Part shown: positions 1 to 64,000 of the stretch, piece after piece
Layout: the number at the start of each line of letters is the position of its first letter
Numbering within the stretch: the stretch's first letter is position 1
Source of the DNA: a virus
Taxonomy: Duplodnaviria; Heunggongvirae; Uroviricota; Caudoviricetes
Direction: 5' to 3' (one strand)
IMG/VR virus record: IMGVR_UViG_3300032320_002688
Coordinates: 1-64,000 of that record
Length of the DNA stretch: 64,000 nucleotides
Notes under the pieces: generated by a model
What the model saw: only the letters and a program-made list of their open reading frames with translations
What the model was told of the DNA's origin: nothing
The model's database searches: none
Translations under genes and position numbers: made by a program

Positions 1-115
1 AACCTATTGAATAGTTGGGTTTACATTTAGCCGCTTCCTCTAAGATATCAAAATCATAGGGCATTTCGGGATCATTTATTTCACACCATTGTTTACTAAA
101 ATTTGCCATAATTAT

Positions 116-736
116 TTATATTTTTCTAAATACGTGTTTAAAATATTGGTATTCTAAGTTTTTATCTCCTATTACTATATCAAATGCTAAACCTACTCTT
201 AATCCACCATCCCATTTTTTAAATTCATGAGGGGTAAACATTGAAAATATATCAATTTGACCTTCTACATTTTCTAAATCTACTACATTTTCTTCAACAG
301 GACCAAAGTAAAAAGTTGTTGAAGTGGGTTGGGATGAATATAAAAAACAATGACCGGCAAATACATTTTTATAATGTGATTTATCTTCATTACTCATGTG
401 CCTATGTTTACTAATGTATTCTCCTGATCTATAAATGTTACCCCACATCTTAACATAAACATTGTCATCAGTAATTTGATTAGTGAATATTTTTATTTTA
501 TCACATATTAAATCCACTTCGGGCCATCCAAAATCTAATAGATTGTATGAATTATGTTTATAAGTTATACTATTTTCTACAACACCCCCAAAACCATCAT
601 ACTGTGGGAGATTCATGATGTGTTGTTCTTTATCTAATATTTTATCCTTTAATGAATTGGCATTATCAATACCAATACTATCTTTAAATAATATACCCGA
701 TATTACATCTAGAAAAAACAATCTATTTTTGTCCAT
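116..736 (-). CDS. hypothetical protein (possible 2OG-Fe(II) oxygenase-like)
   Basis: 206-aa ORF; His-rich segment HRHMSNEDKSH...AGHCF but no firm HxD...H motif. Confidence 0.45.
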   Translation of the reverse strand: MDKNRLFFLDVISGILFKDSIGIDNANSLKDKILDKEQHIMNLPQYDGFGGVVENSITYKHNSYNLLDFGWPEVDLICDKIKIFTNQITDDNVYVKMWGNIYRSGEYISKHRHMSNEDKSHYKNVFAGHCFLYSSQPTSTTFYFGPVEENVVDLENVEGQIDIFSMFTPHEFKKWDGGLRVGLAFDIVIGDKNLEYQYFKHVFRKI

Positions 737-856
737 ACATCACTTTTATATAGTTAATTAAATAAGTTAAATTAATACTATGGTATTCCATTATTACACC
801 TAATACGCTAATATGTTTTTCACCACATAAACCTAAGGCGTGTTCTATAAAGTGGA

Positions 857-1075
857 TCATATGTTATTTGCTTTTAAGTATTCATGAAATCTAATATACA
901 CCTCAAATGGATCCTTAACATATTCACCTAAATAATAAAATCCATCTTTAGTTAATTTAATTACCTCTTCACCTCCAATCATAAACGTGATTGAATTGGT
1001 ATCTAAATTACTATCTCTTAAGGCCATATTATCGCCTAAAGGTAATTCATTAGGGTTTGATGTTGTAGAGCTCAT
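857..1075 (-). CDS. hypothetical protein
   Basis: 72-aa ORF co-oriented with neighbours. Confidence 0.35.
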   Translation of the reverse strand: MSSTTSNPNELPLGDNMALRDSNLDTNSITFMIGGEEVIKLTKDGFYYLGEYVKDPFEVYIRFHEYLKANNI

Positions 1076-1457
1076 ATACGCTATTTTTTGTTGTAAATTT
1101 AATATAGGTTCCTTGATCTTCCAAGATTTCTGTTACCTGAGTTGTTAACCAAGTGTAGTTACCCATCATTGGGTCAATTATTAAACTATACCCAACACCT
1201 ATTTGTTCGTGTTTGTCTTTACCTCGGCTGTTTTCATCCCATTCAACCCAGTAGGCAACATTGCCTTCCATTACTTTACCATCGTTTTCTCTAACGAGTT
1301 TATACTTGTAAACGGGCTTACCACCATGTTCTTGGCAGTATAATTCATCTACAAACCCTACACTAATGATTTTACGGCACTCATTACATAATGTAGCACC
1401 TCTACCACCATTAAATTTATGGATTGGTTTTAGGTATTTTGTGTTTTGTTGTTTCAT
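1050..1457 (-). CDS. hypothetical protein with CxxC...CxxH zinc-finger-like segment
   Basis: 135 aa; CNECRKI...YCQEHGG. Confidence 0.45.
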   Translation of the reverse strand: MKQQNTKYLKPIHKFNGGRGATLCNECRKIISVGFVDELYCQEHGGKPVYKYKLVRENDGKVMEGNVAYWVEWDENSRGKDKHEQIGVGYSLIIDPMMGNYTWLTTQVTEILEDQGTYIKFTTKNSVYELYNIKP

Positions 1458-1614
1458 ATTCTATAACCATTTGTTGAATTACATCTTCGACTAAATTAAA
1501 ATCGTGATTTGATTTTCCATCCACATAACCATCATATTCAATAGTTGCTTTTGAAAAATTACCTACACTATCAATTAATTTAACTTCTATTTTACTAAGT
1601 TTAGGGTAGTCCAT
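1417..1614 (-). CDS. hypothetical protein
   Basis: 65-aa ORF. Confidence 0.35.
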   Translation of the reverse strand: MDYPKLSKIEVKLIDSVGNFSKATIEYDGYVDGKSNHDFNLVEDVIQQMVIEYETTKHKIPKTNP

Positions 1615-1624
1615 GTTATATCAT

Positions 1625-1978
1625 TTATTTGTCAATAAATTTAGCCAAGCTACGAACTAATTGTCTAAAGAAATAATCTTTTGCTTTTTGCTCAACAGAT
1701 AAATCTTTATAGTCAGCTAAGTTTGGATGTTCTTTTTTAAATACATCTTTTTCAGGGCCATAACTCCAACCTTCATTCTTCTTATGTCTAGCCCATTCAC
1801 CATGTGCTTGTTCAGGACTAACGTGTGGATTTTCTAAATGAAATCTAACACCATCAATTGCTGAATCTTTCTGCCATTTTGGTGCTACATCCCATTCTAC
1901 TTGTGTATCATCACCTATTGCTGAGCAATATGCTTTATTTACTTCGTGTGCTACTTGAGCTACTTGTTCGATTGTCAT
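1625..1978 (-). CDS. RyR-domain protein
   Basis: WARHKKNEGWSYGPEKDVFKKEHPNLADYKDLSVEQKAKD matches the RyR (ryanodine receptor) domain consensus GW.YG....K.HP.L.PY..L...K..D seen in phages. Confidence 0.55.
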   Translation of the reverse strand: MTIEQVAQVAHEVNKAYCSAIGDDTQVEWDVAPKWQKDSAIDGVRFHLENPHVSPEQAHGEWARHKKNEGWSYGPEKDVFKKEHPNLADYKDLSVEQKAKDYFFRQLVRSLAKFIDK

Positions 1979-2440
1979 TTATTTTATTTTAAATATTACT
2001 ACTGATTTTTTATCGTCTTCATCTGTACCTTTTGTTGGTGCGGCCATCTTAATTGATTCAACAATTAAATCTTGGTATTTACCTTTAGGCCAAAATCCAT
2101 TTAAATTATCTCCCAATGAAATATATGGACCACCTGAAGGATCAACCATACTAATATCATTTGTTGAAAATACTAATTTTTGATATTTTTGAGCTAATTC
2201 AGTATATTCAAGTAATTCTTGATCATATTCATGAACTAGTTTTTCAAATACCTCAATCTTCTCATGACCACCATCCATAACATATTGATAATATGCTTTA
2301 CTATAGTCGTTTGATAAACCATATCTAAACCAATTACCACCAGTCATTATTACTGTGTCGTCAATATGTTCGAATGTAATTTTATCTTTGTAGCGGTTGA
2401 AATAAACGGCTACATTTTTTTGTTCATTATTCATAATCAC
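1979..2440 (-). CDS. hypothetical protein
   Basis: 153-aa ORF. Confidence 0.5.
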   Translation of the reverse strand: MIMNNEQKNVAVYFNRYKDKITFEHIDDTVIMTGGNWFRYGLSNDYSKAYYQYVMDGGHEKIEVFEKLVHEYDQELLEYTELAQKYQKLVFSTNDISMVDPSGGPYISLGDNLNGFWPKGKYQDLIVESIKMAAPTKGTDEDDKKSVVIFKIK

Positions 2441-2711
2441 TAAGTTTTAAACCCCACATCAGCGAACACATTGCTGCTTGACGTTCAGCTAGTTTAGGGG
2501 CGAGTTTACATTCTTTTTTATAATAATCAGTCATCCAATCTTTCCACTCTTGGTCTTGTGCCATAGTCATTGTCCATTCTTCCCACCAGTTATCAGTACG
2601 GTTTGTTACATCATCAAACGTAGCATTGTGTCCTGCTATTTCGAACATTTTATTTATTATTGTTCTTACTGTCTCTTCGGGTGTTGGTCTTCTTTTTCTT
2701 GGTTTTTTCAT
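2427..2711 (-). CDS. hypothetical protein (basic N-terminus, Trp-rich)
   Basis: 94-aa ORF. Confidence 0.4.
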   Translation of the reverse strand: MKKPRKRRPTPEETVRTIINKMFEIAGHNATFDDVTNRTDNWWEEWTMTMAQDQEWKDWMTDYYKKECKLAPKLAERQAAMCSLMWGLKLSDYE

Positions 2712-2907
2712 ATGCTATTCCTCCTGTTATTTGATAAGCGTTAAGTAATGCTACTATAGCTCTTATAATTGGTTTCCTTACCTCTTTATATTTTTCTCCA
2801 ATGGGGTGTTTAAGTAGATATTGATCTAATATATCCATTTGAACGTAGAGACGATCCATCATTTCATGATAATGACCATCATTTATTTCTACTTTATTAT
2901 TTCCCAT
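2650..2907 (-). CDS. hypothetical protein
   Basis: 85-aa ORF overlapping the previous one by 62 nt; one of the two may be shorter than listed. Confidence 0.35.
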   Translation of the reverse strand: MGNNKVEINDGHYHEMMDRLYVQMDILDQYLLKHPIGEKYKEVRKPIIRAIVALLNAYQITGGIAYEKTKKKKTNTRRDSKNNNK

Positions 2908-3091
2908 TTAATTTTGCTTTTTCTCTACGAATTTTATCTAATCGAATCCACTCAAGTTGATCTTTAAGTGTTACCATATCACTAAAATTCATTTCTAATA
3001 ATGGAACTTCTTTTTTATTTTTACGATTCAACTTATCTGCTTTATTTAGCCACCTGTCTTGTTCATCCTGAAAGTTAAAATGTTTGCCCAT
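2897..3091 (-). CDS. hypothetical protein
   Basis: 64-aa ORF. Confidence 0.35.
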   Translation of the reverse strand: MGKHFNFQDEQDRWLNKADKLNRKNKKEVPLLEMNFSDMVTLKDQLEWIRLDKIRREKAKLNGK

Positions 3092-3104
3092 TTGTTTTTT
3101 ATTT

Positions 3105-3317
3105 TTAGTTTATATATTCCATCATTAATTCATCCCCTCTACATATACTCTGTAATGTTCTAAACTTACGTTCATCATCTAATGGTTTAGCATTGTCATA
3201 GTTACTACTAAACATTACTTCACCACCAAATGCTAACCCGCTAAATACCTCTAGATTTGAATTCATTACTATAAATTCACTTCGTTTTTCTTTATTTTTT
3301 AATCCAAATAAGCTCAT
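3105..3317 (-). CDS. hypothetical protein
   Basis: 70-aa ORF. Confidence 0.35.
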   Translation of the reverse strand: MSLFGLKNKEKRSEFIVMNSNLEVFSGLAFGGEVMFSSNYDNAKPLDDERKFRTLQSICRGDELMMEYIN

Positions 3318-3318
3318 A

Positions 3319-3915
3319 CTATGAATTTACGACAGGTTTATAGGCCAACCAAGTAGCTATTATATATTTGTCATTTGAAATTGGAACTTCTCCTCTATGA
3401 ACAAATGGAAACGCACTTGGGAATATTAATAAACCACCTTTACGAGGTTTAATTTTACTTCGAGTGTATAAAAATGATGTTTCACCTCCATTATTAACAT
3501 CATTTAAATAAACAATCATTGAAAACGGCCTAATACAACTCTCAGGACCATCTACTTCAACATGCCAAGCATTATAATGCCCACTACCCTTCTTATATTT
3601 TTGTATTTGACATACTTCGTAGTAAGTGGGATTACCTAATATTCTCCTATCAGCATCATAAGTATAAGAATAAGGCATATTTGCTAAGTAACGATTTGAA
3701 AGGTGATCGTTTATCGTTTCATAAAACGAATTATCGACTATACCTCTCAAATCAACTTCAGTAGAATTTTTAACATCAAGATTTAATCCTGAGGCCATTT
3801 GTCCTACTTCTACGTTATTAGCTGCTTCTCGTTTGTCGAATAGATCAACCATTGAGTCGCAAAACTCATTTGTGAAAGCATTATTGCTATAATAAATAAA
3901 TCTATCTAAGTTCAT
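3319..3915 (-). CDS. prolyl-4-hydroxylase-type 2OG-Fe(II) oxygenase
   Basis: WHVEVDG (HxE/D) ... GGETSF ... distal His and basic residue (FVHRGEV...KYIIATW); typical P4H-like cupin layout. Confidence 0.65.
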   Translation of the reverse strand: MNLDRFIYYSNNAFTNEFCDSMVDLFDKREAANNVEVGQMASGLNLDVKNSTEVDLRGIVDNSFYETINDHLSNRYLANMPYSYTYDADRRILGNPTYYEVCQIQKYKKGSGHYNAWHVEVDGPESCIRPFSMIVYLNDVNNGGETSFLYTRSKIKPRKGGLLIFPSAFPFVHRGEVPISNDKYIIATWLAYKPVVNS

Positions 3916-4142
3916 TAGGCAATAACTACTTCTTTAAGAATTGATTTACTTGATGGAACCCAAGTGGTAACTGCTTTATCAAGCAATTCAAGCGCTTTAG
4001 TTTCATCATCTTTACAACAATCAATGAATTGAGTACTTACATAACCATCATCTGATGTTTCTTCTAACTTAATCATGTACCAAGTGTCCACGACACCATT
4101 CTTGTACTCTACTTGTTTCTCTACTAGGAATTTCTTACTCAT
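3915..4142 (-). CDS. small acidic hypothetical protein
   Basis: 75 aa, D/E-rich. Confidence 0.4.
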   Translation of the reverse strand: MSKKFLVEKQVEYKNGVVDTWYMIKLEETSDDGYVSTQFIDCCKDDETKALELLDKAVTTWVPSSKSILKEVVIA

Positions 4143-4148
4143 AACTTA

Positions 4149-4388
4149 TTAATTTAGGTGAATATAATTTAAATCGTTTTCAGGCATCAGTGTTGTAAAT
4201 ATAATATCCTTTCTATTAGGAACCGCGAATGTTACGGGCTCATCACTATCACTCACACCATCATTTAGTTCTTCAAGAACCAACTCAAGTGTTTCTTCGT
4301 TAACCCAAGGCGAACCATCTATATCAACGACGTGTCCTACAAAATACATTCCGTCGTACTCTTCAAAATCATCTTTAGTAAATCTCAT
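4149..4388 (-). CDS. small acidic hypothetical protein
   Basis: 79 aa, strongly D/E-rich. Confidence 0.4.
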   Translation of the reverse strand: MRFTKDDFEEYDGMYFVGHVVDIDGSPWVNEETLELVLEELNDGVSDSDEPVTFAVPNRKDIIFTTLMPENDLNYIHLN

Positions 4389-4399
4389 ATACTTTGTTT

Positions 4400-4606
4400 T
4401 TAGTTATTAAATAATTTTTGTTCACTACACATTTGGATTAATTCCTGCCCTAATGCACTGCTGGTAGTAATAACTTCTCCATCTGTGTCTGTTATTTCCC
4501 AATCATCCGAAATATCATTTTCGGCCATTCTAACTTCATATTCTTTATCTCCGTCTTCAACTATGAAAACGAATGATCTATAAACGGTTGTATCTACTAT
4601 TATCAT
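4400..4606 (-). CDS. small acidic hypothetical protein
   Basis: 68 aa, D/E-rich. Confidence 0.4.
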   Translation of the reverse strand: MIIVDTTVYRSFVFIVEDGDKEYEVRMAENDISDDWEITDTDGEVITTSSALGQELIQMCSEQKLFNN

Positions 4607-4612
4607 ATTAAA

Positions 4613-4876
4613 TTATTTTATAACTTCAATTAATGAAAGGGCTACATTGTAAAATCCAAGACTATTATCTTGTAATAATGCTTTTTTACGTTTAACATCC
4701 ACAACTGTGAATATTTTACCAACTGTTTTCTTGTGATTAATTTTTACTTTAGTACCTACAGATAATTCGTACTTTACTTCTTGCGCCTTAGACGCGATTT
4801 CGTCATGAATAAGATCTCTTAATGTTCTTAATTCATCAATGCTGAAATTCTTTAACTGTGATTTTGTAATAATCAT
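4613..4876 (-). CDS. hypothetical protein
   Basis: 87 aa; shares an upstream leader sequence with the gene at 11632..12066. Confidence 0.45.
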   Translation of the reverse strand: MIITKSQLKNFSIDELRTLRDLIHDEIASKAQEVKYELSVGTKVKINHKKTVGKIFTVVDVKRKKALLQDNSLGFYNVALSLIEVIK

Positions 4877-4942
4877 AACCTTTAATTTTTAATTTTAATT
4901 TATATAAATCTACGACTGTTTTTTTACCCAACCAAATTTGGC

Positions 4943-5386
4943 TTAGGCGTTCATAACGAACGCCATTGAAGCCCAAGTTTTAGTATTTAATTTTTTCCAA
5001 ATATTCCAATCAATCATTTTACTGAAGGCTTGGTGCATATTTCCTACTGTTAAATTATCTAAAATACCCTTATCAATTGAGTACCATTTACCACCTTTAG
5101 TAGTTAAAACGTGGAACCAATGTTCAGAACCATTTTCATACTTTTTAGCAACTTCAACCACTGTTGTATGCTTAGATAAATAATAAGGTAATTCTTTAAC
5201 TGTACCTTCGAAATCGGTAATCATTTGGAAACCAGCTCTCGCCTTACCAGTCATACGAAACTTATATACTTCGTTTTCGTCTTTTAACAGGTTAGATACT
5301 GAAACTGAATTACCATTAATGCTGATGCTACCATAAAATACATCACCACCCATTCCATTGTCATTTACTTTAATCATGTTTTTCAT
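4943..5386 (-). CDS. hypothetical protein
   Basis: 147 aa; preceded by the conserved intergenic motif region. Confidence 0.5.
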   Translation of the reverse strand: MKNMIKVNDNGMGGDVFYGSISINGNSVSVSNLLKDENEVYKFRMTGKARAGFQMITDFEGTVKELPYYLSKHTTVVEVAKKYENGSEHWFHVLTTKGGKWYSIDKGILDNLTVGNMHQAFSKMIDWNIWKKLNTKTWASMAFVMNA

Positions 5387-5406
5387 ATTCTTTAATTTTT
5401 AATTTC

Positions 5407-5420
5407 CGTAAAATTACGAC
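5407..5420 (-). promoter_or_regulatory. near-palindromic motif CGTAA-AA-TTACG (site 1)
   Basis: cgtaaaattacgac; identical 14-mer at 12991..13004; both about 20-45 nt upstream of minus-strand start codons. Confidence 0.4.
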
Positions 5421-5588
5421 CAATTCTTCACATCTCCAAGCTCTCTGCACAATTTCTTTATTCTTCACATCTCTCGCATCCCTCAATCGTGCACCGTAAA
5501 TGTACGACGTGTATTTTAGGTAACCAACCAATTGCGCATAAGTCTTTAAAATTTGCGCAAATCTGCGCGAAAATGCGTATAGCCCGTT

Positions 5589-5610
5589 GAAAATCAACGA
5601 GCTATACATT
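5589..5610 (-). promoter_or_regulatory. conserved intergenic element (AAATCAACGnGCTATrCATT), site 1
   Basis: near-identical copy at 13062..13084; lies in an unusually GC-rich 270-bp intergenic region. Confidence 0.35.
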
Positions 5611-5657
5611 AAATCCGCGTATATATGTAGAGCGTTAGTAATTAACGCGTTATATTA

Positions 5658-5933
5658 TTACTCGGTTTCGTGCGACATATATTGTTCAAATTCATGCGCG
5701 GCTTTCGGATTAACATTTTTCATATGTTCAAGCGTTAATTCGTAACGGCCAACTTCTGTACTTTTAATAAACAATTCATCATGTAAATTATCAGCAGTTT
5801 GTTTTATTGTTACTACTTCTGTTCTCAATGTTGCCATTTGTTTTTGCTGTAAATAGCAAATTACAAGTAAGAATAAAGCGGCACCACTGGCAACTTGTTT
5901 TTGATTGGCTATAAGCCATTTAATCATTTTCAT
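5658..5933 (-). CDS. membrane-anchored hypothetical protein
   Basis: 91 aa with an N-terminal hydrophobic helix. Confidence 0.45.
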   Translation of the reverse strand: MKMIKWLIANQKQVASGAALFLLVICYLQQKQMATLRTEVVTIKQTADNLHDELFIKSTEVGRYELTLEHMKNVNPKAAHEFEQYMSHETE

Positions 5934-5934
5934 A

Positions 5935-6879
5935 TTACTTTAAATTTAAAAGTGCATTACTACCTGATCCTAATACTGTAGTTGGGACATCGCCTTTCCA
6001 TTTTTGCACCTTGATATATTCAATGTACATTGGGGTTAGGAATTGTTGTTCTTTTCTTACTGCCTCTGCTCTACCAGCAGCAGCAATTACAGCTTGAGCA
6101 CTATCACCTTTAGCACGTGCAATTTTTTCTTGTGCCTCAGCTTGAGCAACTAATGTTCTCTGAATAGCGGCTTGTGCTTCTTGAACTGCTTTAGTTTTCT
6201 CTTCAATTGACTTTGTAATAGCAGGAGGTGGAGCGATATTAGTTCTTAATTGAGATACTGTAAACCACTTACCTACTCTCTTATTACATTCAGTGATGAT
6301 ACTAGCTTCAAATTCAGCTCTGTGGTTAAAAATACTATCAACTGTAAATAAGTTTGCTACGTCATTAACTGATGATACAATAGCATTTCGTAACCAACCT
6401 TGTTCTACTGTTTTAATATCAACCCTTAAGTTCTGGAACATTTGATCCACTGCTGTTGGGTTAAGTGAATAGTTAAAACTAGGTCTAATTGTTACTTGGA
6501 AACCACCTTTAGTAATAATAGTGTTTTCTTCATAATCAATATGTTGTTGGTAAACTGGAAACTCATAATATTGTTGTGTAAATGAGTTATATAATACCCA
6601 ACCACGTTTGTATTCTACTTTAGCCATACCTTTACTATCGCCGATGTTATCTACTAAAATAGCTACTTTACCTGAATCAACTCTCTCCACTTCGTAGGGA
6701 ATAAATACTCCCAAAATAAGAGAAATAACTACTGTTGCTACTGCTTTAATAACACCAAGTGGTTTTAAATGTACATCACCATACTTATCAGGTTCACCTG
6801 TATAGGTAGATAATTTAAAGGCACCGAATACTACTCCGAATACCAAAATCGAAATAATGAATGTTAAAATTCCAATCAT
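5935..6879 (-). CDS. SPFH/band-7 (stomatin/prohibitin/HflKC-like) membrane protein
   Basis: N-terminal TM helix, central band-7-like region, C-terminal Ala/Glu/Gln-rich coiled coil AQAEAQEKIARAKGDSAQAVIAAAGRAEAVRKEQ. Confidence 0.6.
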   Translation of the reverse strand: MIGILTFIISILVFGVVFGAFKLSTYTGEPDKYGDVHLKPLGVIKAVATVVISLILGVFIPYEVERVDSGKVAILVDNIGDSKGMAKVEYKRGWVLYNSFTQQYYEFPVYQQHIDYEENTIITKGGFQVTIRPSFNYSLNPTAVDQMFQNLRVDIKTVEQGWLRNAIVSSVNDVANLFTVDSIFNHRAEFEASIITECNKRVGKWFTVSQLRTNIAPPPAITKSIEEKTKAVQEAQAAIQRTLVAQAEAQEKIARAKGDSAQAVIAAAGRAEAVRKEQQFLTPMYIEYIKVQKWKGDVPTTVLGSGSNALLNLK

Positions 6880-6904
6880 AACTGTTTGTTTTTATTGTTT
6901 TAAA

Positions 6905-7060
6905 TTAAAATATGTCGTTTTTATCTTCTTCATCGAATAAATCCTCTCCCTTATAATCGGGATGGTTTTCTTTCATGTAATCAATTCCTCGTACCCAAAA
7001 TGTAGCAACAAGGGCTGCTAATAAAAATGAGCCCCCTATTCCAATAATTAGTCCCACCAT
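6905..7060 (-). CDS. small TM protein (about 51 aa, not in ORF track)
   Basis: reverse-strand translation gives MVGLIIGIGGSFLLAALVATFWVRG... with an acidic tail; directly upstream of the SPFH gene. Confidence 0.3.
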   Translation of the reverse strand: MVGLIIGIGGSFLLAALVATFWVRGIDYMKENHPDYKGEDLFDEEDKNDIF

Positions 7061-7413
7061 TTTTCTATATTGTCGTTTAAATGTTGAAATAATTCTTGTT
7101 TTACTTTATCATGATCTTCTACTGCTTTGTCTATACCCTCTCTATTCCATTCTGTAGCTTCTGATAAGTATTTGTCAAGATAATATTCGGTTTGTACTTT
7201 ATTTATTAAATCAATTGTTTTTAGAATACTATCAGCATCTTCAGTATTATATAGGTGAATACCTTTATTACGAATATATTGTTCAGTAAATGTAAGTTTA
7301 TGTTTAAGTATTTCGTAAATGAAATAATAATCCCAATCACGATCCCTCCATATAATTGGAGCCCATCTAATCAGGTTTTTGATTTTTCTAATATATTCTT
7401 TAATTCTGTACAT
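7048..7413 (-). CDS. hypothetical protein
   Basis: 121-aa ORF. Confidence 0.5.
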   Translation of the reverse strand: MYRIKEYIRKIKNLIRWAPIIWRDRDWDYYFIYEILKHKLTFTEQYIRNKGIHLYNTEDADSILKTIDLINKVQTEYYLDKYLSEATEWNREGIDKAVEDHDKVKQELFQHLNDNIEKWWD

Positions 7414-7431
7414 AATGTTAATTTAAAAAAT

Positions 7432-7454
7432 GGGCCCTGCTAAATACAGGACCC
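7432..7454 (-). terminator. rho-independent terminator-like hairpin
   Basis: GGGTCCTG-TATTTAG-CAGGGCCC on the minus strand followed by TTTTTT (7425..7430). Confidence 0.55.
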
Positions 7455-7476
7455 ATGGCAGAGTAACGCAACCTAA

Positions 7477-7713
7477 TTAGGCAGCAAAGAACTCGTTGTT
7501 CTTAATACGACGACGAGTCAAGTTGTACATTGCATTAGCAACGATTTGGTTAACCTTTCTTTCACCAGCAAGAATGTAATAAACCATTCTTTCAGTGTAA
7601 CCGGTTTCATTTGAGATGCGTGTAACATCACCAGAGCGCTTACGCGCTTTAAAGAAAGCTAATTTTGCGGTGCGGTTTAAATAATTCGCACGAACGTTTG
7701 TTTGATAACTCAT
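7477..7713 (-). CDS. small DNA-binding (HTH-like) protein
   Basis: 78 aa; DVTRISNETGYTERMVYYILAG helix-turn-helix-like segment; basic. Confidence 0.4.
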   Translation of the reverse strand: MSYQTNVRANYLNRTAKLAFFKARKRSGDVTRISNETGYTERMVYYILAGERKVNQIVANAMYNLTRRRIKNNEFFAA

Positions 7714-7787
7714 AACTGTGTTTTTAATAAATTAAATTTTTAACAGGAGCAAAGATACGACTGTATCTTAAGGTAACCAAACTTACT

Positions 7788-8471
7788 TTAAAAATATTTT
7801 GAGAAAAGTCTATAATCTTTTTCGTATATAGCCATGACACGTTGAATTTGTTCTGTTGTTAATGTCTCTTCAACGGTTTTCTTGAGTTCGAGTGGTGTAG
7901 AATTTTCTTTAGGAAATGGTTTAGGGCTCCATTCGCCATAAGTAAATTTCTTAGTTAATTCGGGCCACGCTTCAACTATACCCTTAATGTTATAAAAATG
8001 CAAATAATCAGGTATAATACCATCGGCCGTAGCACAATAAGTCCATTGTGGGTGAAATACATAATCTAAATCGTAAAATTGCCTCCAATAATCTTCAACA
8101 GATAATTCATCCGCGTTATGTTTTACTTTTTGTTCCAGCAATGTAAGTGTTGTTTCTAAATTATTTAGGTACTGATGTGTGCCTGGTCTATTTTCTTCTG
8201 GGTTCCATTCTTGGCGTTCTAATATACCAGTATTCCATTGTAGATACCACCATGCTGAAACAAAACGTTCAACTGGTTCTCTAACTATAGCCATGCAATA
8301 ATGAGTACGAGTAAAATCGTCTCCATTCCACAATATGTCTTTAAGTAATCTGTGGTCATGAACTCTATATTGTCTTCCATTTGGCCACTCATAAACTAAT
8401 GCGGCGTGAATTGATTCTGAGGCGTTTTTAGGAATGGCTAATGCGAATGCATCACAATGATCAAATCTCAT
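7788..8471 (-). CDS. sulfotransferase-family protein
   Basis: IPKNASESI (5'-PSB-like) and VREPVERFVSAWWY (3'-PB motif RxPxxRxxS). Confidence 0.6.
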   Translation of the reverse strand: MRFDHCDAFALAIPKNASESIHAALVYEWPNGRQYRVHDHRLLKDILWNGDDFTRTHYCMAIVREPVERFVSAWWYLQWNTGILERQEWNPEENRPGTHQYLNNLETTLTLLEQKVKHNADELSVEDYWRQFYDLDYVFHPQWTYCATADGIIPDYLHFYNIKGIVEAWPELTKKFTYGEWSPKPFPKENSTPLELKKTVEETLTTEQIQRVMAIYEKDYRLFSKYF

Positions 8472-8686
8472 TATTTATTTTGTTTTAGTCCGTATTTAAT
8501 CCACTTATACCAAATACGTTCATGAATGTAATATTGGATTGGTTTATAGACTAATTCAGCAACACCAAATGCTGCTCCAACTTTTATAGATCCACTTATT
8601 AACCACATTAATCCAAAACCGATTATTGTGCTTATTATTCTGTAACTAATTGTTTTAGCTATATGTCGTTTTCTTTCTACTATCAT
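8471..8686 (-). CDS. small membrane protein
   Basis: 71 aa, two hydrophobic helices. Confidence 0.4.
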   Translation of the reverse strand: MIVERKRHIAKTISYRIISTIIGFGLMWLISGSIKVGAAFGVAELVYKPIQYYIHERIWYKWIKYGLKQNK

Positions 8687-8901
8687 TTTATTATACAGAT
8701 TTTATTCTTCCACTCAATCATATTAGCGTTACAAGACATGTGCCACTTCTCACCTACACCTTCAATCATATCTTTTGTAGTAAATGAAGGGCAGAATATT
8801 CTTACCTCAGAAGCATGATGTTCTACTCCATCAATAAGAACTCTCCATTGCAATTCATCTTCTGGTTTAGCATCTGTTTTATATCTTAATTTTACTATCA
8901 T
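8683..8901 (-). CDS. hypothetical protein
   Basis: 72-aa ORF with 4-nt overlaps on both sides. Confidence 0.4.
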   Translation of the reverse strand: MIVKLRYKTDAKPEDELQWRVLIDGVEHHASEVRIFCPSFTTKDMIEGVGEKWHMSCNANMIEWKNKICIIK

Positions 8902-9296
8902 AGTTTACCCTCTTCTCTCATTTGCTCTCTAATTTTAGTAGCTGATATTTCTTTTACTTCAGTTGGTGGTTCATGTTCAATAATATCGTATCCAACACCA
9001 CGTCCAAAATTAACTGAATCAATATCAGGTATAATCATTACTCTAACTCTACCTTCATCTATAAGATCAGCTAGTTCTTTATGTAAATTAGACATTACTT
9101 CAATAGAGTACCATGGATTTTTTTCATCGGGTTCTATATCGCGAATACAGATTAATACGTTTTTGTCTTCATTTAATCGTTGATCTATAAGCCAACGATG
9201 TCCTGGATGCCAGGGTTGCCAGCGACCAATAAACATTGAGTATTGTTTACCCTCAATCTTTAACTTGGGATCTGCTGTTGCGTGGTAAATTGCCAT
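8898..9296 (-). CDS. HxGH nucleotidyltransferase (cytidylyl/adenylyltransferase superfamily)
   Basis: FIGRWQPWHPGHRWL (HxGH) and C-terminal ISATKIRE (ISxT-IR motif). Confidence 0.6.
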   Translation of the reverse strand: MAIYHATADPKLKIEGKQYSMFIGRWQPWHPGHRWLIDQRLNEDKNVLICIRDIEPDEKNPWYSIEVMSNLHKELADLIDEGRVRVMIIPDIDSVNFGRGVGYDIIEHEPPTEVKEISATKIREQMREEGKL

Positions 9297-9750
9297 AACT
9301 AGATAATTGTGTTAATAGTTTGTAGTAACAATCTGTTAGTGTCTCGGTAGTGTCCATATCAATATAATTAGAAACAGGAGGTTCATAATCAGATACGAAA
9401 TAAGTTTCACGTCCTCTTTCCACAGAAGTATGGACATAAATTTCAACAAGATTGTTTTGCATTTCAATTTTAAATTCATCTCTAAGATCTTTATACGGAG
9501 CCACTAGAGCAACTACCACATGACAACCTTGGTAGTGGAGGAATTTAGCTATGTCTTGAGCACGCTTGATATTTTCAACTCTTCCCTCTTTTCCGTAATT
9601 AACATTCTTGAAAATATCTCTTAATTGGTCGCCATCAATAAACGCTGTTTTAACGTCTTGAGTTTGTAAATAACCGAGTAATTCTTTACCTAAAGTTGTT
9701 TTACCATGACCTGGTTGACCAGTAAACCAATATATCATACTTTTATTCAT
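9253..9750 (-). CDS. cysC: adenylylsulfate (APS) kinase
   Basis: MIYWFTGQPGHGKTT, FIDGDQLRDIF, RVENIKRAQDIAKF...VVVALVAPYKDLRDE align with CysC WFTGLSGSGKST / LDGDNVRHGL / RKENIRRVGEVA; start probably at an internal Met (track ORF extends to 9792). Confidence 0.75.
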   Translation of the reverse strand: MNKSMIYWFTGQPGHGKTTLGKELLGYLQTQDVKTAFIDGDQLRDIFKNVNYGKEGRVENIKRAQDIAKFLHYQGCHVVVALVAPYKDLRDEFKIEMQNNLVEIYVHTSVERGRETYFVSDYEPPVSNYIDMDTTETLTDCYYKLLTQLSSYGNLPRNSRSQVKD

Positions 9751-10123
9751 TTGAAGATATAGTTTTATTACAACCATATCTTTGTTTAACATCTTTTAAA
9801 TAAGCTATATCTATTTTTTTATAGCCTGTTTCTTCTTTTTCCAACCAATAACTACATTGTTTAACATATCGAATATAGTGTTCTAATTGTTCCATCACCT
9901 GTTTAGGGCGAGGATGTTTAATATTAAACTTATATTCTGCTAATAAACATGGTTGAAGAGAATTAAGGAGATCAGTAATCTCCTTTTTTCTCAATTCTTT
10001 AATGTCTACTTTGTTTCCAAAAACTGCTTCTAAATAAGTGGGGTCAAAATTCTTCTCCTTAAGCTTGTCTGATTTGTCAAGCTTGTTGAATAATTTCTTC
10101 GTTATATCGTTTATGTGATTCAA
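9743..10123 (-). CDS. hypothetical protein
   Basis: 126-aa ORF. Confidence 0.45.
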   Translation of the reverse strand: MNHINDITKKLFNKLDKSDKLKEKNFDPTYLEAVFGNKVDIKELRKKEITDLLNSLQPCLLAEYKFNIKHPRPKQVMEQLEHYIRYVKQCSYWLEKEETGYKKIDIAYLKDVKQRYGCNKTISSNE

Positions 10124-10136
10124 TACCCCAAGTCAT

Positions 10137-10409
10137 TTATTTTTTCTTTTGTGAAGAAGCGGGTTTTTTAGCTGCTGGTTTTGCTGCTGGTTTTTTAGTA
10201 GCTGGTTTTTTAGCTGGTGTAGGTTTTGCTTTAATTACCTCAGCAGTAGCAGGAGCAGATGTTTCATATCCTACTTCATGTGGGTAAGGGCATTTGTCTT
10301 CGTCAGCATAAATACCTTTCTTTTCAGCCTTGGCTTTCTGAACATTCTTAACTAAATAAGCTACAGTAAAAATAGCAATAGCAAGAATCAAAATTGTAAT
10401 CAATTGCAT
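10137..10409 (-). CDS. membrane-anchored protein with Lys/Ala/Pro-rich tandem repeats
   Basis: N-terminal TM helix; C-terminal KKPATKKPAAKPAAKKPA repeats; repetitive DNA gctgctggtttt/agctggtttttt. Confidence 0.5.
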   Translation of the reverse strand: MQLITILILAIAIFTVAYLVKNVQKAKAEKKGIYADEDKCPYPHEVGYETSAPATAEVIKAKPTPAKKPATKKPAAKPAAKKPASSQKKK

Positions 10410-10446
10410 AAATGTTTATTTTTGTTCTATTATAAATATGTATATA

Positions 10447-10626
10447 TTATGTTTTATTATAAATCTTCTCGTTGATATGACGTTGCAATGCCGGTGAAAA
10501 AAAACGACAACCATACGCAGCTTTTACTTCACGTTGCTCAGCTAATTCGTCATAACGAATTTGCATTAATCGTCTTCTCCTAGTTTTGATAGGTGGGTCA
10601 ATATAACTGTTTGGGCTTTTTCTCAT
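10447..10626 (-). CDS. small Arg-rich ORF (about 59 aa, below track cutoff)
   Basis: MRKSPNSYIDPPIKTRRRRLMQ... translated by eye from the reverse strand in an otherwise empty 235-bp gap. Confidence 0.25.
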   Translation of the reverse strand: MRKSPNSYIDPPIKTRRRRLMQIRYDELAEQREVKAAYGCRFFSPALQRHINEKIYNKT

Positions 10627-10644
10627 ACTGTAAATGTATGAAAA

Positions 10645-10929
10645 CTAATTTAATGTTCCAAATCTTTTAGCTAAAAATGGTTTCCAATTCTTTAGAATAG
10701 CAGTTACATAACTTAATTTAGGAGGAATTGTATTATTGATTAATAATTTCATAATCATTTCCTTCATATAAGAACGAGGCTCAATGTGGAAGTATTTATC
10801 TTCCCCAGCAGGAACCCATCGTTCAATTAATTCATCTATAGTTGATTCTATTTCGGGAGTAATATTCATACGAAAATAAATATGCCCGGTGTAGAAACAC
10901 CAGGCATTTAAAATTAAAGGTATGAACAA
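10645..10929 (-). CDS. hypothetical protein
   Basis: 94-aa ORF. Confidence 0.4.
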   Translation of the reverse strand: MFIPLILNAWCFYTGHIYFRMNITPEIESTIDELIERWVPAGEDKYFHIEPRSYMKEMIMKLLINNTIPPKLSYVTAILKNWKPFLAKRFGTLN

Positions 10930-11319
10930 TTATCCCACCTCCTCAGGTGAGAAAACTTCGTAATAACACATCCACTTATACTTGCGTTCCATTCTAACGG
11001 CTTCGCGTTCGTGAGGATGGTTTTTATAAGAATATATTTTATCTAACTTATAATATTCACGTTTTATACTATGAAAACGATAGTGAGTAAACTCGTGAAT
11101 TATAGTTCCAATGAAGCCCATAAACGTTCTATGTTTAAGAGCAAACACATGAATTTCATTTTTCCATGGATCATAATAGCCAGCAAATTGTCTCTTTGTT
11201 CTATGAAACACTAGTTTAGGATAAGCTCCGTTTATATGGCTATTACCAAACATTTTCTTACACCACTCAAATACTTTTACTGCGCTTCTTCTTGTTATGT
11301 CCTTCTTTCCCATTTTCAT
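10930..11319 (-). CDS. SprT-like / HExxH zinc-metallopeptidase-motif protein
   Basis: TIIHEFTHYRFH (HExxH). Confidence 0.5.
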   Translation of the reverse strand: MKMGKKDITRRSAVKVFEWCKKMFGNSHINGAYPKLVFHRTKRQFAGYYDPWKNEIHVFALKHRTFMGFIGTIIHEFTHYRFHSIKREYYKLDKIYSYKNHPHEREAVRMERKYKWMCYYEVFSPEEVG

Positions 11320-11608
11320 AACTCAACAAATTTATAAGGTTTTTAATTTCAGTACATTCCTCATATAACTCTTGTTCAGCATATATTGCTAAACAAGTAT
11401 CTAGGGCCATGTTCCACTGTTCGCGACTTAAAGAGAATCCGTATATATCGTTACTTCCCTTCTCTTTAAATTCAAACGCCGTTACTTCACTCTTTTGTTT
11501 ACTATAACCTTGTTTAATTGAGCCATAAATGGCCTCAGCAACCTCAATATCTTTTGATTCAACGCGCTCCCTAAATTCGGCAAAAGTACTACCTTCAAAT
11601 AGTTTCAT
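11267..11608 (-). CDS. hypothetical protein
   Basis: 113-aa ORF. Confidence 0.45.
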   Translation of the reverse strand: MKLFEGSTFAEFRERVESKDIEVAEAIYGSIKQGYSKQKSEVTAFEFKEKGSNDIYGFSLSREQWNMALDTCLAIYAEQELYEECTEIKNLINLLSYENGKEGHNKKKRSKSI

Positions 11609-11631
11609 ACGCGTTAATTTTATATAAATAT

Positions 11632-12066
11632 CTACGCCATTTTACTTTTGTAGATTCGTTGTTTTTTCTGCCAATTATTTTTTAATGACTGAACCATTTT
11701 ATCGGCGGCACATAATTTATTATTGTAATCCGTTTGTTCCTGAAGTTCAGCTTTTTTAGCTTCAACGTGTTTACAAGTTCGCTTATGTCCACTCCACCCA
11801 AACGAATGACACTCACAAGTCCAACGATTACCATCTAATTCAACAAGGTATTTTTTACCTTTACTACCATCTACTTCCCACTCAAGGTGAATTTCGAGTG
11901 CTGGATTTGGAGTATGTCTATTTTCCTTTCTAAACCATTTAACATCATTATAAGTGGTTTCCATAGGGACATCCTGCCATTTACCATCACATATTAAATA
12001 CTTTTTACCTGGTTCCTGAATCGATTCGAACAGAACTGGTACTGTAAATGAATGAGCAATAATCAT
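11632..12066 (-). CDS. SWIM zinc-finger protein
   Basis: WTCECHSFGWSGHKRTCKH (CxCxnCxH). Confidence 0.5.
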   Translation of the reverse strand: MIIAHSFTVPVLFESIQEPGKKYLICDGKWQDVPMETTYNDVKWFRKENRHTPNPALEIHLEWEVDGSKGKKYLVELDGNRWTCECHSFGWSGHKRTCKHVEAKKAELQEQTDYNNKLCAADKMVQSLKNNWQKKQRIYKSKMA

Positions 12067-12093
12067 AACCTTAATTTTTAATTTAAATAAAGA

Positions 12094-12128
12094 TACGAAG
12101 TGAGGGTTGGGTATCCAACCCTCTTCGT
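12094..12128 (-). terminator. strong rho-independent terminator hairpin
   Basis: ACGAAGTGAGGGTTGG-GTA-TCCAACCCTCTTCGT, about 15-bp stem, then T-rich tract on the minus strand. Confidence 0.6.
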
Positions 12129-12139
12129 ACTTATATTTA

Positions 12140-12952
12140 CTAAGCTGCTACGAATTGTTCAGCAATTTCCCACAATTGGCCGTTCAAAGCCATATCTTGT
12201 TGGAAGTTTTTAATTGGTCTTGCTTTACGCAATTTACCTTCTTCATTAACATATGTAAATGAACCACCTACAATTTTCTCTTGAACGCGGTTAAATACTT
12301 TCCATAATGTATTACCACTATCTTCGTTACGTTCAATAGCAAGTAACTCTTCAAGTTCAATACCTGTAACTTTAGCACCTCCGAAACGAGCATCAATTGC
12401 TTGTTGAGCAAATGCTTTCATTTCGTTTTCAGTCATTGTTTTAGTAATAAACATATTCATACGCTCAACAATTGAAGGTAAACCATCTACGAATTGCTTA
12501 ATATTGGTTTGTAATTGGTCAAATGAATAACCCATATGACGAATATTAAACGAACCAAAATCATGAGATTTAATTACTAATCCATTAGAACATACTAAAC
12601 GGAAAATACCAGCTTCAAACTTAAATGATGATTTTCCATCATGGCTATTTGTAAGCAATACTTGAGGATACATTGTACCATCATCACCATTGATTTCGAT
12701 ACTTGGATTAAAGAATTTAATCAGGTGTTTTTGGAAACCCGAATTTTTACGGCTGCGAACCATTGTCGCTTGACCTACTTTCCAACCTAACGCATCCATA
12801 TCGTCAATAATTTTTGACGTTGGGATAAACGTATAATTTTCTGATACTGCGTTAGACGCTTTGGTCTGATACGCTACTGGGCAAATTGCCTTAATTTCAT
12901 TACGCTCCATTCCTTGGAGATTCATCACTGAGGTTTGATTTCTGTTGTTCAT
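12140..12952 (-). CDS. DUF932-like phage/plasmid protein
   Basis: LLTNSHDGKSSFKFEAGIFRLVCSNGL resembles the DUF932 nSHDGSS core; recalled, not searched. Confidence 0.45.
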   Translation of the reverse strand: MNNRNQTSVMNLQGMERNEIKAICPVAYQTKASNAVSENYTFIPTSKIIDDMDALGWKVGQATMVRSRKNSGFQKHLIKFFNPSIEINGDDGTMYPQVLLTNSHDGKSSFKFEAGIFRLVCSNGLVIKSHDFGSFNIRHMGYSFDQLQTNIKQFVDGLPSIVERMNMFITKTMTENEMKAFAQQAIDARFGGAKVTGIELEELLAIERNEDSGNTLWKVFNRVQEKIVGGSFTYVNEEGKLRKARPIKNFQQDMALNGQLWEIAEQFVAA

Positions 12953-12990
12953 AACATTTATTTTTTAATTTTTATACCTTAACTGGCAAG

Positions 12991-13004
12991 CGTAAAATTA
13001 CGAC
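12991..13004 (-). promoter_or_regulatory. near-palindromic motif CGTAA-AA-TTACG (site 2)
   Basis: identical 14-mer to 5407..5420, upstream of the DUF932-like gene. Confidence 0.4.
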
Positions 13005-13061
13005 AGCACTCTGAGGTAGCCAAGCTTCCCTCGAGTACTTTCAAAGACTTTTATAGAACGC

Positions 13062-13084
13062 GCGAAATCAACGCGCTATGTATT
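13062..13084 (-). promoter_or_regulatory. conserved intergenic element, site 2
   Basis: gcgaaatcaacgcgctatgtatt versus gaaaatcaacgagctatacatt at 5589..5610. Confidence 0.35.
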
Positions 13085-13089
13085 AAAAA

Positions 13090-14034
13090 TTATGCATATC
13101 CATATGTAATCATGTCATCTCTGTACACATCTTCAATAAGACCACGGTGATCTTCGAGTATTGATCCGAACTGTTCATGAATTTTAATTTTTTCTTCATT
13201 ATAACTCTTAATAAATGAGTCATATGTTGGATATTTAGCTTGAAATTCTAGGTCTGGATTTAAACCTGGTTGTATGAATTGTTTTAATTCCCATTCATGT
13301 TCGTAAGGCATAGTTTTAATAGAATCCATATTACTTTTCTCAATAAAAATAGTTAAGGGAGAAGGATCTAGATTAGGAAAGGCATTTTTAGTAACATCTA
13401 TTCCTCCCCATTTACTTAATTCATCTTTAAAATCATCCATCCATACATCCATTGTTTCAAAAGGTAAAATTCTTAAAGTATATGGACGTGGGGTTTTTAG
13501 GGATAAAAAATTAACTTGAGGCCATGCATGAATAGGTATGCTACATAAATTAACATTATCCCATCCTTTAGATTTAATAATATGTAAATTGGTAATAAGT
13601 AAGTGGAGTTGTTCTTCACTACTATGTCTATCATTTACAAACCAAGAATCAGTATAAAAACTTTGATAAGGATTTCTGGAAACAGGAGTTATTTGTGGGC
13701 GTTTAAATCTTTTGTGAAGTAAAGTTTCATAGGCAAATGATTTAAATCGATCAAATGGATTTCTAACCATAGTAAAGAAAAAATAATCATGAAAATCAGG
13801 AATATGCTTATAAATACTTACTAAGGGTTCATGTCTGTTTGTTGAAAACGAAACATCACCATTTAATTTCTGCTTTGCTGATGGGTGAAGGGGGCATAAA
13901 TCTATGTTCCATAAAAGATTTACATTACTAGAATGAGGAAGGGAAGAAAATGACCTTATTAAAAATTCGGTCATTGAACTAGATCCTGCTTTAGGAACAT
14001 CTATGAATACAGTTTTTATTGCAGAAATAATCAT
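13090..14034 (-). CDS. sulfotransferase-family protein
   Basis: IDVPKAGSSSM (PAPS 5'-phosphosulfate-binding-like PKxGSS) and MVRNPFDRFKSFAYE (RxPxxRxxS 3'-PB motif). Confidence 0.65.
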   Translation of the reverse strand: MIISAIKTVFIDVPKAGSSSMTEFLIRSFSSLPHSSNVNLLWNIDLCPLHPSAKQKLNGDVSFSTNRHEPLVSIYKHIPDFHDYFFFTMVRNPFDRFKSFAYETLLHKRFKRPQITPVSRNPYQSFYTDSWFVNDRHSSEEQLHLLITNLHIIKSKGWDNVNLCSIPIHAWPQVNFLSLKTPRPYTLRILPFETMDVWMDDFKDELSKWGGIDVTKNAFPNLDPSPLTIFIEKSNMDSIKTMPYEHEWELKQFIQPGLNPDLEFQAKYPTYDSFIKSYNEEKIKIHEQFGSILEDHRGLIEDVYRDDMITYGYA

Positions 14035-14035
14035 A

Positions 14036-14665
14036 CTATAAATAATTTATAAATTCTTCGCCGTTAGATTTTTCATCTATAAGGCCTAATTGTTTTAAAT
14101 GCTCACGATAATGTTCATCCAACTCCCAATCAACCTGAGCTGTTTTAGGTTGGTCAACATAATCTTCAATTGATAATATTTGTTTATTACTATAAACGTC
14201 ACCAACAAATAAAAAGTAACAATTGTAGCAATATAAGTCTAAATTTTCACGTTTCCAATTTTTCTTATTACTATCTTTAAAGTTAAGTAATAATGGAACT
14301 CGATAATCAGTTACTCGTTGTTCATTAAACCCACATTTAGAACAACATTCAGGTAATATTGCCTCTTGTATTAATCGACTTTTAAGTTTATTTACACTAT
14401 AGGATTCAATATACAATTCACCACTTAATATTTGTTGTAATGCTGGTTCCTTGCCTTTATTAGACATAAACTTATTAATACCCCTACCAGCTTGGTTCTT
14501 ATGTAATTCAAATAATGACTTACCTGATGTTTCATCCATCAATATCTTAGCAAACTTTTTATAGTGCTGATATGAGCAATTCAAATAACGAGCTGCTGAG
14601 CGATTACTTTTGGTAACACGCATTGCTCGTAATATATCTTCTTTGCTGATTGGTTTAGGTAACAT
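14036..14665 (-). CDS. putative DNA-binding protein with C-terminal zinc ribbon
   Basis: N-terminal HTH-like ILRAMRVTKSNRSAARYL; CCSKCG ... CYNCY. Confidence 0.4.
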   Translation of the reverse strand: MLPKPISKEDILRAMRVTKSNRSAARYLNCSYQHYKKFAKILMDETSGKSLFELHKNQAGRGINKFMSNKGKEPALQQILSGELYIESYSVNKLKSRLIQEAILPECCSKCGFNEQRVTDYRVPLLLNFKDSNKKNWKRENLDLYCYNCYFLFVGDVYSNKQILSIEDYVDQPKTAQVDWELDEHYREHLKQLGLIDEKSNGEEFINYL

Positions 14666-15078
14666 TAGCTAAACAATGATGGGTTTATTTTACATAATAG
14701 ATTAAATAAATCCTCTGCTGTTTCTAATACAACTTCTTTATTATCTTGATCTAATAAATAATTGACAGTACCATCTGGATTTATTCTGTCATACAAATAA
14801 AATGATACTAATTCAAATCCTTCTTTACCTAAATAAAGTAACAATAATGAATCTATTATTTGATAAAAATCTTCATTATAATTGTCTAATACAATTCTAA
14901 AATCAGTAGCAAGTAATATTTCTCGAGTAATAACTGACTCACACAGGTTAATTACCTGCATGAATATTTCTTTTTTACGTTCAGTATTATTCTTTTTCTT
15001 ACGTTTTAGTGAAGTTGAGGCATTGAGCAATTCATCAAACGCTCGCTTTAGTTCTTCGTTTCTTTCGGGGTTGCTCAT
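14665..15078 (-). CDS. hypothetical protein
   Basis: 137-aa ORF. Confidence 0.45.
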   Translation of the reverse strand: MSNPERNEELKRAFDELLNASTSLKRKKKNNTERKKEIFMQVINLCESVITREILLATDFRIVLDNYNEDFYQIIDSLLLLYLGKEGFELVSFYLYDRINPDGTVNYLLDQDNKEVVLETAEDLFNLLCKINPSLFS

Positions 15079-15394
15079 GTAACAATTTATTTTGTAACTC
15101 TTTTATTTCAATACACATTTCAAAATTATCCTTTTCAGCATGGAATTTAATTACTGATTCCAATGCAGGTACCCATTTATCTTTTTCAAGTATAATTAGG
15201 GTACCTGATGTATTAATTTCAAATAGATGTGCTTCTTGTTTTTTGTTAACAACAGCGTTTTTAATACTATTGTATGTTTCATAGAATACTGATTCCTGAA
15301 ATTGAAGTGATTCCACTAATTCAGCAGATGTGACTTGACTTAAATCAACCATCATCTTAGGAATAGATCTATTTTTTGATTCTTTGGTTATCAT
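15035..15394 (-). CDS. hypothetical protein
   Basis: 119-aa ORF. Confidence 0.4.
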   Translation of the reverse strand: MITKESKNRSIPKMMVDLSQVTSAELVESLQFQESVFYETYNSIKNAVVNKKQEAHLFEINTSGTLIILEKDKWVPALESVIKFHAEKDNFEMCIEIKELQNKLLHEQPRKKRRTKASV

Positions 15395-15843
15395 GCTTTT
15401 AAAACAAAGTCTTGGAAGAATATAACTAATGAATCTAATGGGATTAAAAAGGCAGCTGCGTTTTTTTCAGGTGCGTCTAAATCTCTGTCTAATTCAAGTT
15501 TATATTTTGCAAATTTAGGAGATAATTGAACTGCTAAATCGTTTGAAATTTTATCTAATTCTTCTTTGGATATTAATTCTCTTTCTCTACCATTTTCTAA
15601 TGGGAAGAATTTAATTTTGATACCTTTTTTAGTTTCATTTCTATTAACATCAAACGTTACGTTGAATTGTTGATCGCCTAATGTTGCTTTATATGTGCCA
15701 ATTTCATTTATTGTAGGGTTGTACATGCTTTCATCATTAGCATCTGATTCATCCTCATTAATAAAAAATTCTTTTAAACTATATTTTCCCATTATTATGT
15801 ATTTGTAATAAATATTTAAGATACTTGAGAATCGCCTCTCCAC
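15391..15843 (-). CDS. hypothetical protein
   Basis: 150-aa ORF. Confidence 0.45.
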   Translation of the reverse strand: MERRFSSILNIYYKYIIMGKYSLKEFFINEDESDANDESMYNPTINEIGTYKATLGDQQFNVTFDVNRNETKKGIKIKFFPLENGRERELISKEELDKISNDLAVQLSPKFAKYKLELDRDLDAPEKNAAAFLIPLDSLVIFFQDFVLKA

Positions 15844-16211
15844 ACGCGGTATGAATCGCTATCAAAGTGTTCAGTTGATACTTCAAATACGATACCATCG
15901 GTAAGTGCTTCTAATTGATGTGGTTGACCAGGTAATTGTCTTACACTATCACCTTCACGTAGATGTTTTTCAACCACCTCAGCAGTTTCAGTGTTAATAT
16001 ATCTGTATATAAATTCACCTTCTTTAACATACCATGTTTCATCTTTAATCATATGGTAATGCATACTGAATTTAGCACCTGCTTTAAAACAAAGCAATTT
16101 ACCACAATACAAATCATTATTTTCAAATATGATTTCATGTCCCCATCCTTTAGGCACATTACACTCTTTACATTCTTTAGCATTAAATACTAATGGTTGC
16201 TTATAAGCCAT
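15816..16211 (-). CDS. cupin-domain protein (possible sugar isomerase/epimerase)
   Basis: FSMHYH...DETWYVKEGE cupin motifs; sits in the sugar locus. Confidence 0.5.
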   Translation of the reverse strand: MAYKQPLVFNAKECKECNVPKGWGHEIIFENNDLYCGKLLCFKAGAKFSMHYHMIKDETWYVKEGEFIYRYINTETAEVVEKHLREGDSVRQLPGQPHQLEALTDGIVFEVSTEHFDSDSYRVWRGDSQVS

Positions 16212-16641
16212 AATTCATAATTTTAGTTGTTGAATATTTTTCTTGTCGAGGCCAAAATTTTATATTTTTAAGATATTGTCTTCCTACTATTGGTTTATTT
16301 TGATAATCACTTCCTATAACATAAACATCGGGATTGATTGCCCTTATCAAGGTAATAAGTGATTCATCTGAATCAAATATAAACACATTAGAAGTGTAAT
16401 TTAATGCTTCTAACATTTCTTTACGTTCATAAACATTATGGAATGGTCTATTATCACCTTTTTTATCCTTAACACGTTCATCTGAATCTATTGCTACATA
16501 TAGTTTACCAAACGAAGCAGCAAACTCAAGCAATTTAAAATGTCCATAATGTAAAACATCAAACGTACCATTTACAAATACTTTTGTTTCATTAATAAGT
16601 TTCATATTCAATTTCGGTTGCACCCAGACCCCAATTTTCAT
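16201..16641 (-). CDS. sugar-1-phosphate nucleotidyltransferase, HldE/RfaE domain II-like
   Basis: VFVNGTFDVLHYGHFKLL matches HldE domain II FTNGCFDILHAGHVSYL. Confidence 0.7.
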   Translation of the reverse strand: MKIGVWVQPKLNMKLINETKVFVNGTFDVLHYGHFKLLEFAASFGKLYVAIDSDERVKDKKGDNRPFHNVYERKEMLEALNYTSNVFIFDSDESLITLIRAINPDVYVIGSDYQNKPIVGRQYLKNIKFWPRQEKYSTTKIMNYGL

Positions 16642-16699
16642 CGTTGTCTGTTTCGTTAAAAAATTCTACATAACGCCAAGCGTCATTGTATGCTTTAGC

Positions 16700-17488
16700 T
16701 TAACCCTTAAATGCACCTTTGTTTTCAAGATCGGCAACACGTGTTCCATCTGCTTTAGTAAAATATGCTCCGTGTTCCATATGAAATAAAGCGGGTTGAT
16801 AAGCAACAGCTAATTTAAAGTCATTTATTGCTGCTTTCTTTTGAATATTAGTATCACAAAAACATTGATACAACATTGATTCTTCAAATCCCCTAATCCA
16901 ATGCCATACTTTAGAATGTGCTATTTGAAAGTCACCACAGCAGTTAATTAATGAATATTTGTCATTAGGAGTAACTTGAGCTGGAAAATGACGTTCTGGG
17001 ATTGTATTACATAATTCATCTCTTAATTCACGCCATCCATCTTTACCATGTTTGTAAACTAATTCTTTAGGTGCTTCACGTCTTGAAACAGTAACAAATG
17101 ATTCGCTTCCCATTTCATTAATTAATTTATCTAATTCTTCACGTTTAGGAGGTATAATATCAAGGTTAGTTGATACAATAAAATCAGTTGATAAACGTCT
17201 TATACCAATATTTCTGCTTATTGCTTCATTACATTGTTGTGCTGTAGGGTCATTATGTGTTAATATAGAAGCGATGTTTGGAGGTATCATGATATGTTTC
17301 AATTTACCTGTTTGAGGTAATTGATCCTTAATTTCCCAAAAGAACGAACCCGATGGTGAGTTCCAATCGATATAAATTACTTCATCAAATGTATCCAACA
17401 TTGATCTGAAGTGGATAATACCACGTTCAAAATCTTTGTACCCATCATTTCTATTTACTACTACTGCTCCTACTGACATAATATTCAA
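16700..17488 (-). CDS. hypothetical protein (possible glycosyltransferase)
   Basis: 262 aa, located inside the glycan locus. Confidence 0.4.
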   Translation of the reverse strand: MNIMSVGAVVVNRNDGYKDFERGIIHFRSMLDTFDEVIYIDWNSPSGSFFWEIKDQLPQTGKLKHIMIPPNIASILTHNDPTAQQCNEAISRNIGIRRLSTDFIVSTNLDIIPPKREELDKLINEMGSESFVTVSRREAPKELVYKHGKDGWRELRDELCNTIPERHFPAQVTPNDKYSLINCCGDFQIAHSKVWHWIRGFEESMLYQCFCDTNIQKKAAINDFKLAVAYQPALFHMEHGAYFTKADGTRVADLENKGAFKG

Positions 17489-18332
17489 TTGTTTTTCTTA
17501 ATCCATCTTCCAATGGTGTAAATTGGAAATGTGTTAAACATGTGTTAATCATTTTTTTCGATATCGAACCTACAAATTGATTAGTATCAAACTTAATACT
17601 ATTAAAGTCATAACCAACTATATCACAAATGGTTTGAGCATAATCTCTAATTGAGTAATCTTGTCCTGAAGACAAGTTACATATTTGTGGAGTCCAAGTT
17701 AATGCTTGTTTTATTATTTTAACAGCGTCATCAATATAAATTAATTCACGTCGTTGGTATCCGTCACCCCATAAAACAACCTCACCACCATTTTGTTTTG
17801 CATCAACTATTTTTCTAATTAAATCAAATATAAAATGTCTATCATCTAATTCATAATTGGGTCCATATAATGTAGAAGGAATAAGGTAGGTATATTGCAT
17901 ACCATATTCGTCATTCATTGCCCTACAACCAATTAATAAATTACGCTTAATGTTACCATATACTTCGTATCCAGGTTCAGCTTCACCTTTCAAATAATTA
18001 AATTCTGTTTTTTCAACATTAGCATCGTAACCACAAGATGAACCAAATGTAATTACTTTAGCATTTGGGAAACAATTTTTCCATCCTTGAAAAAAAGCGT
18101 TATTAATGTCTGTATTAATTAGGAATTGTTCGCCTGAATGGTTCTGACAATAACCACCAGCCGCCGTTTTAACGGCCATATGGATTATATAATCATAATT
18201 TTGTCCGCAATCGAACAATTTACCTTTCATATCGTGGCTATTAGCTACCTCAATATCATATTCAGATTGTAAGGCAGGTACTAATGCTCTACCTACAAAC
18301 CCCGTTCCACCTGTAATTAATATCTTTTTCAT
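17451..18332 (-). CDS. NAD(P)-dependent sugar-nucleotide epimerase/reductase (SDR family)
   Basis: KILITGGTGFVGRAL Rossmann motif; GDP-fucose synthase / dTDP-sugar reductase-like. Confidence 0.65.
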   Translation of the reverse strand: MKKILITGGTGFVGRALVPALQSEYDIEVANSHDMKGKLFDCGQNYDYIIHMAVKTAAGGYCQNHSGEQFLINTDINNAFFQGWKNCFPNAKVITFGSSCGYDANVEKTEFNYLKGEAEPGYEVYGNIKRNLLIGCRAMNDEYGMQYTYLIPSTLYGPNYELDDRHFIFDLIRKIVDAKQNGGEVVLWGDGYQRRELIYIDDAVKIIKQALTWTPQICNLSSGQDYSIRDYAQTICDIVGYDFNSIKFDTNQFVGSISKKMINTCLTHFQFTPLEDGLRKTIEYYVSRSSSSK

Positions 18333-18333
18333 A

Positions 18334-18972
18334 TTAGTCTGTAAGTCGTCCCATTTTTAAATCCACATCACATTTTACACCACACAAATGGGATTCGTTT
18401 CTATAAAATATAGTCATGCCGTTATTACCTTTTTGTGTTTTATGTTTCCACTCTGGATTAACTGCTAACCAGTCATCAACTGCTTTTGATTGATCAGGAA
18501 AACAATCCCAAGGATCCATATCATGTGTTATTATAACACCTGTTGGTGACAATAAAGTAGCATAATTATCAAATTCAAATTTAGTATCTACATAATTATG
18601 GCTTGTATCAGTAAAGAATATATCAACTTTACCTACTAATTCACTTAATTGTGGAAATACTGCTTCAGTAGTACCTTGTTTGAATGTCCAAAAAGGTAAT
18701 TGTTCTCTAAGTTGTTGAAAATTGTGTTTTGACTCTGGTAAGTTTTGGTAGTCAGCCATATCCACATCTACTAGTTTGGCACCTACTTTATAAGCGCCTA
18801 AGGCAAAAGCAGCTCCTGAATGTCCATCTCTAATACCAGCATGAACTATTACTTTTGGTTTAATTGCTTCTACTAACTCTAGTAAGTAAGGTAAATGACC
18901 TGCTATGTCACTTTTACTTCTACTTTTTTTCTCATTAAAGAGATCTTCTAATTGTTCTAAAATATTTTCCAT
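18334..18972 (-). CDS. class I SAM methyltransferase-like (Methyltransf_24/CmcI-like)
   Basis: VIVHAGIRDGHSGAAFALG...DIFFTDTSHNY pattern. Confidence 0.45.
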   Translation of the reverse strand: MENILEQLEDLFNEKKSRSKSDIAGHLPYLLELVEAIKPKVIVHAGIRDGHSGAAFALGAYKVGAKLVDVDMADYQNLPESKHNFQQLREQLPFWTFKQGTTEAVFPQLSELVGKVDIFFTDTSHNYVDTKFEFDNYATLLSPTGVIITHDMDPWDCFPDQSKAVDDWLAVNPEWKHKTQKGNNGMTIFYRNESHLCGVKCDVDLKMGRLTD

Positions 18973-18973
18973 G

Positions 18974-19639
18974 TTATTTAAAAATTACTTTGAATGCTGC
19001 TGGATGATATCGAGTGTCTGAGAACCCTAAGTATTCAACATCCTCAATTTTATCTTCCATTTGGTTTAAAAATTCTTTAAATGCTTTATATTCATGATGT
19101 TCCCAATCAGGATAATTAAAAAATTCATCGAATACTAAAACACATTGTTTACTAAAATATGGTTTCATATTATCAAACACACATTTAGTAGATGAATACA
19201 AGTCAGCATCTAAGTGAAGTAAACTAACTCGTTCAATTTTAGTCTCATTAAGAAACTTAGGTAATGTTTCATCAAACCAACCTATTACTAATTCCATTTT
19301 TTCATTTGGTTCAAATGGAGGAACACCCTGGGTATCAAATTTACCTTTTTCATTATGTTCATTCCATTCTTCAGGCAAACCCTCGAATGAATCAAACCCG
19401 TACACTTTATCTTTTAATGTAGTAAGAAATTCTAATGTTTTGCCACTATATACCCCAAACTCAAACCAATCACCATCAGTATCAGCTTCTTTAGCTGCGC
19501 TCATTAAACAATTAGTATGAGCAACTAAATATCTCATTTTAGGTTTAATATCCTGTTCAAATTCTAAAGGTGTAGCACCTAATATTTTATCTCCTAATGT
19601 CATCTTACAAGTTTGTAAAGTTATTATTTGACGCATCAA
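18974..19639 (-). CDS. TylF/MycF-family sugar O-methyltransferase
   Basis: SLLHLDADLYSSTKCVF matches the TylF LHLDxDLYxST motif. Confidence 0.6.
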   Translation of the reverse strand: MMRQIITLQTCKMTLGDKILGATPLEFEQDIKPKMRYLVAHTNCLMSAAKEADTDGDWFEFGVYSGKTLEFLTTLKDKVYGFDSFEGLPEEWNEHNEKGKFDTQGVPPFEPNEKMELVIGWFDETLPKFLNETKIERVSLLHLDADLYSSTKCVFDNMKPYFSKQCVLVFDEFFNYPDWEHHEYKAFKEFLNQMEDKIEDVEYLGFSDTRYHPAAFKVIFK

Positions 19640-20576
19640 TTATTGGATACGCTTTAAGTAATTCTTGTATTCCGTCTTCTAGTGAATATGATGGTTTCCA
19701 ACCCAATGCTTCTAATTTATCGTTAGAAACTATATAGTTGCGTTTATCTGGGTCTTCATTTATTTCAGACTCAGCTATATAAAAATCAGGAATGAATTGT
19801 TTAATCGTTTCACATAATTCTTTCTTACTGATGTTAGCTGTACTTAAACCAACGTTATATGGTTGGCCTTTCATTGTATTAAAGTTATCAATAGCAAATA
19901 AAAATGCTCCAACTACGTCTCTGATATGAATGAAGTTACGTTTGAAGTGTGATTCGAATAGTACGATGTATTTTTCTTTAAATGCTTTATATGTAAAGTC
20001 ATTTACTAATAAATCTAATCTCATTCTTGGAGACATACCAAACACAGTAGCTAATCTAAGTGTTACAGCGTTACCTCTTTGTAATAATGCTTCTTCAGCT
20101 TTAACTTTAGTAACACCATACAATGAAATAGGTTTCAAAGGTGTTTCTTCAGTACAATAAAGATCAGATTGACCAATACCATAACCACTATTAGTTGTGG
20201 GGTAAATGATTTTTTGATCATCTCTGGTATTACGAGCTAACCATTCAAGTGCTGTTTGGTTTGTATCTTGAGTTAACTCAGGATATTTTTTACAAGCAGG
20301 CATTCCTACTATACAAGCTAAAGGAATAATGATATCTGCTTCTTTAACTAATGGCTCCATCATTTTCCAATCACGAACATCACCTTTGATAAATTTAAAG
20401 TTATCTAAATGACAATATTGAGTTAATGATGTATTTTTATACATCAAATTATCTACAACAGTAACGTCGTAATTTCTGTTTATTAGTGAATCTACTAATA
20501 CGGAGCCAATGTAACCTGCTCCTCCGGTTACTAATACTTTATCCATGTTGTTTAATTTGTTTAATAACATCATCAA
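19605..20576 (-). CDS. NAD-dependent nucleotide-sugar epimerase/dehydratase (SDR)
   Basis: KVLVTGGAGYIGSVLVDSL; catalytic YxxxK region. Confidence 0.7.
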   Translation of the reverse strand: MMMLLNKLNNMDKVLVTGGAGYIGSVLVDSLINRNYDVTVVDNLMYKNTSLTQYCHLDNFKFIKGDVRDWKMMEPLVKEADIIIPLACIVGMPACKKYPELTQDTNQTALEWLARNTRDDQKIIYPTTNSGYGIGQSDLYCTEETPLKPISLYGVTKVKAEEALLQRGNAVTLRLATVFGMSPRMRLDLLVNDFTYKAFKEKYIVLFESHFKRNFIHIRDVVGAFLFAIDNFNTMKGQPYNVGLSTANISKKELCETIKQFIPDFYIAESEINEDPDKRNYIVSNDKLEALGWKPSYSLEDGIQELLKAYPIIDASNNNFTNL

Positions 20577-21141
20577 CGCTAGGTAAAAATGCTTCTACAG
20601 TGTCTTTTAATTCTAATAATTTTGCTGATTTATCTCTTTCAGATAAAATTGGTTTATCAATAGGCCAAGTAATATCTAAAACCGGATCATCCCATCTAAC
20701 AGTAAATTGATTTTCAGAGCCTTTATAGTATTCAGATTGTTTATAACTGAAGATACCAAATTCACTCATTACTAAATGTCCATTAGCACACCCAGCAGGA
20801 ATTAATACTTGACTTCTGTTTTTGTCGTTAATTGGGATTTGAATCCATTTCAAGTAACTTGGAGATTCAGGTCTCATATCGACAACGGTAGCTAACATAC
20901 TACCATACAAGCATTGAACTAATTTCCATGTGTGTTTATCACCATGTAATCCTCTCAATGTGTGTCTAACTGATGTACTAACGTCATCTTGTACCCATCT
21001 AATAGGGGCACCTGCGTTGTACTTAAATACTTCATAAAACTGTTGGTTAAATGTTTCTATATACTCCCCTCTATAGTCATAGTGTTTGAATGGGGTAATA
21101 ATAGCTACATCTTTAATTACATCACTAAATTTATATTCCAT
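20539..21141 (-). CDS. dTDP-4-dehydrorhamnose 3,5-epimerase-like (RmlC cupin)
   Basis: RGLHGDKHTWKLVQCLYGSMLATVVDMRPESPSY...IPAGCANGH matches RmlC conserved blocks. Confidence 0.65.
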   Translation of the reverse strand: MEYKFSDVIKDVAIITPFKHYDYRGEYIETFNQQFYEVFKYNAGAPIRWVQDDVSTSVRHTLRGLHGDKHTWKLVQCLYGSMLATVVDMRPESPSYLKWIQIPINDKNRSQVLIPAGCANGHLVMSEFGIFSYKQSEYYKGSENQFTVRWDDPVLDITWPIDKPILSERDKSAKLLELKDTVEAFLPSVDDVIKQIKQHG

Positions 21142-21896
21142 TATAATTCATTTGGGTTAACAATCGTTGTTCCTTTTCTTTGTACTACATAAGTAGCGCA
21201 TTTGTTAGCATAGTTAATTGCTTTAACAATATCACCTGTTTGGCAAAACTTAACAGCTAAACCAGCTAAAAATGTATCTCCAGCTCCAGTATTATCCTTA
21301 ACGTCTACTTTTTGAACAGGATAAACTTTACCATCATGAATACATCCTTGACTACTTATAGTTACAATAGTTTTATCTAATATTTTTTGTGATACATGTC
21401 CTCTACATTTAGCAAATTCACTTTCGTTTATTTTAATGTAGCTAATTTTATCAGCAAATATATTATTGATTACTTTTTTAGTATCTAAAAATGTTATGTT
21501 AGAATTTTCAGCTATGTAAGTGATATCATCTTCTTCTAAAAATCCTTTACAATAATCACTTATAACAACAGCATCAAATGCTCTAAAATTTATTTTTTCT
21601 AAATCAGTAACTCGAGCTATATGTTCCTCTCCAGTATCAACTCTAACAAACATATGGTTTGTTTTAGAGTCAACATACCTGGTTTTATGTATTTGTTCTT
21701 TATTAGTTAAAGTAGTTACTTCTGCTCCTAATGCCTCAATGTTTCTAACTACATTACCAGCCATACCTGGATATGTAATTGTTTCTGCGGGTACCATTAC
21801 TGGTACTGGAGCATCAGGACACATTCTAAGACATTTACCATAAACGTAAACGTCCATACAACTATCTCCAACTACTAATATTTTAGGTTTTTTCAT
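21141..21896 (-). CDS. PfkB-family sugar kinase, HldE/RfaE domain I-like
   Basis: ILVVGDSCMDVY N-terminus; C-terminal NTGAGDTF anion-hole motif. Confidence 0.7.
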   Translation of the reverse strand: MKKPKILVVGDSCMDVYVYGKCLRMCPDAPVPVMVPAETITYPGMAGNVVRNIEALGAEVTTLTNKEQIHKTRYVDSKTNHMFVRVDTGEEHIARVTDLEKINFRAFDAVVISDYCKGFLEEDDITYIAENSNITFLDTKKVINNIFADKISYIKINESEFAKCRGHVSQKILDKTIVTISSQGCIHDGKVYPVQKVDVKDNTGAGDTFLAGLAVKFCQTGDIVKAINYANKCATYVVQRKGTTIVNPNEL

Positions 21897-21897
21897 A

Positions 21898-22299
21898 TTA
21901 CCAACTAATTTCCCAATCTTTAAAATCGGCTGCTAAACAATCTATTTTATAATCTTTTCTACCACCAACTACTTCTTGAATTTTGTTTTTAGCGGTGTTT
22001 CTAATTCCATTTAAACCATGAGTTAATTCTAGGTTATTACCATCTTTAATTCCCTTACGATAATTTGATTCGTTATGCCAAATGTGTAAGTTCATTTGTG
22101 ATAATACTACAATCGCTCTGATTGTCTCGGCTGTTACTTTTCCATTTTGTTCATCCAACAAGATTTGAATGTCATGTACTATGTCGTTAATTTCTTGAGC
22201 GTATTCATCTTTATGATCAGCAATGAATACCTCTTTGAGTTGACTAATAGATAATCTGTCTACTAGTTCTGATAATGTGGGTAAATATTTTCTTTCCAT
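21898..22299 (-). CDS. hypothetical protein
   Basis: 133-aa ORF. Confidence 0.45.
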   Translation of the reverse strand: MERKYLPTLSELVDRLSISQLKEVFIADHKDEYAQEINDIVHDIQILLDEQNGKVTAETIRAIVVLSQMNLHIWHNESNYRKGIKDGNNLELTHGLNGIRNTAKNKIQEVVGGRKDYKIDCLAADFKDWEISW

Positions 22300-22301
22300 T
22301 C

Positions 22302-23213
22302 TTATAAGTTATTTAATTCTATTAGGGTATCCAAATATTTCTCCAATCGTTTGAAGAAAAATCCTTGTTCTTTAACTAATTCATAGTTGTTCTCTATATA
22401 AGGTAATCTACTATAGTAGTCTTCAGGAGTTAGTTTATTAATAATGTCTACTAATTCATTTTCATCATTAAAATATATAACACCACGTTCGTCGTACCAA
22501 TCACCTATATTAGGAGCACCCCAATAAATTGGTAATGTTTTAGTACCAAAACAATCTAATATTTTATCTGTAAAATAATGTTTGTGTTTTGAATTTTCAA
22601 CGGCTACATGAAACATCTTATGTGTGTTCCATACTTGTTTTTTACCATCACCCTCAATTGGGTTGCCGTTTGGTCCTATTTTTGTTTCGAAGTATCCAGG
22701 TCGTTGTCCTCTTTCTTGGTCAAAGTCATCTAATACTCTCCACCAATTGTTAGGTATCTGTATTTGATCACCTTTAGCTAATATGCGTTGACGTAATTTA
22801 TGTCCGTCTAACATTTCGAGAATACCACTTAAGAAAGTAACCCCAAACTCACGTTCAGGGTTAGTTTCAAATGTGTTTATATAGTTAATATCTAAGTTAG
22901 TTTCACCATGTAAAAATAAACTATAATTAGGAGTATCACCTAATATTTCTTCATCCCAACTTAATACAGCGGAAAATGCGTTATAATTATTTTTTACAAA
23001 TGAATGTAAACCAAATAATTCATTTGGTTCATTCAGTACAATCAAATTAACATCACTATATTCACTCGCATCTCGAGGAACATAATCATTAAATATTGTT
23101 ATTGATTTATTCTTATATTTTTCTAAACAACCTAATTCTCTTTCGTAACGTTCTATAGGTAGATAACTACTATATAGTTTCATAAAACTTATTTTGTTTT
23201 TCTTGTCTATCAA
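22302..23213 (-). CDS. GT10-like (alpha-1,3-fucosyltransferase-motif) glycosyltransferase
   Basis: FHVAVENSKHKHYFTDKILDCF matches the FucT motif FxLxFENSxxxxYxTEK. Confidence 0.5.
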   Translation of the reverse strand: MIDKKNKISFMKLYSSYLPIERYERELGCLEKYKNKSITIFNDYVPRDASEYSDVNLIVLNEPNELFGLHSFVKNNYNAFSAVLSWDEEILGDTPNYSLFLHGETNLDINYINTFETNPEREFGVTFLSGILEMLDGHKLRQRILAKGDQIQIPNNWWRVLDDFDQERGQRPGYFETKIGPNGNPIEGDGKKQVWNTHKMFHVAVENSKHKHYFTDKILDCFGTKTLPIYWGAPNIGDWYDERGVIYFNDENELVDIINKLTPEDYYSRLPYIENNYELVKEQGFFFKRLEKYLDTLIELNNL

Positions 23214-23784
23214 TATCTTTAATATGAGTTAAAGACCATTCTTCTAAGGCCGGTAATTGAGCTGATGTTTTAAATCCGGTTAGGCGTTCATGTACTTTAT
23301 TAATCCATTGAATTTCGGGTTTATTTGCACATATACGTGTTTGATAATCGGGCCAGTTAATCCAACCATTATCATCTACAAACCATCTCCATTTATCAAT
23401 GTGAGCTTGAGTTAAACCATTTACTTTATTAACTCGAGGAACTGCTATTAAATCAACTATACCTTTATTTAATTCTAAAAATTCATGGATGTTTTTAGAA
23501 AAATAATAATTTAATGTTTCATCAGCATCAATAAAGAAAATCCAATCTTTAGTACATAAACTTTTAAGATTATTTTTAAATGTAGCAAAGTCTTTATTTA
23601 ATGGATGGAAATAATTCATTAACTTGTACTTATTAACTACCTCTTTTACTTCATCAGTAGCAGTAATATCCATCTGTACCACTATTTCATCTTCCTCTCT
23701 AATATTTTTTACAAGTTGCTGTAAGAGTTTATCTAATTCCTCATGTTCGTTATGAACAGTAATTGCAAAACTAATAGTAGCCAT
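23170..23784 (-). CDS. GT2-family glycosyltransferase
   Basis: ISFAITVHNE...FFIDADETL (DxD). Confidence 0.5.
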   Translation of the reverse strand: MATISFAITVHNEHEELDKLLQQLVKNIREEDEIVVQMDITATDEVKEVVNKYKLMNYFHPLNKDFATFKNNLKSLCTKDWIFFIDADETLNYYFSKNIHEFLELNKGIVDLIAVPRVNKVNGLTQAHIDKWRWFVDDNGWINWPDYQTRICANKPEIQWINKVHERLTGFKTSAQLPALEEWSLTHIKDIDRQEKQNKFYETI

Positions 23785-23788
23785 AATG

Positions 23789-24250
23789 TTAATTTTGATC
23801 GTTAAATACTCCGATGTATTCTAAAGCATCCATAAAATTAGTTCTTTCAAACAATTTAAGAGACTTCATATCGGTTTTGTGGGTATAATATTCTTCTGTT
23901 CCTGGTTTTTTGAATTTTGCTTTTTCCTCTTCTTCTACTTCAGTCATCAACACACCAGCCCATTTCCATTCTTCCTTGTTTTTACCATAAGCAAAAACAG
24001 TACCTTGGTTTTCAATGTTAACTGATTGAGGGTACCAAACACGTCCTTCACTATCAGTATGTTTTATGTCAACATAAAGATAAGGTAATGATTGATCATA
24101 TTCTTCAAAGTTAAATTCACCTTCTCTAATCAAATCAGATGTTTGATATCCACATCCGAAACAAGCGTAATTTGAATGAAACTCATTAATTGGGGTTTGA
24201 TAGCAAGCATCGCTACCGCATTTGGGACATATTACTAAATTGTCTTCCAT
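23789..24250 (-). CDS. zinc-ribbon protein
   Basis: CPKCGSDACY...CFGCGYQT. Confidence 0.45.
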   Translation of the reverse strand: MEDNLVICPKCGSDACYQTPINEFHSNYACFGCGYQTSDLIREGEFNFEEYDQSLPYLYVDIKHTDSEGRVWYPQSVNIENQGTVFAYGKNKEEWKWAGVLMTEVEEEEKAKFKKPGTEEYYTHKTDMKSLKLFERTNFMDALEYIGVFNDQN

Positions 24251-24304
24251 ACTATATCTAAATTATAAGTGTTATTTGAATAGGTGAATATTACTCCACC
24301 TGTA

Positions 24305-25597
24305 TTATTTTGGTAATTCAATTTTATCTATTTTAGGTAACTTTAATTCTACTTTCTTAGGAACAAATGCTTCAAATATTGTATCTAATTTTTCAGTCAT
24401 TTTTTCTAATGAGAAGTTTTGTTTATTTCTAAATGCTAATTGTTTTGCTTTAGGAAGATATTTTTTATAATTTTCAAATACATCTTTCATTAACCCAATA
24501 GCATATCCTTGATCTACATTAAACCAACCACCTTGTTCTAGTATAAAGTCATTTACTGCTGATTTATCAACTGCTTTTACTTCACCTGGAATTAAATTAG
24601 CAAATTCGGGATCTAAGAAATCTAAATGACCTGACCAACCTGATGCTAATAATGGTTTTTGTGTTAGTGTAAATTCTAATAATGGGCGACCAAATCCTTC
24701 ACCTTTAGTAAATGATAACATTGCTTTTACTTTAGGGTGGTTATATAAGAAGTTCATTTGAGAATCTTCTAATTCACCATGTAATAAATAAATGTTAGGT
24801 AAAGTAGACGTTTTAACTTCACTTTTAATAGCATCTATTTTTTTCAATACTTCCTCTCTATCCATAATAGAAGCAGGACCGTGAGATACTTTTAATATTA
24901 ATCCAGGAGCATTCTTTTTATTTTTAAATGCTTCTAAGAACATTCTAATCATTAATGCTACATTCTTTCTATCTTCACCAAATCCTCCAGGTAACCAATG
25001 ACCTACAAATAAGAAATTAAAATCAGATTCAATTTCATCTAATGCTTCTACTAATTCATCAGCAGGTATTTCATCATCGCTCATTGGAAAGTATTTCTCT
25101 AAATCTGCACCCTCAAATAATACTTGAATTGGTTTTTCTAATACTAATGTACCTTCAGGAGCATTTGTTGTTTTATTTCTTCTTTCAAATTTAGATTCTT
25201 CAAATACTTTTTTAGCATGTTCAGATGATACTAAAGTTAAATTCATTTTATTAATACCTTCAATCCACGTGGGAGCACATATTGTAGTTTCAATACCTGC
25301 TGTAATACCAATATTGTATTTTCCTACTGGTTGAAATTCGTTAGGTACTGTAATTTGAATCCACACATCTGGTTGTGATTGTAATTGTGGTGCTGGGTAG
25401 TAGTTGTCTAATATTTGTTTTTCTTCTGCTATATCTGCATTTAAAGCCCCATAAGGTGTATTACCCCATCGCTGTGGCATGATTTTAATATCATATTTAC
25501 CTGTTTTAAATAGAGCTTTTACTATGTCTCTTGAACGTGCGCCATATCCACTGAATGTATCAATTGGACAGCTAACTATAACTAATGGTTTTGCCAT
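24305..25597 (-). CDS. GT4 (group 1) glycosyltransferase
   Basis: SFTKGEGFGRPLLEFTLTQKPLLAS C-terminal EX7E-type motif. Confidence 0.65.
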   Translation of the reverse strand: MAKPLVIVSCPIDTFSGYGARSRDIVKALFKTGKYDIKIMPQRWGNTPYGALNADIAEEKQILDNYYPAPQLQSQPDVWIQITVPNEFQPVGKYNIGITAGIETTICAPTWIEGINKMNLTLVSSEHAKKVFEESKFERRNKTTNAPEGTLVLEKPIQVLFEGADLEKYFPMSDDEIPADELVEALDEIESDFNFLFVGHWLPGGFGEDRKNVALMIRMFLEAFKNKKNAPGLILKVSHGPASIMDREEVLKKIDAIKSEVKTSTLPNIYLLHGELEDSQMNFLYNHPKVKAMLSFTKGEGFGRPLLEFTLTQKPLLASGWSGHLDFLDPEFANLIPGEVKAVDKSAVNDFILEQGGWFNVDQGYAIGLMKDVFENYKKYLPKAKQLAFRNKQNFSLEKMTEKLDTIFEAFVPKKVELKLPKIDKIELPK

Positions 25598-25600
25598 ATT

Positions 25601-27037
25601 TTAATATACTAATTTGTGACGTAATTTTTTAACTGGATATTTTTCTACTTTGATTAATTCGAATGATTTTCTTGGTTTCCAAGTTGCTAATGTTTGATCA
25701 ATATATTTGATAACATTATTACACATCCAACGGGCAGACATCATAGATTCATCACTAGTAACCCATTTGTGTCCTGACATCCCACGTCTTGCTCTTTCTT
25801 CTTTATTTAAATCAAAACATTCTTTGATTGCATTAGCTAAATCTCTGAAATCAACTCTATCATCCCAAATGTATGGAGTTGGAGGTGAACCTACAAGTGA
25901 TCTATTACTTGGGAATACTGGTATTGCCCATTCACCACACTTTTTATATGTGCCGAAGTGATTTGAACAAAAGTTCTCATCAAATTTAATCCACTCACCA
26001 TTCTCATCTTCAAAACGCATTTGGTCTTGCATACCACCTGTTACGTTAGCAATAATCATCTTTCCAGCCATCATCGCCTCAGTAAGTGACAATCCCCATC
26101 CTTCGTTAGATGAAGGTAAAACACAAACGTCTGATAAATTATAAAGTAAATTAAGTTCCTGAGATGATATTCTATTATTTGAGAACATTACATTTGCTTT
26201 TTCAGTGCATATTAAGTCTTTAACTGCAACTAAATCCGTTCCGTGTTCATCAATTGGTTGAGTATGAAGTACTAAAGCACATTTTGCTGCTTGTTCATCT
26301 GTTAATCCTTCAACAAATGTTTGATATGCAGCAATTAAATCAGAAGTACATTTACGTCTAATATTTCGAGCATTGTAAAAAACAATATACTCATATTCTT
26401 TATCTCCGAAAAGTGACTTTTTAATTTCTTGTAATCTAGTATATTCACTATGCTTAGTATCTACAGGAAAAAATATTTTTTCATTAATACCATGAGGTAC
26501 ATAAGCAACAACTTTATCTTTTGCTTTATCACCTAATACTAATCTATTAATATTTTCTGTTTGTTTACTGATAGCAAGTAATGCATCACATGACTCATAA
26601 TACGGCTCATTATATAATGGAGCAGGTAAGTCATCCCAAATATTTAAATAAATAAATGGTAATTGTTTTCTAAATTCATTTTCAACTTGAAATAACCAAA
26701 TCCAATATCTAGGATCTGTAAAGAAAAAGATAGCATCTGGTTTTTCGGCTGTGATTAATTGTCTAATCAAATCAGCTGTACCATAACCATCAATCGGAAG
26801 AATTTTAACATTAGAATCAGTAATACCCGCGTGCGCGTTAGTATCTTCTGCTACGTCAATAATTTTTCCTTGTTCTGGGTGTTTAATAGCGGCACCAACA
26901 TTAAACCAATTGTATCGGTGTGCCGTTCCGATTACGATTTCTCTTGCCATCGTTGCAATACCAGAATGCATTCTAATATCGTCGCAGAGGAATAAAATCT
27001 TCTTCCTGTCGCTTTGCGGAATGTAACCTTCTTTCAT
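25601..27037 (-). CDS. GT4 (group 1) glycosyltransferase
   Basis: VLPSSNEGWGLSLTEAMMAGKMIIAN. Confidence 0.65.
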   Translation of the reverse strand: MKEGYIPQSDRKKILFLCDDIRMHSGIATMAREIVIGTAHRYNWFNVGAAIKHPEQGKIIDVAEDTNAHAGITDSNVKILPIDGYGTADLIRQLITAEKPDAIFFFTDPRYWIWLFQVENEFRKQLPFIYLNIWDDLPAPLYNEPYYESCDALLAISKQTENINRLVLGDKAKDKVVAYVPHGINEKIFFPVDTKHSEYTRLQEIKKSLFGDKEYEYIVFYNARNIRRKCTSDLIAAYQTFVEGLTDEQAAKCALVLHTQPIDEHGTDLVAVKDLICTEKANVMFSNNRISSQELNLLYNLSDVCVLPSSNEGWGLSLTEAMMAGKMIIANVTGGMQDQMRFEDENGEWIKFDENFCSNHFGTYKKCGEWAIPVFPSNRSLVGSPPTPYIWDDRVDFRDLANAIKECFDLNKEERARRGMSGHKWVTSDESMMSARWMCNNVIKYIDQTLATWKPRKSFELIKVEKYPVKKLRHKLVY

Positions 27038-27057
27038 TAACCTAATTTTTTTGTTTT

Positions 27058-27297
27058 TTAATTATTAACTGGAGTAGCGCTGCCTGTTAAGCTTAAAGTA
27101 CTGTGAGTGTGTATTTGTTTTCTAAAATCTTCGTTTGTAAGATATAGATGCATTGCTCTATCTGTTAATTTTTGAAGTGAAAACTTAGTGCGCACACACG
27201 CAACTTTAAATTCATCAAACAAATGCTCGTGTACTTTAACACTTGTTAATTGTAACTTATTTTTTTCCATAGCCGATTTTGATATAAATATATACAC
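27058..27297 (-). CDS. hypothetical protein
   Basis: 79-aa ORF. Confidence 0.4.
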   Translation of the reverse strand: MYIFISKSAMEKNKLQLTSVKVHEHLFDEFKVACVRTKFSLQKLTDRAMHLYLTNEDFRKQIHTHSTLSLTGSATPVNN

Positions 27298-27308
27298 ATC
27301 TACGAAAA

Positions 27309-28271
27309 CTACGCTACTTCAAAAAATTTCTTTTGAGGAATATTTTTATCACATAAGTTGGGTTTATCATTAAATGGACACCATGTACAAGAATCTTTAC
27401 TTACATTTTTAGGATGTTCGTGGTCTCTATAAATTCCATCTTCATAAAATGCTTCGCTCAAAAATTCTTCAAAGTGAGTAACTATTTGCTTACGCTTAAT
27501 TTTACCACTAGCTGGAGCCCACATTTGTATTCTTGGAATTGTATAATCCTCGTTTTCCCAAATTTTACGTTTAACAATAAAATATTGAACATCTACTTTA
27601 TCAACATCTAATTTATATTGTTTAGCAAAAAATTCTTTATACAATAATATCTGAGATATAACCGACTCGTCTTTTTTCTTTTTATCATTCCATCCACTAC
27701 GAGATGTTTTGATATCATAAATAATTACTTTATCTAAATCCATGTCGTATAAAACTAAATCAATATAACCTTTAAGGAATATATTTTTAGTTAAACCAAC
27801 CATTAATGGCATTTCAATACCTAATAACCTAACATTACGTGTTGAAAAATATTTATTTCTGTTTTTCTTAAACCAATCAAGTATAACACATCCATCCTCA
27901 AAAAATTCTTTCATTTCATCAGGAGATGAGAAATGTGTTTTAACTTTATTATATTCTTCTTTGTAAACAGTTCTAAATCGTTCATTAAAGTAAGCTACAA
28001 TATCCACTCTATCAGCAGCAGCACCACTCTCAGAATACATTATTTGAAAATAATGCTGCAGCGCCTCATGCATAGCAGTTCCGAATACTGTATGAATTGA
28101 AGCTTGATAGGGTGCTAAATTCTTAATGTATTGTAAATACCAATGGTGAGGGCATTTTCTATATATTGAATACTGAGAATATGAAACACTATTTTGATAA
28201 CTGTGATTTATTTCAGGTAACTTAGTTTCTTTAATTAGTTTTTCAATATCTGTAAGTTTTTTCTTAGCCAT
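27309..28271 (-). CDS. PD-(D/E)XK nuclease, Cas4/RecB-like with C-terminal Cys cluster
   Basis: GYIDLVLYD...IYDIKTS (D..D/ExK); C-terminal CTWCPFNDKPNLC. Confidence 0.55.
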   Translation of the reverse strand: MAKKKLTDIEKLIKETKLPEINHSYQNSVSYSQYSIYRKCPHHWYLQYIKNLAPYQASIHTVFGTAMHEALQHYFQIMYSESGAAADRVDIVAYFNERFRTVYKEEYNKVKTHFSSPDEMKEFFEDGCVILDWFKKNRNKYFSTRNVRLLGIEMPLMVGLTKNIFLKGYIDLVLYDMDLDKVIIYDIKTSRSGWNDKKKKDESVISQILLYKEFFAKQYKLDVDKVDVQYFIVKRKIWENEDYTIPRIQMWAPASGKIKRKQIVTHFEEFLSEAFYEDGIYRDHEHPKNVSKDSCTWCPFNDKPNLCDKNIPQKKFFEVA

Positions 28272-28578
28272 ATATTTCTCTTATCTTCATTCCTAACTCT
28301 GCATTGTTTGGATGCTTCTTAACCAAGTCTTGAACTGTGTTTAATGTTGTTATTTCTTTTTTTAAATACTGGGCTAAGTCAAGAGCTTCTTCATAGGCAT
28401 GTTGAAGCATATTTTGATGATTGTTATTGGCTAGGGTAGTATTGTATTTATCTAATCCTCGTTTCGCACGAGCAGTTAAATCTTCCATTACTTCCCAAGT
28501 AATATCATCTTTTGGACGTTCGATTGTTTTGTTTACTTGGAGCATCTTTTTTCTTTTTAGTTTTTTTAGTAGCCACAT
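28264..28578 (-). CDS. hypothetical protein
   Basis: 104-aa ORF. Confidence 0.4.
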   Translation of the reverse strand: MWLLKKLKRKKMLQVNKTIERPKDDITWEVMEDLTARAKRGLDKYNTTLANNNHQNMLQHAYEEALDLAQYLKKEITTLNTVQDLVKKHPNNAELGMKIREIYG

Positions 28579-28951
28579 AACCTTGAGTTTCGTTAAAGGT
28601 ACGCTCTATTTCTTGCTCCTCCAAAAGCGGAAGTATATCAATAATTTCACGCGTACTACACATGTAATACTTAGATAATGCGTTTACCTGTTCCTGATTA
28701 ATTGATTTATTTGATTTGACGTAACGAAAAAATGATTTGCTTTTTGGAAGCAATCCACAATAAAATTCATATAATTTGCGTTTCGGCAAAACATATTTCT
28801 GAGCAATGTTGACTATGTCAATATACTCACGCTTCATTGAAATGAATCTACTAACCATATAAGGGTTAAATGTCTCCTTATCTATGTCAGTAAATTCATC
28901 CCAAGAACGCTTTGATGATGTTATTTCATTTAACCAATCAAATATTGTCAT
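28505..28951 (-). CDS. hypothetical protein with Lys-rich C-terminus
   Basis: 148-aa ORF. Confidence 0.45.
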   Translation of the reverse strand: MTIFDWLNEITSSKRSWDEFTDIDKETFNPYMVSRFISMKREYIDIVNIAQKYVLPKRKLYEFYCGLLPKSKSFFRYVKSNKSINQEQVNALSKYYMCSTREIIDILPLLEEQEIERTFNETQGYVATKKTKKKKDAPSKQNNRTSKR

Positions 28952-29187
28952 TATTCAGCTGTTGGTGTTCTTAATTCCTCAGGAATAAATTCATTATTCA
29001 CGTGTCCACATTTTACACAGTAAAAAGTAGGAATTGGAATAATACCATCTTTTTCAGTACCGGTAAGGAATTTAGATGCTTTACGCAATACAACTCCTTC
29101 TTGAAATACATTACTCCCACATTCATCACATAAAAGTGGTTGTGTTTTGTCTAATGAAAGATTTAATTGAATTCTTTCTTGTGCCAT
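28951..29187 (-). CDS. zinc-ribbon protein
   Basis: CDECGSN...CVKCGH. Confidence 0.4.
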   Translation of the reverse strand: MAQERIQLNLSLDKTQPLLCDECGSNVFQEGVVLRKASKFLTGTEKDGIIPIPTFYCVKCGHVNNEFIPEELRTPTAE

Positions 29188-29188
29188 A

Positions 29189-30067
29189 TTATATTGTTGT
29201 TAGTTTAGCAATGCAGCCCATAAAATTAATTTCTTTATCTGGGGCTGTTACAGATTGAAATTGATATTCAGCTATAGTAATAATAAATTCAGGGTCATCG
29301 TGTTTATCAAATAACATTCTGTATAAATTATTAAAATCTTTTATATTATTATCTGCTACAATTTGTCTAATAGTAGCAAATGCATCTTTTCTATCTAATG
29401 CCTCTGAAATCTGTTGAGGGTAATTTGCTTCTCCTAAGCTTTCCACAACTAAAGTATCTTTTCTAATAGAACCTTGGATTGTGTTGAGTGCACGTCTAAT
29501 ATCAGGATAAGTCTTTTTAACAATAATAGATAAATCTTTATTATCAAATACGATAGATTCCTTATCTAAAATGCTAGCTAAATGACGGGCAACTTGTTTG
29601 ATTGGAGGAGAACTCAGTTCATACAACGTCAAACGTGATTGAAGTGGCTCAATAATACGCTCAACGAAGTTACACGTAAAAATAAAACGTGTATTACCAC
29701 TAAATGATTCGATAATATTTCTTAATGCTGCTTGTGCGTTAATAGTAAGAAAATCCGCTTCATCCAATATAACAACTTTAATAGGTTGAAATGTAGCGGC
29801 TGAGGCGAATTGTTTAACGGTTTCCCTGATTGTATCAATACCATTTTCATCACTACAGTTAATGTAGATGAAATCGCATTGTATGTTTTTTACTATTAGT
29901 TTAGCAGCTGTGGTTTTACCAGTGCCTGGAGAACCATGTAGCAATAAATTAGGTAAATTACCTTCGGTAATCCATTTTTGCAAATCAGCAATAAAATGTT
30001 CATTACCAATATAGCCATCGATAGTATCGGGTCTATATTTTTCGACAAATAACGTATGTTTACTCAT
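29189..30067 (-). CDS. sliding-clamp loader AAA+ ATPase (gp44/RFC small subunit-like)
   Basis: LFVEKYRPDTIDGYIGNEH...LLLHGSPGTGKTT. Confidence 0.8.
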   Translation of the reverse strand: MSKHTLFVEKYRPDTIDGYIGNEHFIADLQKWITEGNLPNLLLHGSPGTGKTTAAKLIVKNIQCDFIYINCSDENGIDTIRETVKQFASAATFQPIKVVILDEADFLTINAQAALRNIIESFSGNTRFIFTCNFVERIIEPLQSRLTLYELSSPPIKQVARHLASILDKESIVFDNKDLSIIVKKTYPDIRRALNTIQGSIRKDTLVVESLGEANYPQQISEALDRKDAFATIRQIVADNNIKDFNNLYRMLFDKHDDPEFIITIAEYQFQSVTAPDKEINFMGCIAKLTTI

Positions 30068-30105
30068 ATAAGTAAATTTACGAAATTTTATTTAGATAAC
30101 CAAAG

Positions 30106-30681
30106 TTATCTTAACATATTATCTACATCTGTGAGAGGAGAATCCCATAAATTAATAGCAATTGCTTTACGGGTACCTTTAGTTACAGGAGTAACTGCGT
30201 GTAATTGACTAGCATCAAATATGACTAATCGATTGTATTTTGCTTCAATTAACTCATAAGGAGCATTGAAATCAGTAGAATGGGTTTTCCATACTTTAAG
30301 ATATCCACCTTCCATTTCGTCATTACAAGGATCTGGATAGAAAACAGTTCCAACTTTTGGGGTAACTAATTCTCCTGTTGTTTCGAATAATTTTTCATCT
30401 TTATCAAAATGAGATATTAAAGAAAAATCACCACCTTCATTACTGATGGTTTTATTAGCGTCATAAACGCCTACCCAATGTTCGAATCCACTTAATGAAA
30501 TGCGTTCTTGGATTGGGCAATGGTCGCGCCAAATATAAGTAATAAGATGTTGACGGAGAGTTGTTGCGGCATTATTCCACCAACCATTATACCAATGATA
30601 ACCTAGTTTCCAGAAGTCTTCTGATTGCTGGATTTGACGTAACAAATCAGTATCTTTTACAAAGTTATCTATTATTATCAT
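30106..30681 (-). CDS. P4H-type 2OG-Fe(II) oxygenase
   Basis: ISHFDKDE (HxD) ... QLHAVTPVTKGTRKAIAINLW (distal His and Arg). Confidence 0.6.
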   Translation of the reverse strand: MIIIDNFVKDTDLLRQIQQSEDFWKLGYHWYNGWWNNAATTLRQHLITYIWRDHCPIQERISLSGFEHWVGVYDANKTISNEGGDFSLISHFDKDEKLFETTGELVTPKVGTVFYPDPCNDEMEGGYLKVWKTHSTDFNAPYELIEAKYNRLVIFDASQLHAVTPVTKGTRKAIAINLWDSPLTDVDNMLR

Positions 30682-30692
30682 AGGTGGAAATT

Positions 30693-30914
30693 TTAGTAAA
30701 TATTTTCTTGATTTCGTTTTGCTTGTTCTGCTTCTTTATACATTCTGATCCAAGTTAAAGACACATCGACCGGAGCTAATACCCAAGCCATAACTAATAC
30801 CATTATAGAATCCATTTCTGGAGAAGTTCCATAATCAATGCCCTTTGTTTTGTATTTTTTATTTAGTTGTATGAAACAGTAAATAATGCAAACAACATAG
30901 TAAATAATAAACAT
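30693..30914 (-). CDS. small membrane protein
   Basis: 73 aa, two hydrophobic helices. Confidence 0.4.
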   Translation of the reverse strand: MFIIYYVVCIIYCFIQLNKKYKTKGIDYGTSPEMDSIMVLVMAWVLAPVDVSLTWIRMYKEAEQAKRNQENIY

Positions 30915-30935
30915 AACTTAATAATTTTTTAATTT

Positions 30936-31022
30936 GCGGAGAGACAGGGATTCGAACCCCAGATACCCTTTCAAGTATTTCGGTTTTCAAGACCGACGCA
31001 TTCAACCGCTCTGCCATCTCTC
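30936..31022 (-). tRNA. tRNA-Ser (anticodon UGA), type II with long variable arm
   Basis: reverse complement GGAGAGATGGCAGAGCGGTTGAATGCGTCGGTCTTGAAAACCGA...GGGGTTCGAATCCCTGTCTCTCCG; 7-bp acceptor stem; anticodon loop CTTGAAA; closely resembles E. coli tRNA-Ser(UGA). Confidence 0.85.
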
Positions 31023-31067
31023 CGTCGTGAATTACTTCACTGTAACTGAATCAGCCTTAACAGTTGA

Positions 31068-31196
31068 ATCAGCAACTACTGCTGTTGTATCAGTTGATAC
31101 TGCAGTTGAATCAATTTTTACTTCAGTTGAAGCACCATTACCACCACATGCTACTAAAGTAGTTGCCAATGCTAATGCGAATACGATTTTTTTCAT
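31068..31196 (-). CDS. tiny putative lipoprotein (about 42 aa, not in ORF track)
   Basis: MKKIVFALALATTLVACGGNGAST... signal peptide plus LVAC lipobox; coordinates approximate. Confidence 0.3.
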
Positions 31197-31254
31197 AATT
31201 TGTTTTTTTAGTTAATTATAACTTATTTGTGGATTATAAATATACGATAATAAT

Positions 31255-31998
31255 TTAGGGTATCCAAGTTTTCTTTGAAGAAAGTATTCTTTCTCCAGAA
31301 AGATAATAGGGGTTATTTTCAGTATTAGTAGTGTATCCAAATAGGATGTCACGTGTAATTTCTTTTGGTGATAGTTTTAATTTAACAACGTTACGTGGAT
31401 GGAAATTATGATAGAAGTATCTATTCCCACTATACACGGGTTGTGTTTTCATATCGTCCCAAGCTAATCGAATAGGATTTTCTTCCCCAGCATATACACC
31501 CACTCTGTATGTAGCGTAGTATGATGTTCGTGCATCATCAGCAGTTAACATAGATATAAAATTAATATTTTTGTTATTTGAGGATAATGAATGAGCAAAA
31601 TCAGAAACTACTGTTACATAACATTTATGTTTATCTGTAAATTCTTCTATTACTGAAAGAGTATCCTGATGGAAATTAATATCTTCATGTTGTAACCATA
31701 TAGCTACTTTTCTATCAAATAAATCAAATTTATCCCAAGCTACCTTTACAATTTTATTATTTCTGAATCCTAATACTTCAATATACCAATCGATATAGAA
31801 TTTCATTCCTAATTCATTCCAGTTATTTCCCCACATAGGAGTACTTTCTACTAATTCGTAATTACTACCTACTTTTTCGTAGTATCGAATTAAAAATTCA
31901 CCCCAAATATCAGAATCATCTGTTCTAATTTCAACAAAAGGACCAGCAAAGTAGTCATGGTATTTAAATGTAACTTGAGGCCAATTAATTTGAGACAT
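31255..31998 (-). CDS. hypothetical protein
   Basis: 247 aa, 14-nt overlap with the carbamoyltransferase gene. Confidence 0.5.
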   Translation of the reverse strand: MSQINWPQVTFKYHDYFAGPFVEIRTDDSDIWGEFLIRYYEKVGSNYELVESTPMWGNNWNELGMKFYIDWYIEVLGFRNNKIVKVAWDKFDLFDRKVAIWLQHEDINFHQDTLSVIEEFTDKHKCYVTVVSDFAHSLSSNNKNINFISMLTADDARTSYYATYRVGVYAGEENPIRLAWDDMKTQPVYSGNRYFYHNFHPRNVVKLKLSPKEITRDILFGYTTNTENNPYYLSGERILSSKKTWIP

Positions 31999-33616
31999 AT
32001 AACATATTATTAATGATTAAATAATCGATAGAACCCTTTTCTAAATGAGCAAATGCTTGTTCTGGTGTGTCAATAATAGGTTCACCATGTCCATTAAATG
32101 AAGTATTAATTAAAACAGGAATATTAGTCCATTTATCATAATAATATAATATATTATAAAATACAGGATGTACATCTAGTCTTACAATTTGTGGACGTGC
32201 AGTACCATCTAAATGAGTAACTGCTGGGATTTTTTCCTTCCATTCTTCTTTTACATTATGACATAATGTCATAAATTCAGAAGCAAATTTTGATGATTTA
32301 ATATCAAATACTTCTTCTGCTTTTTCATGTAATACTATGGGAGCAAAAGGCATTGTTTCATCTCTTCCAAATCTCTGATTAAGATGAGAATGGTTATAAC
32401 GATTTGTTGCTTCCATTATAACACTTCTGTTACCTAATGCTCTAGGTCCTAATTCAAAGCGACCATTGAATATTCCAAATACTTTTCTGTTTGTTAATTC
32501 GGATACTATAAATTCCATGTCGTTGGTATATCTACCTTTTGCTTTTACATTAAATTTAAGGGCAGCATCCATTACTTGTTCATCAGTGTATTCAAATCCA
32601 AAAAATACATCTTTAGTTGGTTTATGATCCCAATCCCCGTGATTCCATGAAGCTAAAATAGCAGCACCTAAAGATAAACCTTCATCTCCCATAGGTGGGG
32701 CAATGAATATTTCTTCAAACCCACACTCTTCATTTATGCGTTGATTTGCTTTTACATTGGCGAATATTCCACCAGACAATACTAATTTTTTATGTTCAGG
32801 ATATCTTGCTTTGATATCTTTAATATAAGGTATTATTTGGTCTTCAAAGTGTTTTTGTGTTGTAAACGCTATATCTGCTTTTTTTTCTGCAGTATCAAAA
32901 AATCCATTACCCTCGCACTGCCTAAAAGCCCAATTAGCTAAAGGAAAATTATGAGGTGTACTAAAACGTAAATTACCTTGGTATTTACAAACTTCATCTA
33001 ATATATTATAAAAATCTTGATTTAGTTTACCCTGAGGGGCTAGTCCCATTATTTTTCCTTCATCTTTAACAGGTGTGTAATCAAAATGTTTACATAATTC
33101 AAACCAGATACATCCTAATGAACCTTCTAATGGTTCCAAGTTTTGATGTACTTTAGTCATTTCACCATTTTCACCTATCCAAACTGTACTATAATTTCTT
33201 TCATTACTGCCACCATCCATAGTAACAATTAATGTTTTTTCATTAAATCCAGCTAAATAGTATCCTACCGCAGCATGACATTGATGATGTTCAAAAAACA
33301 TAATTGGTTTATTAAACATCTTTAATTTCTGCTTAAAATAATAGTAGTTAGCTACTTTATCAGGAGAACTATCATAACTACCCAAATCATATCTAAACTG
33401 TCCTGGATCTGATATAGCTATATAATCAACATCTTCAAATTTTATACCTGTTGCCTTTTCTATAGCAACATACGATGCTTTTGGAGATTCAAACCAGCTA
33501 TATCCGTGTTTTACTCTTGTTATTCGTTCGTTTTCAACAGCATATAAAATTTTACCATCTTCTATTAGTGCTGTTGAGTATTGGTGTGCACCAAAGAACA
33601 TCCCGTATACTACCAT
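31985..33616 (-). CDS. carbamoyltransferase (NodU/CmcH family)
   Basis: N-terminus VVYGMFFGAHQYSTALIEDGKILYAVENERITRVKH is typical of NodU/CmcH; about 540 aa as expected for the family. Confidence 0.7.
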   Translation of the reverse strand: MVVYGMFFGAHQYSTALIEDGKILYAVENERITRVKHGYSWFESPKASYVAIEKATGIKFEDVDYIAISDPGQFRYDLGSYDSSPDKVANYYYFKQKLKMFNKPIMFFEHHQCHAAVGYYLAGFNEKTLIVTMDGGSNERNYSTVWIGENGEMTKVHQNLEPLEGSLGCIWFELCKHFDYTPVKDEGKIMGLAPQGKLNQDFYNILDEVCKYQGNLRFSTPHNFPLANWAFRQCEGNGFFDTAEKKADIAFTTQKHFEDQIIPYIKDIKARYPEHKKLVLSGGIFANVKANQRINEECGFEEIFIAPPMGDEGLSLGAAILASWNHGDWDHKPTKDVFFGFEYTDEQVMDAALKFNVKAKGRYTNDMEFIVSELTNRKVFGIFNGRFELGPRALGNRSVIMEATNRYNHSHLNQRFGRDETMPFAPIVLHEKAEEVFDIKSSKFASEFMTLCHNVKEEWKEKIPAVTHLDGTARPQIVRLDVHPVFYNILYYYDKWTNIPVLINTSFNGHGEPIIDTPEQAFAHLEKGSIDYLIINNMLYVSN

Positions 33617-34284
33617 AACTTTATAATATTAGTTCGGTCTAAAGGACCTATTTGTAAATCTGTATTTTTAGAATCTACTTCGTCTGCTCTATAACTATCA
33701 TTATCCCATATGGCATGATCAATATTGTCAGTGTACCAAAGAGATAAAGTATAACGTTCCCCACTAGTAATCATTTTGACACCGTGGGCATGTTCTAATC
33801 CTGATTTGAATCCTATTAAGTCTCCTCTTTCAGGTTTAATTTCAAGATAAGGGTCAATAAAGAAAAATTCTCCCCCTTCATATTTTGAACTATCACTAAG
33901 ATAAACTATAGAAGAAAATTGTCTATAATAAACATAGTTAGGTCTTCCGTCAGGCCAATAAGCATTATCAGCATGTACCCCTAGGTTACGGCCAGAAAAC
34001 CATTTAACTAATACTTGTGTATCAGACCATATTTGTTCAGGTTGAAAGAAATCAATGTGTTTTTGTCGAGTATTATATGCTAACTGCTCAACAAATACTT
34101 TTGCTCTTTTATCCCTAAGACCTTGTTTATGTAAATTTGTTTTGTCAAAATAACTGAAGTCTGCATTACTAAACATGTCAGTTTGATGGAGCATATCGCT
34201 ATCTCTATCATACTCACTGATTAGAAAATCGCAGACTTCAGGGGGACAAAAGTTTGGTATATGAAAATAGTCAGAACGAATCAT
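33610..34284 (-). CDS. P4H-type 2OG-Fe(II) oxygenase
   Basis: GVHADNAYW (HxD) ... EHAHGVKMITSGERYTLSLW (His, RxS). Confidence 0.65.
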   Translation of the reverse strand: MIRSDYFHIPNFCPPEVCDFLISEYDRDSDMLHQTDMFSNADFSYFDKTNLHKQGLRDKRAKVFVEQLAYNTRQKHIDFFQPEQIWSDTQVLVKWFSGRNLGVHADNAYWPDGRPNYVYYRQFSSIVYLSDSSKYEGGEFFFIDPYLEIKPERGDLIGFKSGLEHAHGVKMITSGERYTLSLWYTDNIDHAIWDNDSYRADEVDSKNTDLQIGPLDRTNIIKLW

Positions 34285-34309
34285 GTAACTTTATTTGCTA
34301 TAAATATTA

Positions 34310-35956
34310 TTACATTCCTAAATTCATACCACCACCATTGTCATTTTTTTCATCTTTTTTCTCGAACACAACTGATTCTGTTGTTAAAATTGTTCCTGCT
34401 ACGGACGCTGCATTTTCGAGAGCAATACGTGTCACTTTTACAGGATCAAGTAAACCTTCATTTAACGCGTCGGCAACAGTATCTGTTTTAACATTAAATG
34501 TTGTAAAGTTGTTGCCTTCTGGATCTTGCTCAAATACGATATGAAGAATTTCATACCAGTTATCTTTACCAGCATTATCCATAATTTTCTTAAATGGTGC
34601 ATAACAAGCTTGTTTTACAATCTTGATACCCGAAATGATATCGGCGTTAGTGTCACCTATTTTTCCAAAGATATTATTAAACGCTTTAATCAACGAAACA
34701 CCACCACCAGGAACAATACCTTCAGCTAATGCTGCTTTTGTTGCGAATAAAGCATCTTCAACTCTATCTTTCTTTTCTTTAATTTCAATTTCGCTATTTC
34801 CACCAACTGAAACGATAGCAACACCACCAATTAATTTACCTAAACGCTCTTGTAATTTTTCTTTTTCAAAGAACGATTGTGCTTTATCAATTTGTGATTT
34901 AATTTCTTCGGCACGTGTAGAAATTGCTTCTTCAGTACCACCACCATCAATTACAGTAGTTTTATCTTTATTAACATTAACTGTTCTTGCTTTACCAAGA
35001 TATTGAGTGTATTGAGCAACAGGAATTTTATCTAATTTTAATCCTTTTTCTTTACTAATAACTTGACCACCTGTTACAGTAGCTAAATCTTCAAGGGCCA
35101 TTGTTCTACGTTCGCCAAAATCAGGTGCTTTAACAGCAATAACTTTAACGATACCTCTTGCTTTGTTAACGATTAATGTAGCTAATGCTTCACCATCAAT
35201 ATCTTCCGCAACAATTAATAATGATTTATTTTCAGCGCTTACTTTTTGTAATACTGGAAGCAATTCAGCAGCTGTTGTAATTCTACCGTCAAAAATTAAT
35301 ACATAAGCATCATCAATGATAGCTGACATTGTATTATTATCGGTAACAAAATAAGGTGATTTGTAACCACGCTCAAACTGCATACCCTCAACTACTTCAA
35401 GAGATGTTTCGCCTGATTTACTTTCTTCAATTGCAACTACGCCTTCACGGCCTACTTTTTCAAGAGCAGTAGCAATTAAATTACCAATTTCTTCATCATT
35501 ATTACCTGAAATGGTTGCTACAGCTTTAATGTGTTTTTCATCACTGATATCGAGAGCAAGTTTTTTAAGTTCATCAACTACTAACTTTACTGCTTTATCA
35601 ATACCTTTCTTTACTTCTACTGGGTTAGAACCTTGACCTAACAATTTAAGTCCTTCTTCTACCATTGTAGTAGCAAGTAATGTTGATGTTGTTGTACCAT
35701 CACCAGCTTCATTTGCTGATTTAATACTTACTTGTTTTACAAGTTGAGCTCCTAAATCTTCTACTTGGTCCTCTAATTCAGAAAATGCTTTAGCAACTGT
35801 AACACCATCTTTTGTTACTTTAAGTTCACCACTTGCATCTTTAATTAAAACTGTTCTACCACCTGGACCTAAAGTGGAAGAAACACTGTTATTCAACTTT
35901 TGAATACCAGCGAGTAATTTATTTTTTAAATCAATTCCATACGATGTTTCTACCAT
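34310..35956 (-). CDS. groEL: chaperonin GroEL (Cpn60)
   Basis: 548 aa; ATP-binding GDGTTT; C-terminal GGGMNLGM; full-length colinear with Hsp60. Confidence 0.95.
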   Translation of the reverse strand: MVETSYGIDLKNKLLAGIQKLNNSVSSTLGPGGRTVLIKDASGELKVTKDGVTVAKAFSELEDQVEDLGAQLVKQVSIKSANEAGDGTTTSTLLATTMVEEGLKLLGQGSNPVEVKKGIDKAVKLVVDELKKLALDISDEKHIKAVATISGNNDEEIGNLIATALEKVGREGVVAIEESKSGETSLEVVEGMQFERGYKSPYFVTDNNTMSAIIDDAYVLIFDGRITTAAELLPVLQKVSAENKSLLIVAEDIDGEALATLIVNKARGIVKVIAVKAPDFGERRTMALEDLATVTGGQVISKEKGLKLDKIPVAQYTQYLGKARTVNVNKDKTTVIDGGGTEEAISTRAEEIKSQIDKAQSFFEKEKLQERLGKLIGGVAIVSVGGNSEIEIKEKKDRVEDALFATKAALAEGIVPGGGVSLIKAFNNIFGKIGDTNADIISGIKIVKQACYAPFKKIMDNAGKDNWYEILHIVFEQDPEGNNFTTFNVKTDTVADALNEGLLDPVKVTRIALENAASVAGTILTTESVVFEKKDEKNDNGGGMNLGM

Positions 35957-35960
35957 GTTA

Positions 35961-36248
35961 TTAGTTTTTAATAATTCCTAAAATATCATTCTCTTTACAA
36001 ATAAAATAATCTTGTCCTTCAACGCTAATTTTCATTGCGCCTAATTTTGGGATAAGTACTTTATCTCCTACTTTTAATTCTGTTTGTTTCCAAACGCCCA
36101 TATTCCAGTTAAAAGTATCGCTTACTGCAGCTACTTCACCGATTTCGGGTCTTTCTTTTCCCAAATCCGGGATAATAATGTTTCCTACCATCTGTTCTGT
36201 TTCTTCTACAGGGGTAAGGATAATGTGTCCATTTAAGGGTTGTATCAT
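35961..36248 (-). CDS. groES: co-chaperonin GroES (Cpn10)
   Basis: 95 aa, 4 nt upstream of groEL; ILGII C-terminal pattern and mobile-loop region. Confidence 0.85.
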   Translation of the reverse strand: MIQPLNGHIILTPVEETEQMVGNIIIPDLGKERPEIGEVAAVSDTFNWNMGVWKQTELKVGDKVLIPKLGAMKISVEGQDYFICKENDILGIIKN

Positions 36249-36294
36249 AATTTTTCGTTTTTTTAAATATAAGTAAAATAATTTAAATAACCAA

Positions 36295-36310
36295 AGAGGG
36301 CGCTAACTCT
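36295..36310 (-). promoter_or_regulatory. GC-rich motif AGAGGGCGCTAACTCT upstream of groES-groEL
   Basis: shares the core AGGGCGCTAAC with 36777..36792 (there on the opposite strand, as GGTTAGCGCCCTAAGG). Confidence 0.35.
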
Positions 36311-36313
36311 TGA

Positions 36314-36730
36314 TTACTTAATAGCCAACACTTTAGGTTTGGCTTGTTCCGCGAATGGAATAGAAATTAATAATAAACCATTATCCATTTGGGCATCACC
36401 ATTTTGAAGATCAAAACGCGATGAAATTTTATAACCTAGATTAAATGAACGACGAGCAATACCCTTATGGATATAGTTAGTTATGTCGATTTCATTTTCT
36501 CCATCTTTTTCATATGTAACTCGTAAGATATCTCCTTCGATGTTAATATTAACATCTTCTTTAGATAATCCAGTGCATGCAATTTCAAAATGCAAGCCTT
36601 CTTTTGTTTCGTAAATGTCTACGGGGTGTGAAATTTTGGTCTCCAGTGCTGGAGCGAAGAATGAGTCGTTGTTGAAGAAATTCTTGAACAAGACATCGAA
36701 TGGGTCTGTGTGTGTTTTCAATAGTGTCAT
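36314..36730 (-). CDS. small heat-shock protein (Hsp20/alpha-crystallin family)
   Basis: 138 aa; alpha-crystallin domain; C-terminal I-x-I-type ISIPF. Confidence 0.75.
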   Translation of the reverse strand: MTLLKTHTDPFDVLFKNFFNNDSFFAPALETKISHPVDIYETKEGLHFEIACTGLSKEDVNINIEGDILRVTYEKDGENEIDITNYIHKGIARRSFNLGYKISSRFDLQNGDAQMDNGLLLISIPFAEQAKPKVLAIK

Positions 36731-36776
36731 AATAAACCTCCTAAGATAGTTTTTTAAATTGTTAATAATAAAACCT

Positions 36777-36792
36777 GGTTAGCGCCCTAAGG
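36777..36792 (-). promoter_or_regulatory. GC-rich motif GGTTAGCGCCCTAAGG upstream of hsp20
   Basis: about 45 nt upstream of the hsp20 ATG, which also has a strong AGGAGG ribosome-binding site. Confidence 0.35.
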
Positions 36793-36807
36793 TCATCTAT
36801 AAATATA

Positions 36808-37530
36808 TTAATTGTTATTTCTCGCAACAAAGTATGTAACAGAAATTGGATCTTCTTCAAAAGTAATTTTAGATAATCCCTGATTGCTAACATATACTGT
36901 TCCTTTGCCTTCTTTATTTGCTGAAAATATTTCTTTAAATATATTGGCAGGAAATGGTATTGGATCAGTACTCATAATAAATTCACCTGTTTCTTTGAAT
37001 TTAATTTTATTAGCATGTTGTTCAGCAGCACCCATCACTATTTCAACTTCTTTACTTTCAGGTGTTAGATGTGCTTGCATTGTGAACCTAGGGTTCTTAT
37101 CAAGTGCAGCATACGATTTAATAAACTTAGTTATAAATTCATTATTAATATCAAATTCAAAATCATAGTTAATTGGTTCCTCAATAGTTGCTACTGAAGG
37201 GATAATTGATGAATCGCTTAAATGATATGATAAATCATATTGATTATCAGCTATATTTAATTTTATAGGTGTTAATTGTTTACTTTCAACTTTTAACTCA
37301 ATAAAATCATTAGTAATAGATAATAAACTAAGTAATTGCGATGTATTAAATATACATAACTCACTATCATCAATATCAATATTATTACAAGTAATTTTTG
37401 TAATAGCGTTTTTTGTTGTTAATACAGCATTGATATTTAATTCTTTATCCTTGATATTCCATTTAACTGATTCGCACAATCCATTTAGATAGTACTTATC
37501 GATAACGCTTTGTAGTATTTCTTTATTCAT
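36808..37530 (-). CDS. hypothetical protein, possible sliding clamp (gp45-like)
   Basis: 240 aa, size and position between clamp-loader and polymerase modules; PIPFP segment; no reliable alignment. Confidence 0.3.
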   Translation of the reverse strand: MNKEILQSVIDKYYLNGLCESVKWNIKDKELNINAVLTTKNAITKITCNNIDIDDSELCIFNTSQLLSLLSITNDFIELKVESKQLTPIKLNIADNQYDLSYHLSDSSIIPSVATIEEPINYDFEFDINNEFITKFIKSYAALDKNPRFTMQAHLTPESKEVEIVMGAAEQHANKIKFKETGEFIMSTDPIPFPANIFKEIFSANKEGKGTVYVSNQGLSKITFEEDPISVTYFVARNNN

Positions 37531-37531
37531 A

Positions 37532-37870
37532 TTATTTCCAGAGTATTTGAATTAAAACTATTAAACTTCCTAAACCTAAACAAACAAGTGTTTTTAATGT
37601 GAATGGTTCTTTAAATAACCAATGCGACATAAGGCTAAACACTACTACCCCAATTCCAAACCCAATTAAACGTGAAGGCCATATTTGTCCATCGTAGGCA
37701 GCCACAAAATGTTTTACTGATATCATAAACAAGTACGAGATTGGTAAACCCAATAACACAACGAACCATGTATTGTTTTTTAATATACTATACTTCATTT
37801 GTCCTTGCAATTGCAAAAACGTTATCACTTGGGCAATTAGCCCGTAAATAAACCCTTTTAATAAATTCAT
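37532..37870 (-). CDS. membrane protein
   Basis: 112 aa, 3-4 predicted TM helices. Confidence 0.45.
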   Translation of the reverse strand: MNLLKGFIYGLIAQVITFLQLQGQMKYSILKNNTWFVVLLGLPISYLFMISVKHFVAAYDGQIWPSRLIGFGIGVVVFSLMSHWLFKEPFTLKTLVCLGLGSLIVLIQILWK

Positions 37871-37890
37871 AGTGTGAATATACGACCGCT

Positions 37891-40497
37891 TTAGCTAATA
37901 ACAAAAAATTTGTTGGCATACTCGTTAAGAGATGGAAAAGACCATTTTAAATCATCATACACGCCCTGCAGTTTATTCAGGAACGTTGAGTCGAATGTTT
38001 TTTCTTTATCAACATACTTCTCGATGAACTCCATTATTTCTGGTGGGTCATCAACTCCATAGAATCCTATACAATCAAGTCGATATGGATTATCTTTTAA
38101 ATACACATAGTATATTTTTTCAAATTCCTTAATTGTTGGATATTTTTTATCTAATTTTTTAAATCGTAATAAATCGTTGTAGTAAATAGCTGCTTTAGTA
38201 TTAATCGGAGCTTTAGATTTTAAGTCACTAAATATCTTAGATGCTGTAGGTCCACGCTCAATATATTCTCTAATTTTCTTAACTCCAGTTGGTTTAGCAA
38301 TTTCAACTATTTCTCGACCAGCAATACTTTTCTTGAATGATGATATTAGTAAATCAATTTCTTTCTTTTGTTTACCGAACATGATTTGTTGAATTAAGTT
38401 CTCACCAAATTTTCTAAATAATGGAGGGAAATTTGATTTCATCAAATCTAATCCTTTGATATCTAATTCTTCGGTTGTGACACCCTCTTTATTAATAATG
38501 TATTGGGCATAACGTCTTTTACCTGCAAAATAACCTCTTTCAAGTATCACCTCTTGTTTTAATTCAAAATAATGATCATCCTGAATATTAAATAAATCAC
38601 GAACGTGTTTATTAAGATATTTGTTAATTTGTTTTTGGTAATCACTTGCTACTTCTAATATTTTAGCAATGCGAGCATCTCTATCATTAACATCTAAATC
38701 AGGCCATCTGTATCTTACAACATCACCTACTCTAATAAACATTGAATCGGTATCACTTGTAATTACATAATCAACATCTTCAGTTCCAATTTCAGTATTA
38801 ATCATTCGATTCATTTCTAAGATTGATTCTTTGATTAATCGTTGTCCTGTTAATGTAATGGCGTTTGAAATGACTTTATATCCGTCTGTATATCTCCATC
38901 CGTTTTGGGCAAAACACCCGTAAACGTCATTTAACTTAATTTTAAACGCATGTTGTCGTTTATTATAAAACTCACCTAATACAGGATCCTTCTTTACTTT
39001 ATAAGCATCCTTCATCATGTTTTTATATTCAACACGTTTATCAAACCAATCTGATAATACATCACAAACAACACTTCGTTTATCACTCCTAAACAACCCA
39101 CCACTAGCGGCAATTGTAAGTTTATTTTTTTCAATCATTTCGATTAACTTACTTGCTGTAATTTGAGTTACTTGACGTTTAGGATTTTCAATAGTTACTT
39201 TCTCACTTGGTCTAAGTGCTTTTAAATCCATTAACGTCCAATTACTATCATATTTATCTCTTATTTTAACATTACCAACTAATGTTTCTACTCCCATATT
39301 CAATGAACGAATAATAGATGGGTATAGTGAGGTAAAGTCAAGATCAATTACATCGCTATATAAGCCAGGAATAGGATCTTTTAAATAACCACCAGCATAT
39401 TCATCCCCAATTGTTAAACGCAATTCTGGGTTCATTGTTGTTGGTTTGTTATTAGAAACAATACCCTGACGTTTTAGGTAAGTCAAGATAGCTCCTTCAT
39501 TTAACATTGTCGACCAGTAGATATTCTCATACGGCACGTGACACAAATGACAAATGTTGAGTGTTAATTCTATAAATTGGAGTTTTTTATCTAACTCAAT
39601 TAGAATTTCAACGTCACGAATGTTATAATCGATGAATTTAGCTTTATCTTCCTTAAATAATTTATCTAAACTAACTTCATACTTAATTTTACCTAAATTA
39701 ACATATTTTTCTCCAATATCACCTAATTTATAAGATGGTTCTTGTTTAGTAATATATTTTTTAAATAAATTAAAGTAGTCTAAGTGATTAATACCGGCAA
39801 TGTCAACATAGTCTTTACTCATTTTTTGAGATTCAACTGTAGTAACAGCTCCGTATTGATTTAAATTACCTATAATTCCTAATGGGGATAATCGTTTTGC
39901 TGTGTTGTGATCAAACACTTTCAGCATTCTAAAATATAAATAAGGAATATCAAAAAATTCACTATTCCATCCTACAACAATTGTAGGTTCAAGTTCTTCC
40001 CATTTGTCTAAGAATTTTAACAACAATTCTTTTTCAGTATAGCACGCAATAATGCTTCTACCATTTTCTTCAAACGATTCCATAGATTTAGATTCGTCAA
40101 GAATATAACAAATTGTTTGTTGAGTGGATTTGTCATATAGAGCAATTGAAGTAATTTTAGTTGGAGAATTTTTAATATTCTCAGGAGTTAATGCACCACC
40201 AATTTCACACTCAATATCTAAAAATACTATATTATGCCATTTAGGTGGCTCGTCTTCATGTAAATAACTTTCTATTAATACACGAGTCTCATTAGGAATA
40301 TCTACTTCATAGTTTTCCTTAGAGTATTTGTAAGTAGGAGATACTTTTTTACCATCTAAAGTAACAAACTCACCATTTGGGTTTGGTTGGTAGTAAGTGG
40401 GTCTATAATCAAATGAAACCCAACCCTCGTTATCATCTTTAAGGTGGACAGTTTTAGCATAGTTCTCCCCTTGCTGGATGTAAATGGCTTGATACAT
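37891..40497 (-). CDS. family-B DNA polymerase with 3'-5' exonuclease
   Basis: Exo I FLDIECE; motif A DLDFTSLYPSII; motif C ITSDTDSMF; KxxxNSxYG-type motif B region. Confidence 0.9.
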   Translation of the reverse strand: MYQAIYIQQGENYAKTVHLKDDNEGWVSFDYRPTYYQPNPNGEFVTLDGKKVSPTYKYSKENYEVDIPNETRVLIESYLHEDEPPKWHNIVFLDIECEIGGALTPENIKNSPTKITSIALYDKSTQQTICYILDESKSMESFEENGRSIIACYTEKELLLKFLDKWEELEPTIVVGWNSEFFDIPYLYFRMLKVFDHNTAKRLSPLGIIGNLNQYGAVTTVESQKMSKDYVDIAGINHLDYFNLFKKYITKQEPSYKLGDIGEKYVNLGKIKYEVSLDKLFKEDKAKFIDYNIRDVEILIELDKKLQFIELTLNICHLCHVPYENIYWSTMLNEGAILTYLKRQGIVSNNKPTTMNPELRLTIGDEYAGGYLKDPIPGLYSDVIDLDFTSLYPSIIRSLNMGVETLVGNVKIRDKYDSNWTLMDLKALRPSEKVTIENPKRQVTQITASKLIEMIEKNKLTIAASGGLFRSDKRSVVCDVLSDWFDKRVEYKNMMKDAYKVKKDPVLGEFYNKRQHAFKIKLNDVYGCFAQNGWRYTDGYKVISNAITLTGQRLIKESILEMNRMINTEIGTEDVDYVITSDTDSMFIRVGDVVRYRWPDLDVNDRDARIAKILEVASDYQKQINKYLNKHVRDLFNIQDDHYFELKQEVILERGYFAGKRRYAQYIINKEGVTTEELDIKGLDLMKSNFPPLFRKFGENLIQQIMFGKQKKEIDLLISSFKKSIAGREIVEIAKPTGVKKIREYIERGPTASKIFSDLKSKAPINTKAAIYYNDLLRFKKLDKKYPTIKEFEKIYYVYLKDNPYRLDCIGFYGVDDPPEIMEFIEKYVDKEKTFDSTFLNKLQGVYDDLKWSFPSLNEYANKFFVIS

Positions 40498-40500
40498 AAC

Positions 40501-41514
40501 TTATATTTCTTGTGTTTCGATTAATTGTTTAGCTTTCTCGTAAGATACATTGTATACTTTTTTTCTACGTGTACCTGTTACGATTTCTAATTCTTGGCAC
40601 AAGATAATAAATGTTTTTATTTCTCCCAAGGTTATACCTATCTTATTTGTTTTAGCCAATGCGGTTAATTTAGTAACGGCTAATATAGGATCTTGTTCTT
40701 TTTTACGTCCGTTCTGATAGAATAATTTTAGTAAACGAACATTAGTTTCCATTTGTTTATATTTGGGAGTCGATAGTAAATTCTTCATTTCATCGTAAGA
40801 TGTCCAAATATAGTAAGCATTAAATGCTACCCCAATGAGAATAATTAATTCTAAGAAAAATACCATTATAGCAAAAGCTAAACTGTTTTCTTCAACTTTG
40901 GTACTTTGGGATTTTGTCTTAGACTCCACCTTCTGCTCTGCTTCTTTGATTTTAGCATCCTTCGCCACCTGTAAGACGTTAACAATCGAATCACGGTAGA
41001 TTTTTTCGGATCTGGTTCTAGCAGATTGATTTCTATAATATAAAATTTCCTTATCATAGTATTTTCCTATTGAATCTGCTTTGTTGGATAGTGTTGAGTC
41101 TGATTTGTTAACAATAATTTCTGATGTATCAATCAATCTATGAGCACCATTAAGTGATAAGTAGAATGAGCCTGCTACTAATGTTAAACAAGTAATAGCA
41201 CCTATTATAACGTTAAATGATGCTTTGCGTGTTCGTAAAATAGTGGAAGTAAGTTGCTCAAACGCAAAGCGCTTGAACAACTCATATCCGGTCATAAATA
41301 AAACGATGAAAACAGAAAAGAATAATCCCTGTCCTGTAAAAAGAGCAGGAATACTATTAGTTACATTCTTAATAAAGAAATAACTAAATAAGATCAAAAA
41401 TATATTCCCCAAAAATGAAAAATAATATAATGTTTTGCTTAATGAATTAAAATTACTTTCAAAACTAAAAGTTTCAAGTTCATTTTTTAATTTATAGAAT
41501 TTGTCTAATTTCAT
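40501..41514 (-). CDS. multi-pass membrane protein
   Basis: 337 aa, several hydrophobic helices with a central charged region. Confidence 0.5.
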   Translation of the reverse strand: MKLDKFYKLKNELETFSFESNFNSLSKTLYYFSFLGNIFLILFSYFFIKNVTNSIPALFTGQGLFFSVFIVLFMTGYELFKRFAFEQLTSTILRTRKASFNVIIGAITCLTLVAGSFYLSLNGAHRLIDTSEIIVNKSDSTLSNKADSIGKYYDKEILYYRNQSARTRSEKIYRDSIVNVLQVAKDAKIKEAEQKVESKTKSQSTKVEENSLAFAIMVFFLELIILIGVAFNAYYIWTSYDEMKNLLSTPKYKQMETNVRLLKLFYQNGRKKEQDPILAVTKLTALAKTNKIGITLGEIKTFIILCQELEIVTGTRRKKVYNVSYEKAKQLIETQEI

Positions 41515-41517
41515 AAT

Positions 41518-41886
41518 TTAAATTTTATCTAAAACCTCAAGCGCTTCTATTTTCATAAAATAGTTTAACGATTGAGCAATAGGATGGTCTTCAGTAACAT
41601 ATACTTTTTCTTCTTTATTATATCGTACTAATTCACCATCCACTTGAATAGAAAGATTTCTTTTTATAACAAAAGTAGCGGGTAATGGAACCGGAGAAAT
41701 ATTTTCTCTTTTAGTAAAGGGAACTAATTCATTTAATTTTTCTCTACGTCTATTACATCCACAATCTTCTGCCCCCAACGCTTTAGCTACTCTATCAGCA
41801 ACTACGTCTAATCCAGTGGCATGAGTGAACTTTGCTATAGTATCACCTAATCCTTGAGATTCTTGTTTTGGGTCAAATCCTTCCAT
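41518..41886 (-). CDS. hypothetical protein
   Basis: 122-aa ORF. Confidence 0.45.
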   Translation of the reverse strand: MEGFDPKQESQGLGDTIAKFTHATGLDVVADRVAKALGAEDCGCNRRREKLNELVPFTKRENISPVPLPATFVIKRNLSIQVDGELVRYNKEEKVYVTEDHPIAQSLNYFMKIEALEVLDKI

Positions 41887-41906
41887 TGTTTTGATATAAA
41901 TATATA

Positions 41907-42440
41907 TTATCCTTGTCTTTGTTTGTCATTCTGCCACTGCCCATCATATAATTCAGCAGGATCACATTCATGGAAATATATTTGCGCTACTCTAGCGTCT
42001 TCTTCAATAAAAATAGTTTCTGTTACTAACATAATTGTTCCCATGTTATCTGTTTCAAAACCAGGATCAAATACTGGAGAATTAATTAATGTACCATTTC
42101 TCCACATTGATGAACGTTGCTTAATGAATGCTACACGATTAGCAGGTATTCTACAACCTTCGTTAAAGGTAATATCATAAGTACCTTCATGTAACAACCA
42201 TCCTGTTCTACCATCCAAGTTTAATTTATCAACAGGAGTATAATCAGCTAGTTCTGTTTTTTCTTTTAATACTTTTCCAATTCTACCTGTTTTTTCTAAT
42301 GTTACAGGATCAATTTGAGGATTATATCCTACTTTATTTACTGCTTTAAGGGTAATATCAAAACCAACTTGTGCTGGTTTACCCTTAGCATTATCTAATT
42401 TAAGGAGTCCTTCTCCTAATATTTGTTGTACGTTTAACAT
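41907..42440 (-). CDS. dCTP deaminase/dUTPase-family protein
   Basis: 177 aa; beta-rich dUTPase-like pattern GFDITL...GRTGWLLHEG...IMLV. Confidence 0.5.
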   Translation of the reverse strand: MLNVQQILGEGLLKLDNAKGKPAQVGFDITLKAVNKVGYNPQIDPVTLEKTGRIGKVLKEKTELADYTPVDKLNLDGRTGWLLHEGTYDITFNEGCRIPANRVAFIKQRSSMWRNGTLINSPVFDPGFETDNMGTIMLVTETIFIEEDARVAQIYFHECDPAELYDGQWQNDKQRQG

Positions 42441-42591
42441 AATTTTATTTTATAATTCTTCTAAAATACCTAATATTTCGGCTAATATAAATAAAGCTCC
42501 TGATACAGCCGACTTTCCAAATATAAGAGCAAATCCTGCTCCAAATCTAAGAAAGGACTTAACTAAGCTAATATAAAAGTGCCAATTTGTT

Positions 42592-43005
42592 TTACTTTCT
42601 TTCTCTTGCATAATCTTGTATTGTTTTTGAATCTGCTCTTTCCCATGGATATACTATCCAATCTTTATCTACTACTTCGTAATGGAATGTTGGTTGTACA
42701 GATGCAGTTTCTTTTGTGTGGATTGTTGCTGTTGTGATGACATTATACTTCTGTAATGTTCCCCCAGAATCGCAGATATCATCTACTATTAATACTTTAT
42801 TATTTAAGACCATTCCAGGCCTAAACAATGGAATGTCTAATTTATGAGATAACATTACAGCAGGTATTAATCCTCCTCTAGGCATTCCAAATATATATTG
42901 AATATCTAACCCACTGGATATTACTTGAGATGCTATATTATCTACAGCAGTCTCAATATAATCCCAGGTAATAAATCTTTTGTTCATATTAGAATTTTGT
43001 TCCAT
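42592..43005 (-). CDS. gpt: xanthine-guanine phosphoribosyltransferase-like (type I PRTase)
   Basis: FITWDYIE, PRGGLIPAVMLSHKL, VLIVDDICDSGGTL, WIVYPWE align with E. coli Gpt IVTWDML / SRGGLVPGALLAREL / IDDLVDTGGT / WIEQPWD. Confidence 0.7.
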   Translation of the reverse strand: MEQNSNMNKRFITWDYIETAVDNIASQVISSGLDIQYIFGMPRGGLIPAVMLSHKLDIPLFRPGMVLNNKVLIVDDICDSGGTLQKYNVITTATIHTKETASVQPTFHYEVVDKDWIVYPWERADSKTIQDYARERK

Positions 43006-43621
43006 TTACTTCAATCGCGTGTAAGAATTCTTCTCTAATTAAATTATCTTTTTCCATAAACACACCACTAAATTTGTTTGTAGTCATTGTTGATGGGTGT
43101 TTAATACCTCTATGTGAGCAACATGTGTGCTTACAAGCAATACTAACGGCTACTGATGGGCAATCCATTTTAGTAGATAAGTAATCATGAATTTGTTGTG
43201 TTAATGATTCTTGCATTTGTGGACGGCGACTAAACCATTCTACAATACGATTTAATTTACTTAAACCAATAACGTTTTCACCGGGCACATAAGCTAATGT
43301 AGCAAATCCAGTAAATGCTAAGTTGTGGTGTGCACACATACTAACAATAGGAATACCTGATTGGATAACTAATCCATTATAACCATCATCATTAGGAAAT
43401 ACTGTAATGTTAGGTTCGTCTGTAATACTGCCTACAATTAAATCTTTTAACCATGCTTTAGCTACACGACGAGGTGTATCTTCAGTTTGTCTATCAGCTG
43501 TGTAGTCAAATCCTACAGCATTAAGGAAATCACCATATGCTTTAGCTGCTTTATCAATCATTTTTTCTACCTCTTTAGGTGTACGAGATAGACTACCATT
43601 TGATTTTTTTAATAATTCCAT
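42989..43621 (-). CDS. folE: GTP cyclohydrolase I
   Basis: MCAHHNLAFTG...VIGLSKLNRIVEWFSRRPQMQESLTQQI matches FolE CEHHLVPF...VIGLSKIARIV..AQRPQVQERLT. Confidence 0.9.
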   Translation of the reverse strand: MELLKKSNGSLSRTPKEVEKMIDKAAKAYGDFLNAVGFDYTADRQTEDTPRRVAKAWLKDLIVGSITDEPNITVFPNDDGYNGLVIQSGIPIVSMCAHHNLAFTGFATLAYVPGENVIGLSKLNRIVEWFSRRPQMQESLTQQIHDYLSTKMDCPSVAVSIACKHTCCSHRGIKHPSTMTTNKFSGVFMEKDNLIREEFLHAIEVNGTKF

Positions 43622-43622
43622 A

Positions 43623-43859
43623 TTATACTTTTTCTTGTTTTTCTTTCAATTTACTAACTTCTTTTTCAAGTTCCAAATGTTTTATAGCAATTGTTGAAGC
43701 CATAATTCCTATCTGTTCCCAGATTCTTTGAATTTCCTTGTTTTGATAAATTACTTCATCTTTAGTTTTATCGATTTTGCGTATCAAATATACTTGCATC
43801 AATGATACAAAAATAAAGATACCAAAATATACTTGCTCCAACGTAATAGTGAATTGCAT
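43623..43859 (-). CDS. small membrane protein
   Basis: 78 aa, N-terminal TM helix and coiled-coil tail. Confidence 0.4.
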   Translation of the reverse strand: MQFTITLEQVYFGIFIFVSLMQVYLIRKIDKTKDEVIYQNKEIQRIWEQIGIMASTIAIKHLELEKEVSKLKEKQEKV

Positions 43860-43878
43860 GTTATTTAAATATTATTTT

Positions 43879-43986
43879 AGCTGTCTCGTACAAAAAAGTT
43901 AATGCCCAATACATGATGAATGTAAACAAACCAACTCCGACTACTTTAATAGCTAATTCTAAAAATTTTATTAATTTATTTTCCAT
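43879..43986 (-). CDS. tiny TM ORF (about 35 aa, not in track)
   Basis: MENKLIKFLELAIKVVGVGLFTFIMYWALTFFVRDS read by eye; its start lies in a duplicated 29-bp leader. Confidence 0.2.
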
Positions 43987-43989
43987 ATT

Positions 43990-44176
43990 ATACGTTTAAT
44001 GTTTTATTAATTCTTCATATGATGGTTTACCTTGAGCAATTCTATCACTTTCTTTTATAATAATAGACATAACTTCTTTACGAATATTTTCTATATCACT
44101 TTCTTCTGAGTTAAACTTTGCAACTAGTTCACCTTCTAAATAGCTAGATTTAATTTTTATTTCTAAAGTTTCCATA
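43990..44176 (-). CDS. small acidic ORF (about 58 aa, not in track)
   Basis: METLEIKIKSSYLEGELVAKFNSEESDIEN...; its start lies in the second copy of the 29-bp leader. Confidence 0.25.
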
Positions 44177-45016
44177 CTATACGTTTAAGGTTTTATTCCA
44201 AGCTGCAATATGTAATCTTGTAAGACCACGGAAACGATACTTCTTAGCCATTTCAAGACAGAATCTAGTGCGCTCTTCAAAATTAGAAGCATCATCTAAA
44301 CCTGGCATACAAACAACGTTTTTAAGCGGTATATTAAATGGTTCTACGAAGTCACGGAATAATTCCAATACATCGTCTTCAGTGCTAATAACGAACTTAA
44401 ATTGATAGTTTTTATGTAGTTTAATACGCTCAATCGCTTCTGGATTAATACGTTGTTTTTCTGTCATACCTGAATTAGCTAATTTAGGTGAACAGTTAAT
44501 TTGATCTAACATATTAAATAACTTAACATCTATCACTATTGTACCATTAGTTTCAATTTCATAGAATGGTTTAACATTATTAACGTCAAGATATCTTGAC
44601 ATCCAGTAATTAGTAAAATTAACAATTGCTTCTTGATGACCTTTAATTGTTGGTTCACCACCTGTCCAAATAATATGAACTAAACCATTTTTAATATCTT
44701 CATATACACCCTCTTCTTTCCAACGATTAATTAAATAATCAAAATCTTTATCTTCACCTCTCCACAACCATTGACTAGTACTATCACAAGTCCAGGTTGC
44801 TTTACCTTCTAATTCTAAATCACCTTTGAATATTTCACCATCTTCTAATGATGCTTCTTTCATTAACTGGTTAGTAAATGCTCTACTCATACCGCAGGTT
44901 AGGTTACAAATACCTAAACGAACGAAGTACGATGGGATACCAGATGATATACCTTCGCCTTGAATGCTATAAAAATCACTACTAATAAGTAGTTTATTTG
45001 AATCTATTTTACTCAT
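44177..45016 (-). CDS. queE: 7-carboxy-7-deazaguanine synthase (radical SAM), atypical Cys spacing
   Basis: FSIQGEGISSGIPSYFVRLGICNLTC, HIIWTGGEPT, YEIETNGT align with E. coli QueE; the third cluster Cys appears displaced to WTCDSTSQW (compare CDTKHTW). Confidence 0.75.
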   Translation of the reverse strand: MSKIDSNKLLISSDFYSIQGEGISSGIPSYFVRLGICNLTCGMSRAFTNQLMKEASLEDGEIFKGDLELEGKATWTCDSTSQWLWRGEDKDFDYLINRWKEEGVYEDIKNGLVHIIWTGGEPTIKGHQEAIVNFTNYWMSRYLDVNNVKPFYEIETNGTIVIDVKLFNMLDQINCSPKLANSGMTEKQRINPEAIERIKLHKNYQFKFVISTEDDVLELFRDFVEPFNIPLKNVVCMPGLDDASNFEERTRFCLEMAKKYRFRGLTRLHIAAWNKTLNV

Positions 45017-45875
45017 TTACTTGTGTTGTTTTATGTTCTGATAATACTTTTTCTACGTGTGATTTAGCTACTTCCCAACTTACAGGACCTGTTTCGTCAG
45101 CATATGCTACTGGGTCAGGACGTCCTAATTTGATAAATGCTTCAATACGCTCTACTGATGCTGCTGATTTATAATCACTAAACCATTCTTCGTATTGAAA
45201 ACCTAGGTTATCGTAAATTAATAATTTAATTGGTTTATAAGATGTATTTGTACGCTTATATACCTCATTAAAATCAAGACCTAAGATATCACAAGATCTT
45301 TGCCCGTCCTCTAAGATGTCAAATTTATTAACTTCAAGATATGGAGTATAATGGTATACTAATTCTGAATCCCAGTTACCAATCTTAAAGGCTTCCATGT
45401 CTGCATCTCTAAATTCTTGACGGCAGTCAGGATAAATTGCATGATCACCAGCATGGATACCCATTGCAATAGCAACATCTCTTTTTTCCAATTGACCATC
45501 ACCTAAATCTTTAGTTGCAATTGATAATGCTACTGCTTGAATCAATGATGAAAAAATTTTATTACGATTAGGCACAACTGTTTCTTTCATATTGTCTTGC
45601 TCGTAATGTCCTTCTGGAACATCATTACCCCCAGTTACTAAAGCAGAGTTTAATAATTGAGATAAACCATCTAGTTTGATAATTTGATGTGTTACAGGTT
45701 GATTGTTTTCTTTTAGATATTGTACTAATGATGTAGCACGTTCTAATTCTACTTTGTGTTTTTGACCATAGTCAAAACCTAATGCTGTTACTTCGTAGCC
45801 ATTGGCTAACAGGTGTAACAATAATGAACTTGAATCCATCCCACCTGACAAACTTAAAACTGCTTGTTTTTTCAT
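45009..45875 (-). CDS. queC: 7-cyano-7-deazaguanine synthase-like, no canonical Zn-Cys cluster
   Basis: AVLSLSGGMDSS PP-loop, FDYGQKH, YPDCRQEF align with QueC; C-terminal CxxC...CxxC zinc site not found; protein 288 aa versus about 230. Confidence 0.75.
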   Translation of the reverse strand: MKKQAVLSLSGGMDSSSLLLHLLANGYEVTALGFDYGQKHKVELERATSLVQYLKENNQPVTHQIIKLDGLSQLLNSALVTGGNDVPEGHYEQDNMKETVVPNRNKIFSSLIQAVALSIATKDLGDGQLEKRDVAIAMGIHAGDHAIYPDCRQEFRDADMEAFKIGNWDSELVYHYTPYLEVNKFDILEDGQRSCDILGLDFNEVYKRTNTSYKPIKLLIYDNLGFQYEEWFSDYKSAASVERIEAFIKLGRPDPVAYADETGPVSWEVAKSHVEKVLSEHKTTQVNE

Positions 45876-46066
45876 TTTAATTTAAAATTAGTTAAGACTG
45901 TATTTACTTGTTTATCGCTTACGTCTTGTTCAAGCGAATTACGTTTATTATCACGCTTAATTTTATTTTGTTCTAATAACCATTGATCATATTGATAGTC
46001 ATAGTCTTCTTCCATACCACGACTCTCATTAATTATATCAATGAATATTTCCTTCATTTTGCCCAT
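45872..46066 (-). CDS. hypothetical protein
   Basis: 64-aa ORF inside the deazaguanine cluster. Confidence 0.35.
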   Translation of the reverse strand: MGKMKEIFIDIINESRGMEEDYDYQYDQWLLEQNKIKRDNKRNSLEQDVSDKQVNTVLTNFKLK

Positions 46067-46072
46067 AAAATA

Positions 46073-46867
46073 TTATTTAATGTAACTTTTAAATTTATTT
46101 ACATTAAAGGTAATATCTTCTATTCGCTCTTCCAAGTTCATTTCGAAATAATGTTCTAATTTATTTGCTGGTTTGAAATCAATCCCATTATCAGCATAAC
46201 GAACACCCTCGGCTCCAACTAATATTGGATTAGATGTATCTACTGATTTAATAAATTTCCAATCACTATAAGACATAAATTCTTGAGGCAATGAACAACC
46301 TAATAAATGATGGTACAATGTTTTTCTAATAGTACCAGACTCAACTAAGCGTCTGATGAACTCCATTCTACCATGCATTGATGCTTTTAATGGCAGTAAA
46401 TCAGCAACTATTGGATACATTTCTTGATAGGCAACACTAGAATGATTAAATGCAATATGTGTATAACCTAAATCAACTAATGTTTGATATGTTGTAACTA
46501 ACTCACCTATATCTTGTCCTTGGCATACTGCCATTAAATTAACACCCTCAGGTAAATGTTGTTTATAATTAATCATCCAACTTTTAGCATTTCTAATTGT
46601 TGCTGACGAATCATTCCATTCATCTGGGACAATAAAAACATCAGGACGAATTAAATGGATTTTTTCAATTAAATCTTCTGTTGTATGAGTTACTCCTTCA
46701 AATAAACCATTATCCATAATAATAAAGCGTTTATCTGAACGAGATTGCTCGAAAAATGTTCTGTATTGAATATACTTATCAATTAAATGAGGAAGACAAT
46801 AATCATAGTCATTCCATTGATATGCGTTTTGCATTAAGCTAAGAGGTAACTCATGACTTACTTTCAT
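46073..46867 (-). CDS. dpdA: tRNA-guanine transglycosylase-fold protein, DpdA-like
   Basis: IIMDNGLFEGV resembles the TGT nucleophile motif (L/M)TDSGG(F/Y)Q; size and position within the queCDE-folE cluster. Confidence 0.45.
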   Translation of the reverse strand: MKVSHELPLSLMQNAYQWNDYDYCLPHLIDKYIQYRTFFEQSRSDKRFIIMDNGLFEGVTHTTEDLIEKIHLIRPDVFIVPDEWNDSSATIRNAKSWMINYKQHLPEGVNLMAVCQGQDIGELVTTYQTLVDLGYTHIAFNHSSVAYQEMYPIVADLLPLKASMHGRMEFIRRLVESGTIRKTLYHHLLGCSLPQEFMSYSDWKFIKSVDTSNPILVGAEGVRYADNGIDFKPANKLEHYFEMNLEERIEDITFNVNKFKSYIK

Positions 46868-47084
46868 ACTTATGTAATTTTTTAGTTAATTTATCTATTT
46901 GAAGTTGACAAAACCATTTACCCATATTACCAGAGGCATTGTTATATTTTTCCTTCCATTCATTTATTTTTTTATGAATAGGAGCATTAGCTTTATTAAG
47001 TATATCAATGTCGTAATAGCTATTATTTTCTAACATTGGATCATTATTATCCTTCATATATAGCGCTGTTTCTTTCATTCTCAA
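46851..47084 (-). CDS. hypothetical protein
   Basis: 77-aa ORF. Confidence 0.35.
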   Translation of the reverse strand: MRMKETALYMKDNNDPMLENNSYYDIDILNKANAPIHKKINEWKEKYNNASGNMGKWFCQLQIDKLTKKLHKYESKS

Positions 47085-47514
47085 AAAATTCTACTTGTAC
47101 TATTTTAACTCTACCATTTGTTTCTTCTTGTACAAATGTATTTAGTTTTTCATAAATGAATTTAGCAAATTGTTCTGCACCAACAGGACCTTCTAATAAT
47201 CTAAGTTGAACAATACCTTTCTTATCCATTTCCTTAAATAATTCTACTTCAGGATCATCTGGTGCTATAACAGTAGTATGATCGAACATGTAGTCCATCC
47301 ATTGTTTAGCATTCATACCGTCAATGGTAGTTTTTGCTCGTTTCATTCCTCCAAAGTCCCAAACCCAATTTCTGTGGTCTAATTCTCCTTCAAATGTTAC
47401 TTTAAATTCAATGTCATATCCGTGTAGGAACTTACAATGTGTTCCCTCAGCAGCCCATTGACGAAAAACAGTACTAAAACCATTAAATAATTTTGTTGAT
47501 TGAAATTTACTCAT
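47047..47514 (-). CDS. queD: 6-carboxy-5,6,7,8-tetrahydropterin synthase-like
   Basis: EGTHCKFLHGYD corresponds to the QueD CxxxHGH region (here HGY); DFGGMK and FDHTT blocks. Confidence 0.65.
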   Translation of the reverse strand: MSKFQSTKLFNGFSTVFRQWAAEGTHCKFLHGYDIEFKVTFEGELDHRNWVWDFGGMKRAKTTIDGMNAKQWMDYMFDHTTVIAPDDPEVELFKEMDKKGIVQLRLLEGPVGAEQFAKFIYEKLNTFVQEETNGRVKIVQVEFFENERNSAIYEG

Positions 47515-48031
47515 ATGTTATTTTTTTAGGTCTACCTCTTTTTTTACCAAAATTATTAAAATCAGGTACGGGGTGACGTTTTACTTGATATTTTTCTTGT
47601 AATTGAATATACAACTCCTCTAGTGTACCATCAAAATCAGATGCTATTTCTTCTACTGTTTCTTTAGGTAATCTAAGTGTTCGTTTACATTCTTTATAAA
47701 ATCCTTCTAAACGTTCAGGTTCGTCTTTTTCAAAATCCTTCATCAAACGTCTATGACGTTCTCTAAATAATGTTTGTGCTTCATGTCGTGAAGAAGGATG
47801 GGTGATATGTCCTGTTTTTTCTTCCATTTCTAACAAGGCGTATTGTGCTTGCCAGTAATAATGAGAAAAATCAAAATCACCATTACGAATTTTATCTACA
47901 GCATAAGCATACTTAGATAATTCTTTTTGTTTAGATCTAAATTTTCTCCACCAAAAAAATTGATTGTAATTAAGACGTTGTAACTTATTTACTTCACGTA
48001 AAATTGTTTCTTTGCTGTGTGTAATTGACAT
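47507..48031 (-). CDS. hypothetical protein with C-terminal AT-hook
   Basis: 174 aa; C-terminus GKKRGRPKK (RGRP AT-hook core). Confidence 0.45.
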   Translation of the reverse strand: MSITHSKETILREVNKLQRLNYNQFFWWRKFRSKQKELSKYAYAVDKIRNGDFDFSHYYWQAQYALLEMEEKTGHITHPSSRHEAQTLFRERHRRLMKDFEKDEPERLEGFYKECKRTLRLPKETVEEIASDFDGTLEELYIQLQEKYQVKRHPVPDFNNFGKKRGRPKKITYE

Positions 48032-48034
48032 AAC

Positions 48035-48226
48035 CTATTTATTTGGCGTAAATTTAAGTATCTTTTCTGAGATAACCACCCTTCCCTTAGTATGTTTTGG
48101 TTCGTAAGGACAATGTCGACATCCATTACCGCAACATTGGCCGCGTCTAATGTGAGCGAGCGCTGTGAATATCACGCGCTCGCCTTCTATATAGTAATCA
48201 ACTTTATTTGTGAGTTCTTTACTCAT
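48035..48226 (-). CDS. Cys-rich mini-protein
   Basis: 63 aa; QCCGNGCRHCPY. Confidence 0.4.
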   Translation of the reverse strand: MSKELTNKVDYYIEGERVIFTALAHIRRGQCCGNGCRHCPYEPKHTKGRVVISEKILKFTPNK

Positions 48227-48227
48227 A

Positions 48228-50078
48228 TTACACTATTTCACAAGCGCCTCCAGCACACGCTACTTGATCCATTAACGCTGTATCATCAGTATATTCAACG
48301 ATTTTACTTAAATCAATATTGTGGAGATGCTGAGCCATTTCTTCAAATTGTTCTTCAGTAATGTCTTCAAAGGGAGCTTGTTTATATGTACCTCCAAAAT
48401 AAGGTAATACTGATAAACCATTAAATGTTTCTTTATTTTCCCACATCCACTTACCTACTTTTTCCCATTCATGTTCTTGAATTGATACTGTAGCAGATAC
48501 GTTGTTTGTGTTAGCACCTTTTCTATGTCCTTTTTTAACCCATTGTGTATTAAATTTCTTAACACGTTCAAGCATATCCATTACATCTTCAGTTCTTAAA
48601 ATAGAACCTACTGGTGCTTTTTGTGGTACAGAAATTACAGCTTGAATTGTTGGTTTGAAGAAATCATCTTCAACTAATTCAGGGTGATTACTAGCTAAGT
48701 GAGAATATATAGCTTCGTTTTTACCTACACGAATACGTCTAATATAAAAATCATTGTGCCAAGCATGAATACCACTTGATGTACCTAATACTAATGATGA
48801 AGTACCTGATGGTTTAACTGTTGTTACACGAGCAGCTTTATTTACACCTATAATTTCAGCAACACGAGCGTTTTCTGTTTTAGCTAAATCAGCTGCTTTT
48901 TTCAAGTCATAAGCTAATATAGTTCCAGAACCAATACCTGTCATACCAACGCCTAATAAAGCGTCTTTTTCGGTTGTTTTACGCCATACATCTCTTAAGT
49001 AATGGAAATCAGTGTATGCTGCTTGTAATGTACCAATAAAGGCACCTACACGTACTCTTTCGTTTAAGTCTTCTTGTGATTCAACATTTGAAACGTTTAC
49101 TTCACATAAGTTACAGAACTGATAAGAACGTAAAGCAATTTCACAACATGGGTTTGTACCCCAATCTTTATCATTTGAAAAGTAAATTCCAGGTTCGCCT
49201 GAATTGCTTAATTCAATTTTCTTCCATAATTTAAAGAATTCTTCTTCATCAATTTTATGACGAATAACAACTGCAGAGTTATTTGCTCTACCACGTTGTG
49301 GATTCTCTTCCCACCAATTACCAAATTTACATGTTAACATTTCTTCATCATCTAAGTTGAATAATGAAATTAATGCTGCACGTCTAATACCACCACTTAA
49401 TACGGCATCAGCAATATGACAAGCCATATCATGAGCATCTAATGGGGTTAATCTATCACCATTTTTCTTTCTGTCAAGTACTTTTTGTAAGTTAAATAAA
49501 CATTCTTTTAATGGTTCAGGACCAGGTGCTTTACCACCTACAGTGATTAATTGAGCACCTTTTGGTCTAATATCTCTAAAATCAAATAGAGGTAATGGAG
49601 CTCCTGTAAAATATGCTTTACAAAGCATTCTAACAGCATCAGCCCATCCTTCAATAGAATCACCAATTAGATATCTTTTTGATTTAATAGGTATTTTAAT
49701 TTCTGGCAATTGCTCAATATGATGTCTTTGAACACTATATCCAACTCCACATCCACTCAACAACAAAAACATTATTTCGCTGAATGAACGCCAATCATCA
49801 ATAGGTAAAAAAGAACAATTAAATATACGAGCATTATTAAGTTCAATGGGTTTGCCCGCGAACTGTAAGCTACGCATTGATGGTAATACTTTTTTATCGT
49901 AGACCAATTTATAAGCTTCTTCGATTTCATCTTTTAATTTAGGAAATTTTGTTTGATGCATTTCCTTATTTCTTGTTACTAATTCTTCCCATGTTTCTCT
50001 TCTGTTCAGTGTGGGAACAAACTTTGCATACTTCATGTATGTAGTTATGTCACTGAGGATACCTTGCGTTACGTCCAT
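48228..50078 (-). CDS. ribonucleotide reductase catalytic subunit (probably class II, B12-dependent)
   Basis: 616 aa; RNR active-site Cys region NCSFLP; C-terminal redox tail CAGGACEIV; no ATP cone and no small subunit seen in the window. Confidence 0.8.
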   Translation of the reverse strand: MDVTQGILSDITTYMKYAKFVPTLNRRETWEELVTRNKEMHQTKFPKLKDEIEEAYKLVYDKKVLPSMRSLQFAGKPIELNNARIFNCSFLPIDDWRSFSEIMFLLLSGCGVGYSVQRHHIEQLPEIKIPIKSKRYLIGDSIEGWADAVRMLCKAYFTGAPLPLFDFRDIRPKGAQLITVGGKAPGPEPLKECLFNLQKVLDRKKNGDRLTPLDAHDMACHIADAVLSGGIRRAALISLFNLDDEEMLTCKFGNWWEENPQRGRANNSAVVIRHKIDEEEFFKLWKKIELSNSGEPGIYFSNDKDWGTNPCCEIALRSYQFCNLCEVNVSNVESQEDLNERVRVGAFIGTLQAAYTDFHYLRDVWRKTTEKDALLGVGMTGIGSGTILAYDLKKAADLAKTENARVAEIIGVNKAARVTTVKPSGTSSLVLGTSSGIHAWHNDFYIRRIRVGKNEAIYSHLASNHPELVEDDFFKPTIQAVISVPQKAPVGSILRTEDVMDMLERVKKFNTQWVKKGHRKGANTNNVSATVSIQEHEWEKVGKWMWENKETFNGLSVLPYFGGTYKQAPFEDITEEQFEEMAQHLHNIDLSKIVEYTDDTALMDQVACAGGACEIV

Positions 50079-50117
50079 TTTGTTTGTGAATGTTTAAAAA
50101 TTGTTATCTGCCTTATG

Positions 50118-50378
50118 TTATAATAATTCTTTAATCGCCTGAATATAGGCTGATTTAGGTTTTGCTCCTATAATTTTATTTACTACTTCTCCGTCTTTTT
50201 CAAGTATAATAGCAGGAATACTTGTTATAGAATAAGCTTGAGCTATAGCCTTATTTGTATCTACATCGATATCTATATAATTAACTCCGGATATTTCTCC
50301 TTTTATTTGTTCGAAAACAGGAGATAATGCCTTACACGGACCGCACCATGCAGCCGAGAATTTAAGAACCTTTACCAT
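50118..50378 (-). CDS. thioredoxin
   Basis: 86 aa; WCGPC active site. Confidence 0.85.
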   Translation of the reverse strand: MVKVLKFSAAWCGPCKALSPVFEQIKGEISGVNYIDIDVDTNKAIAQAYSITSIPAIILEKDGEVVNKIIGAKPKSAYIQAIKELL

Positions 50379-50414
50379 AATATTTTTGATTTGTGGGCAT
50401 AAATATAGTATATA

Positions 50415-51794
50415 CTATGATTCCATTTTAAGCTTTAAAAAATTACTTAGATGTTTTTTTTCATCTGTACTTACTCCTCCATTGAAAGGAGTATTTGTAG
50501 GTCTTGAAGAAGGATTATCCATTCCGTCTTCATCCATTGCTTCTTCATCCATTTCAATATGACCAGTGGATGTATCTATTTTAGCAAAATATGTTGAACC
50601 ATCCATTCCATAACGATTTTTCATTATATGAAAACGACCTGTTCCATTTACTTTATCTTGACGTTTTCTTGATAATGACATTGCGAAGTCAGTAATCATA
50701 ATTTTATCATATGAACCTGCTGCTTTATCACCTTCAATAACATCATCTTTGGCACCTGCTCTATTAACTTGAGATACTGACCAAACAGGAACATTTAATT
50801 CACGAGCTAAGCCTTTTGTAGCTAAATATATATCATCAATTTCTTCTTTCTTTTCTTTACTACTACGTTTAGAACGAAGTAAATCCACATAGTCAATAAT
50901 AACTAAATCTGGTTTATTATCTAAATCTGTTAGTTTTTGAATGTGTGATTGAATTGTTGTTATAGTTGCTTTTCCGGGTGGATATTCTTTGATTGTAAGG
51001 GTACCTGGTAATTCAGCTACTGCTTTTTCTACGTCCGCTCTAAAGCTACTAATTACATTAACTGCTTTATTGGCGAAATAAGCATCATATCGTTTACCGA
51101 CATAACCTTCACTTAATTCTAAAGTGTAATGAACTACATTATATCCTAATCTTACAGCCCAAGCACCTAAGGCAACTAAAGTCCATGACTTACCACCTCC
51201 AGGATTACCAAATATTAATCCAAAATCTCCATTACCTAAACCACCACATAACAAATCATTAACTAAATCCCAAGGAGTGGGAACTACTTCACGTACTTCA
51301 TCTCTATATCGGGTTTCAATATCTTTGTTATATTCGTGACCTATATTTTTGTCTTGACCTGCTTTTAAAGCATTATCAACAATAGTTCTAATATCGTCAT
51401 ACATTCCCGACTGTAGGAGATCCACAGACTGGAGCAACGCTGATTTAAGTTGTTGGTTCTTGCAAAAATTACTAAATTCTTCTTCCACATATTCATTATC
51501 ATCATTAGCAACTTTAAATGTTTCTTTTAACTGCTCAACAACAGCAGTTTTTAAGACATCATTTTCAATTTTTTTTACTTCTACTTGTAGTGTTTCTAAA
51601 GTAGGCGTTGCATGATACTTATCAAAATAAGATAAGGTTGTTTTAATTATCCATTGATGTGCTTGACTATCAAAGTAGTCAGGAGTAATGGTATCACGTA
51701 TTGTAAGGATAAATTTTTTATTCTTTAATAGTGAATTTAAAATTTTGACTTGAAATCCAAGTCCGTACTGAGATAACTTATTAAATGCAACCAT
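50415..51794 (-). CDS. replicative DNA helicase (DnaB/gp41-like)
   Basis: Walker A GNPGGGKSW; RecA-fold C-terminal domain; 459 aa. Confidence 0.75.
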   Translation of the reverse strand: MVAFNKLSQYGLGFQVKILNSLLKNKKFILTIRDTITPDYFDSQAHQWIIKTTLSYFDKYHATPTLETLQVEVKKIENDVLKTAVVEQLKETFKVANDDNEYVEEEFSNFCKNQQLKSALLQSVDLLQSGMYDDIRTIVDNALKAGQDKNIGHEYNKDIETRYRDEVREVVPTPWDLVNDLLCGGLGNGDFGLIFGNPGGGKSWTLVALGAWAVRLGYNVVHYTLELSEGYVGKRYDAYFANKAVNVISSFRADVEKAVAELPGTLTIKEYPPGKATITTIQSHIQKLTDLDNKPDLVIIDYVDLLRSKRSSKEKKEEIDDIYLATKGLARELNVPVWSVSQVNRAGAKDDVIEGDKAAGSYDKIMITDFAMSLSRKRQDKVNGTGRFHIMKNRYGMDGSTYFAKIDTSTGHIEMDEEAMDEDGMDNPSSRPTNTPFNGGVSTDEKKHLSNFLKLKMES

Positions 51795-51803
51795 ATTGTT
51801 TTT

Positions 51804-52892
51804 TTATTTGTATGATGTAAGATACGAAAAAGTATTTGATAACCAAAATTCTACATTGGGAATCGAGTTACCTAAGAAATCTTCGTTATACATCCTTAAG
51901 AAATCTGTTCTATTCATTTTGAAGGGAGAAGTTGAAATTAATTCCTCAAGTTCAGCAACTGCCTCTTCTGTCAACACTGGATTAGTTAAATCCATTAGTT
52001 GTCTATTAATATTAAGCTGATGTTTGAAATTAACTATATTACCATACAAGGCATGTTCATTAATTTTTTGTTCAGCGGTTTCCATTACATGTTTGAAAGT
52101 GTATTTTTCATCATTAACAAACTCAGGAAATAATTTTAATAGTTTTTTATCACCTAATCCTTTTACTCCTGGTAAGTTATCAGAATCATCCCCTGTTAAT
52201 ATTTTATAGTTAATAAAATTAGCAGCAGATACTTTATATTCATCCTTCACCATAGCAGGTGTATAGAATTTCTTCTTAATAGGAGAATAAACTGATACTT
52301 TAGGACTTACTAATTGTAAAAAGTCTTTATCAGCAGACATAATTACTACTTCACCTGGTAAGTGGGTAGCTAAATACCCGATAACGTCGTCTGCTTCTAT
52401 TTTATCAATGGCAACTAAATTAACAGGAAGTTGTTGTAAATAATCAATTAACCTAACAATTTGGTTTTCAATAGATTCAGATTCTTCTTCTTTGCTATTA
52501 AGTGTTTCCCAATGGGTAACTTTAATAAGTTTTCTATTTGCTTTGTATTCAGGATAAAGGTATTTTCTATTTGTAGTACTACCTGCTCCTTCAAAACATA
52601 AGATAACTCTTGTTGGTTTAATATGATTAATTGCAAAACCTATTGATTTTAAAAAACCAGTAAGTCCTCCTATATGATGCCCTTGATAATTAAGGTGCTG
52701 TATCATTGTAAAACACCTTAAAAAGGTATTCATAGAATCTATCAGAAGCACCTTGCTATTTAAATGCAAGGGCTCCTGTTTTGATTCTTTTATATTATCG
52801 AGTAAGGATTTAAAAAACGCTTTATTGCTCATTTGTTTCAAGTTCAGTTGGTTCGTTGTCAAATATGTCTCTGATATCTTCTTGCATTTCAT
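51804..52892 (-). CDS. 5'-3' exonuclease / flap endonuclease (T4 RNase H-like)
   Basis: VLLIDSMNTF, YKANRK, IEADDVIGYLA, SADKDFLQL, LTGDDSDNLPGVKGLG motifs of the FEN family. Confidence 0.8.
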   Translation of the reverse strand: MKCKKISETYLTTNQLNLKQMSNKAFFKSLLDNIKESKQEPLHLNSKVLLIDSMNTFLRCFTMIQHLNYQGHHIGGLTGFLKSIGFAINHIKPTRVILCFEGAGSTTNRKYLYPEYKANRKLIKVTHWETLNSKEEESESIENQIVRLIDYLQQLPVNLVAIDKIEADDVIGYLATHLPGEVVIMSADKDFLQLVSPKVSVYSPIKKKFYTPAMVKDEYKVSAANFINYKILTGDDSDNLPGVKGLGDKKLLKLFPEFVNDEKYTFKHVMETAEQKINEHALYGNIVNFKHQLNINRQLMDLTNPVLTEEAVAELEELISTSPFKMNRTDFLRMYNEDFLGNSIPNVEFWLSNTFSYLTSYK

Positions 52893-53928
52893 TTTCTTCT
52901 ACAATATCAAAGTCTTTAGTACCAAGAACTTGAAGCCATTCAGCTGAGTGAGCTTTTTTATACTCGTCAACTGCTTTTTTATCATCTTCAATAAAACCAT
53001 GAACTGTCATAATTGCAGCTCCTTTACTTGTAACCCCAGTGATGTGGTTTTTATCACAACTGATTTTAGTTCGTTTAGCAAACTCAACGTCTTTACCATT
53101 CTTAGTTGCTTTGATTTTATTAGTACCACTATTAGTAACATTACCAAAAGTAATAACTAATGAAGAATCAAAGAACATAGTGTCACCACCCTTATTTTTC
53201 ATTTTAGGTTGTTCCATTGGTGAGTTAGGTTTTGCTACCCATATTTTATTAACAGCAACTAATGTATTAGTGTATGGTTGATTTTCCTTACGTGATAATA
53301 CAACTTGTTGATTAATAAAGTTTCCAAATTGTTGAGACATAGCACCTGCGTTCCACTCGTTGTTATTCTTATTTGATTCAATACTTAATCTACAAGGAAT
53401 AGATCCTACTGAATCCCAGAAGAAACATAAGTTGTAAGGTAAAGCACCTGTTTTTTGTTCATGTAACAAATCAGCGATAAATGCAGCTACATCTTCAATA
53501 GTATTTAAGGCACCTCTATCTGTGTAGATAAAAAATCCTTTATAATCTACTACTTCACCTGTACTTTCATCAACTACAGGTTCAATTTCAAAACCCATTT
53601 GTTGAGCATGATCCCAGTTCCATTTCATTTCAGTAATGATGAATACTGGTAATACTCCCATCTTTTGTGCTGCTACTGCAGCTTCAAGTAATGCTGTTGT
53701 TTTACCTGTATCCGAGTGACCACGTAACAAAGTTATGTGGCCCATCGGAATACCAGGAATAGACAAAGTATCTTGAAAAGCTTTGGATAAAGGAATCCAT
53801 GTTTGTGGTTTGAACTTAACCGGTTGAGATAAAAACTTTGCAGTCTTAAATTTCTCTAAATCAAAAGTACCTTTTATTGCCTTTGATACGGATGAAGTTA
53901 AACTTTCTTCTTTTTTAGATTTTGCCAT
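52822..53928 (-). CDS. RecA/UvsX-like recombinase
   Basis: GHITLLRGHSDTGKTT Walker A in a RecA-like N-terminal core; acidic C-terminus; 71-nt overlap with the downstream gene suggests the true start or end may differ. Confidence 0.55.
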   Translation of the reverse strand: MAKSKKEESLTSSVSKAIKGTFDLEKFKTAKFLSQPVKFKPQTWIPLSKAFQDTLSIPGIPMGHITLLRGHSDTGKTTALLEAAVAAQKMGVLPVFIITEMKWNWDHAQQMGFEIEPVVDESTGEVVDYKGFFIYTDRGALNTIEDVAAFIADLLHEQKTGALPYNLCFFWDSVGSIPCRLSIESNKNNNEWNAGAMSQQFGNFINQQVVLSRKENQPYTNTLVAVNKIWVAKPNSPMEQPKMKNKGGDTMFFDSSLVITFGNVTNSGTNKIKATKNGKDVEFAKRTKISCDKNHITGVTSKGAAIMTVHGFIEDDKKAVDEYKKAHSAEWLQVLGTKDFDIVEENEMQEDIRDIFDNEPTELETNEQ

Positions 53929-53933
53929 AAATG

Positions 53934-54737
53934 TTATTCTTCGTCTTTAAATAAATCATCGAATTCTTCTTCATCGAAATCCTTCTTCTTTTTAACATTC
54001 AACTGTAAACCAGTTGTTTGTTTAGAAGGTGCTGTTTCTACTACTTCTTCTTCAGAATCTTCTGAATCTGTTGGTGTTAACCATTCTTGAAGTGTTTTCT
54101 TCATTTCGTCGAACTCATACTTTTTATATAAAGACATAACATCTGGTTGTTCAGCTAACCAAGTTTTAATTTGGTTGTTGTCTTCACTTAATGGTGTAGT
54201 CTTAGTACGTACACGAATAGAGGATTTGTTAAACTTAGTACCAGTAACTTCAGGTCCAACTGTATCAACGATAAAGTCACGACCATCCATAACATCAGTA
54301 TAATCTCCGATATCTTCATCTTCGGCCATACTTAACAAATCTAAATACATTTCTTTACCAAATTCCCAAAGGCGAACACCTTTGTCTTCTTCATTACGCA
54401 CAATAACAGGTGCGAAAATACGAAGTTTTGGTTCTAATTTTTTGGCCAATGACCAGTTTGCCTTATCACTTGTTTTGCGCAATTGAGCTGCAAATTCAAC
54501 GATAGGGTCTTTTTCACCGAAGTTGGTTAAAGCAATCATCATCCTGTTTCCGATGTTGTAGTGAATGTACGCTTCACGGAACGGATTAGCTTTATCAAAC
54601 TTAGACGGTACAATACGAATCGTAGTTTTACCTACGGTCGGACGCCAGAAATTTTTAGCGCGATCTTCCTTACCGGAATTTCCGCCTTTCGTCTTCTGTA
54701 GCGAATTGAGACGTGATTTGATTGTTTTTAAATCCAT
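53934..54737 (-). CDS. single-stranded DNA-binding protein, T4 gp32-like
   Basis: GKTTIRIVPSKFDKANPF aligns with gp32 AVIRFLPSKNDEQAPF; acidic C-terminal tail DFDEEEFDDLFKDEE. Confidence 0.7.
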   Translation of the reverse strand: MDLKTIKSRLNSLQKTKGGNSGKEDRAKNFWRPTVGKTTIRIVPSKFDKANPFREAYIHYNIGNRMMIALTNFGEKDPIVEFAAQLRKTSDKANWSLAKKLEPKLRIFAPVIVRNEEDKGVRLWEFGKEMYLDLLSMAEDEDIGDYTDVMDGRDFIVDTVGPEVTGTKFNKSSIRVRTKTTPLSEDNNQIKTWLAEQPDVMSLYKKYEFDEMKKTLQEWLTPTDSEDSEEEVVETAPSKQTTGLQLNVKKKKDFDEEEFDDLFKDEE

Positions 54738-54817
54738 ATAACTTGTTTTATGTTTGCGTAAATATAAGATGGAAACTTGAGGTAACCAAATTTTTCTTGC
54801 CCAGAAAAGGTCTTAAT

Positions 54818-55234
54818 CTAGATATTAATTATCTGATGTATCTTGGTGTCTAACTTTTTAAAGTCATCACCACGAGTCAATAATATACAATTGCGATAAT
54901 CGTTCCAATTAACCATGTATTTGCTGTCCATAATTCCTCCGTTTAGGGATTTAATCAGGGCATTCAAAGCATTAATTGTGTATAGTGTATTGCTCTCTTT
55001 CTTTCTATGTAATAATATAGTACCAGGGAGGATATCGTCAGTAACGTTGAATGAATCTACGTTGTAAGTACACACATACTCCTCAGTTGATGGGACATGA
55101 AGAACAAATATTTTATTAAATAAAATTTGATACTTACGTTTAACATCTTCAAGAACTAGTGGGAGATTTTCCTGTGTAGTAAAGGTACAAAATAACTTAT
55201 TTGCCAAATCTTCTAAGTTTAGTCTATTATCCAT
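54818..55234 (-). CDS. hypothetical protein
   Basis: 138-aa ORF. Confidence 0.45.
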   Translation of the reverse strand: MDNRLNLEDLANKLFCTFTTQENLPLVLEDVKRKYQILFNKIFVLHVPSTEEYVCTYNVDSFNVTDDILPGTILLHRKKESNTLYTINALNALIKSLNGGIMDSKYMVNWNDYRNCILLTRGDDFKKLDTKIHQIINI

Positions 55235-55245
55235 AAATATTGTAA

Positions 55246-56499
55246 TTAGTTTAAAACCCCATAAGTATCACCTGTCTTCATCTTGGTGGGGAATCCAAGA
55301 TTTTCAAGTATGTTTTTAATATCCGTTAATAATTTCTTTCCATCTTTACGAGACACGTCTAATAGAAATGAATCGTAAGTATATAATACTATTTTTGTTT
55401 GTTTATCTTTTAAATAATCAAACACTGCTTTTAATGTCTGAACGTTATAATATGTTTCGTATGACTGAATGATATAACTAAGTATTTTGTTTTTGTTTGG
55501 ATTCTCGATTTGCGAAGCACGAAGTTTAGTTATTGCTAAATCTAATTCACCATCGTTTTCAAATATATTCCATTTATGGTCTAAATAATCATTTAATTTA
55601 GCAAAAAATGGTTCATGGATATGTTCCTTTCTAATTCCACCATATAAATTTTGAAACATTACCTCTTTAGGTATTTCATCATATGGGTTATTTTTCCACT
55701 CATATCCAATGATTTTCGCGATAATACGTGGGTGATAAGCGCTATAATCAAATTCAGCGAAATAATCATTTGTTGGTGTGAATGTTTCTCTAGCGCCGTT
55801 ATCTTTGTTTAAAGCGCTGAAATTTATGTTATTAAACGCATTAGTAGGACGGGTGGTTGTATTGTATAAATTAAAATATCCATATATACGACCATCAGAT
55901 ACTGAATAATTTGACCAGTTAAATTCGAAATATTTTTTAAGTAATTTTTCGTCAAACCCAATACCTTGTTTTTCTATGTTATAGAATACATCAGTATAAT
56001 CATCATTTAAATATCCATTTGGATTTAATCCTAGACACCAAGATATGTTATCAAATATACTTTCCTGTTTTTCATAATGTTTAGAAACGGGAATAATACT
56101 ATTAACATTTTTTAAATGAAAAAACTTATTATAAAAGTGGTCATGTAACGTAGTATTAAATACTTCTTCTTTAAGTGCTTCGGGCAACATAAAGTTAACA
56201 TCAATAATAGGTAAACTATCACCTATAAGGTATTTAGTTGCTTTTTTATCTAACGTATATATACGTTCATGTTTTTTAGTAAGATAATCTAATACTGATT
56301 GTAGTGATAATTTAAATGCTTCACTGTGATTAATAGTAAATAAATAACCTTTAGATGTGGGGCATTTGTAGTATATCAAACACGTTTCACTCAGTTTAGG
56401 ATGAAAATTATCATTAAGCGGAATAATATTGATAAAGCAATTTGTGCAGTCCGTATGTAATCGTGATAACTGATCTTCAGTTTCGATAATATAAAACAT
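55246..56499 (-). CDS. hypothetical protein
   Basis: 417-aa ORF between the replication and structural modules. Confidence 0.5.
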   Translation of the reverse strand: MFYIIETEDQLSRLHTDCTNCFINIIPLNDNFHPKLSETCLIYYKCPTSKGYLFTINHSEAFKLSLQSVLDYLTKKHERIYTLDKKATKYLIGDSLPIIDVNFMLPEALKEEVFNTTLHDHFYNKFFHLKNVNSIIPVSKHYEKQESIFDNISWCLGLNPNGYLNDDYTDVFYNIEKQGIGFDEKLLKKYFEFNWSNYSVSDGRIYGYFNLYNTTTRPTNAFNNINFSALNKDNGARETFTPTNDYFAEFDYSAYHPRIIAKIIGYEWKNNPYDEIPKEVMFQNLYGGIRKEHIHEPFFAKLNDYLDHKWNIFENDGELDLAITKLRASQIENPNKNKILSYIIQSYETYYNVQTLKAVFDYLKDKQTKIVLYTYDSFLLDVSRKDGKKLLTDIKNILENLGFPTKMKTGDTYGVLN

Positions 56500-56551
56500 A
56501 ACCTTTTTTTATTGGAATTAAATATAAGACAATGTCTTTGTATTTCCAAAT

Positions 56552-57433
56552 TTATCTTCCTATAAAAGCAGCTAAGTTTTGAGTTCTTAGTTCTTTTAAT
56601 GTTTTGTCTAGTAAGACAGAAATAGAACCTGCTACCGTTGTATTAGCCGCTTTAAGTAACACATTTTTAGATTGTGCAACAGTAGCACCATCAAAAATAT
56701 CTCCATTTCCTCTTACATGATAATATCCAATATAATCCTTATCATTAGATCTATATATTAATTCAGCACCACTTGTATATTGGGCAGAAATTACTTCTAA
56801 CGATTCTAAAACAGCAAATTGGGTTGGATTAGAAAAAAACTTTTCTATGCTTGGAAAAGCAGTTGCTTTAGTTTTTAAAATTCTTTCGTTTGTATTAATT
56901 ATTCCTGCTCTAGGAAAATCTTTATTTTCTTTATTATCTTTAAGTGGACCTGTTATTTGCCAAAATATAGAAGTAACTTCCCACATTATATAATTATACA
57001 CACCTCTTTTAAATAATAAATCTTCATAAGTAGGTTGATTTATTTCTAAAAATATAGAATTAGGTGAATTTCTTCTTTTAGCTACATAACGTGTAAAATA
57101 TCCTCTATTATAATCTTGAGGAGTTGGTTTAGGATAAAATTGAGATGGTTCTTTTAAAGTACCTATTTTTGAATTATTAACAAGACCTCTAGATTTAGAT
57201 AGTGTAGAATACAAGGCATTATTCTCACTTGAAGGCATTTGAGGATTAGGATTGGGAGTAATTGGAAACAAGTTGGCTGAAGGGCCCTCCATAGGGTTTT
57301 TACCTGTTTTTGTTTTTCCATCATATGTTTCATAGTAATATCCAACATATGGAGTACCATCGGAATTAACAAATTGATCTCCGTTAGTATATTTGTTGTC
57401 AGTTATTCTATTTTTTGGAAAATACTTTGCCAT
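56552..57433 (-). CDS. putative virion structural protein
   Basis: 293 aa, Pro/Asn/Gly/Tyr-rich, adjacent to the large structural gene. Confidence 0.4.
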   Translation of the reverse strand: MAKYFPKNRITDNKYTNGDQFVNSDGTPYVGYYYETYDGKTKTGKNPMEGPSANLFPITPNPNPQMPSSENNALYSTLSKSRGLVNNSKIGTLKEPSQFYPKPTPQDYNRGYFTRYVAKRRNSPNSIFLEINQPTYEDLLFKRGVYNYIMWEVTSIFWQITGPLKDNKENKDFPRAGIINTNERILKTKATAFPSIEKFFSNPTQFAVLESLEVISAQYTSGAELIYRSNDKDYIGYYHVRGNGDIFDGATVAQSKNVLLKAANTTVAGSISVLLDKTLKELRTQNLAAFIGR

Positions 57434-60400
57434 TATCCTAATGATTTTTCTATTTGTATTTTAATATCACCTATCATAGATGATGGAATATCATAGTGTC
57501 CAGTTCTTGTTTTAACTGCATTTGATAATAGATCTGTTAGATTTTTAATAGGACCATACAATCCTTTAGCATTACTTCCTCCATAATAACTAGCACCACC
57601 CCAAGCTTCTGTATTGTAATACAAGTATTGTGATGTGCCTCCTTTAGCTTGTCTTGATTTAACTGCGGCTTGTAAAGCTGCAGAAGGAACAGGATCCATC
57701 ATTATAAAGTTTTTAAGTTCGTTTCCTGCAGCGGATACGGCAGATAATACACTAGCACCTTGATTTCCACTTCCTGAATAAATACCTATATTAAGAGTTC
57801 TTTGTGTCAAGCCTGCTTTTGCTAATAAACTATTAACTTCTTTTCTAACACTTGCATATGAAGTAGTCCATGTAGTTGGAAATACAAGAACATATTTATC
57901 AAACCAATCCGCAGCACCCGATTTAATTTTTGCAGGCATATAATCTCTACCTGTTTTACCTGCTATATCAATTCCAGGATAGAAAATAAATACATCAACT
58001 TCTTTTTTAGTAGTCTTTGGCAAGAATGTATAAGTATTAGTAGTTATATTTTTTCCACTATTATTAATAGTTATTGTTTCTGTTTTTTCGTTATCTAATT
58101 TTTGTGCCGTTGGGTCTAAGGAAGTTGATGGAGTTTTTCCGGCACTAACTGGTCCTGTTTTTAATCCACCTAATGGATTAGTATCAACGTTTACCTTTTT
58201 AATAGGAGCATTAACTGAGTTAGGTAATATTAAACTTTGTCCCGATATAGAAGTTACCCATTGGTTATTTTCAATAGAATTTTCTACTTTTCTAACTATA
58301 AATCCTAATTTTGTTGAAGATGGGTTACCACTAGTTTGATATGATATAGGGAGACGTTCTGGAGGAATTACAAAAGCCTGATTAACTAAAATACCTGATA
58401 TGCCATCCATTTTAATAGAAAATTCTAAAGGAATCATTGCTGATCCTTCTGTAGTTTCTTGGTTTGCTTGTCTTGCTTTGAATTTTTCACTAAGAGTATT
58501 TCTTGCAGCTTCTACGTCTTCAACATTATATCTAAAAGTACAATATACTCCTTTAAGATGTCTAGATAGTTGGTTGTCTGGTGTGTCTGCTCCTCCCTCG
58601 GAGCCAGCGGCACCTTGATTTTGAGTTTCATTTCCTGTTTTGGCACCAGCAGCATCACCATCAGTACTATCTACTTTGGTAGGTGCAATTCTATCTTTAA
58701 CAAATTCATTCCATTTTGCTACCGCACTAGCATTAACTGCTGCTTGCTTTGTATTACCCGTAGTTGCCTGAGCGGCAATAACTAACATAGATGATAACTT
58801 AGGAGAAATTTTAGATGTTAAACTATAGTTATAAACTATTGAATTTAATCCTAATACATCTATAATAGCAGGTTGTGGTGGTCCATTACCATCGTCTATA
58901 CGTTGTTCATCTAATAAACTAATACAATATGAGTCATCATTAAAAGCAGCTCTAAACTGGTTAACTCCACCCAGAGCATTACTTATATCACCTAATACTT
59001 CAGTTAAAAATTTATCAACTTTTACTTCTTTATTAACGTCCGTTCCTGCTAAAGAATCTAACTTTCCTACAAGATACTCAATATTCATCATAATGTGCAT
59101 CAAATATCCTGAAGATTTTGTATTATAAAATCCTAAATTATTAGTTTTAATGGTTGCACTTAATACATCTCCTGCAGGAACATATTTGTTATCCTCAGTT
59201 ATAGTTCCTAAAGTATTAGGTAATACCTCTTTTCCATCGGTTCCATTAAATCCACCAAATAGATTATTCATTAAGCTTTCTTTAGCTCCAACATCAATTA
59301 AACATATAGAAGGATCTACTGAAACAGAATATGGTTCAGCATAACAGAAATTTGTTTTGTCATTAAAGTCAATATAAATAATAGGTCTTGTTTTTGTTGC
59401 GTTATCATCTCCTTTTTTAGAATTATATAACATCCCTGATGATTGAAGGATGGCTAAAAAATAACCTAATGGGATATATACACTAGGTAATTGATCTTTA
59501 TTAGTAGCATCCTTAGTTGATTGTTCTTGAGCGGGAGATGTTAGATAAGCAATAACAAGATAACTAATCAAATTAGGAGAAATATTAGGTATTTTACCAG
59601 CATCTTCTGGGTGGTTTAATAACCACGCGTTATTACCTTTTTGAGCAAAAATATTACCACCTATTGAATTTCCTGATACTTTTAAAAAGTCATAAGATTT
59701 ATTTTGACTAAAAATACTCGTTGCAACAGCAGCATCTGTTGAATATGAAATAGCATCTGAGGGTTTGGTATCTATATCATCTGGTTTCCAAAATTCCCAC
59801 CAAGCGTTATCCCAAAATTTATTTTGAACTTGATTAGATGTTAAAGCGTGTTCGTATATTGCAAAAAGATGTTTATGAAGAATAGAGTTGTTTCTTGAAG
59901 CAATAACTCCCGGAAGCTCTTGTTTAGCTTTTGCCTCTATTATCTCATCAATTTTTTGCAATAAAGGTTTATTTCCACCCGCGGTAGCATCTCCTACTGG
60001 AGGAGCATTAGGGTCGGGTGCTGTTTCTTCTTTTTGTTTTGGTTTGTTTCTTTCTAAAAATTCTTTATATATAGGAAGTTGAGAAGGAGATGCTAGAAAA
60101 TCAACTTTTGAAGTAGTATAATTAATAGTTAAAGATTCAACTATGGAACCGGGTCCTATGATTTTTAAATCAATATCATAGCTACCATCTTGGTTTGCTA
60201 CCCATGAATAGTTAGTTACTGTTCCAAATAGAGCATCGTAATTACCAAACGTATTTTTTCTAAGTTTAGAAATTTCATTAGCCACTGCTTCTTTTGAATC
60301 AAGTGTAAAAACAGGAAGAGTTTTTATTTGTGTTTGAAGAACACCATCATTATTAACATAAGGAATATGACCAAACTCAACAATTATAGAATATCCTAAG

Positions 60401-60912
60401 TGACAATATAAAGTTTCAATAATATTAAATTGTTCAAGATCGTATGCTTTAATTTTAACGTTTGCTGTTTTTAAAGCACCATAAGGACCATCACAAGTAA
60501 TACTAAATGAAGTTACACCAGGCATTGGTTTTAAACCCATATCACCTGGTGAGTTTGGTTTAAATCCAATTCCATAGGCTCTATCAGGGCCTATTCCCGA
60601 TCTCAAAACAGAACCATTATTTAGAGTAGCATCAGCAAAAGCAACACCTCCCTGTAAAATATATTTTTTAGCTAAATCAGGACCAGCACCATACGCTTTA
60701 GCTAAAGGACCTCCGTCAGCTCCGGCTTTAATATCAATATTAGAAGTAATTCTTAACCACCCGTTTCTGTTAGTAAGCCATAATATATCTGCATTTGTTC
60801 TTTCAACACCACCAATGCCTGAGGCTAATATTTTTCCTCTTGCCTTAAGTTGGCCTGTTACAGCGTCACTAAAACTTTTTCCAATGATATTTGTGTAATT
60901 TAAAACCCCCAT
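57433..60912 (-). CDS. large virion-associated protein (tail/baseplate or tape-measure-like)
   Basis: 1159 aa, Gly/Ala/Ser/Thr/Asn-rich; C-terminal about 250 aa may be an enzymatic domain. Confidence 0.55.
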   Translation of the reverse strand: MGVLNYTNIIGKSFSDAVTGQLKARGKILASGIGGVERTNADILWLTNRNGWLRITSNIDIKAGADGGPLAKAYGAGPDLAKKYILQGGVAFADATLNNGSVLRSGIGPDRAYGIGFKPNSPGDMGLKPMPGVTSFSITCDGPYGALKTANVKIKAYDLEQFNIIETLYCHLGYSIIVEFGHIPYVNNDGVLQTQIKTLPVFTLDSKEAVANEISKLRKNTFGNYDALFGTVTNYSWVANQDGSYDIDLKIIGPGSIVESLTINYTTSKVDFLASPSQLPIYKEFLERNKPKQKEETAPDPNAPPVGDATAGGNKPLLQKIDEIIEAKAKQELPGVIASRNNSILHKHLFAIYEHALTSNQVQNKFWDNAWWEFWKPDDIDTKPSDAISYSTDAAVATSIFSQNKSYDFLKVSGNSIGGNIFAQKGNNAWLLNHPEDAGKIPNISPNLISYLVIAYLTSPAQEQSTKDATNKDQLPSVYIPLGYFLAILQSSGMLYNSKKGDDNATKTRPIIYIDFNDKTNFCYAEPYSVSVDPSICLIDVGAKESLMNNLFGGFNGTDGKEVLPNTLGTITEDNKYVPAGDVLSATIKTNNLGFYNTKSSGYLMHIMMNIEYLVGKLDSLAGTDVNKEVKVDKFLTEVLGDISNALGGVNQFRAAFNDDSYCISLLDEQRIDDGNGPPQPAIIDVLGLNSIVYNYSLTSKISPKLSSMLVIAAQATTGNTKQAAVNASAVAKWNEFVKDRIAPTKVDSTDGDAAGAKTGNETQNQGAAGSEGGADTPDNQLSRHLKGVYCTFRYNVEDVEAARNTLSEKFKARQANQETTEGSAMIPLEFSIKMDGISGILVNQAFVIPPERLPISYQTSGNPSSTKLGFIVRKVENSIENNQWVTSISGQSLILPNSVNAPIKKVNVDTNPLGGLKTGPVSAGKTPSTSLDPTAQKLDNEKTETITINNSGKNITTNTYTFLPKTTKKEVDVFIFYPGIDIAGKTGRDYMPAKIKSGAADWFDKYVLVFPTTWTTSYASVRKEVNSLLAKAGLTQRTLNIGIYSGSGNQGASVLSAVSAAGNELKNFIMMDPVPSAALQAAVKSRQAKGGTSQYLYYNTEAWGGASYYGGSNAKGLYGPIKNLTDLLSNAVKTRTGHYDIPSSMIGDIKIQIEKSLG

Positions 60913-60913
60913 A

Positions 60914-61258
60914 TTAATATGATGTTGATGAATTTTCTCGGTTATATTCTGCCAAAGCTAAACTTATATTAGATGGGATTCTTATTTGTGCCCCATCTCC
61001 AGGGAACAAAGTATCTCCTTCTAAATTATTAGCAGCAGCAATAATCCACCAATAGGTAGAATCACCGTAAAAATCCTGTGCTATTAAATCCAAACGATCT
61101 GTACCTTTAGTAATTATGTAATTATCCTGTTCTGTAACAGTGATATTTGGATAATAAGTAGGACGATAATACTGAGTTCCTACTGGACGAGCCGATTTAG
61201 ATTTATCGTCGCTTATTGTTGTTTTTTCTATTGGTATCGTTAAATATCTATCTGACAT
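60914..61258 (-). CDS. LysM / phage tail protein X-like protein
   Basis: GTDRLDLIAQDFYGDSTYWWIIAAANNLEGDTLFPGDGAQIRIP fits the LysM pattern. Confidence 0.5.
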   Translation of the reverse strand: MSDRYLTIPIEKTTISDDKSKSARPVGTQYYRPTYYPNITVTEQDNYIITKGTDRLDLIAQDFYGDSTYWWIIAAANNLEGDTLFPGDGAQIRIPSNISLALAEYNRENSSTSY

Positions 61259-61261
61259 AAA

Positions 61262-63415
61262 TTATACTATTGCTGCTACTTCTCCTAAAAATTTATTATT
61301 TTTAGTAGCTGGTGTTATTAATGGTACACCTGCACCTCTTCTTGGTAATATACTCATGATAGGTGTAAAGGCCAAACTTATTTTTAACATTTGAGGTAAT
61401 TCATACATGTCAGTATCAGCAGCATTTCCTTCAGGTTGACTCATTGCTACTTCCCAAGCAGTATCGTCTGGAATAGTAATATTAACACTTTTTAAAATGC
61501 CTGGAGTTCTATATAAGTAATCCCCTACAGTTAATAAAGTAATATTACCTCTCATTAAACCAGAAGAGTTATAGTTTGGATAACATAATGAAGCTAAATA
61601 GTTTGCTTTTTGATAGATGCGTTTCATTTCCCATCTTGATAAAGCGGGTAGTGTAAAGTTCATACTTACTTCTCTTGTAAAACCTTGGTAAGTATAAAAA
61701 GTATCACCTCTACCAGTATATGAAAAACCATTCCAGTTTGCGTTGTGATTATCACTGAATCCATCTATATATGAACGAAAATATATTTTTGTTGTTTGAG
61801 TAGGAGCATTATTATCTACTGCTTCAACTACAAATTTTACTAAATCCCTAAAATTACCTCCTTGTAAACCACCTGCACTTGACGCTTGAATAGGAGTCAT
61901 TGTTACTGCATCCTGAGTGGTAGAATCATTTTCAAGAAGATTCTTTCTATTAAAATTAGTTTTACCTGAATTGGCAAAACCAATTCTACCCTGCATATTT
62001 ATTTTATTATCTTGATAGTCGTAACTATATAATGATTTTCCACCAATTCTATTATCGATTAATATTTTTCTAAAATCTTGAGGCATTTGTCCTCTATGGC
62101 CTTTAGCTACATCCCCTCTTGATTTAATTAAATCATAAGTATATGCAAACCCGGCTGATGTTTGGAAAAATGTATCATCTGCTTCTTTTAAAATATCCTG
62201 ACTTCTACTTGCTTGAAGAGGAGGATTAGTAACAGATTGATATAATTTATAAGCCGTTAAAGCACTTCCTGGTTCTACATCAGTACCTGCTTTTGCTGGA
62301 CGAACATATGAACCACTATAATTAATAGGATAAGGAGTACTTTCGTAGTTATTTTTTGTAACAACTTTTTGTTGAGAATTTGCTATAAAAGTTGCCCCGT
62401 TTGCTTCAATACCACTTACTACTTGTATTTGAGATTCAGATACAAATATTGATTGAGCCGCAGTATATTTTGAATAATCAAATACAGGTTTTGAACCTGT
62501 TATTAGACGAAAATTAGTTGGATATCTATTTGTAGAAAAATTATTTACTATAACATCGGATTGTTGTCCTATATTATTTAAATAGAAACTACCTTGAGCA
62601 TCTACATACCCTGGATTGAATATATCTCCACTTTGAGACATATAAACATTAGATGCTGTTACATAACGTTTGTAATTTAATAACGGTATAGGTCTAGCAC
62701 CATATAAATAAGGATAAGCACTAATTGAAGAAGATGCGGGTGTAGTTGAATCAAATCTAGGAATAATAGTTTCTCCTAGGCCATATGTGGTTTCGGGTCC
62801 ATTACTGTATTTGAATAAATTAAGTGATGATTTATCATCAATACCTAATCTTTTAATATTTGTGGGATCAATAGCAACTGATCCTGGGTTGATTTTTGTT
62901 GAATATAAAGTTAATAATCTATTAGTTTTACCATTATTAGTTACTACTTGTTGTCCAACAATATAAGCATATTTTAATTGATCAGAAGTACTAGGAACAA
63001 TACCAGGTCTATCCCAATGTATTCCACTACCTTGAACTCCTACTTGAGCTAAAGTATTAGTAGGTACATATACCTGTGTGTAAGGAGTACTACCTAAAAC
63101 AGCGCCTACTTCTGTTCTAGGATTTGATAATTGAAGACCTATTTGTTTCGCAATGAAAAAAGGTCCACGTTGTAAGTCACCAAAAAACTTTGTTATACGT
63201 AAAGTATCGGTTACTGCGTCAGTAAGTGCTTTAGCACCTCCTCTAATAGGAAAATCAATACTATATTTTCCTGCAGCGATACCTAATTGTGCCGCAGCAC
63301 TATCGTTTTGAGGTAAGTATGTTTTAATATAAGGAAGCCCACTATTGCCGCCCCCAGGACGGTCATTACCAAACTTTAGGTTTGTTAAATCTGATTTTAA
63401 ATCTATTAAGGGCAT
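61262..63415 (-). CDS. putative virion structural protein (tail sheath/fiber class)
   Basis: 717 aa, beta-rich, Asn/Gly/Ser/Thr/Tyr-rich. Confidence 0.5.
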   Translation of the reverse strand: MPLIDLKSDLTNLKFGNDRPGGGNSGLPYIKTYLPQNDSAAAQLGIAAGKYSIDFPIRGGAKALTDAVTDTLRITKFFGDLQRGPFFIAKQIGLQLSNPRTEVGAVLGSTPYTQVYVPTNTLAQVGVQGSGIHWDRPGIVPSTSDQLKYAYIVGQQVVTNNGKTNRLLTLYSTKINPGSVAIDPTNIKRLGIDDKSSLNLFKYSNGPETTYGLGETIIPRFDSTTPASSSISAYPYLYGARPIPLLNYKRYVTASNVYMSQSGDIFNPGYVDAQGSFYLNNIGQQSDVIVNNFSTNRYPTNFRLITGSKPVFDYSKYTAAQSIFVSESQIQVVSGIEANGATFIANSQQKVVTKNNYESTPYPINYSGSYVRPAKAGTDVEPGSALTAYKLYQSVTNPPLQASRSQDILKEADDTFFQTSAGFAYTYDLIKSRGDVAKGHRGQMPQDFRKILIDNRIGGKSLYSYDYQDNKINMQGRIGFANSGKTNFNRKNLLENDSTTQDAVTMTPIQASSAGGLQGGNFRDLVKFVVEAVDNNAPTQTTKIYFRSYIDGFSDNHNANWNGFSYTGRGDTFYTYQGFTREVSMNFTLPALSRWEMKRIYQKANYLASLCYPNYNSSGLMRGNITLLTVGDYLYRTPGILKSVNITIPDDTAWEVAMSQPEGNAADTDMYELPQMLKISLAFTPIMSILPRRGAGVPLITPATKNNKFLGEVAAIV

Positions 63416-63422
63416 TCACGTG

Positions 63423-63599
63423 TTATTGTGGTTTTTTATCCAAATATTTTTCTGGGTTTGCTACGCCTAAATCTAATTGAGATTTAGCTAAGTCAGTAAC
63501 TGTTTGGTTAGTAGACTGAGCAGTAGCATTAAGAGGAGTTTCAGGAGTTTTACCCTGTAAACTTAATGTTGAATCTTTTAATTGATCAATAATTGCCAT
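63423..63599 (-). CDS. small ORF (about 58 aa, not in track)
   Basis: MAIIDQLKDSTLSLQGKTPETPLNATAQSTNQTVTDL... read by eye. Confidence 0.25.
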   Translation of the reverse strand: MAIIDQLKDSTLSLQGKTPETPLNATAQSTNQTVTDLAKSQLDLGVANPEKYLDKKPQ

Positions 63600-63627
63600 A
63601 ATTTTATTATTTTATATAAATATTCTA

Positions 63628-64000
63628 TTATCCTGTTCTTCGAGTGTTTACAGCCATTGGACTTTGTAATTTAGTTGAAACCATAGCGCCGTCTAAATAA
63701 ACGTTACCACCTTGTTTAACTGCTGATATTAATTCATCAATTTTAGCGTAAAATTCTTTAAGAGGAACAACTGCTTCGGCACCGGCCTCACCAACTAATG
63801 CATTAGTAGGACCAGTTACTATACCACCAGCAGCCATAGCTTTTTGTTCACCTATAGCATAGTTACCTAATCCTTGGAAAGTATCATCAGGTAACCAATC
63901 AACTAAGTTATCTGAAAGCCATTTAATTGGTGATAAACCAAGAGCACCTAAAACACTATCAGCTAAACTTATTGCGGTTCCAACTCCTGGAATTAAATTT
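63628..64000 (-). CDS. partial ORF, likely continues beyond the window end (Gly/Ala-rich)
   Basis: Track ORF 63628..63837; the reading frame appears open to the window edge. Confidence 0.3.
   Translation of the reverse strand, partial: NLIPGVGTAISLADSVLGALGLSPIKWLSDNLVDWLPDDTFQGLGNYAIGEQKAMAAGGIVTGPTNALVGEAGAEAVVPLKEFYAKIDELISAVKQGGNVYLDGAMVSTKLQSPMAVNTRRTG

Follow-up and report, generated by a model that had tools for sequence, protein, structure and literature searches.

Introduction

Barrel-type radical-SAM enzymes are generally regarded as having an almost invariable distance, CX2C, from the second to the third cluster cysteine. In QueE, the three cysteines ligating the SAM-binding [4Fe-4S] cluster are found close to the N-terminus, where strand 1 ends. 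The QueE enzymes of E. coli (6NHL) and B. subtilis (5TGS/5TH5; CDYSCSWC in 5TGS) follow the canonical CX3CX2C motif, with 2 residues between Cys2 and Cys3, and share QGEG, an Arg before Cys1, CD[TS], TGGEP or GGxP, and a C-terminal His motif. QueE from B. multivorans (4NJG) is built differently, as CX14CX2C: its insert separates Cys1 from Cys2 and leaves CX2C intact. The paper on the B. multivorans structure reportedly presents QGEG, the Arg before Cys1, the Asp-Thr/Ser after Cys3 and the C-terminal His as substrate and Mg2+ signatures, and the conserved QueE residues, TGGEP included, are said there to be signatures of substrate, Mg2+ and SAM binding.

A variable two-helix element that follows Cys3 in E. 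coli QueE (E45-W67) is dispensable for queuosine synthesis (PMC11142719). In the RadicalSAM.org survey, the variants are exclusively of the type CXnCX2C, with n = 4-11 (PMC9477430). Other non-canonical motifs, such as CX5CX2C in HmdB, that of ThiC and CX2CX21CX5C in PhnJ, depart from CX3CX2C yet bind a SAM-cleaving cluster (PMC9477430; PMC4389238). QueE is also encoded by viruses. The DNA of phages phiSM and nt-1, and of HVTV-1, a halovirus related to HCTV-1, contains 7-deazaguanines, and the papers on these viruses treat the proteins simply as QueE, leaving the motif unmentioned (PMC10516641; PMC6884629). Insertion of 7-deazaguanines into DNA is a documented anti-restriction strategy in related phages (PMC6884629, PMC10516641).

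Here, we analysed a 64-kb stretch of viral DNA (IMG/VR record IMGVR_UViG_3300032320_002688, positions 1 to 64,000; hereafter, the window) that holds a QueE-like gene. In the listed barrel-type variants the Cys1-Cys2 spacing is changed and CX2C is kept, whereas the clade to which this gene belongs keeps CX3C and varies the distance between Cys2 and Cys3.

Results

The QueE-like gene and its cysteines

Only one long ORF in the ORF list of the window covers positions 44780-44950, and its 279 codons run without interruption (Table 1). Direct codon reading gives SIQGEGISSGIPSYFVRLGIC37NLTC41GMS44, followed by the remainder of the insert and then ATWTC77DSTSQW. The spacing is C37-x3-C41-x35-C77, that is, CX3CX35C, which is neither CX3CX2C nor CX14CX2C, and Ser44 occupies the canonical third-cysteine position. 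The initial annotation had proposed a QueE homolog with Ser at this position (CNLTCGMS) and the next Cys about 38 residues on, in WTCDSTSQW. Codon reading bears out the serine and the distal cysteine but gives a true spacer of 35 residues, and the family profile, the fold and PHROG 2076 (below) agree with the assignment to QueE.

Table 1. Positions of the QueE-like gene, its motifs and the neighbouring pathway genes in the window.
Feature	Position	Strand	Details
QueE-like radical SAM gene, predicted 7-carboxy-7-deazaguanine synthase	44177..45016	-	279 aa
Cys37, putative first cluster cysteine (GIC-NL)	44906..44908	-	codon aca, reverse complement tgt
Cys41, putative second cluster cysteine (CNLTC-G)	44894..44896	-	codon gca/tgc
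Cys77, putative displaced third cluster cysteine (ATW-x-C-D-S)	44786..44788	-	codon aca/tgt
35-residue insert, residues 42-76	44789..44893	-	between Cys2 and Cys3; GMSRAFTNQLMKEASLEDGEIFKGDLELEGKATWT
QGEG motif, residues 19-22	44951..44962	-	substrate-binding signature of QueE
TGGEP motif, residues 118-122	44651..44665	-	SAM-binding 'GGE' motif; codons read directly
QueC (preQ0 synthase)	45009..45875	-	Pfam QueC 3.6e-36; stop overlaps QueE start by 8 nt
FolE (GTP cyclohydrolase I)	42989..43621	-	Pfam GTP_cyclohydroI 1.5e-47
QueD (6-carboxytetrahydropterin synthase, PTPS fold)	47047..47514	-	PHROG 2389 3.5e-41; Pfam PTPS 2.6e-15
DpdA3-like DNA guanine transglycosylase candidate	46073..46867	-	264 aa; relation to phage said to encode DpdA3 (PMC10516641)

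In an alignment of 108 diverse full-length relatives (alignment A1), the residues R33, C37, C41, C77, D78, T118-G119-G120, E155-T156, S176, K178 and R267 were invariant. Conservation was at least 90% for each of Q19, G20, E21 and G22, and likewise for E121 and P122 of TGGEP. D78-S79 and the C-terminal R267-L-H269 are present and conserved in A1, and the same residues in the solved QueEs align with them. When diverse clade members with all spacer types mixed were aligned without constraint, the C41 and C77 columns contained Cys in 128 of 128 sequences. No further Cys conserved across the clade was found in A1 or in the 120 close homologs described below: C175 is fixed in close relatives only, C253 reaches only about 50% even there, and C175, C253 and C236 all fall outside the A1 columns that are invariant or close to it. 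We infer from the sequence that Cys77 is a [4Fe-4S] ligand.

Relationship to characterized QueE enzymes

The window protein matches PHROG 2076, 'QueE-like radical SAM domain' (1.7e-37). Compared with solved structures, the A1 family profile retrieved QueE at the top, namely 6NHL from E. coli (3.4e-20), 4NJG from B. multivorans (4.2e-19) and 5TGS from B. subtilis (6.1e-19); the top solved structures were QueE only, with other radical-SAM enzymes far behind. In the profile alignment, the three cysteines match all three ligand cysteines of 6NHL and 5TGS, and Cys1 and Cys3 of 4NJG. The C77-D-S turn falls on the ligand Cys-Asp-Thr/Ser of all three solved enzymes, in a CD[ST] context like that of E. 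coli QueE (W-CDTKHTW), and QGEG aligns with their QGEG.

An AlphaFold2 model built on A1 (mean pLDDT 94.8, pTM 0.92) predicts the QueE fold, a reduced radical-SAM barrel. The top six Foldseek matches of this model in the PDB were QueE crystal structures (E 4.7e-10 to 4.2e-08), with viperin next, and the highest TMt, 0.77, was obtained with 5TGS_A (rmsd 2.9 Å). In both the profile and the fold comparison, the E. coli and B. subtilis enzymes match the window protein best, with an identity of only 18-20%, and B. multivorans QueE belongs to the same family and fold.

Curated family models place the protein less firmly. No Pfam family matched the window protein at E <= 0.01, so there was no Radical_SAM (PF04055) match. 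Its five strongest NCBIfam matches were the five QueE equivalog models (TIGR03963, TIGR04322, TIGR03365, TIGR04508 and TIGR04349). All were well short of their cutoffs, the best scoring 46.8 bits where 260.1 is required, and in the other clade members tested the five strongest matches were likewise all QueE models. As none of the clade members tested, canonical or variant, reached a curated NCBIfam QueE cutoff, we consider the clade an unmodelled QueE lineage. No record corresponded to the window protein in an exact look-up. Public pipelines and phage annotators name the homologs either QueE or 'organic radical activating enzyme'.

The insert between Cys2 and Cys3

Among 5.8 billion proteins searched, 5,258 homologs were identified. 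The 120 closest, which come from separate assemblies, are 275-279 aa long and 87-94% identical to the query. The spacer is exactly 35 in 120/120 of them, and Cys37, Cys41 and Cys77 are each 100% conserved. Across 26 genes of this type, dN/dS (Nei-Gojobori) was 0.23 in the insert compared to 0.13 in the rest of the protein, which shows that purifying selection acts on the insert. The AlphaFold2 model folds the insert into one helix (45-53) and a second, shorter one (66-69), which connect strand 1 (28-34) to the C-D-S turn; block-mean pLDDT here is 77-94.

Variant members of the clade conform to the consensus C-N-L-x-C-G-(x)n-A-T-W-x-C-D-[ST], with n = 3-42. Of 103 variants, 90 have Gly directly after Cys2 and 98 have Trp at -2 from Cys3, while in canonical clade members an aromatic residue (W/F) is found at -1 (13/13). 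As the register of the aromatic residue moves by one, the variant loop is not a pure insertion, and SAM binding may differ in detail. The initial proposal of an insertion inside the cluster-binding loop therefore holds for its location, between Cys2 and Cys3, and not for a simple insertion.

That proposal had also called the arrangement the reverse of a Cx14CxxC variant in B. subtilis. The CX14CX2C enzyme is B. multivorans QueE (4NJG), B. subtilis QueE being canonical. The description of a mirrored layout is apt, since Cys2 lies before the insert in the window protein and after it in 4NJG. In the profile alignment the two inserts overlie each other, both leaving after C-N-L-x-x-G and returning before the C-D-T cysteine, but the insert of the window protein keeps CX3C and parts Cys2 from Cys3. 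It is also longer (35 residues compared to 14 in B. multivorans QueE), and the aromatic residue is at -2 from Cys3 rather than at -1. E. coli QueE differs again, its variable element lying after Cys3. The further suggestion of a new cluster-binding topology goes too far. Homology points to use of the three usual ligand positions, which makes the window protein a loop-length variant.

By analogy with the B. multivorans insert, with E. coli E45-W67 and with the co-evolution with flavodoxin proposed by Grell et al., to the extent that it is quoted in PMC11142719, we tentatively favour the insert as a surface element beside the cluster, which might tune docking of a host electron donor or shield the cluster, although we would put the chance of this at somewhat under even. 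The insert is net acidic (7 acidic compared to 4 basic residues) and therefore a poor fit to docking of acidic flavodoxins or ferredoxins. Motif scans of the 64-kb window did not find a phage-encoded ferredoxin or flavodoxin motif. The same scans picked up only a thioredoxin-like ORF and a small DUF5522-like ORF containing CX3CX2C.

Distribution of the displaced cysteine

The C-x3-C...C-D-[ST] pattern was present in 116 of the 50%-identity representatives closest to the query, with Cys2-Cys3 spacers of 29 distinct lengths between 2 (canonical) and 42. Published phage members of the clade include Cellulophaga phage phiSM (CX3CX6C), Halovirus HCTV-1 (CX3CX23C) and Vibrio phage nt-1 (CX3CX40C), and canonical forms occur in Mycobacterium phage Knocker and Chryseobacterium phage MA9V-3. 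The QueEs of phiSM, HCTV-1/HVTV-1 and nt-1/KVP40 are 24-35% identical to the window protein and, like the window gene, stand in gene sets for 7-deazaguanine DNA modification. Their inserts differ from that of the window in both length and sequence, and the nt-1/KVP40 type ends in ...LPLV-x-T-G-C-D-S, without ATW.

We retrieved 80 independent IMG/VR contigs to count viral forms. Half of them (40/80) had the window type, x35 or x36, and 12 had the x18 type (CNLMCGG.GTQ.D..LH.GA.WRCD[ST]); about 25 had the KVP40/nt-1 type (x34-40, C.GFGMP...LPLV.TGCDS), and 6 were canonical. At 78 bacterial and archaeal genome loci, the canonical form accounted for 52 (Verrucomicrobia, Dehalococcoidia, Binatia, Sulfolobales and others) and x18 for 20 (Saprospiraceae, Marinamargulisbacteria, and MAGs assigned to Bdellovibrionales and Rickettsiales). 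In the cultured bacterium Saprospira grandis DSM 2844, the x18 gene is chromosomal and lies among housekeeping genes such as that for peptide deformylase, and its product had no Pfam match at E <= 1e-4. The inserts appear to be lineage-specific, with x35 in the window, x18 in Saprospiraceae and Margulisbacteria, and x34-40 in KVP40-like phages. Canonical and variant members were interspersed in a weakly resolved neighbour-joining tree calculated with the insert masked.

[quoted passage not shown] Viral relatives with this layout number in the thousands, and some bacterial ones have it too. The motif is not peculiar to the window: forms with x3 to x42 occur in phages already published with a QueE annotation and on bacterial chromosomes. 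The identity of the gene as QueE is not new. The CX3CXnC architecture appears to be undescribed: we found no description of it in the searchable literature, whose reach does not extend to the primary papers on QueE structures.

Bona fide inteins, with Intein_splicing and Hint matches, interrupt some homologs of 540-740 aa. They are located immediately before Cys3 in P0122, P0123, P0131 and P0270 (...ATWx/C...HN/CD[ST], where slashes mark the intein boundaries), immediately before Cys2 in P0137, P0139, P0251 and P0256 (CNFL/...HN/CGG...), and before the Thr of TGGEP in P0225. Splicing would restore CX3CXnC in the intein-bearing homologs. Inteins typically sit at the most conserved functional or essential sites, and their positions here provide an independent pointer to Cys41 and Cys77 as probable essential residues. 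The searchable literature contained no relevant report of an intein-bearing QueE.

Genomic setting

The genes for FolE, QueC and QueD lie within 4 kb of the QueE gene on the same strand, which also carries the adjacent DpdA3-like gene (Table 1), and this set of pathway genes recurs on a related phage contig of 181 kb. The window is AT-rich, with a GC content of 31.9%, and of its 64 ORFs with 120 aa or more, 63 have the minus orientation. Its T4-type (gp43-type) DNA polymerase is only 35.7% identical to that of the nearest isolate, and none of 50,697 phage records matched the locus in a megablast search. The gene set, the strand bias and the polymerase identity indicate that the source is an uncultured T4-like phage with a putatively complete pathway for preQ0 synthesis and DNA insertion. 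A nearby ribonucleotide reductase belongs to aerobic-type families and not to the anaerobic glycyl-radical type.

Discussion

We consider it highly probable, on the strength of the predicted protein and its neighbours, that the window gene encodes a working phage QueE. Within a FolE-QueD-QueE-QueC pathway, this radical-SAM enzyme would convert 6-carboxy-tetrahydropterin (CPH4) to 7-carboxy-7-deazaguanine (CDG), a reaction that in QueE depends on SAM, Mg2+ and a reductant. Its [4Fe-4S] cluster would be held by Cys37, Cys41 and Cys77, at the positions that the three ligands occupy in solved QueEs, while the loop between ligands 2 and 3 would have grown from 2 to 35 residues as a small helical excursion. 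The pathway product, preQ0, would then be written into phage DNA in place of guanine by the DpdA3-like transglycosylase. Retained catalysis is what we infer from sequence, conservation, homology, fold class and pathway context. Besides the shifted aromatic residue, it counts against this explanation that a host QueE could supply CDG in phages with modified DNA and that the protein fails every curated threshold in Pfam and NCBIfam.

An apparent loss of the third cysteine could in principle come from a frameshift or misassembly, but the chance of this is negligible, as the ORF is unbroken over 279 codons, the 120 nearest homologs from separate assemblies all have x35 at 275-279 aa, 40 viral contigs have x35 or x36, and substitutions within the insert follow a codon-level purifying pattern. 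These independent assemblies exclude a sequencing or assembly artefact. The full inteins that occupy the cluster loop of several homologs raise the question of whether the insert is what remains of an intein, or of another mobile element, that once resided there. We regard such an origin as very improbable. The insert lies between C-G and A-T-W, whereas the inteins lie directly before Cys2 or directly before Cys3, after ATWx; P0123 and P0131 hold insert and intein together; no Hint or intein domain was detected in the window protein, which has no Pfam match; and the length of the insert is conserved and under selection.

The lack of a Pfam radical-SAM match would also suit a degenerate protein that has lost its cluster and serves another, perhaps moonlighting, role such as host interference, and in E. 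coli a second function of QueE in cell division depends on the variable region beside the cluster loop (PMC11142719). Against this stand the three cysteines, QGEG, TGGEP, CD[ST] and the C-terminal R-L-H, all invariant or nearly so throughout the clade, the retention of the gene inside complete preQ0 pathways and the placement of the x18 form among housekeeping genes in Saprospira grandis. We therefore give little credence to a pseudo-enzyme; a moonlighting role may exist on top of catalysis. Another function within the radical-SAM superfamily, such as glycyl-radical activation, is suggested by the JGI name 'organic radical activating enzyme' given to many homologs, by weak NrdG2 matches in some clade members and by a top BFVD match labelled NrdG. 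This too is quite unlikely, given that the five strongest NCBIfam matches are QueE models in the window protein and the other clade members tested, that QueE ranks first in profile and fold searches, that the QGEG substrate motif is present, that queC overlaps the start of the gene, with folE and queD on either side, and that the ribonucleotide reductase nearby is of the aerobic type. On this evidence, the pseudo-enzyme, activase and intein-remnant readings were rejected.

The biology downstream of such a QueE, in which deazaguanine modification of their DNA lets phages evade restriction, is already known. The displaced-cysteine loop leaves the window protein without a Pfam radical-SAM match and below every curated QueE threshold, and proteins unmatched by Pfam and curated models are therefore likely to go uncounted when radical-SAM enzymes or phage DNA-modification pathways are surveyed by motif. 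More speculatively, and with the balance clearly against it, the Cys2-Cys3 loop may be an evolvable module, whose inserts set donor choice, protect against O2 in aerobic marine hosts or add a second, host-directed function like that of E45-W67; CX3CXnC would then be an overlooked radical-SAM class.

In a large clade that is abundant in viral metagenomes, 3-42 residues and even inteins are tolerated at a place where the textbook motif allows 2, and every catalytic signature is kept. The cluster loop thus appears more plastic than the textbook motif implies, and the natural series x2, x6, x18, x23, x35 and x40 would allow the effect of loop length on reduction, oxygen tolerance and SAM binding to be followed.

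A T4-like lineage and the genes around its QueE

The window has a GC content of 31.9%, and 63 of its 64 open reading frames of at least 120 aa lie on the minus strand. Megablast of the locus against 50,697 phage records gave no match, and the nearest isolate to its gp43-type DNA polymerase, Microcystis phage Mel-JY01, shares only 35.7% identity. Related contigs measure 160-197 kb. The source of the window is an abundant yet uncultured T4-like lineage.

The dCTP-deaminase/dUTPase-fold gene is flanked by the DNA polymerase and deazaguanine genes, an arrangement common to the window and L086, a related 181-kb phage contig. Within the deazaguanine set, the FolE gene overlaps by 17 nt that of a phosphoribosyltransferase-like protein, which does not readily fit into the preQ0/DpdA pathway as it is known and whose substrate could be a base or nucleotide intermediate. 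QueC carries a C-terminal extension of approximately 70 residues beyond its Pfam model. A motif scan across the whole 64-kb window revealed no ferredoxin or flavodoxin motifs; it picked out only a thioredoxin-like ORF and a 63-aa ORF, and the position corresponding to the latter is occupied in L086 by a DUF5522 gene.

Features of the window, related loci and QueE homologs
Feature	Source	Position	Strand	Remarks
gp43-type DNA polymerase	window	37891-40497	-	
dCTP-deaminase/dUTPase-fold protein	window	41907-42440	-	
Phosphoribosyltransferase-like protein	window	42592-43005	-	137 aa; PF00156, 8e-11
QueC	window	45009-45875	-	288 aa; Pfam QueC model spans residues 4-214 only
DpdA3-type candidate	window	46073-46867	-	
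Small ORF	window	48035-48226	-	63 aa; CCGNGCRHCPYEP
Thioredoxin-like ORF	window	50118-50378	-	86 aa; WCGPC; adjoins ribonucleotide reductase
Genes interrupting deazaguanine set	L086	3028-3591; 8923-9561		weak NUMOD1 / GIY-YIG matches
CX3CX18C QueE	Saprospira grandis DSM 2844 chromosome (L012)	5986-6753		
Intein	P0122, P0123, P0131, P0270	immediately N-terminal to Cys3		
Intein	P0137, P0139, P0251, P0256	immediately N-terminal to Cys2		
Intein	P0225	ahead of Thr of TGGEP		LAGLIDADG domain

Inteins and mobile elements

Inteins were found at three distinct sites across the QueE homologs, adjoining Cys3, adjoining Cys2 and ahead of the TGGEP Thr; the literature searched held no description of inteins in QueE. 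The deazaguanine cluster is apparently a hot spot for mobile elements, and the inteins fit this picture. In L086, the set is broken up by genes with weak homing-endonuclease matches. The window contains neither these genes nor an intein.

Distribution of the CX3CX18C variant

QueE with 18 residues between Cys2 and Cys3 occurs in several bacterial phyla, being found in Saprospiraceae, Marinamargulisbacteria and MAGs assigned to Bdellovibrionales and Rickettsiales (loci L008-L029). In Saprospira grandis DSM 2844 its gene stands among housekeeping genes. The variant thus extends beyond viruses.

Candidate DNA transglycosylase

The candidate transglycosylase of the window probably belongs to the DpdA3 type; its matches also include hypothetical proteins from Campylobacter phages of the CP220 group. 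If it is of the DpdA3 type, extensive guanine replacement in the DNA of this phage would be implied.

Follow-up and report, generated by a model that had tools for sequence, protein, structure and literature searches.

QueC (EC 6.3.4.20; E. coli P0AG67, B. subtilis 3BL5, Pectobacterium 2PG3; Pfam PF06508 'cluster 1') is regarded as a zinc enzyme, with the cysteine motif C(x)8CxxCxxC serving as one of two hallmarks. Zinc is stated as required for QueC function, 7-amido-7-deazaguanine (ADG) is a true intermediate of the enzyme, and the motif signature and mutagenesis identify Y35, R99, Y131, and Y189 of E. coli QueC as essential (PMC13329287). The QueC scaffold has also been repurposed several times (PMC13329287). 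Among phages, Flavobacterium phage immuto encodes QueF and carries 345,000 fdPreQ1 per 10^6 nucleotides in its DNA, reported as complete replacement of G, and in Campylobacter phages 'QueC*' is the name of a proposed ADG synthase (PMC10516641). The formyl-preQ1 (fdPreQ1) in immuto DNA requires the nitrile preQ0 (7-cyano-7-deazaguanine). The Firehammervirus phages of the QueC* type (CP220, CPt10, and CP20) have a QueC homolog together with DpdA3 and full G replacement. In the searchable literature, where the zinc motif is the QueC hallmark, we found no description of a cysteine-free or zinc-independent QueC.

The window analysed here is a 64,000-nucleotide stretch of DNA from a virus of the Caudoviricetes (positions 1 to 64,000 of IMG/VR record IMGVR_UViG_3300032320_002688). 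It encodes a QueC homolog in which the four zinc-ligand cysteines are replaced, and we consider it likely that this gene encodes a bona fide preQ0 synthase from a natural QueC lineage without the Zn(Cys)4 knuckle.

Identity and overall fold of the window QueC

The 288-residue open reading frame matched Pfam QueC PF06508 with E = 3.6e-36 and 125.1 bits (gathering cutoff 22), the match being restricted to profile positions 1-185 of 210, and it matched PHROG 1550 'QueC-like' with 1.2e-37. Its sequence identity is 29% to E. coli QueC, 37% to the QueC of the dPreQ0 Mycobacterium phage Rosebush, and 60% to the QueC of immuto, its closest cultured relative. It shares the Rossmann/PP-loop fold with canonical QueC, and the top Foldseek PDB matches of its AF2 model (pTM 0.79) are the QueC structures 3bl5 and 2pg3. 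The trusted cutoff of the NCBIfam equivalog TIGR00364 was missed by the window QueC (125.1 versus 150.3 bits) and also by the Cys-less QueCs of Cysteiniphilum (119.5 bits) and a Poseidoniaceae archaeon (131.1 bits). The QueC of CP20, which retains all four cysteines, is likewise under this cutoff (140.3 bits), so a score under the TIGR00364 cutoff does not single out proteins that lack the C-terminal motif. The N-terminal class-II glutamine amidotransferase domain of the archaeosine-type Gat-QueC is not present, as QueC is the only Pfam match above the gathering score and begins at residue 4 of 288, which leaves no room for such a domain.

The window QueC is longer than its counterparts in E. 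coli (231 residues) and B. subtilis (219 residues), in line with the surplus of about 60 residues given in the initial annotation, which covered 45009-45500 (residues ~126-288). That annotation placed the surplus in a C-terminal extension. The tail is indeed ~20 residues longer, but in our reading of the MAFFT alignment the ~57 extra residues are scattered over several sites and comprise a 12-residue insertion, a 20-residue insertion, and the ~20 tail residues, together with some small indels. The 12-residue insertion lies within AF2 blocks 111-140, predicted with a mean pLDDT of 83-87, and the tail blocks 251-280 are predicted with a mean pLDDT of 88-91. The start of the tail (EAF...DP..YAD; HCGRCGTCVERAEAF in the window QueC versus SDYKSAASVERIEAF in Rosebush QueC) is common to the Cys4-containing relatives P0131, P0136, and Rosebush. 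As the long tail is found in Cys4 relatives such as P0131 and Rosebush, the extension is unrelated to zinc loss.

Catalytic motifs are retained and zinc ligands are replaced

The PP-loop and central blocks are conserved, as first noted from the sequence alone, and all four residues essential in E. coli QueC are retained in addition to the PP-loop (Table 1). In the alignments, the window protein carries the full QueC signature, namely SGGMDSS, YGQKHKVE, VPNRN, YPDC, K184, Y213, and R243, corresponding to SGGxDS, YxQxHxxE, VPxRN, YPDC, K165, Y189, and the Arg after the zinc motif in canonical QueC.

The zinc site is different. Cysteines occur at just two places in the window QueC, C151 (within YPDC) and C195, and C195 is the only one within the last 110 residues. 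In a MAFFT alignment with the QueCs of E. coli, Rosebush, phi38:2, and CP20, the E. coli ligands C188, C197, C200, and C203 align with S212, D234, S237, and S240, confirming that the zinc-binding cysteine cluster is absent. The register is fixed by Y213, by R243 of the 'VER' motif, and by the 'EAF...DP..YAD' segment common with Rosebush. A phmmer search against the PDB covered residues 2-187 only, and the zinc positions were placed by MAFFT with the tail-sharing Cys4 relatives. Unlike canonical QueC, the window protein therefore has S(x)21DxxSxxS in place of C(x)8CxxCxxC, as well as the 12- and 20-residue insertions, the longer tail, and the score below the TIGR00364 cutoff. The insertion between zinc positions 1 and 2 is ~13 residues longer than the segment of E. 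coli QueC at the same place, and the AF2 model predicts strands at residues 216-221 and 227-234 in this region.

Table 1 Features of the QueC gene and its surrounding cluster in the window
Feature	Position	Strand	Remarks
QueC homolog	45009..45875	-	288 aa + stop; cysteine-free (Zn-site-less) variant, 'subclade A'
PP-loop SGGMDSS, residues 10-16	45828..45848	-	ATP pyrophosphatase motif; invariant in alignments
YGQKHKVE, residues 36-43	45747..45770	-	YxQxHxxE catalytic motif with essential E. coli Y35; alignment
VPNRN, residues 101-105	45561..45575	-	VPxRN motif with essential E. coli R99; alignment
12-aa insertion KDLGDGQLEKRD, residues 122-133	45477..45512	-	MAFFT alignment; not in E. coli, Rosebush, or CP20 QueC
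YPDC, residues 148-151	45423..45434	-	Substrate-pocket motif with essential E. coli Y131; alignment
K184	45324..45326	-	Conserved E. coli K165; invariant alignment column
S212-Y213	45237..45242	-	S212 in place of first Zn cysteine (C188); Y213 = essential E. coli Y189
20-residue insertion KPIKLLIYDNLGFQYEEWFS, residues 214-233	45177..45236	-	Separates Zn positions 1 and 2; beta-hairpin by prediction
DYKSAASVER, residues 234-243	45147..45176	-	Aligned with HCGRCGTCVER of Rosebush QueC; D234, S237, and S240 in place of Zn cysteines 2-4; R243 = conserved Arg after motif
C-terminal tail, residues 244-288	45012..45146	-	EAF..G.PDP..YAD, small hairpin, terminal helix
QueE-like radical-SAM CDG synthase	44177..45016	-	PHROG 2076 'QueE-like' 1.7e-37; supplies QueC substrate
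DpdA3-family DNA guanine transglycosylase	46073..46867	-	Predicted user of QueC product; tblastn
QueD (CPH4 synthase)	47047..47514	-	Pfam PTPS 2.6e-15; 69% identical to immuto QueD
FolE (GTP cyclohydrolase I)	42989..43621	-	Pfam 1.5e-47
Xanthine/guanine-type phosphoribosyltransferase	42592..43005	-	Pfam Pribosyltran

Conservation and distribution of the Cys-less variant

Of 120 close homologs, 119 carry the pattern 'S...SDYKSAAS-VER', and the 99 homologs taken from IMG/VR loci all show S-Y-D-S-S-R. For this reason, the replacement of the zinc cysteines is not due to chance or decay. The absence of the family hallmark motif might also be read as a sign of a decaying or inactive QueC remnant in a phage dependent on host preQ0. 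We find this barely credible, as the reading frame is intact, with a stop that overlaps the QueE start by 8 nt; the mean column identity is 70% over 75 homologs, with all catalytic residues invariant; and at least 598 IMG/VR stretches encode a relative of the window QueC. Some close homologs also contain inteins, which are usually found in conserved sites of essential proteins.

Among cluster representatives at 50% identity, the Cys-less QueCs fall into two subclades, SYD[ST]SR (subclade A) and SY.[ST]DR (subclade B), and Cys4 relatives (P0131, 55% identical) stand immediately outside both. The hairpin insertion is limited to subclade A, and subclade B has the canonical 8-residue loop. In subclade B the replacement is S-x-S/T-D, with a single D at position 4 instead of position 2, and position 2 varies (S, E, P, I, H, or N). 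Both subclades thus have exactly one carboxylate at the four positions and Ser/Thr elsewhere, which suggests a shared centre. Such a centre may still bind metal, so that the enzyme would be metal-swapped and not metal-free: the Ser3Asp set would hold Mg2+, Ca2+, or Na+ as a hard cation, or would bind Zn2+ weakly, while the preQ0 chemistry would be unchanged. We regard this as possible, though rather unlikely: only three ligands are conserved in subclade B, and a hydrogen-bond cluster accounts for the same pattern.

The variant is also found in cells. Among the best 80 GTDB matches, all but two are wholly Cys-less at the four positions, and the remaining two retain one Cys. QueD is near QueC in 58, QueE in 68, and FolE in 42 of these 80 loci. 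Cultured bacteria (Cysteiniphilum) and Marine Group II archaea carry Cys-less QueC on the chromosome, within clusters for the preQ0 pathway. In Cysteiniphilum litorale, QueE-QueD is divergent from QueC and flanked by ispD/mscS and DUF2797, and a Poseidoniaceae archaeon has the arrangement FolE-QueE-QueC::MsrB-QueD near ribosomal protein S19e. A second, canonical QueC could be present in these cellular carriers or in the host of immuto.

The gene cluster around QueC

The neighbours of QueC in the window are QueE, DpdA3, QueD, FolE, a phosphoribosyltransferase, and RNR, with QueD 1.2 kb upstream and FolE 1.4 kb downstream. The cluster thus contains the phage DpdA3 7-deazaguanine DNA-modification set, that is, a DpdA3-family transglycosylase together with FolE, QueD, and QueE, and canonical QueC likewise clusters with queD, queE, and folE. 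The QueE-like protein gave weak NCBIfam QueE matches and no match in a Pfam search. The phosphoribosyltransferase matched NCBIfam XPRT with 2.5e-13, under the cutoff, and is 48% identical to that of the immuto cluster. The QueD of the window has CxxxHGY and not the LxxxHRHxF of DpdL, so it was not assigned as DpdL; nor was the QueC, as DpdL is a QueD paralog and not a QueC paralog. A number of small conserved ORFs without an assigned function are also part of the cluster, as is a 174-residue unknown protein. A megablast search of the 6.2-kb cluster against GenBank phages gave no match.

This context bears on whether the window gene could be a repurposed QueC paralog, either a Cap9/QatC-type deazaguanylase or a CDG ligase using a non-ammonia amine, that makes a new 7-carboxamide derivative instead of preQ0. 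The repeated repurposing of the QueC scaffold, the score under the NCBIfam equivalog cutoff, and the small ORFs and 174-residue protein of the cluster are compatible with such a role. Cap9 and QatC, which are QueC-family protein deazaguanylases, share the PF06508 fold, and Cap9 retains a QueC-like core. However, both keep Cys-rich zinc motifs and are encoded within CBASS or Qat operons, and neither applies to the window QueC, which has no CD-NTase (CBASS IV), QatA, QatB, or QatD among its neighbours. It is instead tightly embedded in FolE-QueD-QueE-DpdA, keeps the whole canonical substrate and catalytic signature, unlike QatC, and has orthologs in cellular preQ0-pathway clusters and adjoining QueF. 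We therefore consider a repurposed paralog very improbable.

A cluster of the same kind is that of immuto, which has a genome of ~160 kb. FolE, QueD, the phosphoribosyltransferase, and DpdA3 are common to both clusters, and the immuto QueC has the same S/D/S/S replacement, hairpin insertion, and tail as the window QueC. The QueE and DpdA3 subtypes differ, with no tblastn match for QueE and only 33% identity for DpdA3. Immuto also encodes DpdN in addition to QueF, and neither was found in the window: profile HMMs of QueF and DpdN gave no match in the six frames of the 64 kb (best E = 0.94 and 0.42, respectively), and no tblastn match to the preQ1 branch (QueF, with DpdN or DpdM) was found, although the whole genome probably spans some 155-183 kb (estimated from the longest relatives) and QueF or another modifying enzyme may be encoded beyond the window.

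Linkage of Cys-less QueC to QueF

The initial annotation associated the altered QueC with a stop at the amide and suggested that the phage might install dADG or a further derivative. According to this reading, loss of the zinc site cripples the second (dehydration) half-reaction, 7-amido-7-deazaguanine is released, and the DNA carries dADG or a derivative. It is consistent with ADG being a true QueC intermediate, with the QueC* ADG synthase proposed for the Campylobacter phages, and with the absence of QueF from the window. The window DpdA3 is also 35% identical to its homolog in the dADG phage CP220, and is as close to it as to the immuto DpdA3 (33%; tblastn, at least 90% of the length).

The QueC of a dADG-group phage argues against it. 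The QueC of CP20, which belongs to species Firehammervirus CPt10 of the 100% dADG group, keeps the C-x-C-xx-C-xx-C motif (SCYKGGNKPCNVCPTC), so cysteine loss is not a dADG-linked feature. CP20 QueC has canonical length (219 residues) and deviates at YGSNHQ..E and FPDC, whereas the window QueC, about 33% identical to it, has canonical YGQKH..E and YPDC and lacks Cys4. Conversely, the Cys-less variant is found where the nitrile is used. Immuto, with the same replacement, has DNA with 100% fdPreQ1 and encodes QueF, and hence depends on nitrile preQ0. In 42 of the first 163 viral loci retrieved, a cysteine-free QueC and the nitrile reductase QueF are encoded no more than 10 kb apart. Homologs 73-80% identical to the window QueC stand directly upstream of DpdA-QueF-DpdN, the order QueC-DpdA-QueF-DpdN being found in 26 of 83 loci with such relatives, and a further 16 QueF-anchored loci carry a Cys-less QueC. 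In a second viral set, QueF linkage was found for 17 of 71 SYDSSR QueCs and four of six subclade-B QueCs; a single-protein scan with subclade-B P0144 gave three viral loci, and an alignment query was used instead.

The QueF-linked and QueF-less proteins could not be told apart by sequence. No column separated them at the 90% level, and they were intermixed in an NJ tree. These observations, together with the occurrence of the variant on bacterial and archaeal chromosomes in clusters for the preQ0 pathway, make an arrest at the amide improbable. Loss of the cysteine cluster should thus not count as a dADG signature. The informative markers of phage DNA modification are whether QueF and DpdN are encoded and which subtype of DpdA3 is present. 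By sequence, the window DpdA3 is a distinct subtype, with ~30% identity to the QueF-linked DpdA3s. Subtype similarity was uninformative as a substrate predictor, since the window type is ~30-35% identical to all others.

Discussion

We infer the function of Cys-less QueC from genomic association and the DNA chemistry of one phage, and both make it probable that the enzyme works fully without zinc and does not stop at the amide. In the scheme we propose, FolE, QueD, QueE, and QueC of the co-directional cluster would act in this order to produce preQ0 from GTP. The window QueC would perform both ATP-dependent steps, from CDG to ADG to preQ0, with 2 ATP and NH3, as suggested by QueF co-occurrence, the fdPreQ1 of immuto, and the cellular preQ0 clusters. 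The DpdA3-family transglycosylase would then swap guanine in phage DNA for the QueC product. As neither QueF nor DpdN is found in the 64-kb window, dPreQ0 is the likeliest final base, and this is the least certain step of the scheme.

The polar residues S-D-S-S, aided in subclade A by the beta-hairpin, may hold the C-terminal helical subdomain without zinc, by forming either a hydrogen-bond cluster or a site for a hard metal. If the subdomain is held in this way, the zinc of canonical QueC would be structural and not catalytic. The existence of a large natural Cys-less clade in preQ0, queuosine/archaeosine-type, and phage DNA-modification clusters also argues for a structural zinc, and this clade is a ready-made system for testing the role of zinc in QueC. 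Zinc-independent isozymes such as FolE2/GCYH-IB, C-minus ribosomal proteins, and DksA2 similarly dispense with Cys ligands and keep their function. Those isozymes are usually Zur-regulated paralogs beside the zinc form, whereas Cys-less QueC appears to be the QueC of its pathway cluster. In addition, FolE2 is a different fold subtype, whereas Cys-less QueC has the same fold with substituted ligands.

On balance, we favour the broader view that these proteins represent a widespread, previously undescribed zinc-independent QueC isoform, in which a conserved polar cluster of one carboxylate plus hydroxyls, in two permutations, takes the place of the Cys4 knuckle. Abundant aquatic phages (~155-183 kb), Marine Group II/III archaea (where it is often fused to MsrB), and Fastidiosibacteraceae-/Legionella-type bacteria would all use it as their functional preQ0 synthase. 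If so, the 'hallmark' zinc of QueC would be purely structural and dispensable, and the zinc-free isoform might be adaptive where zinc is scarce or where Cys-Zn sites suffer oxidative damage in sunlit waters. Because Cys-less QueCs are below the NCBI equivalog cutoff, pathway reconstructions may wrongly report 'no QueC' for MGII archaea, Fastidiosibacteraceae, and many phages. QueF-less 'type I' clusters, including that of the window, are candidates for fully dPreQ0-substituted genomes.

Replacement of the zinc-ligand cysteines in QueC

The 288-codon open reading frame for QueC extends beyond the span 45009-45500 marked in the initial annotation, which is its 3' two-thirds. The protein matches Pfam QueC (PF06508) with E = 3.6e-36, covering only profile positions 1-185 of 210, and also matches PHROG 1550, "QueC-like". 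Its gene is a member of a co-directional cluster in an AT-rich window (GC 30-34%), where 70 of 72 ORFs measuring 100 aa or more lie on one strand. IMG/VR relatives include contigs of up to 155-183 kb.

Genes of the co-directional cluster in the window
Feature	Position	Strand	Remark
Ribonucleotide reductase (RNR)	48228-50078		Pfam RNR matches from the syntenic gene in related loci L008/L009
DUF5522	48035-48226	-	small, Cys-rich
174-aa protein	47507-48031	-	no family match
QueD	47047-47514	-	
DpdA3-family transglycosylase	46073-46867	-	
QueC	45009-45875	-	
QueE-like radical-SAM enzyme	44177-45016	-	start overlaps QueC stop by 8 nt
FolE	42989-43621	-	
XPRT-like phosphoribosyltransferase	42592-43005	-	137 aa
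dUTPase/dCTP-deaminase-like protein	41907-42440	-	
Family-B DNA polymerase	37891-40497		

QueC was aligned with its homologs from E. coli, Mycobacterium phage Rosebush (a dPreQ0 phage), Cellulophaga phage phi38:2 and Campylobacter phage CP20, and a larger alignment was also made. The E. coli zinc ligands C188, C197, C200 and C203 correspond to S212, D234, S237 and S240 in the window protein. Zinc position 1 is followed by the essential tyrosine (Y189 in E. coli, Y213 in the window) and position 4 by VER, whose arginine is R243, and Rosebush HCGRCGTCVERAEAF...PDPTEYAD aligns without gaps to window SDYKSAASVERIEAF...PDPVAYAD. Because these flanks are conserved, the register of the zinc positions is secure. 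The protein contains two cysteines, C151 (in YPDC) and C195, and a single one was counted in the last 110 residues. The absence of a C-terminal zinc-binding cluster, as initially annotated, is therefore confirmed. The protein is indeed longer than E. coli QueC (288 versus 231 aa), but as we read the alignment the extra length is spread over several sites and not in one C-terminal extension: residues 122-133 form an insert of 12 aa and residues 214-233, which separate zinc positions 1 and 2, one of 20 aa, and the rest comes from ~20 added tail residues and several small indels. In an AlphaFold2 model built from a 75-sequence alignment (mean pLDDT 77.5, pTM 0.79), the 214-233 insert is a predicted beta-hairpin, and the tail is predicted as a small hairpin and terminal helix (pLDDT 88-91). 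The closest PDB structures are QueC 3bl5 and 2pg3.

Every defining sequence and gene-context feature of QueC except the zinc motif is present, and the window protein is probably a QueC in function. Its score against the NCBIfam equivalog TIGR00364 (125.1 bits) is below the cutoff of 150.3, as are those of cellular Cys-less orthologs; the CP20 QueC, which retains all four cysteines, also falls below (140.3 bits), so the low score is not specific to motif loss. Published work describes QueC as a zinc-binding protein and counts the Cys motif among its two hallmarks (PMC13329287, PMC5699537), and the protein of Flavobacterium phage immuto, the closest cultured relative, was treated simply as "QueC" (PMC10516641). 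The literature searched, the coverage of which was incomplete, yielded no account of a QueC that is Cys-less or independent of zinc; one may exist elsewhere. The variant is of moderate interest for 7-deazaguanine enzymology and annotation; the pathway itself is not new.

Two conserved Cys-less subclades

The replacement is an ancient, conserved variant. A serine at zinc position 1 and the pattern SDYKSAAS-VER are each found in 119 of the 120 closest database homologs (76-100% identical), and S-Y-D-S-S-R in all 99 homologs from viral loci. HMMER was run exhaustively against 1.84 billion cluster representatives, and the subsequent alignments divide the Cys-less QueCs into two subclades. Subclade A (window, immuto, P0121, P0123-126) has S-Y-D-S/T-S-R with the hairpin insert, and subclade B (P0130, P0132, P0139, P0144, P0146, P0153) has S-Y-x-S/T-D-R, variable at position 2, with the canonical 8-residue loop. 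Exactly one carboxylate occupies the former ligand positions in both. The nearest Cys4 relatives, P0131 (55% identity) and P0136, share with the Cys-less proteins the proline after the tyrosine and the tail start (ER.EAF...DP..Y), which indicates that the tail is unrelated to zinc loss. SGGxDS (the PP-loop, conserved as first annotated), YGQxHxxE, V[PE]NRN, K184, Y213, R243 and, with minor variants, the YPDC-like motif are kept in every full-length member aligned.

Several homologs, both Cys-less and Cys4 (P0123, P0135, P0139, P0166), contain an intein (Pfam Intein_splicing; one with LAGLIDADG) near residues ~143-150, just ahead of the YPDC active-site motif.

Cys-less QueC and preQ0 synthesis

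Loss of the cluster had initially been taken to suggest arrest at the amide intermediate ADG, so that the phage might install dADG or a further derivative. Reports of 100% dADG in Campylobacter phages CP220 and CPt10 are cited in PMC8306585 and PMC10516641. The 219-aa QueC of CP20 (species Firehammervirus CPt10) has the Cys motif in SCYKGGNKPCNVCPTC and departs elsewhere, at YGSNHQ..E and FPDC. Since this dADG group keeps the cysteines, their loss is not the dADG-linked feature. The immuto QueC is 60% identical to the window protein, with the same S/D/S/S, hairpin and tail, and immuto encodes QueF and the formyltransferase DpdN. Its DNA has fdPreQ1 at 345,000 per 10^6 nt but lacks dADG (PMC10516641, Table 1), and the authors of that study report the modification as complete. 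Any preQ1 derivative depends on the nitrile preQ0, on which QueF acts.

At least 598 IMG/VR stretches encode a QueC relative, and cluster layouts were compared among the best 83. Type I, the window's layout, is QueD-DpdA-QueC-QueE-FolE-(PRT)-dUTPase-like without QueF. Type II is QueD-QueE-QueC-DpdA'-QueF-DpdN-TMK-FolE (26 of these 83 loci), with QueCs 73-80% identical to the window protein. Sixteen further QueF-anchored loci also hold a Cys-less QueC, giving 42 loci with an S/D/S/S QueC within 10 kb of QueF. In a second, more divergent viral set, 17 of 71 SYDSSR and 4 of 6 subclade-B QueCs are QueF-linked. No alignment column separates the 48 type I QueCs from the 42 of QueF-containing loci at the 90% level, and the two interleave in a neighbour-joining tree; QueF-less QueCs bear no sequence sign of altered chemistry. 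Type I DpdA forms its own subtype, ~30% identical to the QueF-linked ones, and comparison of the two types (L008-L090, relatives from IMG/VR and JGI) suggests that DpdA3 subtype co-varies with the inserted base.

Cys-less QueC is also cellular. Among the best 80 loci of a GTDB scan (one genome per species), the four ligand positions are fully Cys-less in 78, with a single Cys in the other two. Cellular subclade A proteins are 55-61% identical to the window QueC and occur in cultured Cysteiniphilum spp., Fastidiosibacter lacustris, Facilibium subflavum, Caedibacter taeniospiralis and Thiotrichales isolates, and on a complete Legionella sp. chromosome. Subclade B is carried by Marine Group II/III archaea, Verrucomicrobiota, Pirellulaceae and Entotheonella. 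QueD lies near QueC in 58 of these 80 loci, QueE in 68, FolE in 42 and QueF in 13. In C. litorale, QueC lies divergent from QueD-QueE, between ispD/mscS and DUF2797; a Poseidoniaceae MAG has FolE-QueE-QueC::MsrB-QueD near ribosomal protein S19e. Such arrangements resemble the chromosomal preQ0-pathway clusters that supply queuosine or archaeosine synthesis, each of which requires preQ0. On the combined evidence of the CP20 cysteines, immuto fdPreQ1, the QueF linkage, the comparison of type I with QueF-linked sequences and these cellular clusters, arrest at ADG is unsupported, and the best reading of Cys-less QueC is that it makes preQ0 competently.

Cys-less QueC of Marine Group II archaea (L300:7986-9155 in the Poseidoniaceae MAG; also P0130) carries a fused C-terminal domain of the methionine sulfoxide reductase B (SelR/MsrB) type, and many GTDB matches from this group are 360-430 aa long; the fusion hints that QueC is linked to oxidative stress. 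On locus L254, a 6.8-kb contig binned into a Sediminibacterium sp. (Bacteroidota) MAG, the encoded QueC shares 76% identity with the window protein. Some short MAG contigs, such as this one, are probably mis-binned phage, and L254 is a possible hint at the host group.

Proposed mechanism and DNA base

These QueCs keep the catalytic residues and carry a conserved polar set in place of the Cys4 site, and their genes sit within pathway clusters of phages, bacteria and archaea. We consider a zinc-independent preQ0 synthase feeding DpdA3-mediated DNA modification to be the best explanation, and a probable one. In canonical QueC, Zn(Cys)4 would staple a C-terminal helical subdomain that places Y213 and R243 (window numbering) at the active-site edge. 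In the window protein, hydrogen bonds within a Ser/Asp cluster, or else a hard-metal site, may hold this subdomain, reinforced in subclade A by the hairpin; if so, the zinc of canonical QueC would be structural. The enzyme would perform both adenylation-dependent steps and hand its product to the DpdA3-family transglycosylase, which shares 33% identity with immuto DpdA3 and 35% with the homolog from CP220. This family is associated with complete G replacement (PMC10516641).

Neither QueF nor DpdN was found in the 64-kb window by tblastn, and their profile HMMs gave no match in any of its six frames, with best E values of 0.94 and 0.42. Because of this and the separate type I DpdA subtype, we slightly favor dPreQ0 as the predicted DNA base; alternatively, genes outside the window or other cluster genes could act on preQ0.

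Neighbouring genes

The QueE-like protein has the cluster motif CNLTC-(35 aa)-CDS, that is, C-x3-C-x35-C, whereas the usual radical-SAM motif is C-x3-C-x2-C or C-x14-C-x2-C and immuto QueE has C-x3-C-x7-C. All 63 of 63 relatives keep the 35-residue spacing; the window protein matches no Pfam family at E < 0.05, and its matches to NCBIfam QueE models are weak. QueD carries CKFLHGY (CxxxHGY) in place of the signature CxxxHGH, a second-motif His-to-Tyr change at a zinc ligand (PMC10516641), and the 69% identical immuto QueD likewise has CSFLHGY. The XPRT/HGPRT-like phosphoribosyltransferase (immuto counterpart 48% identical) lies inside the deazaguanine cluster and might convert a 7-deazaguanine base to a nucleotide, which, if true, would bear on how DpdA3 phages reach 100% G replacement.

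The cluster ends with the dUTPase/dCTP-deaminase-like gene, whose product scores 81 bits against NCBIfam dUTPase PRK02253, below cutoff. Most type I and II relatives share this gene, but the two stretches of immuto compared yielded no homolog. The DUF5522 and 174-aa genes, between RNR and QueD, are syntenic in L008 and L009 (176-178 kb). Downstream of the DNA polymerase, 34310-36730 (minus strand) contains ORFs of 138 and 548 aa; by synteny with L008 and L009, the genes here should be HSP20, GroES and GroEL, and the annotation of immuto likewise includes chaperonin genes of the phage's own.
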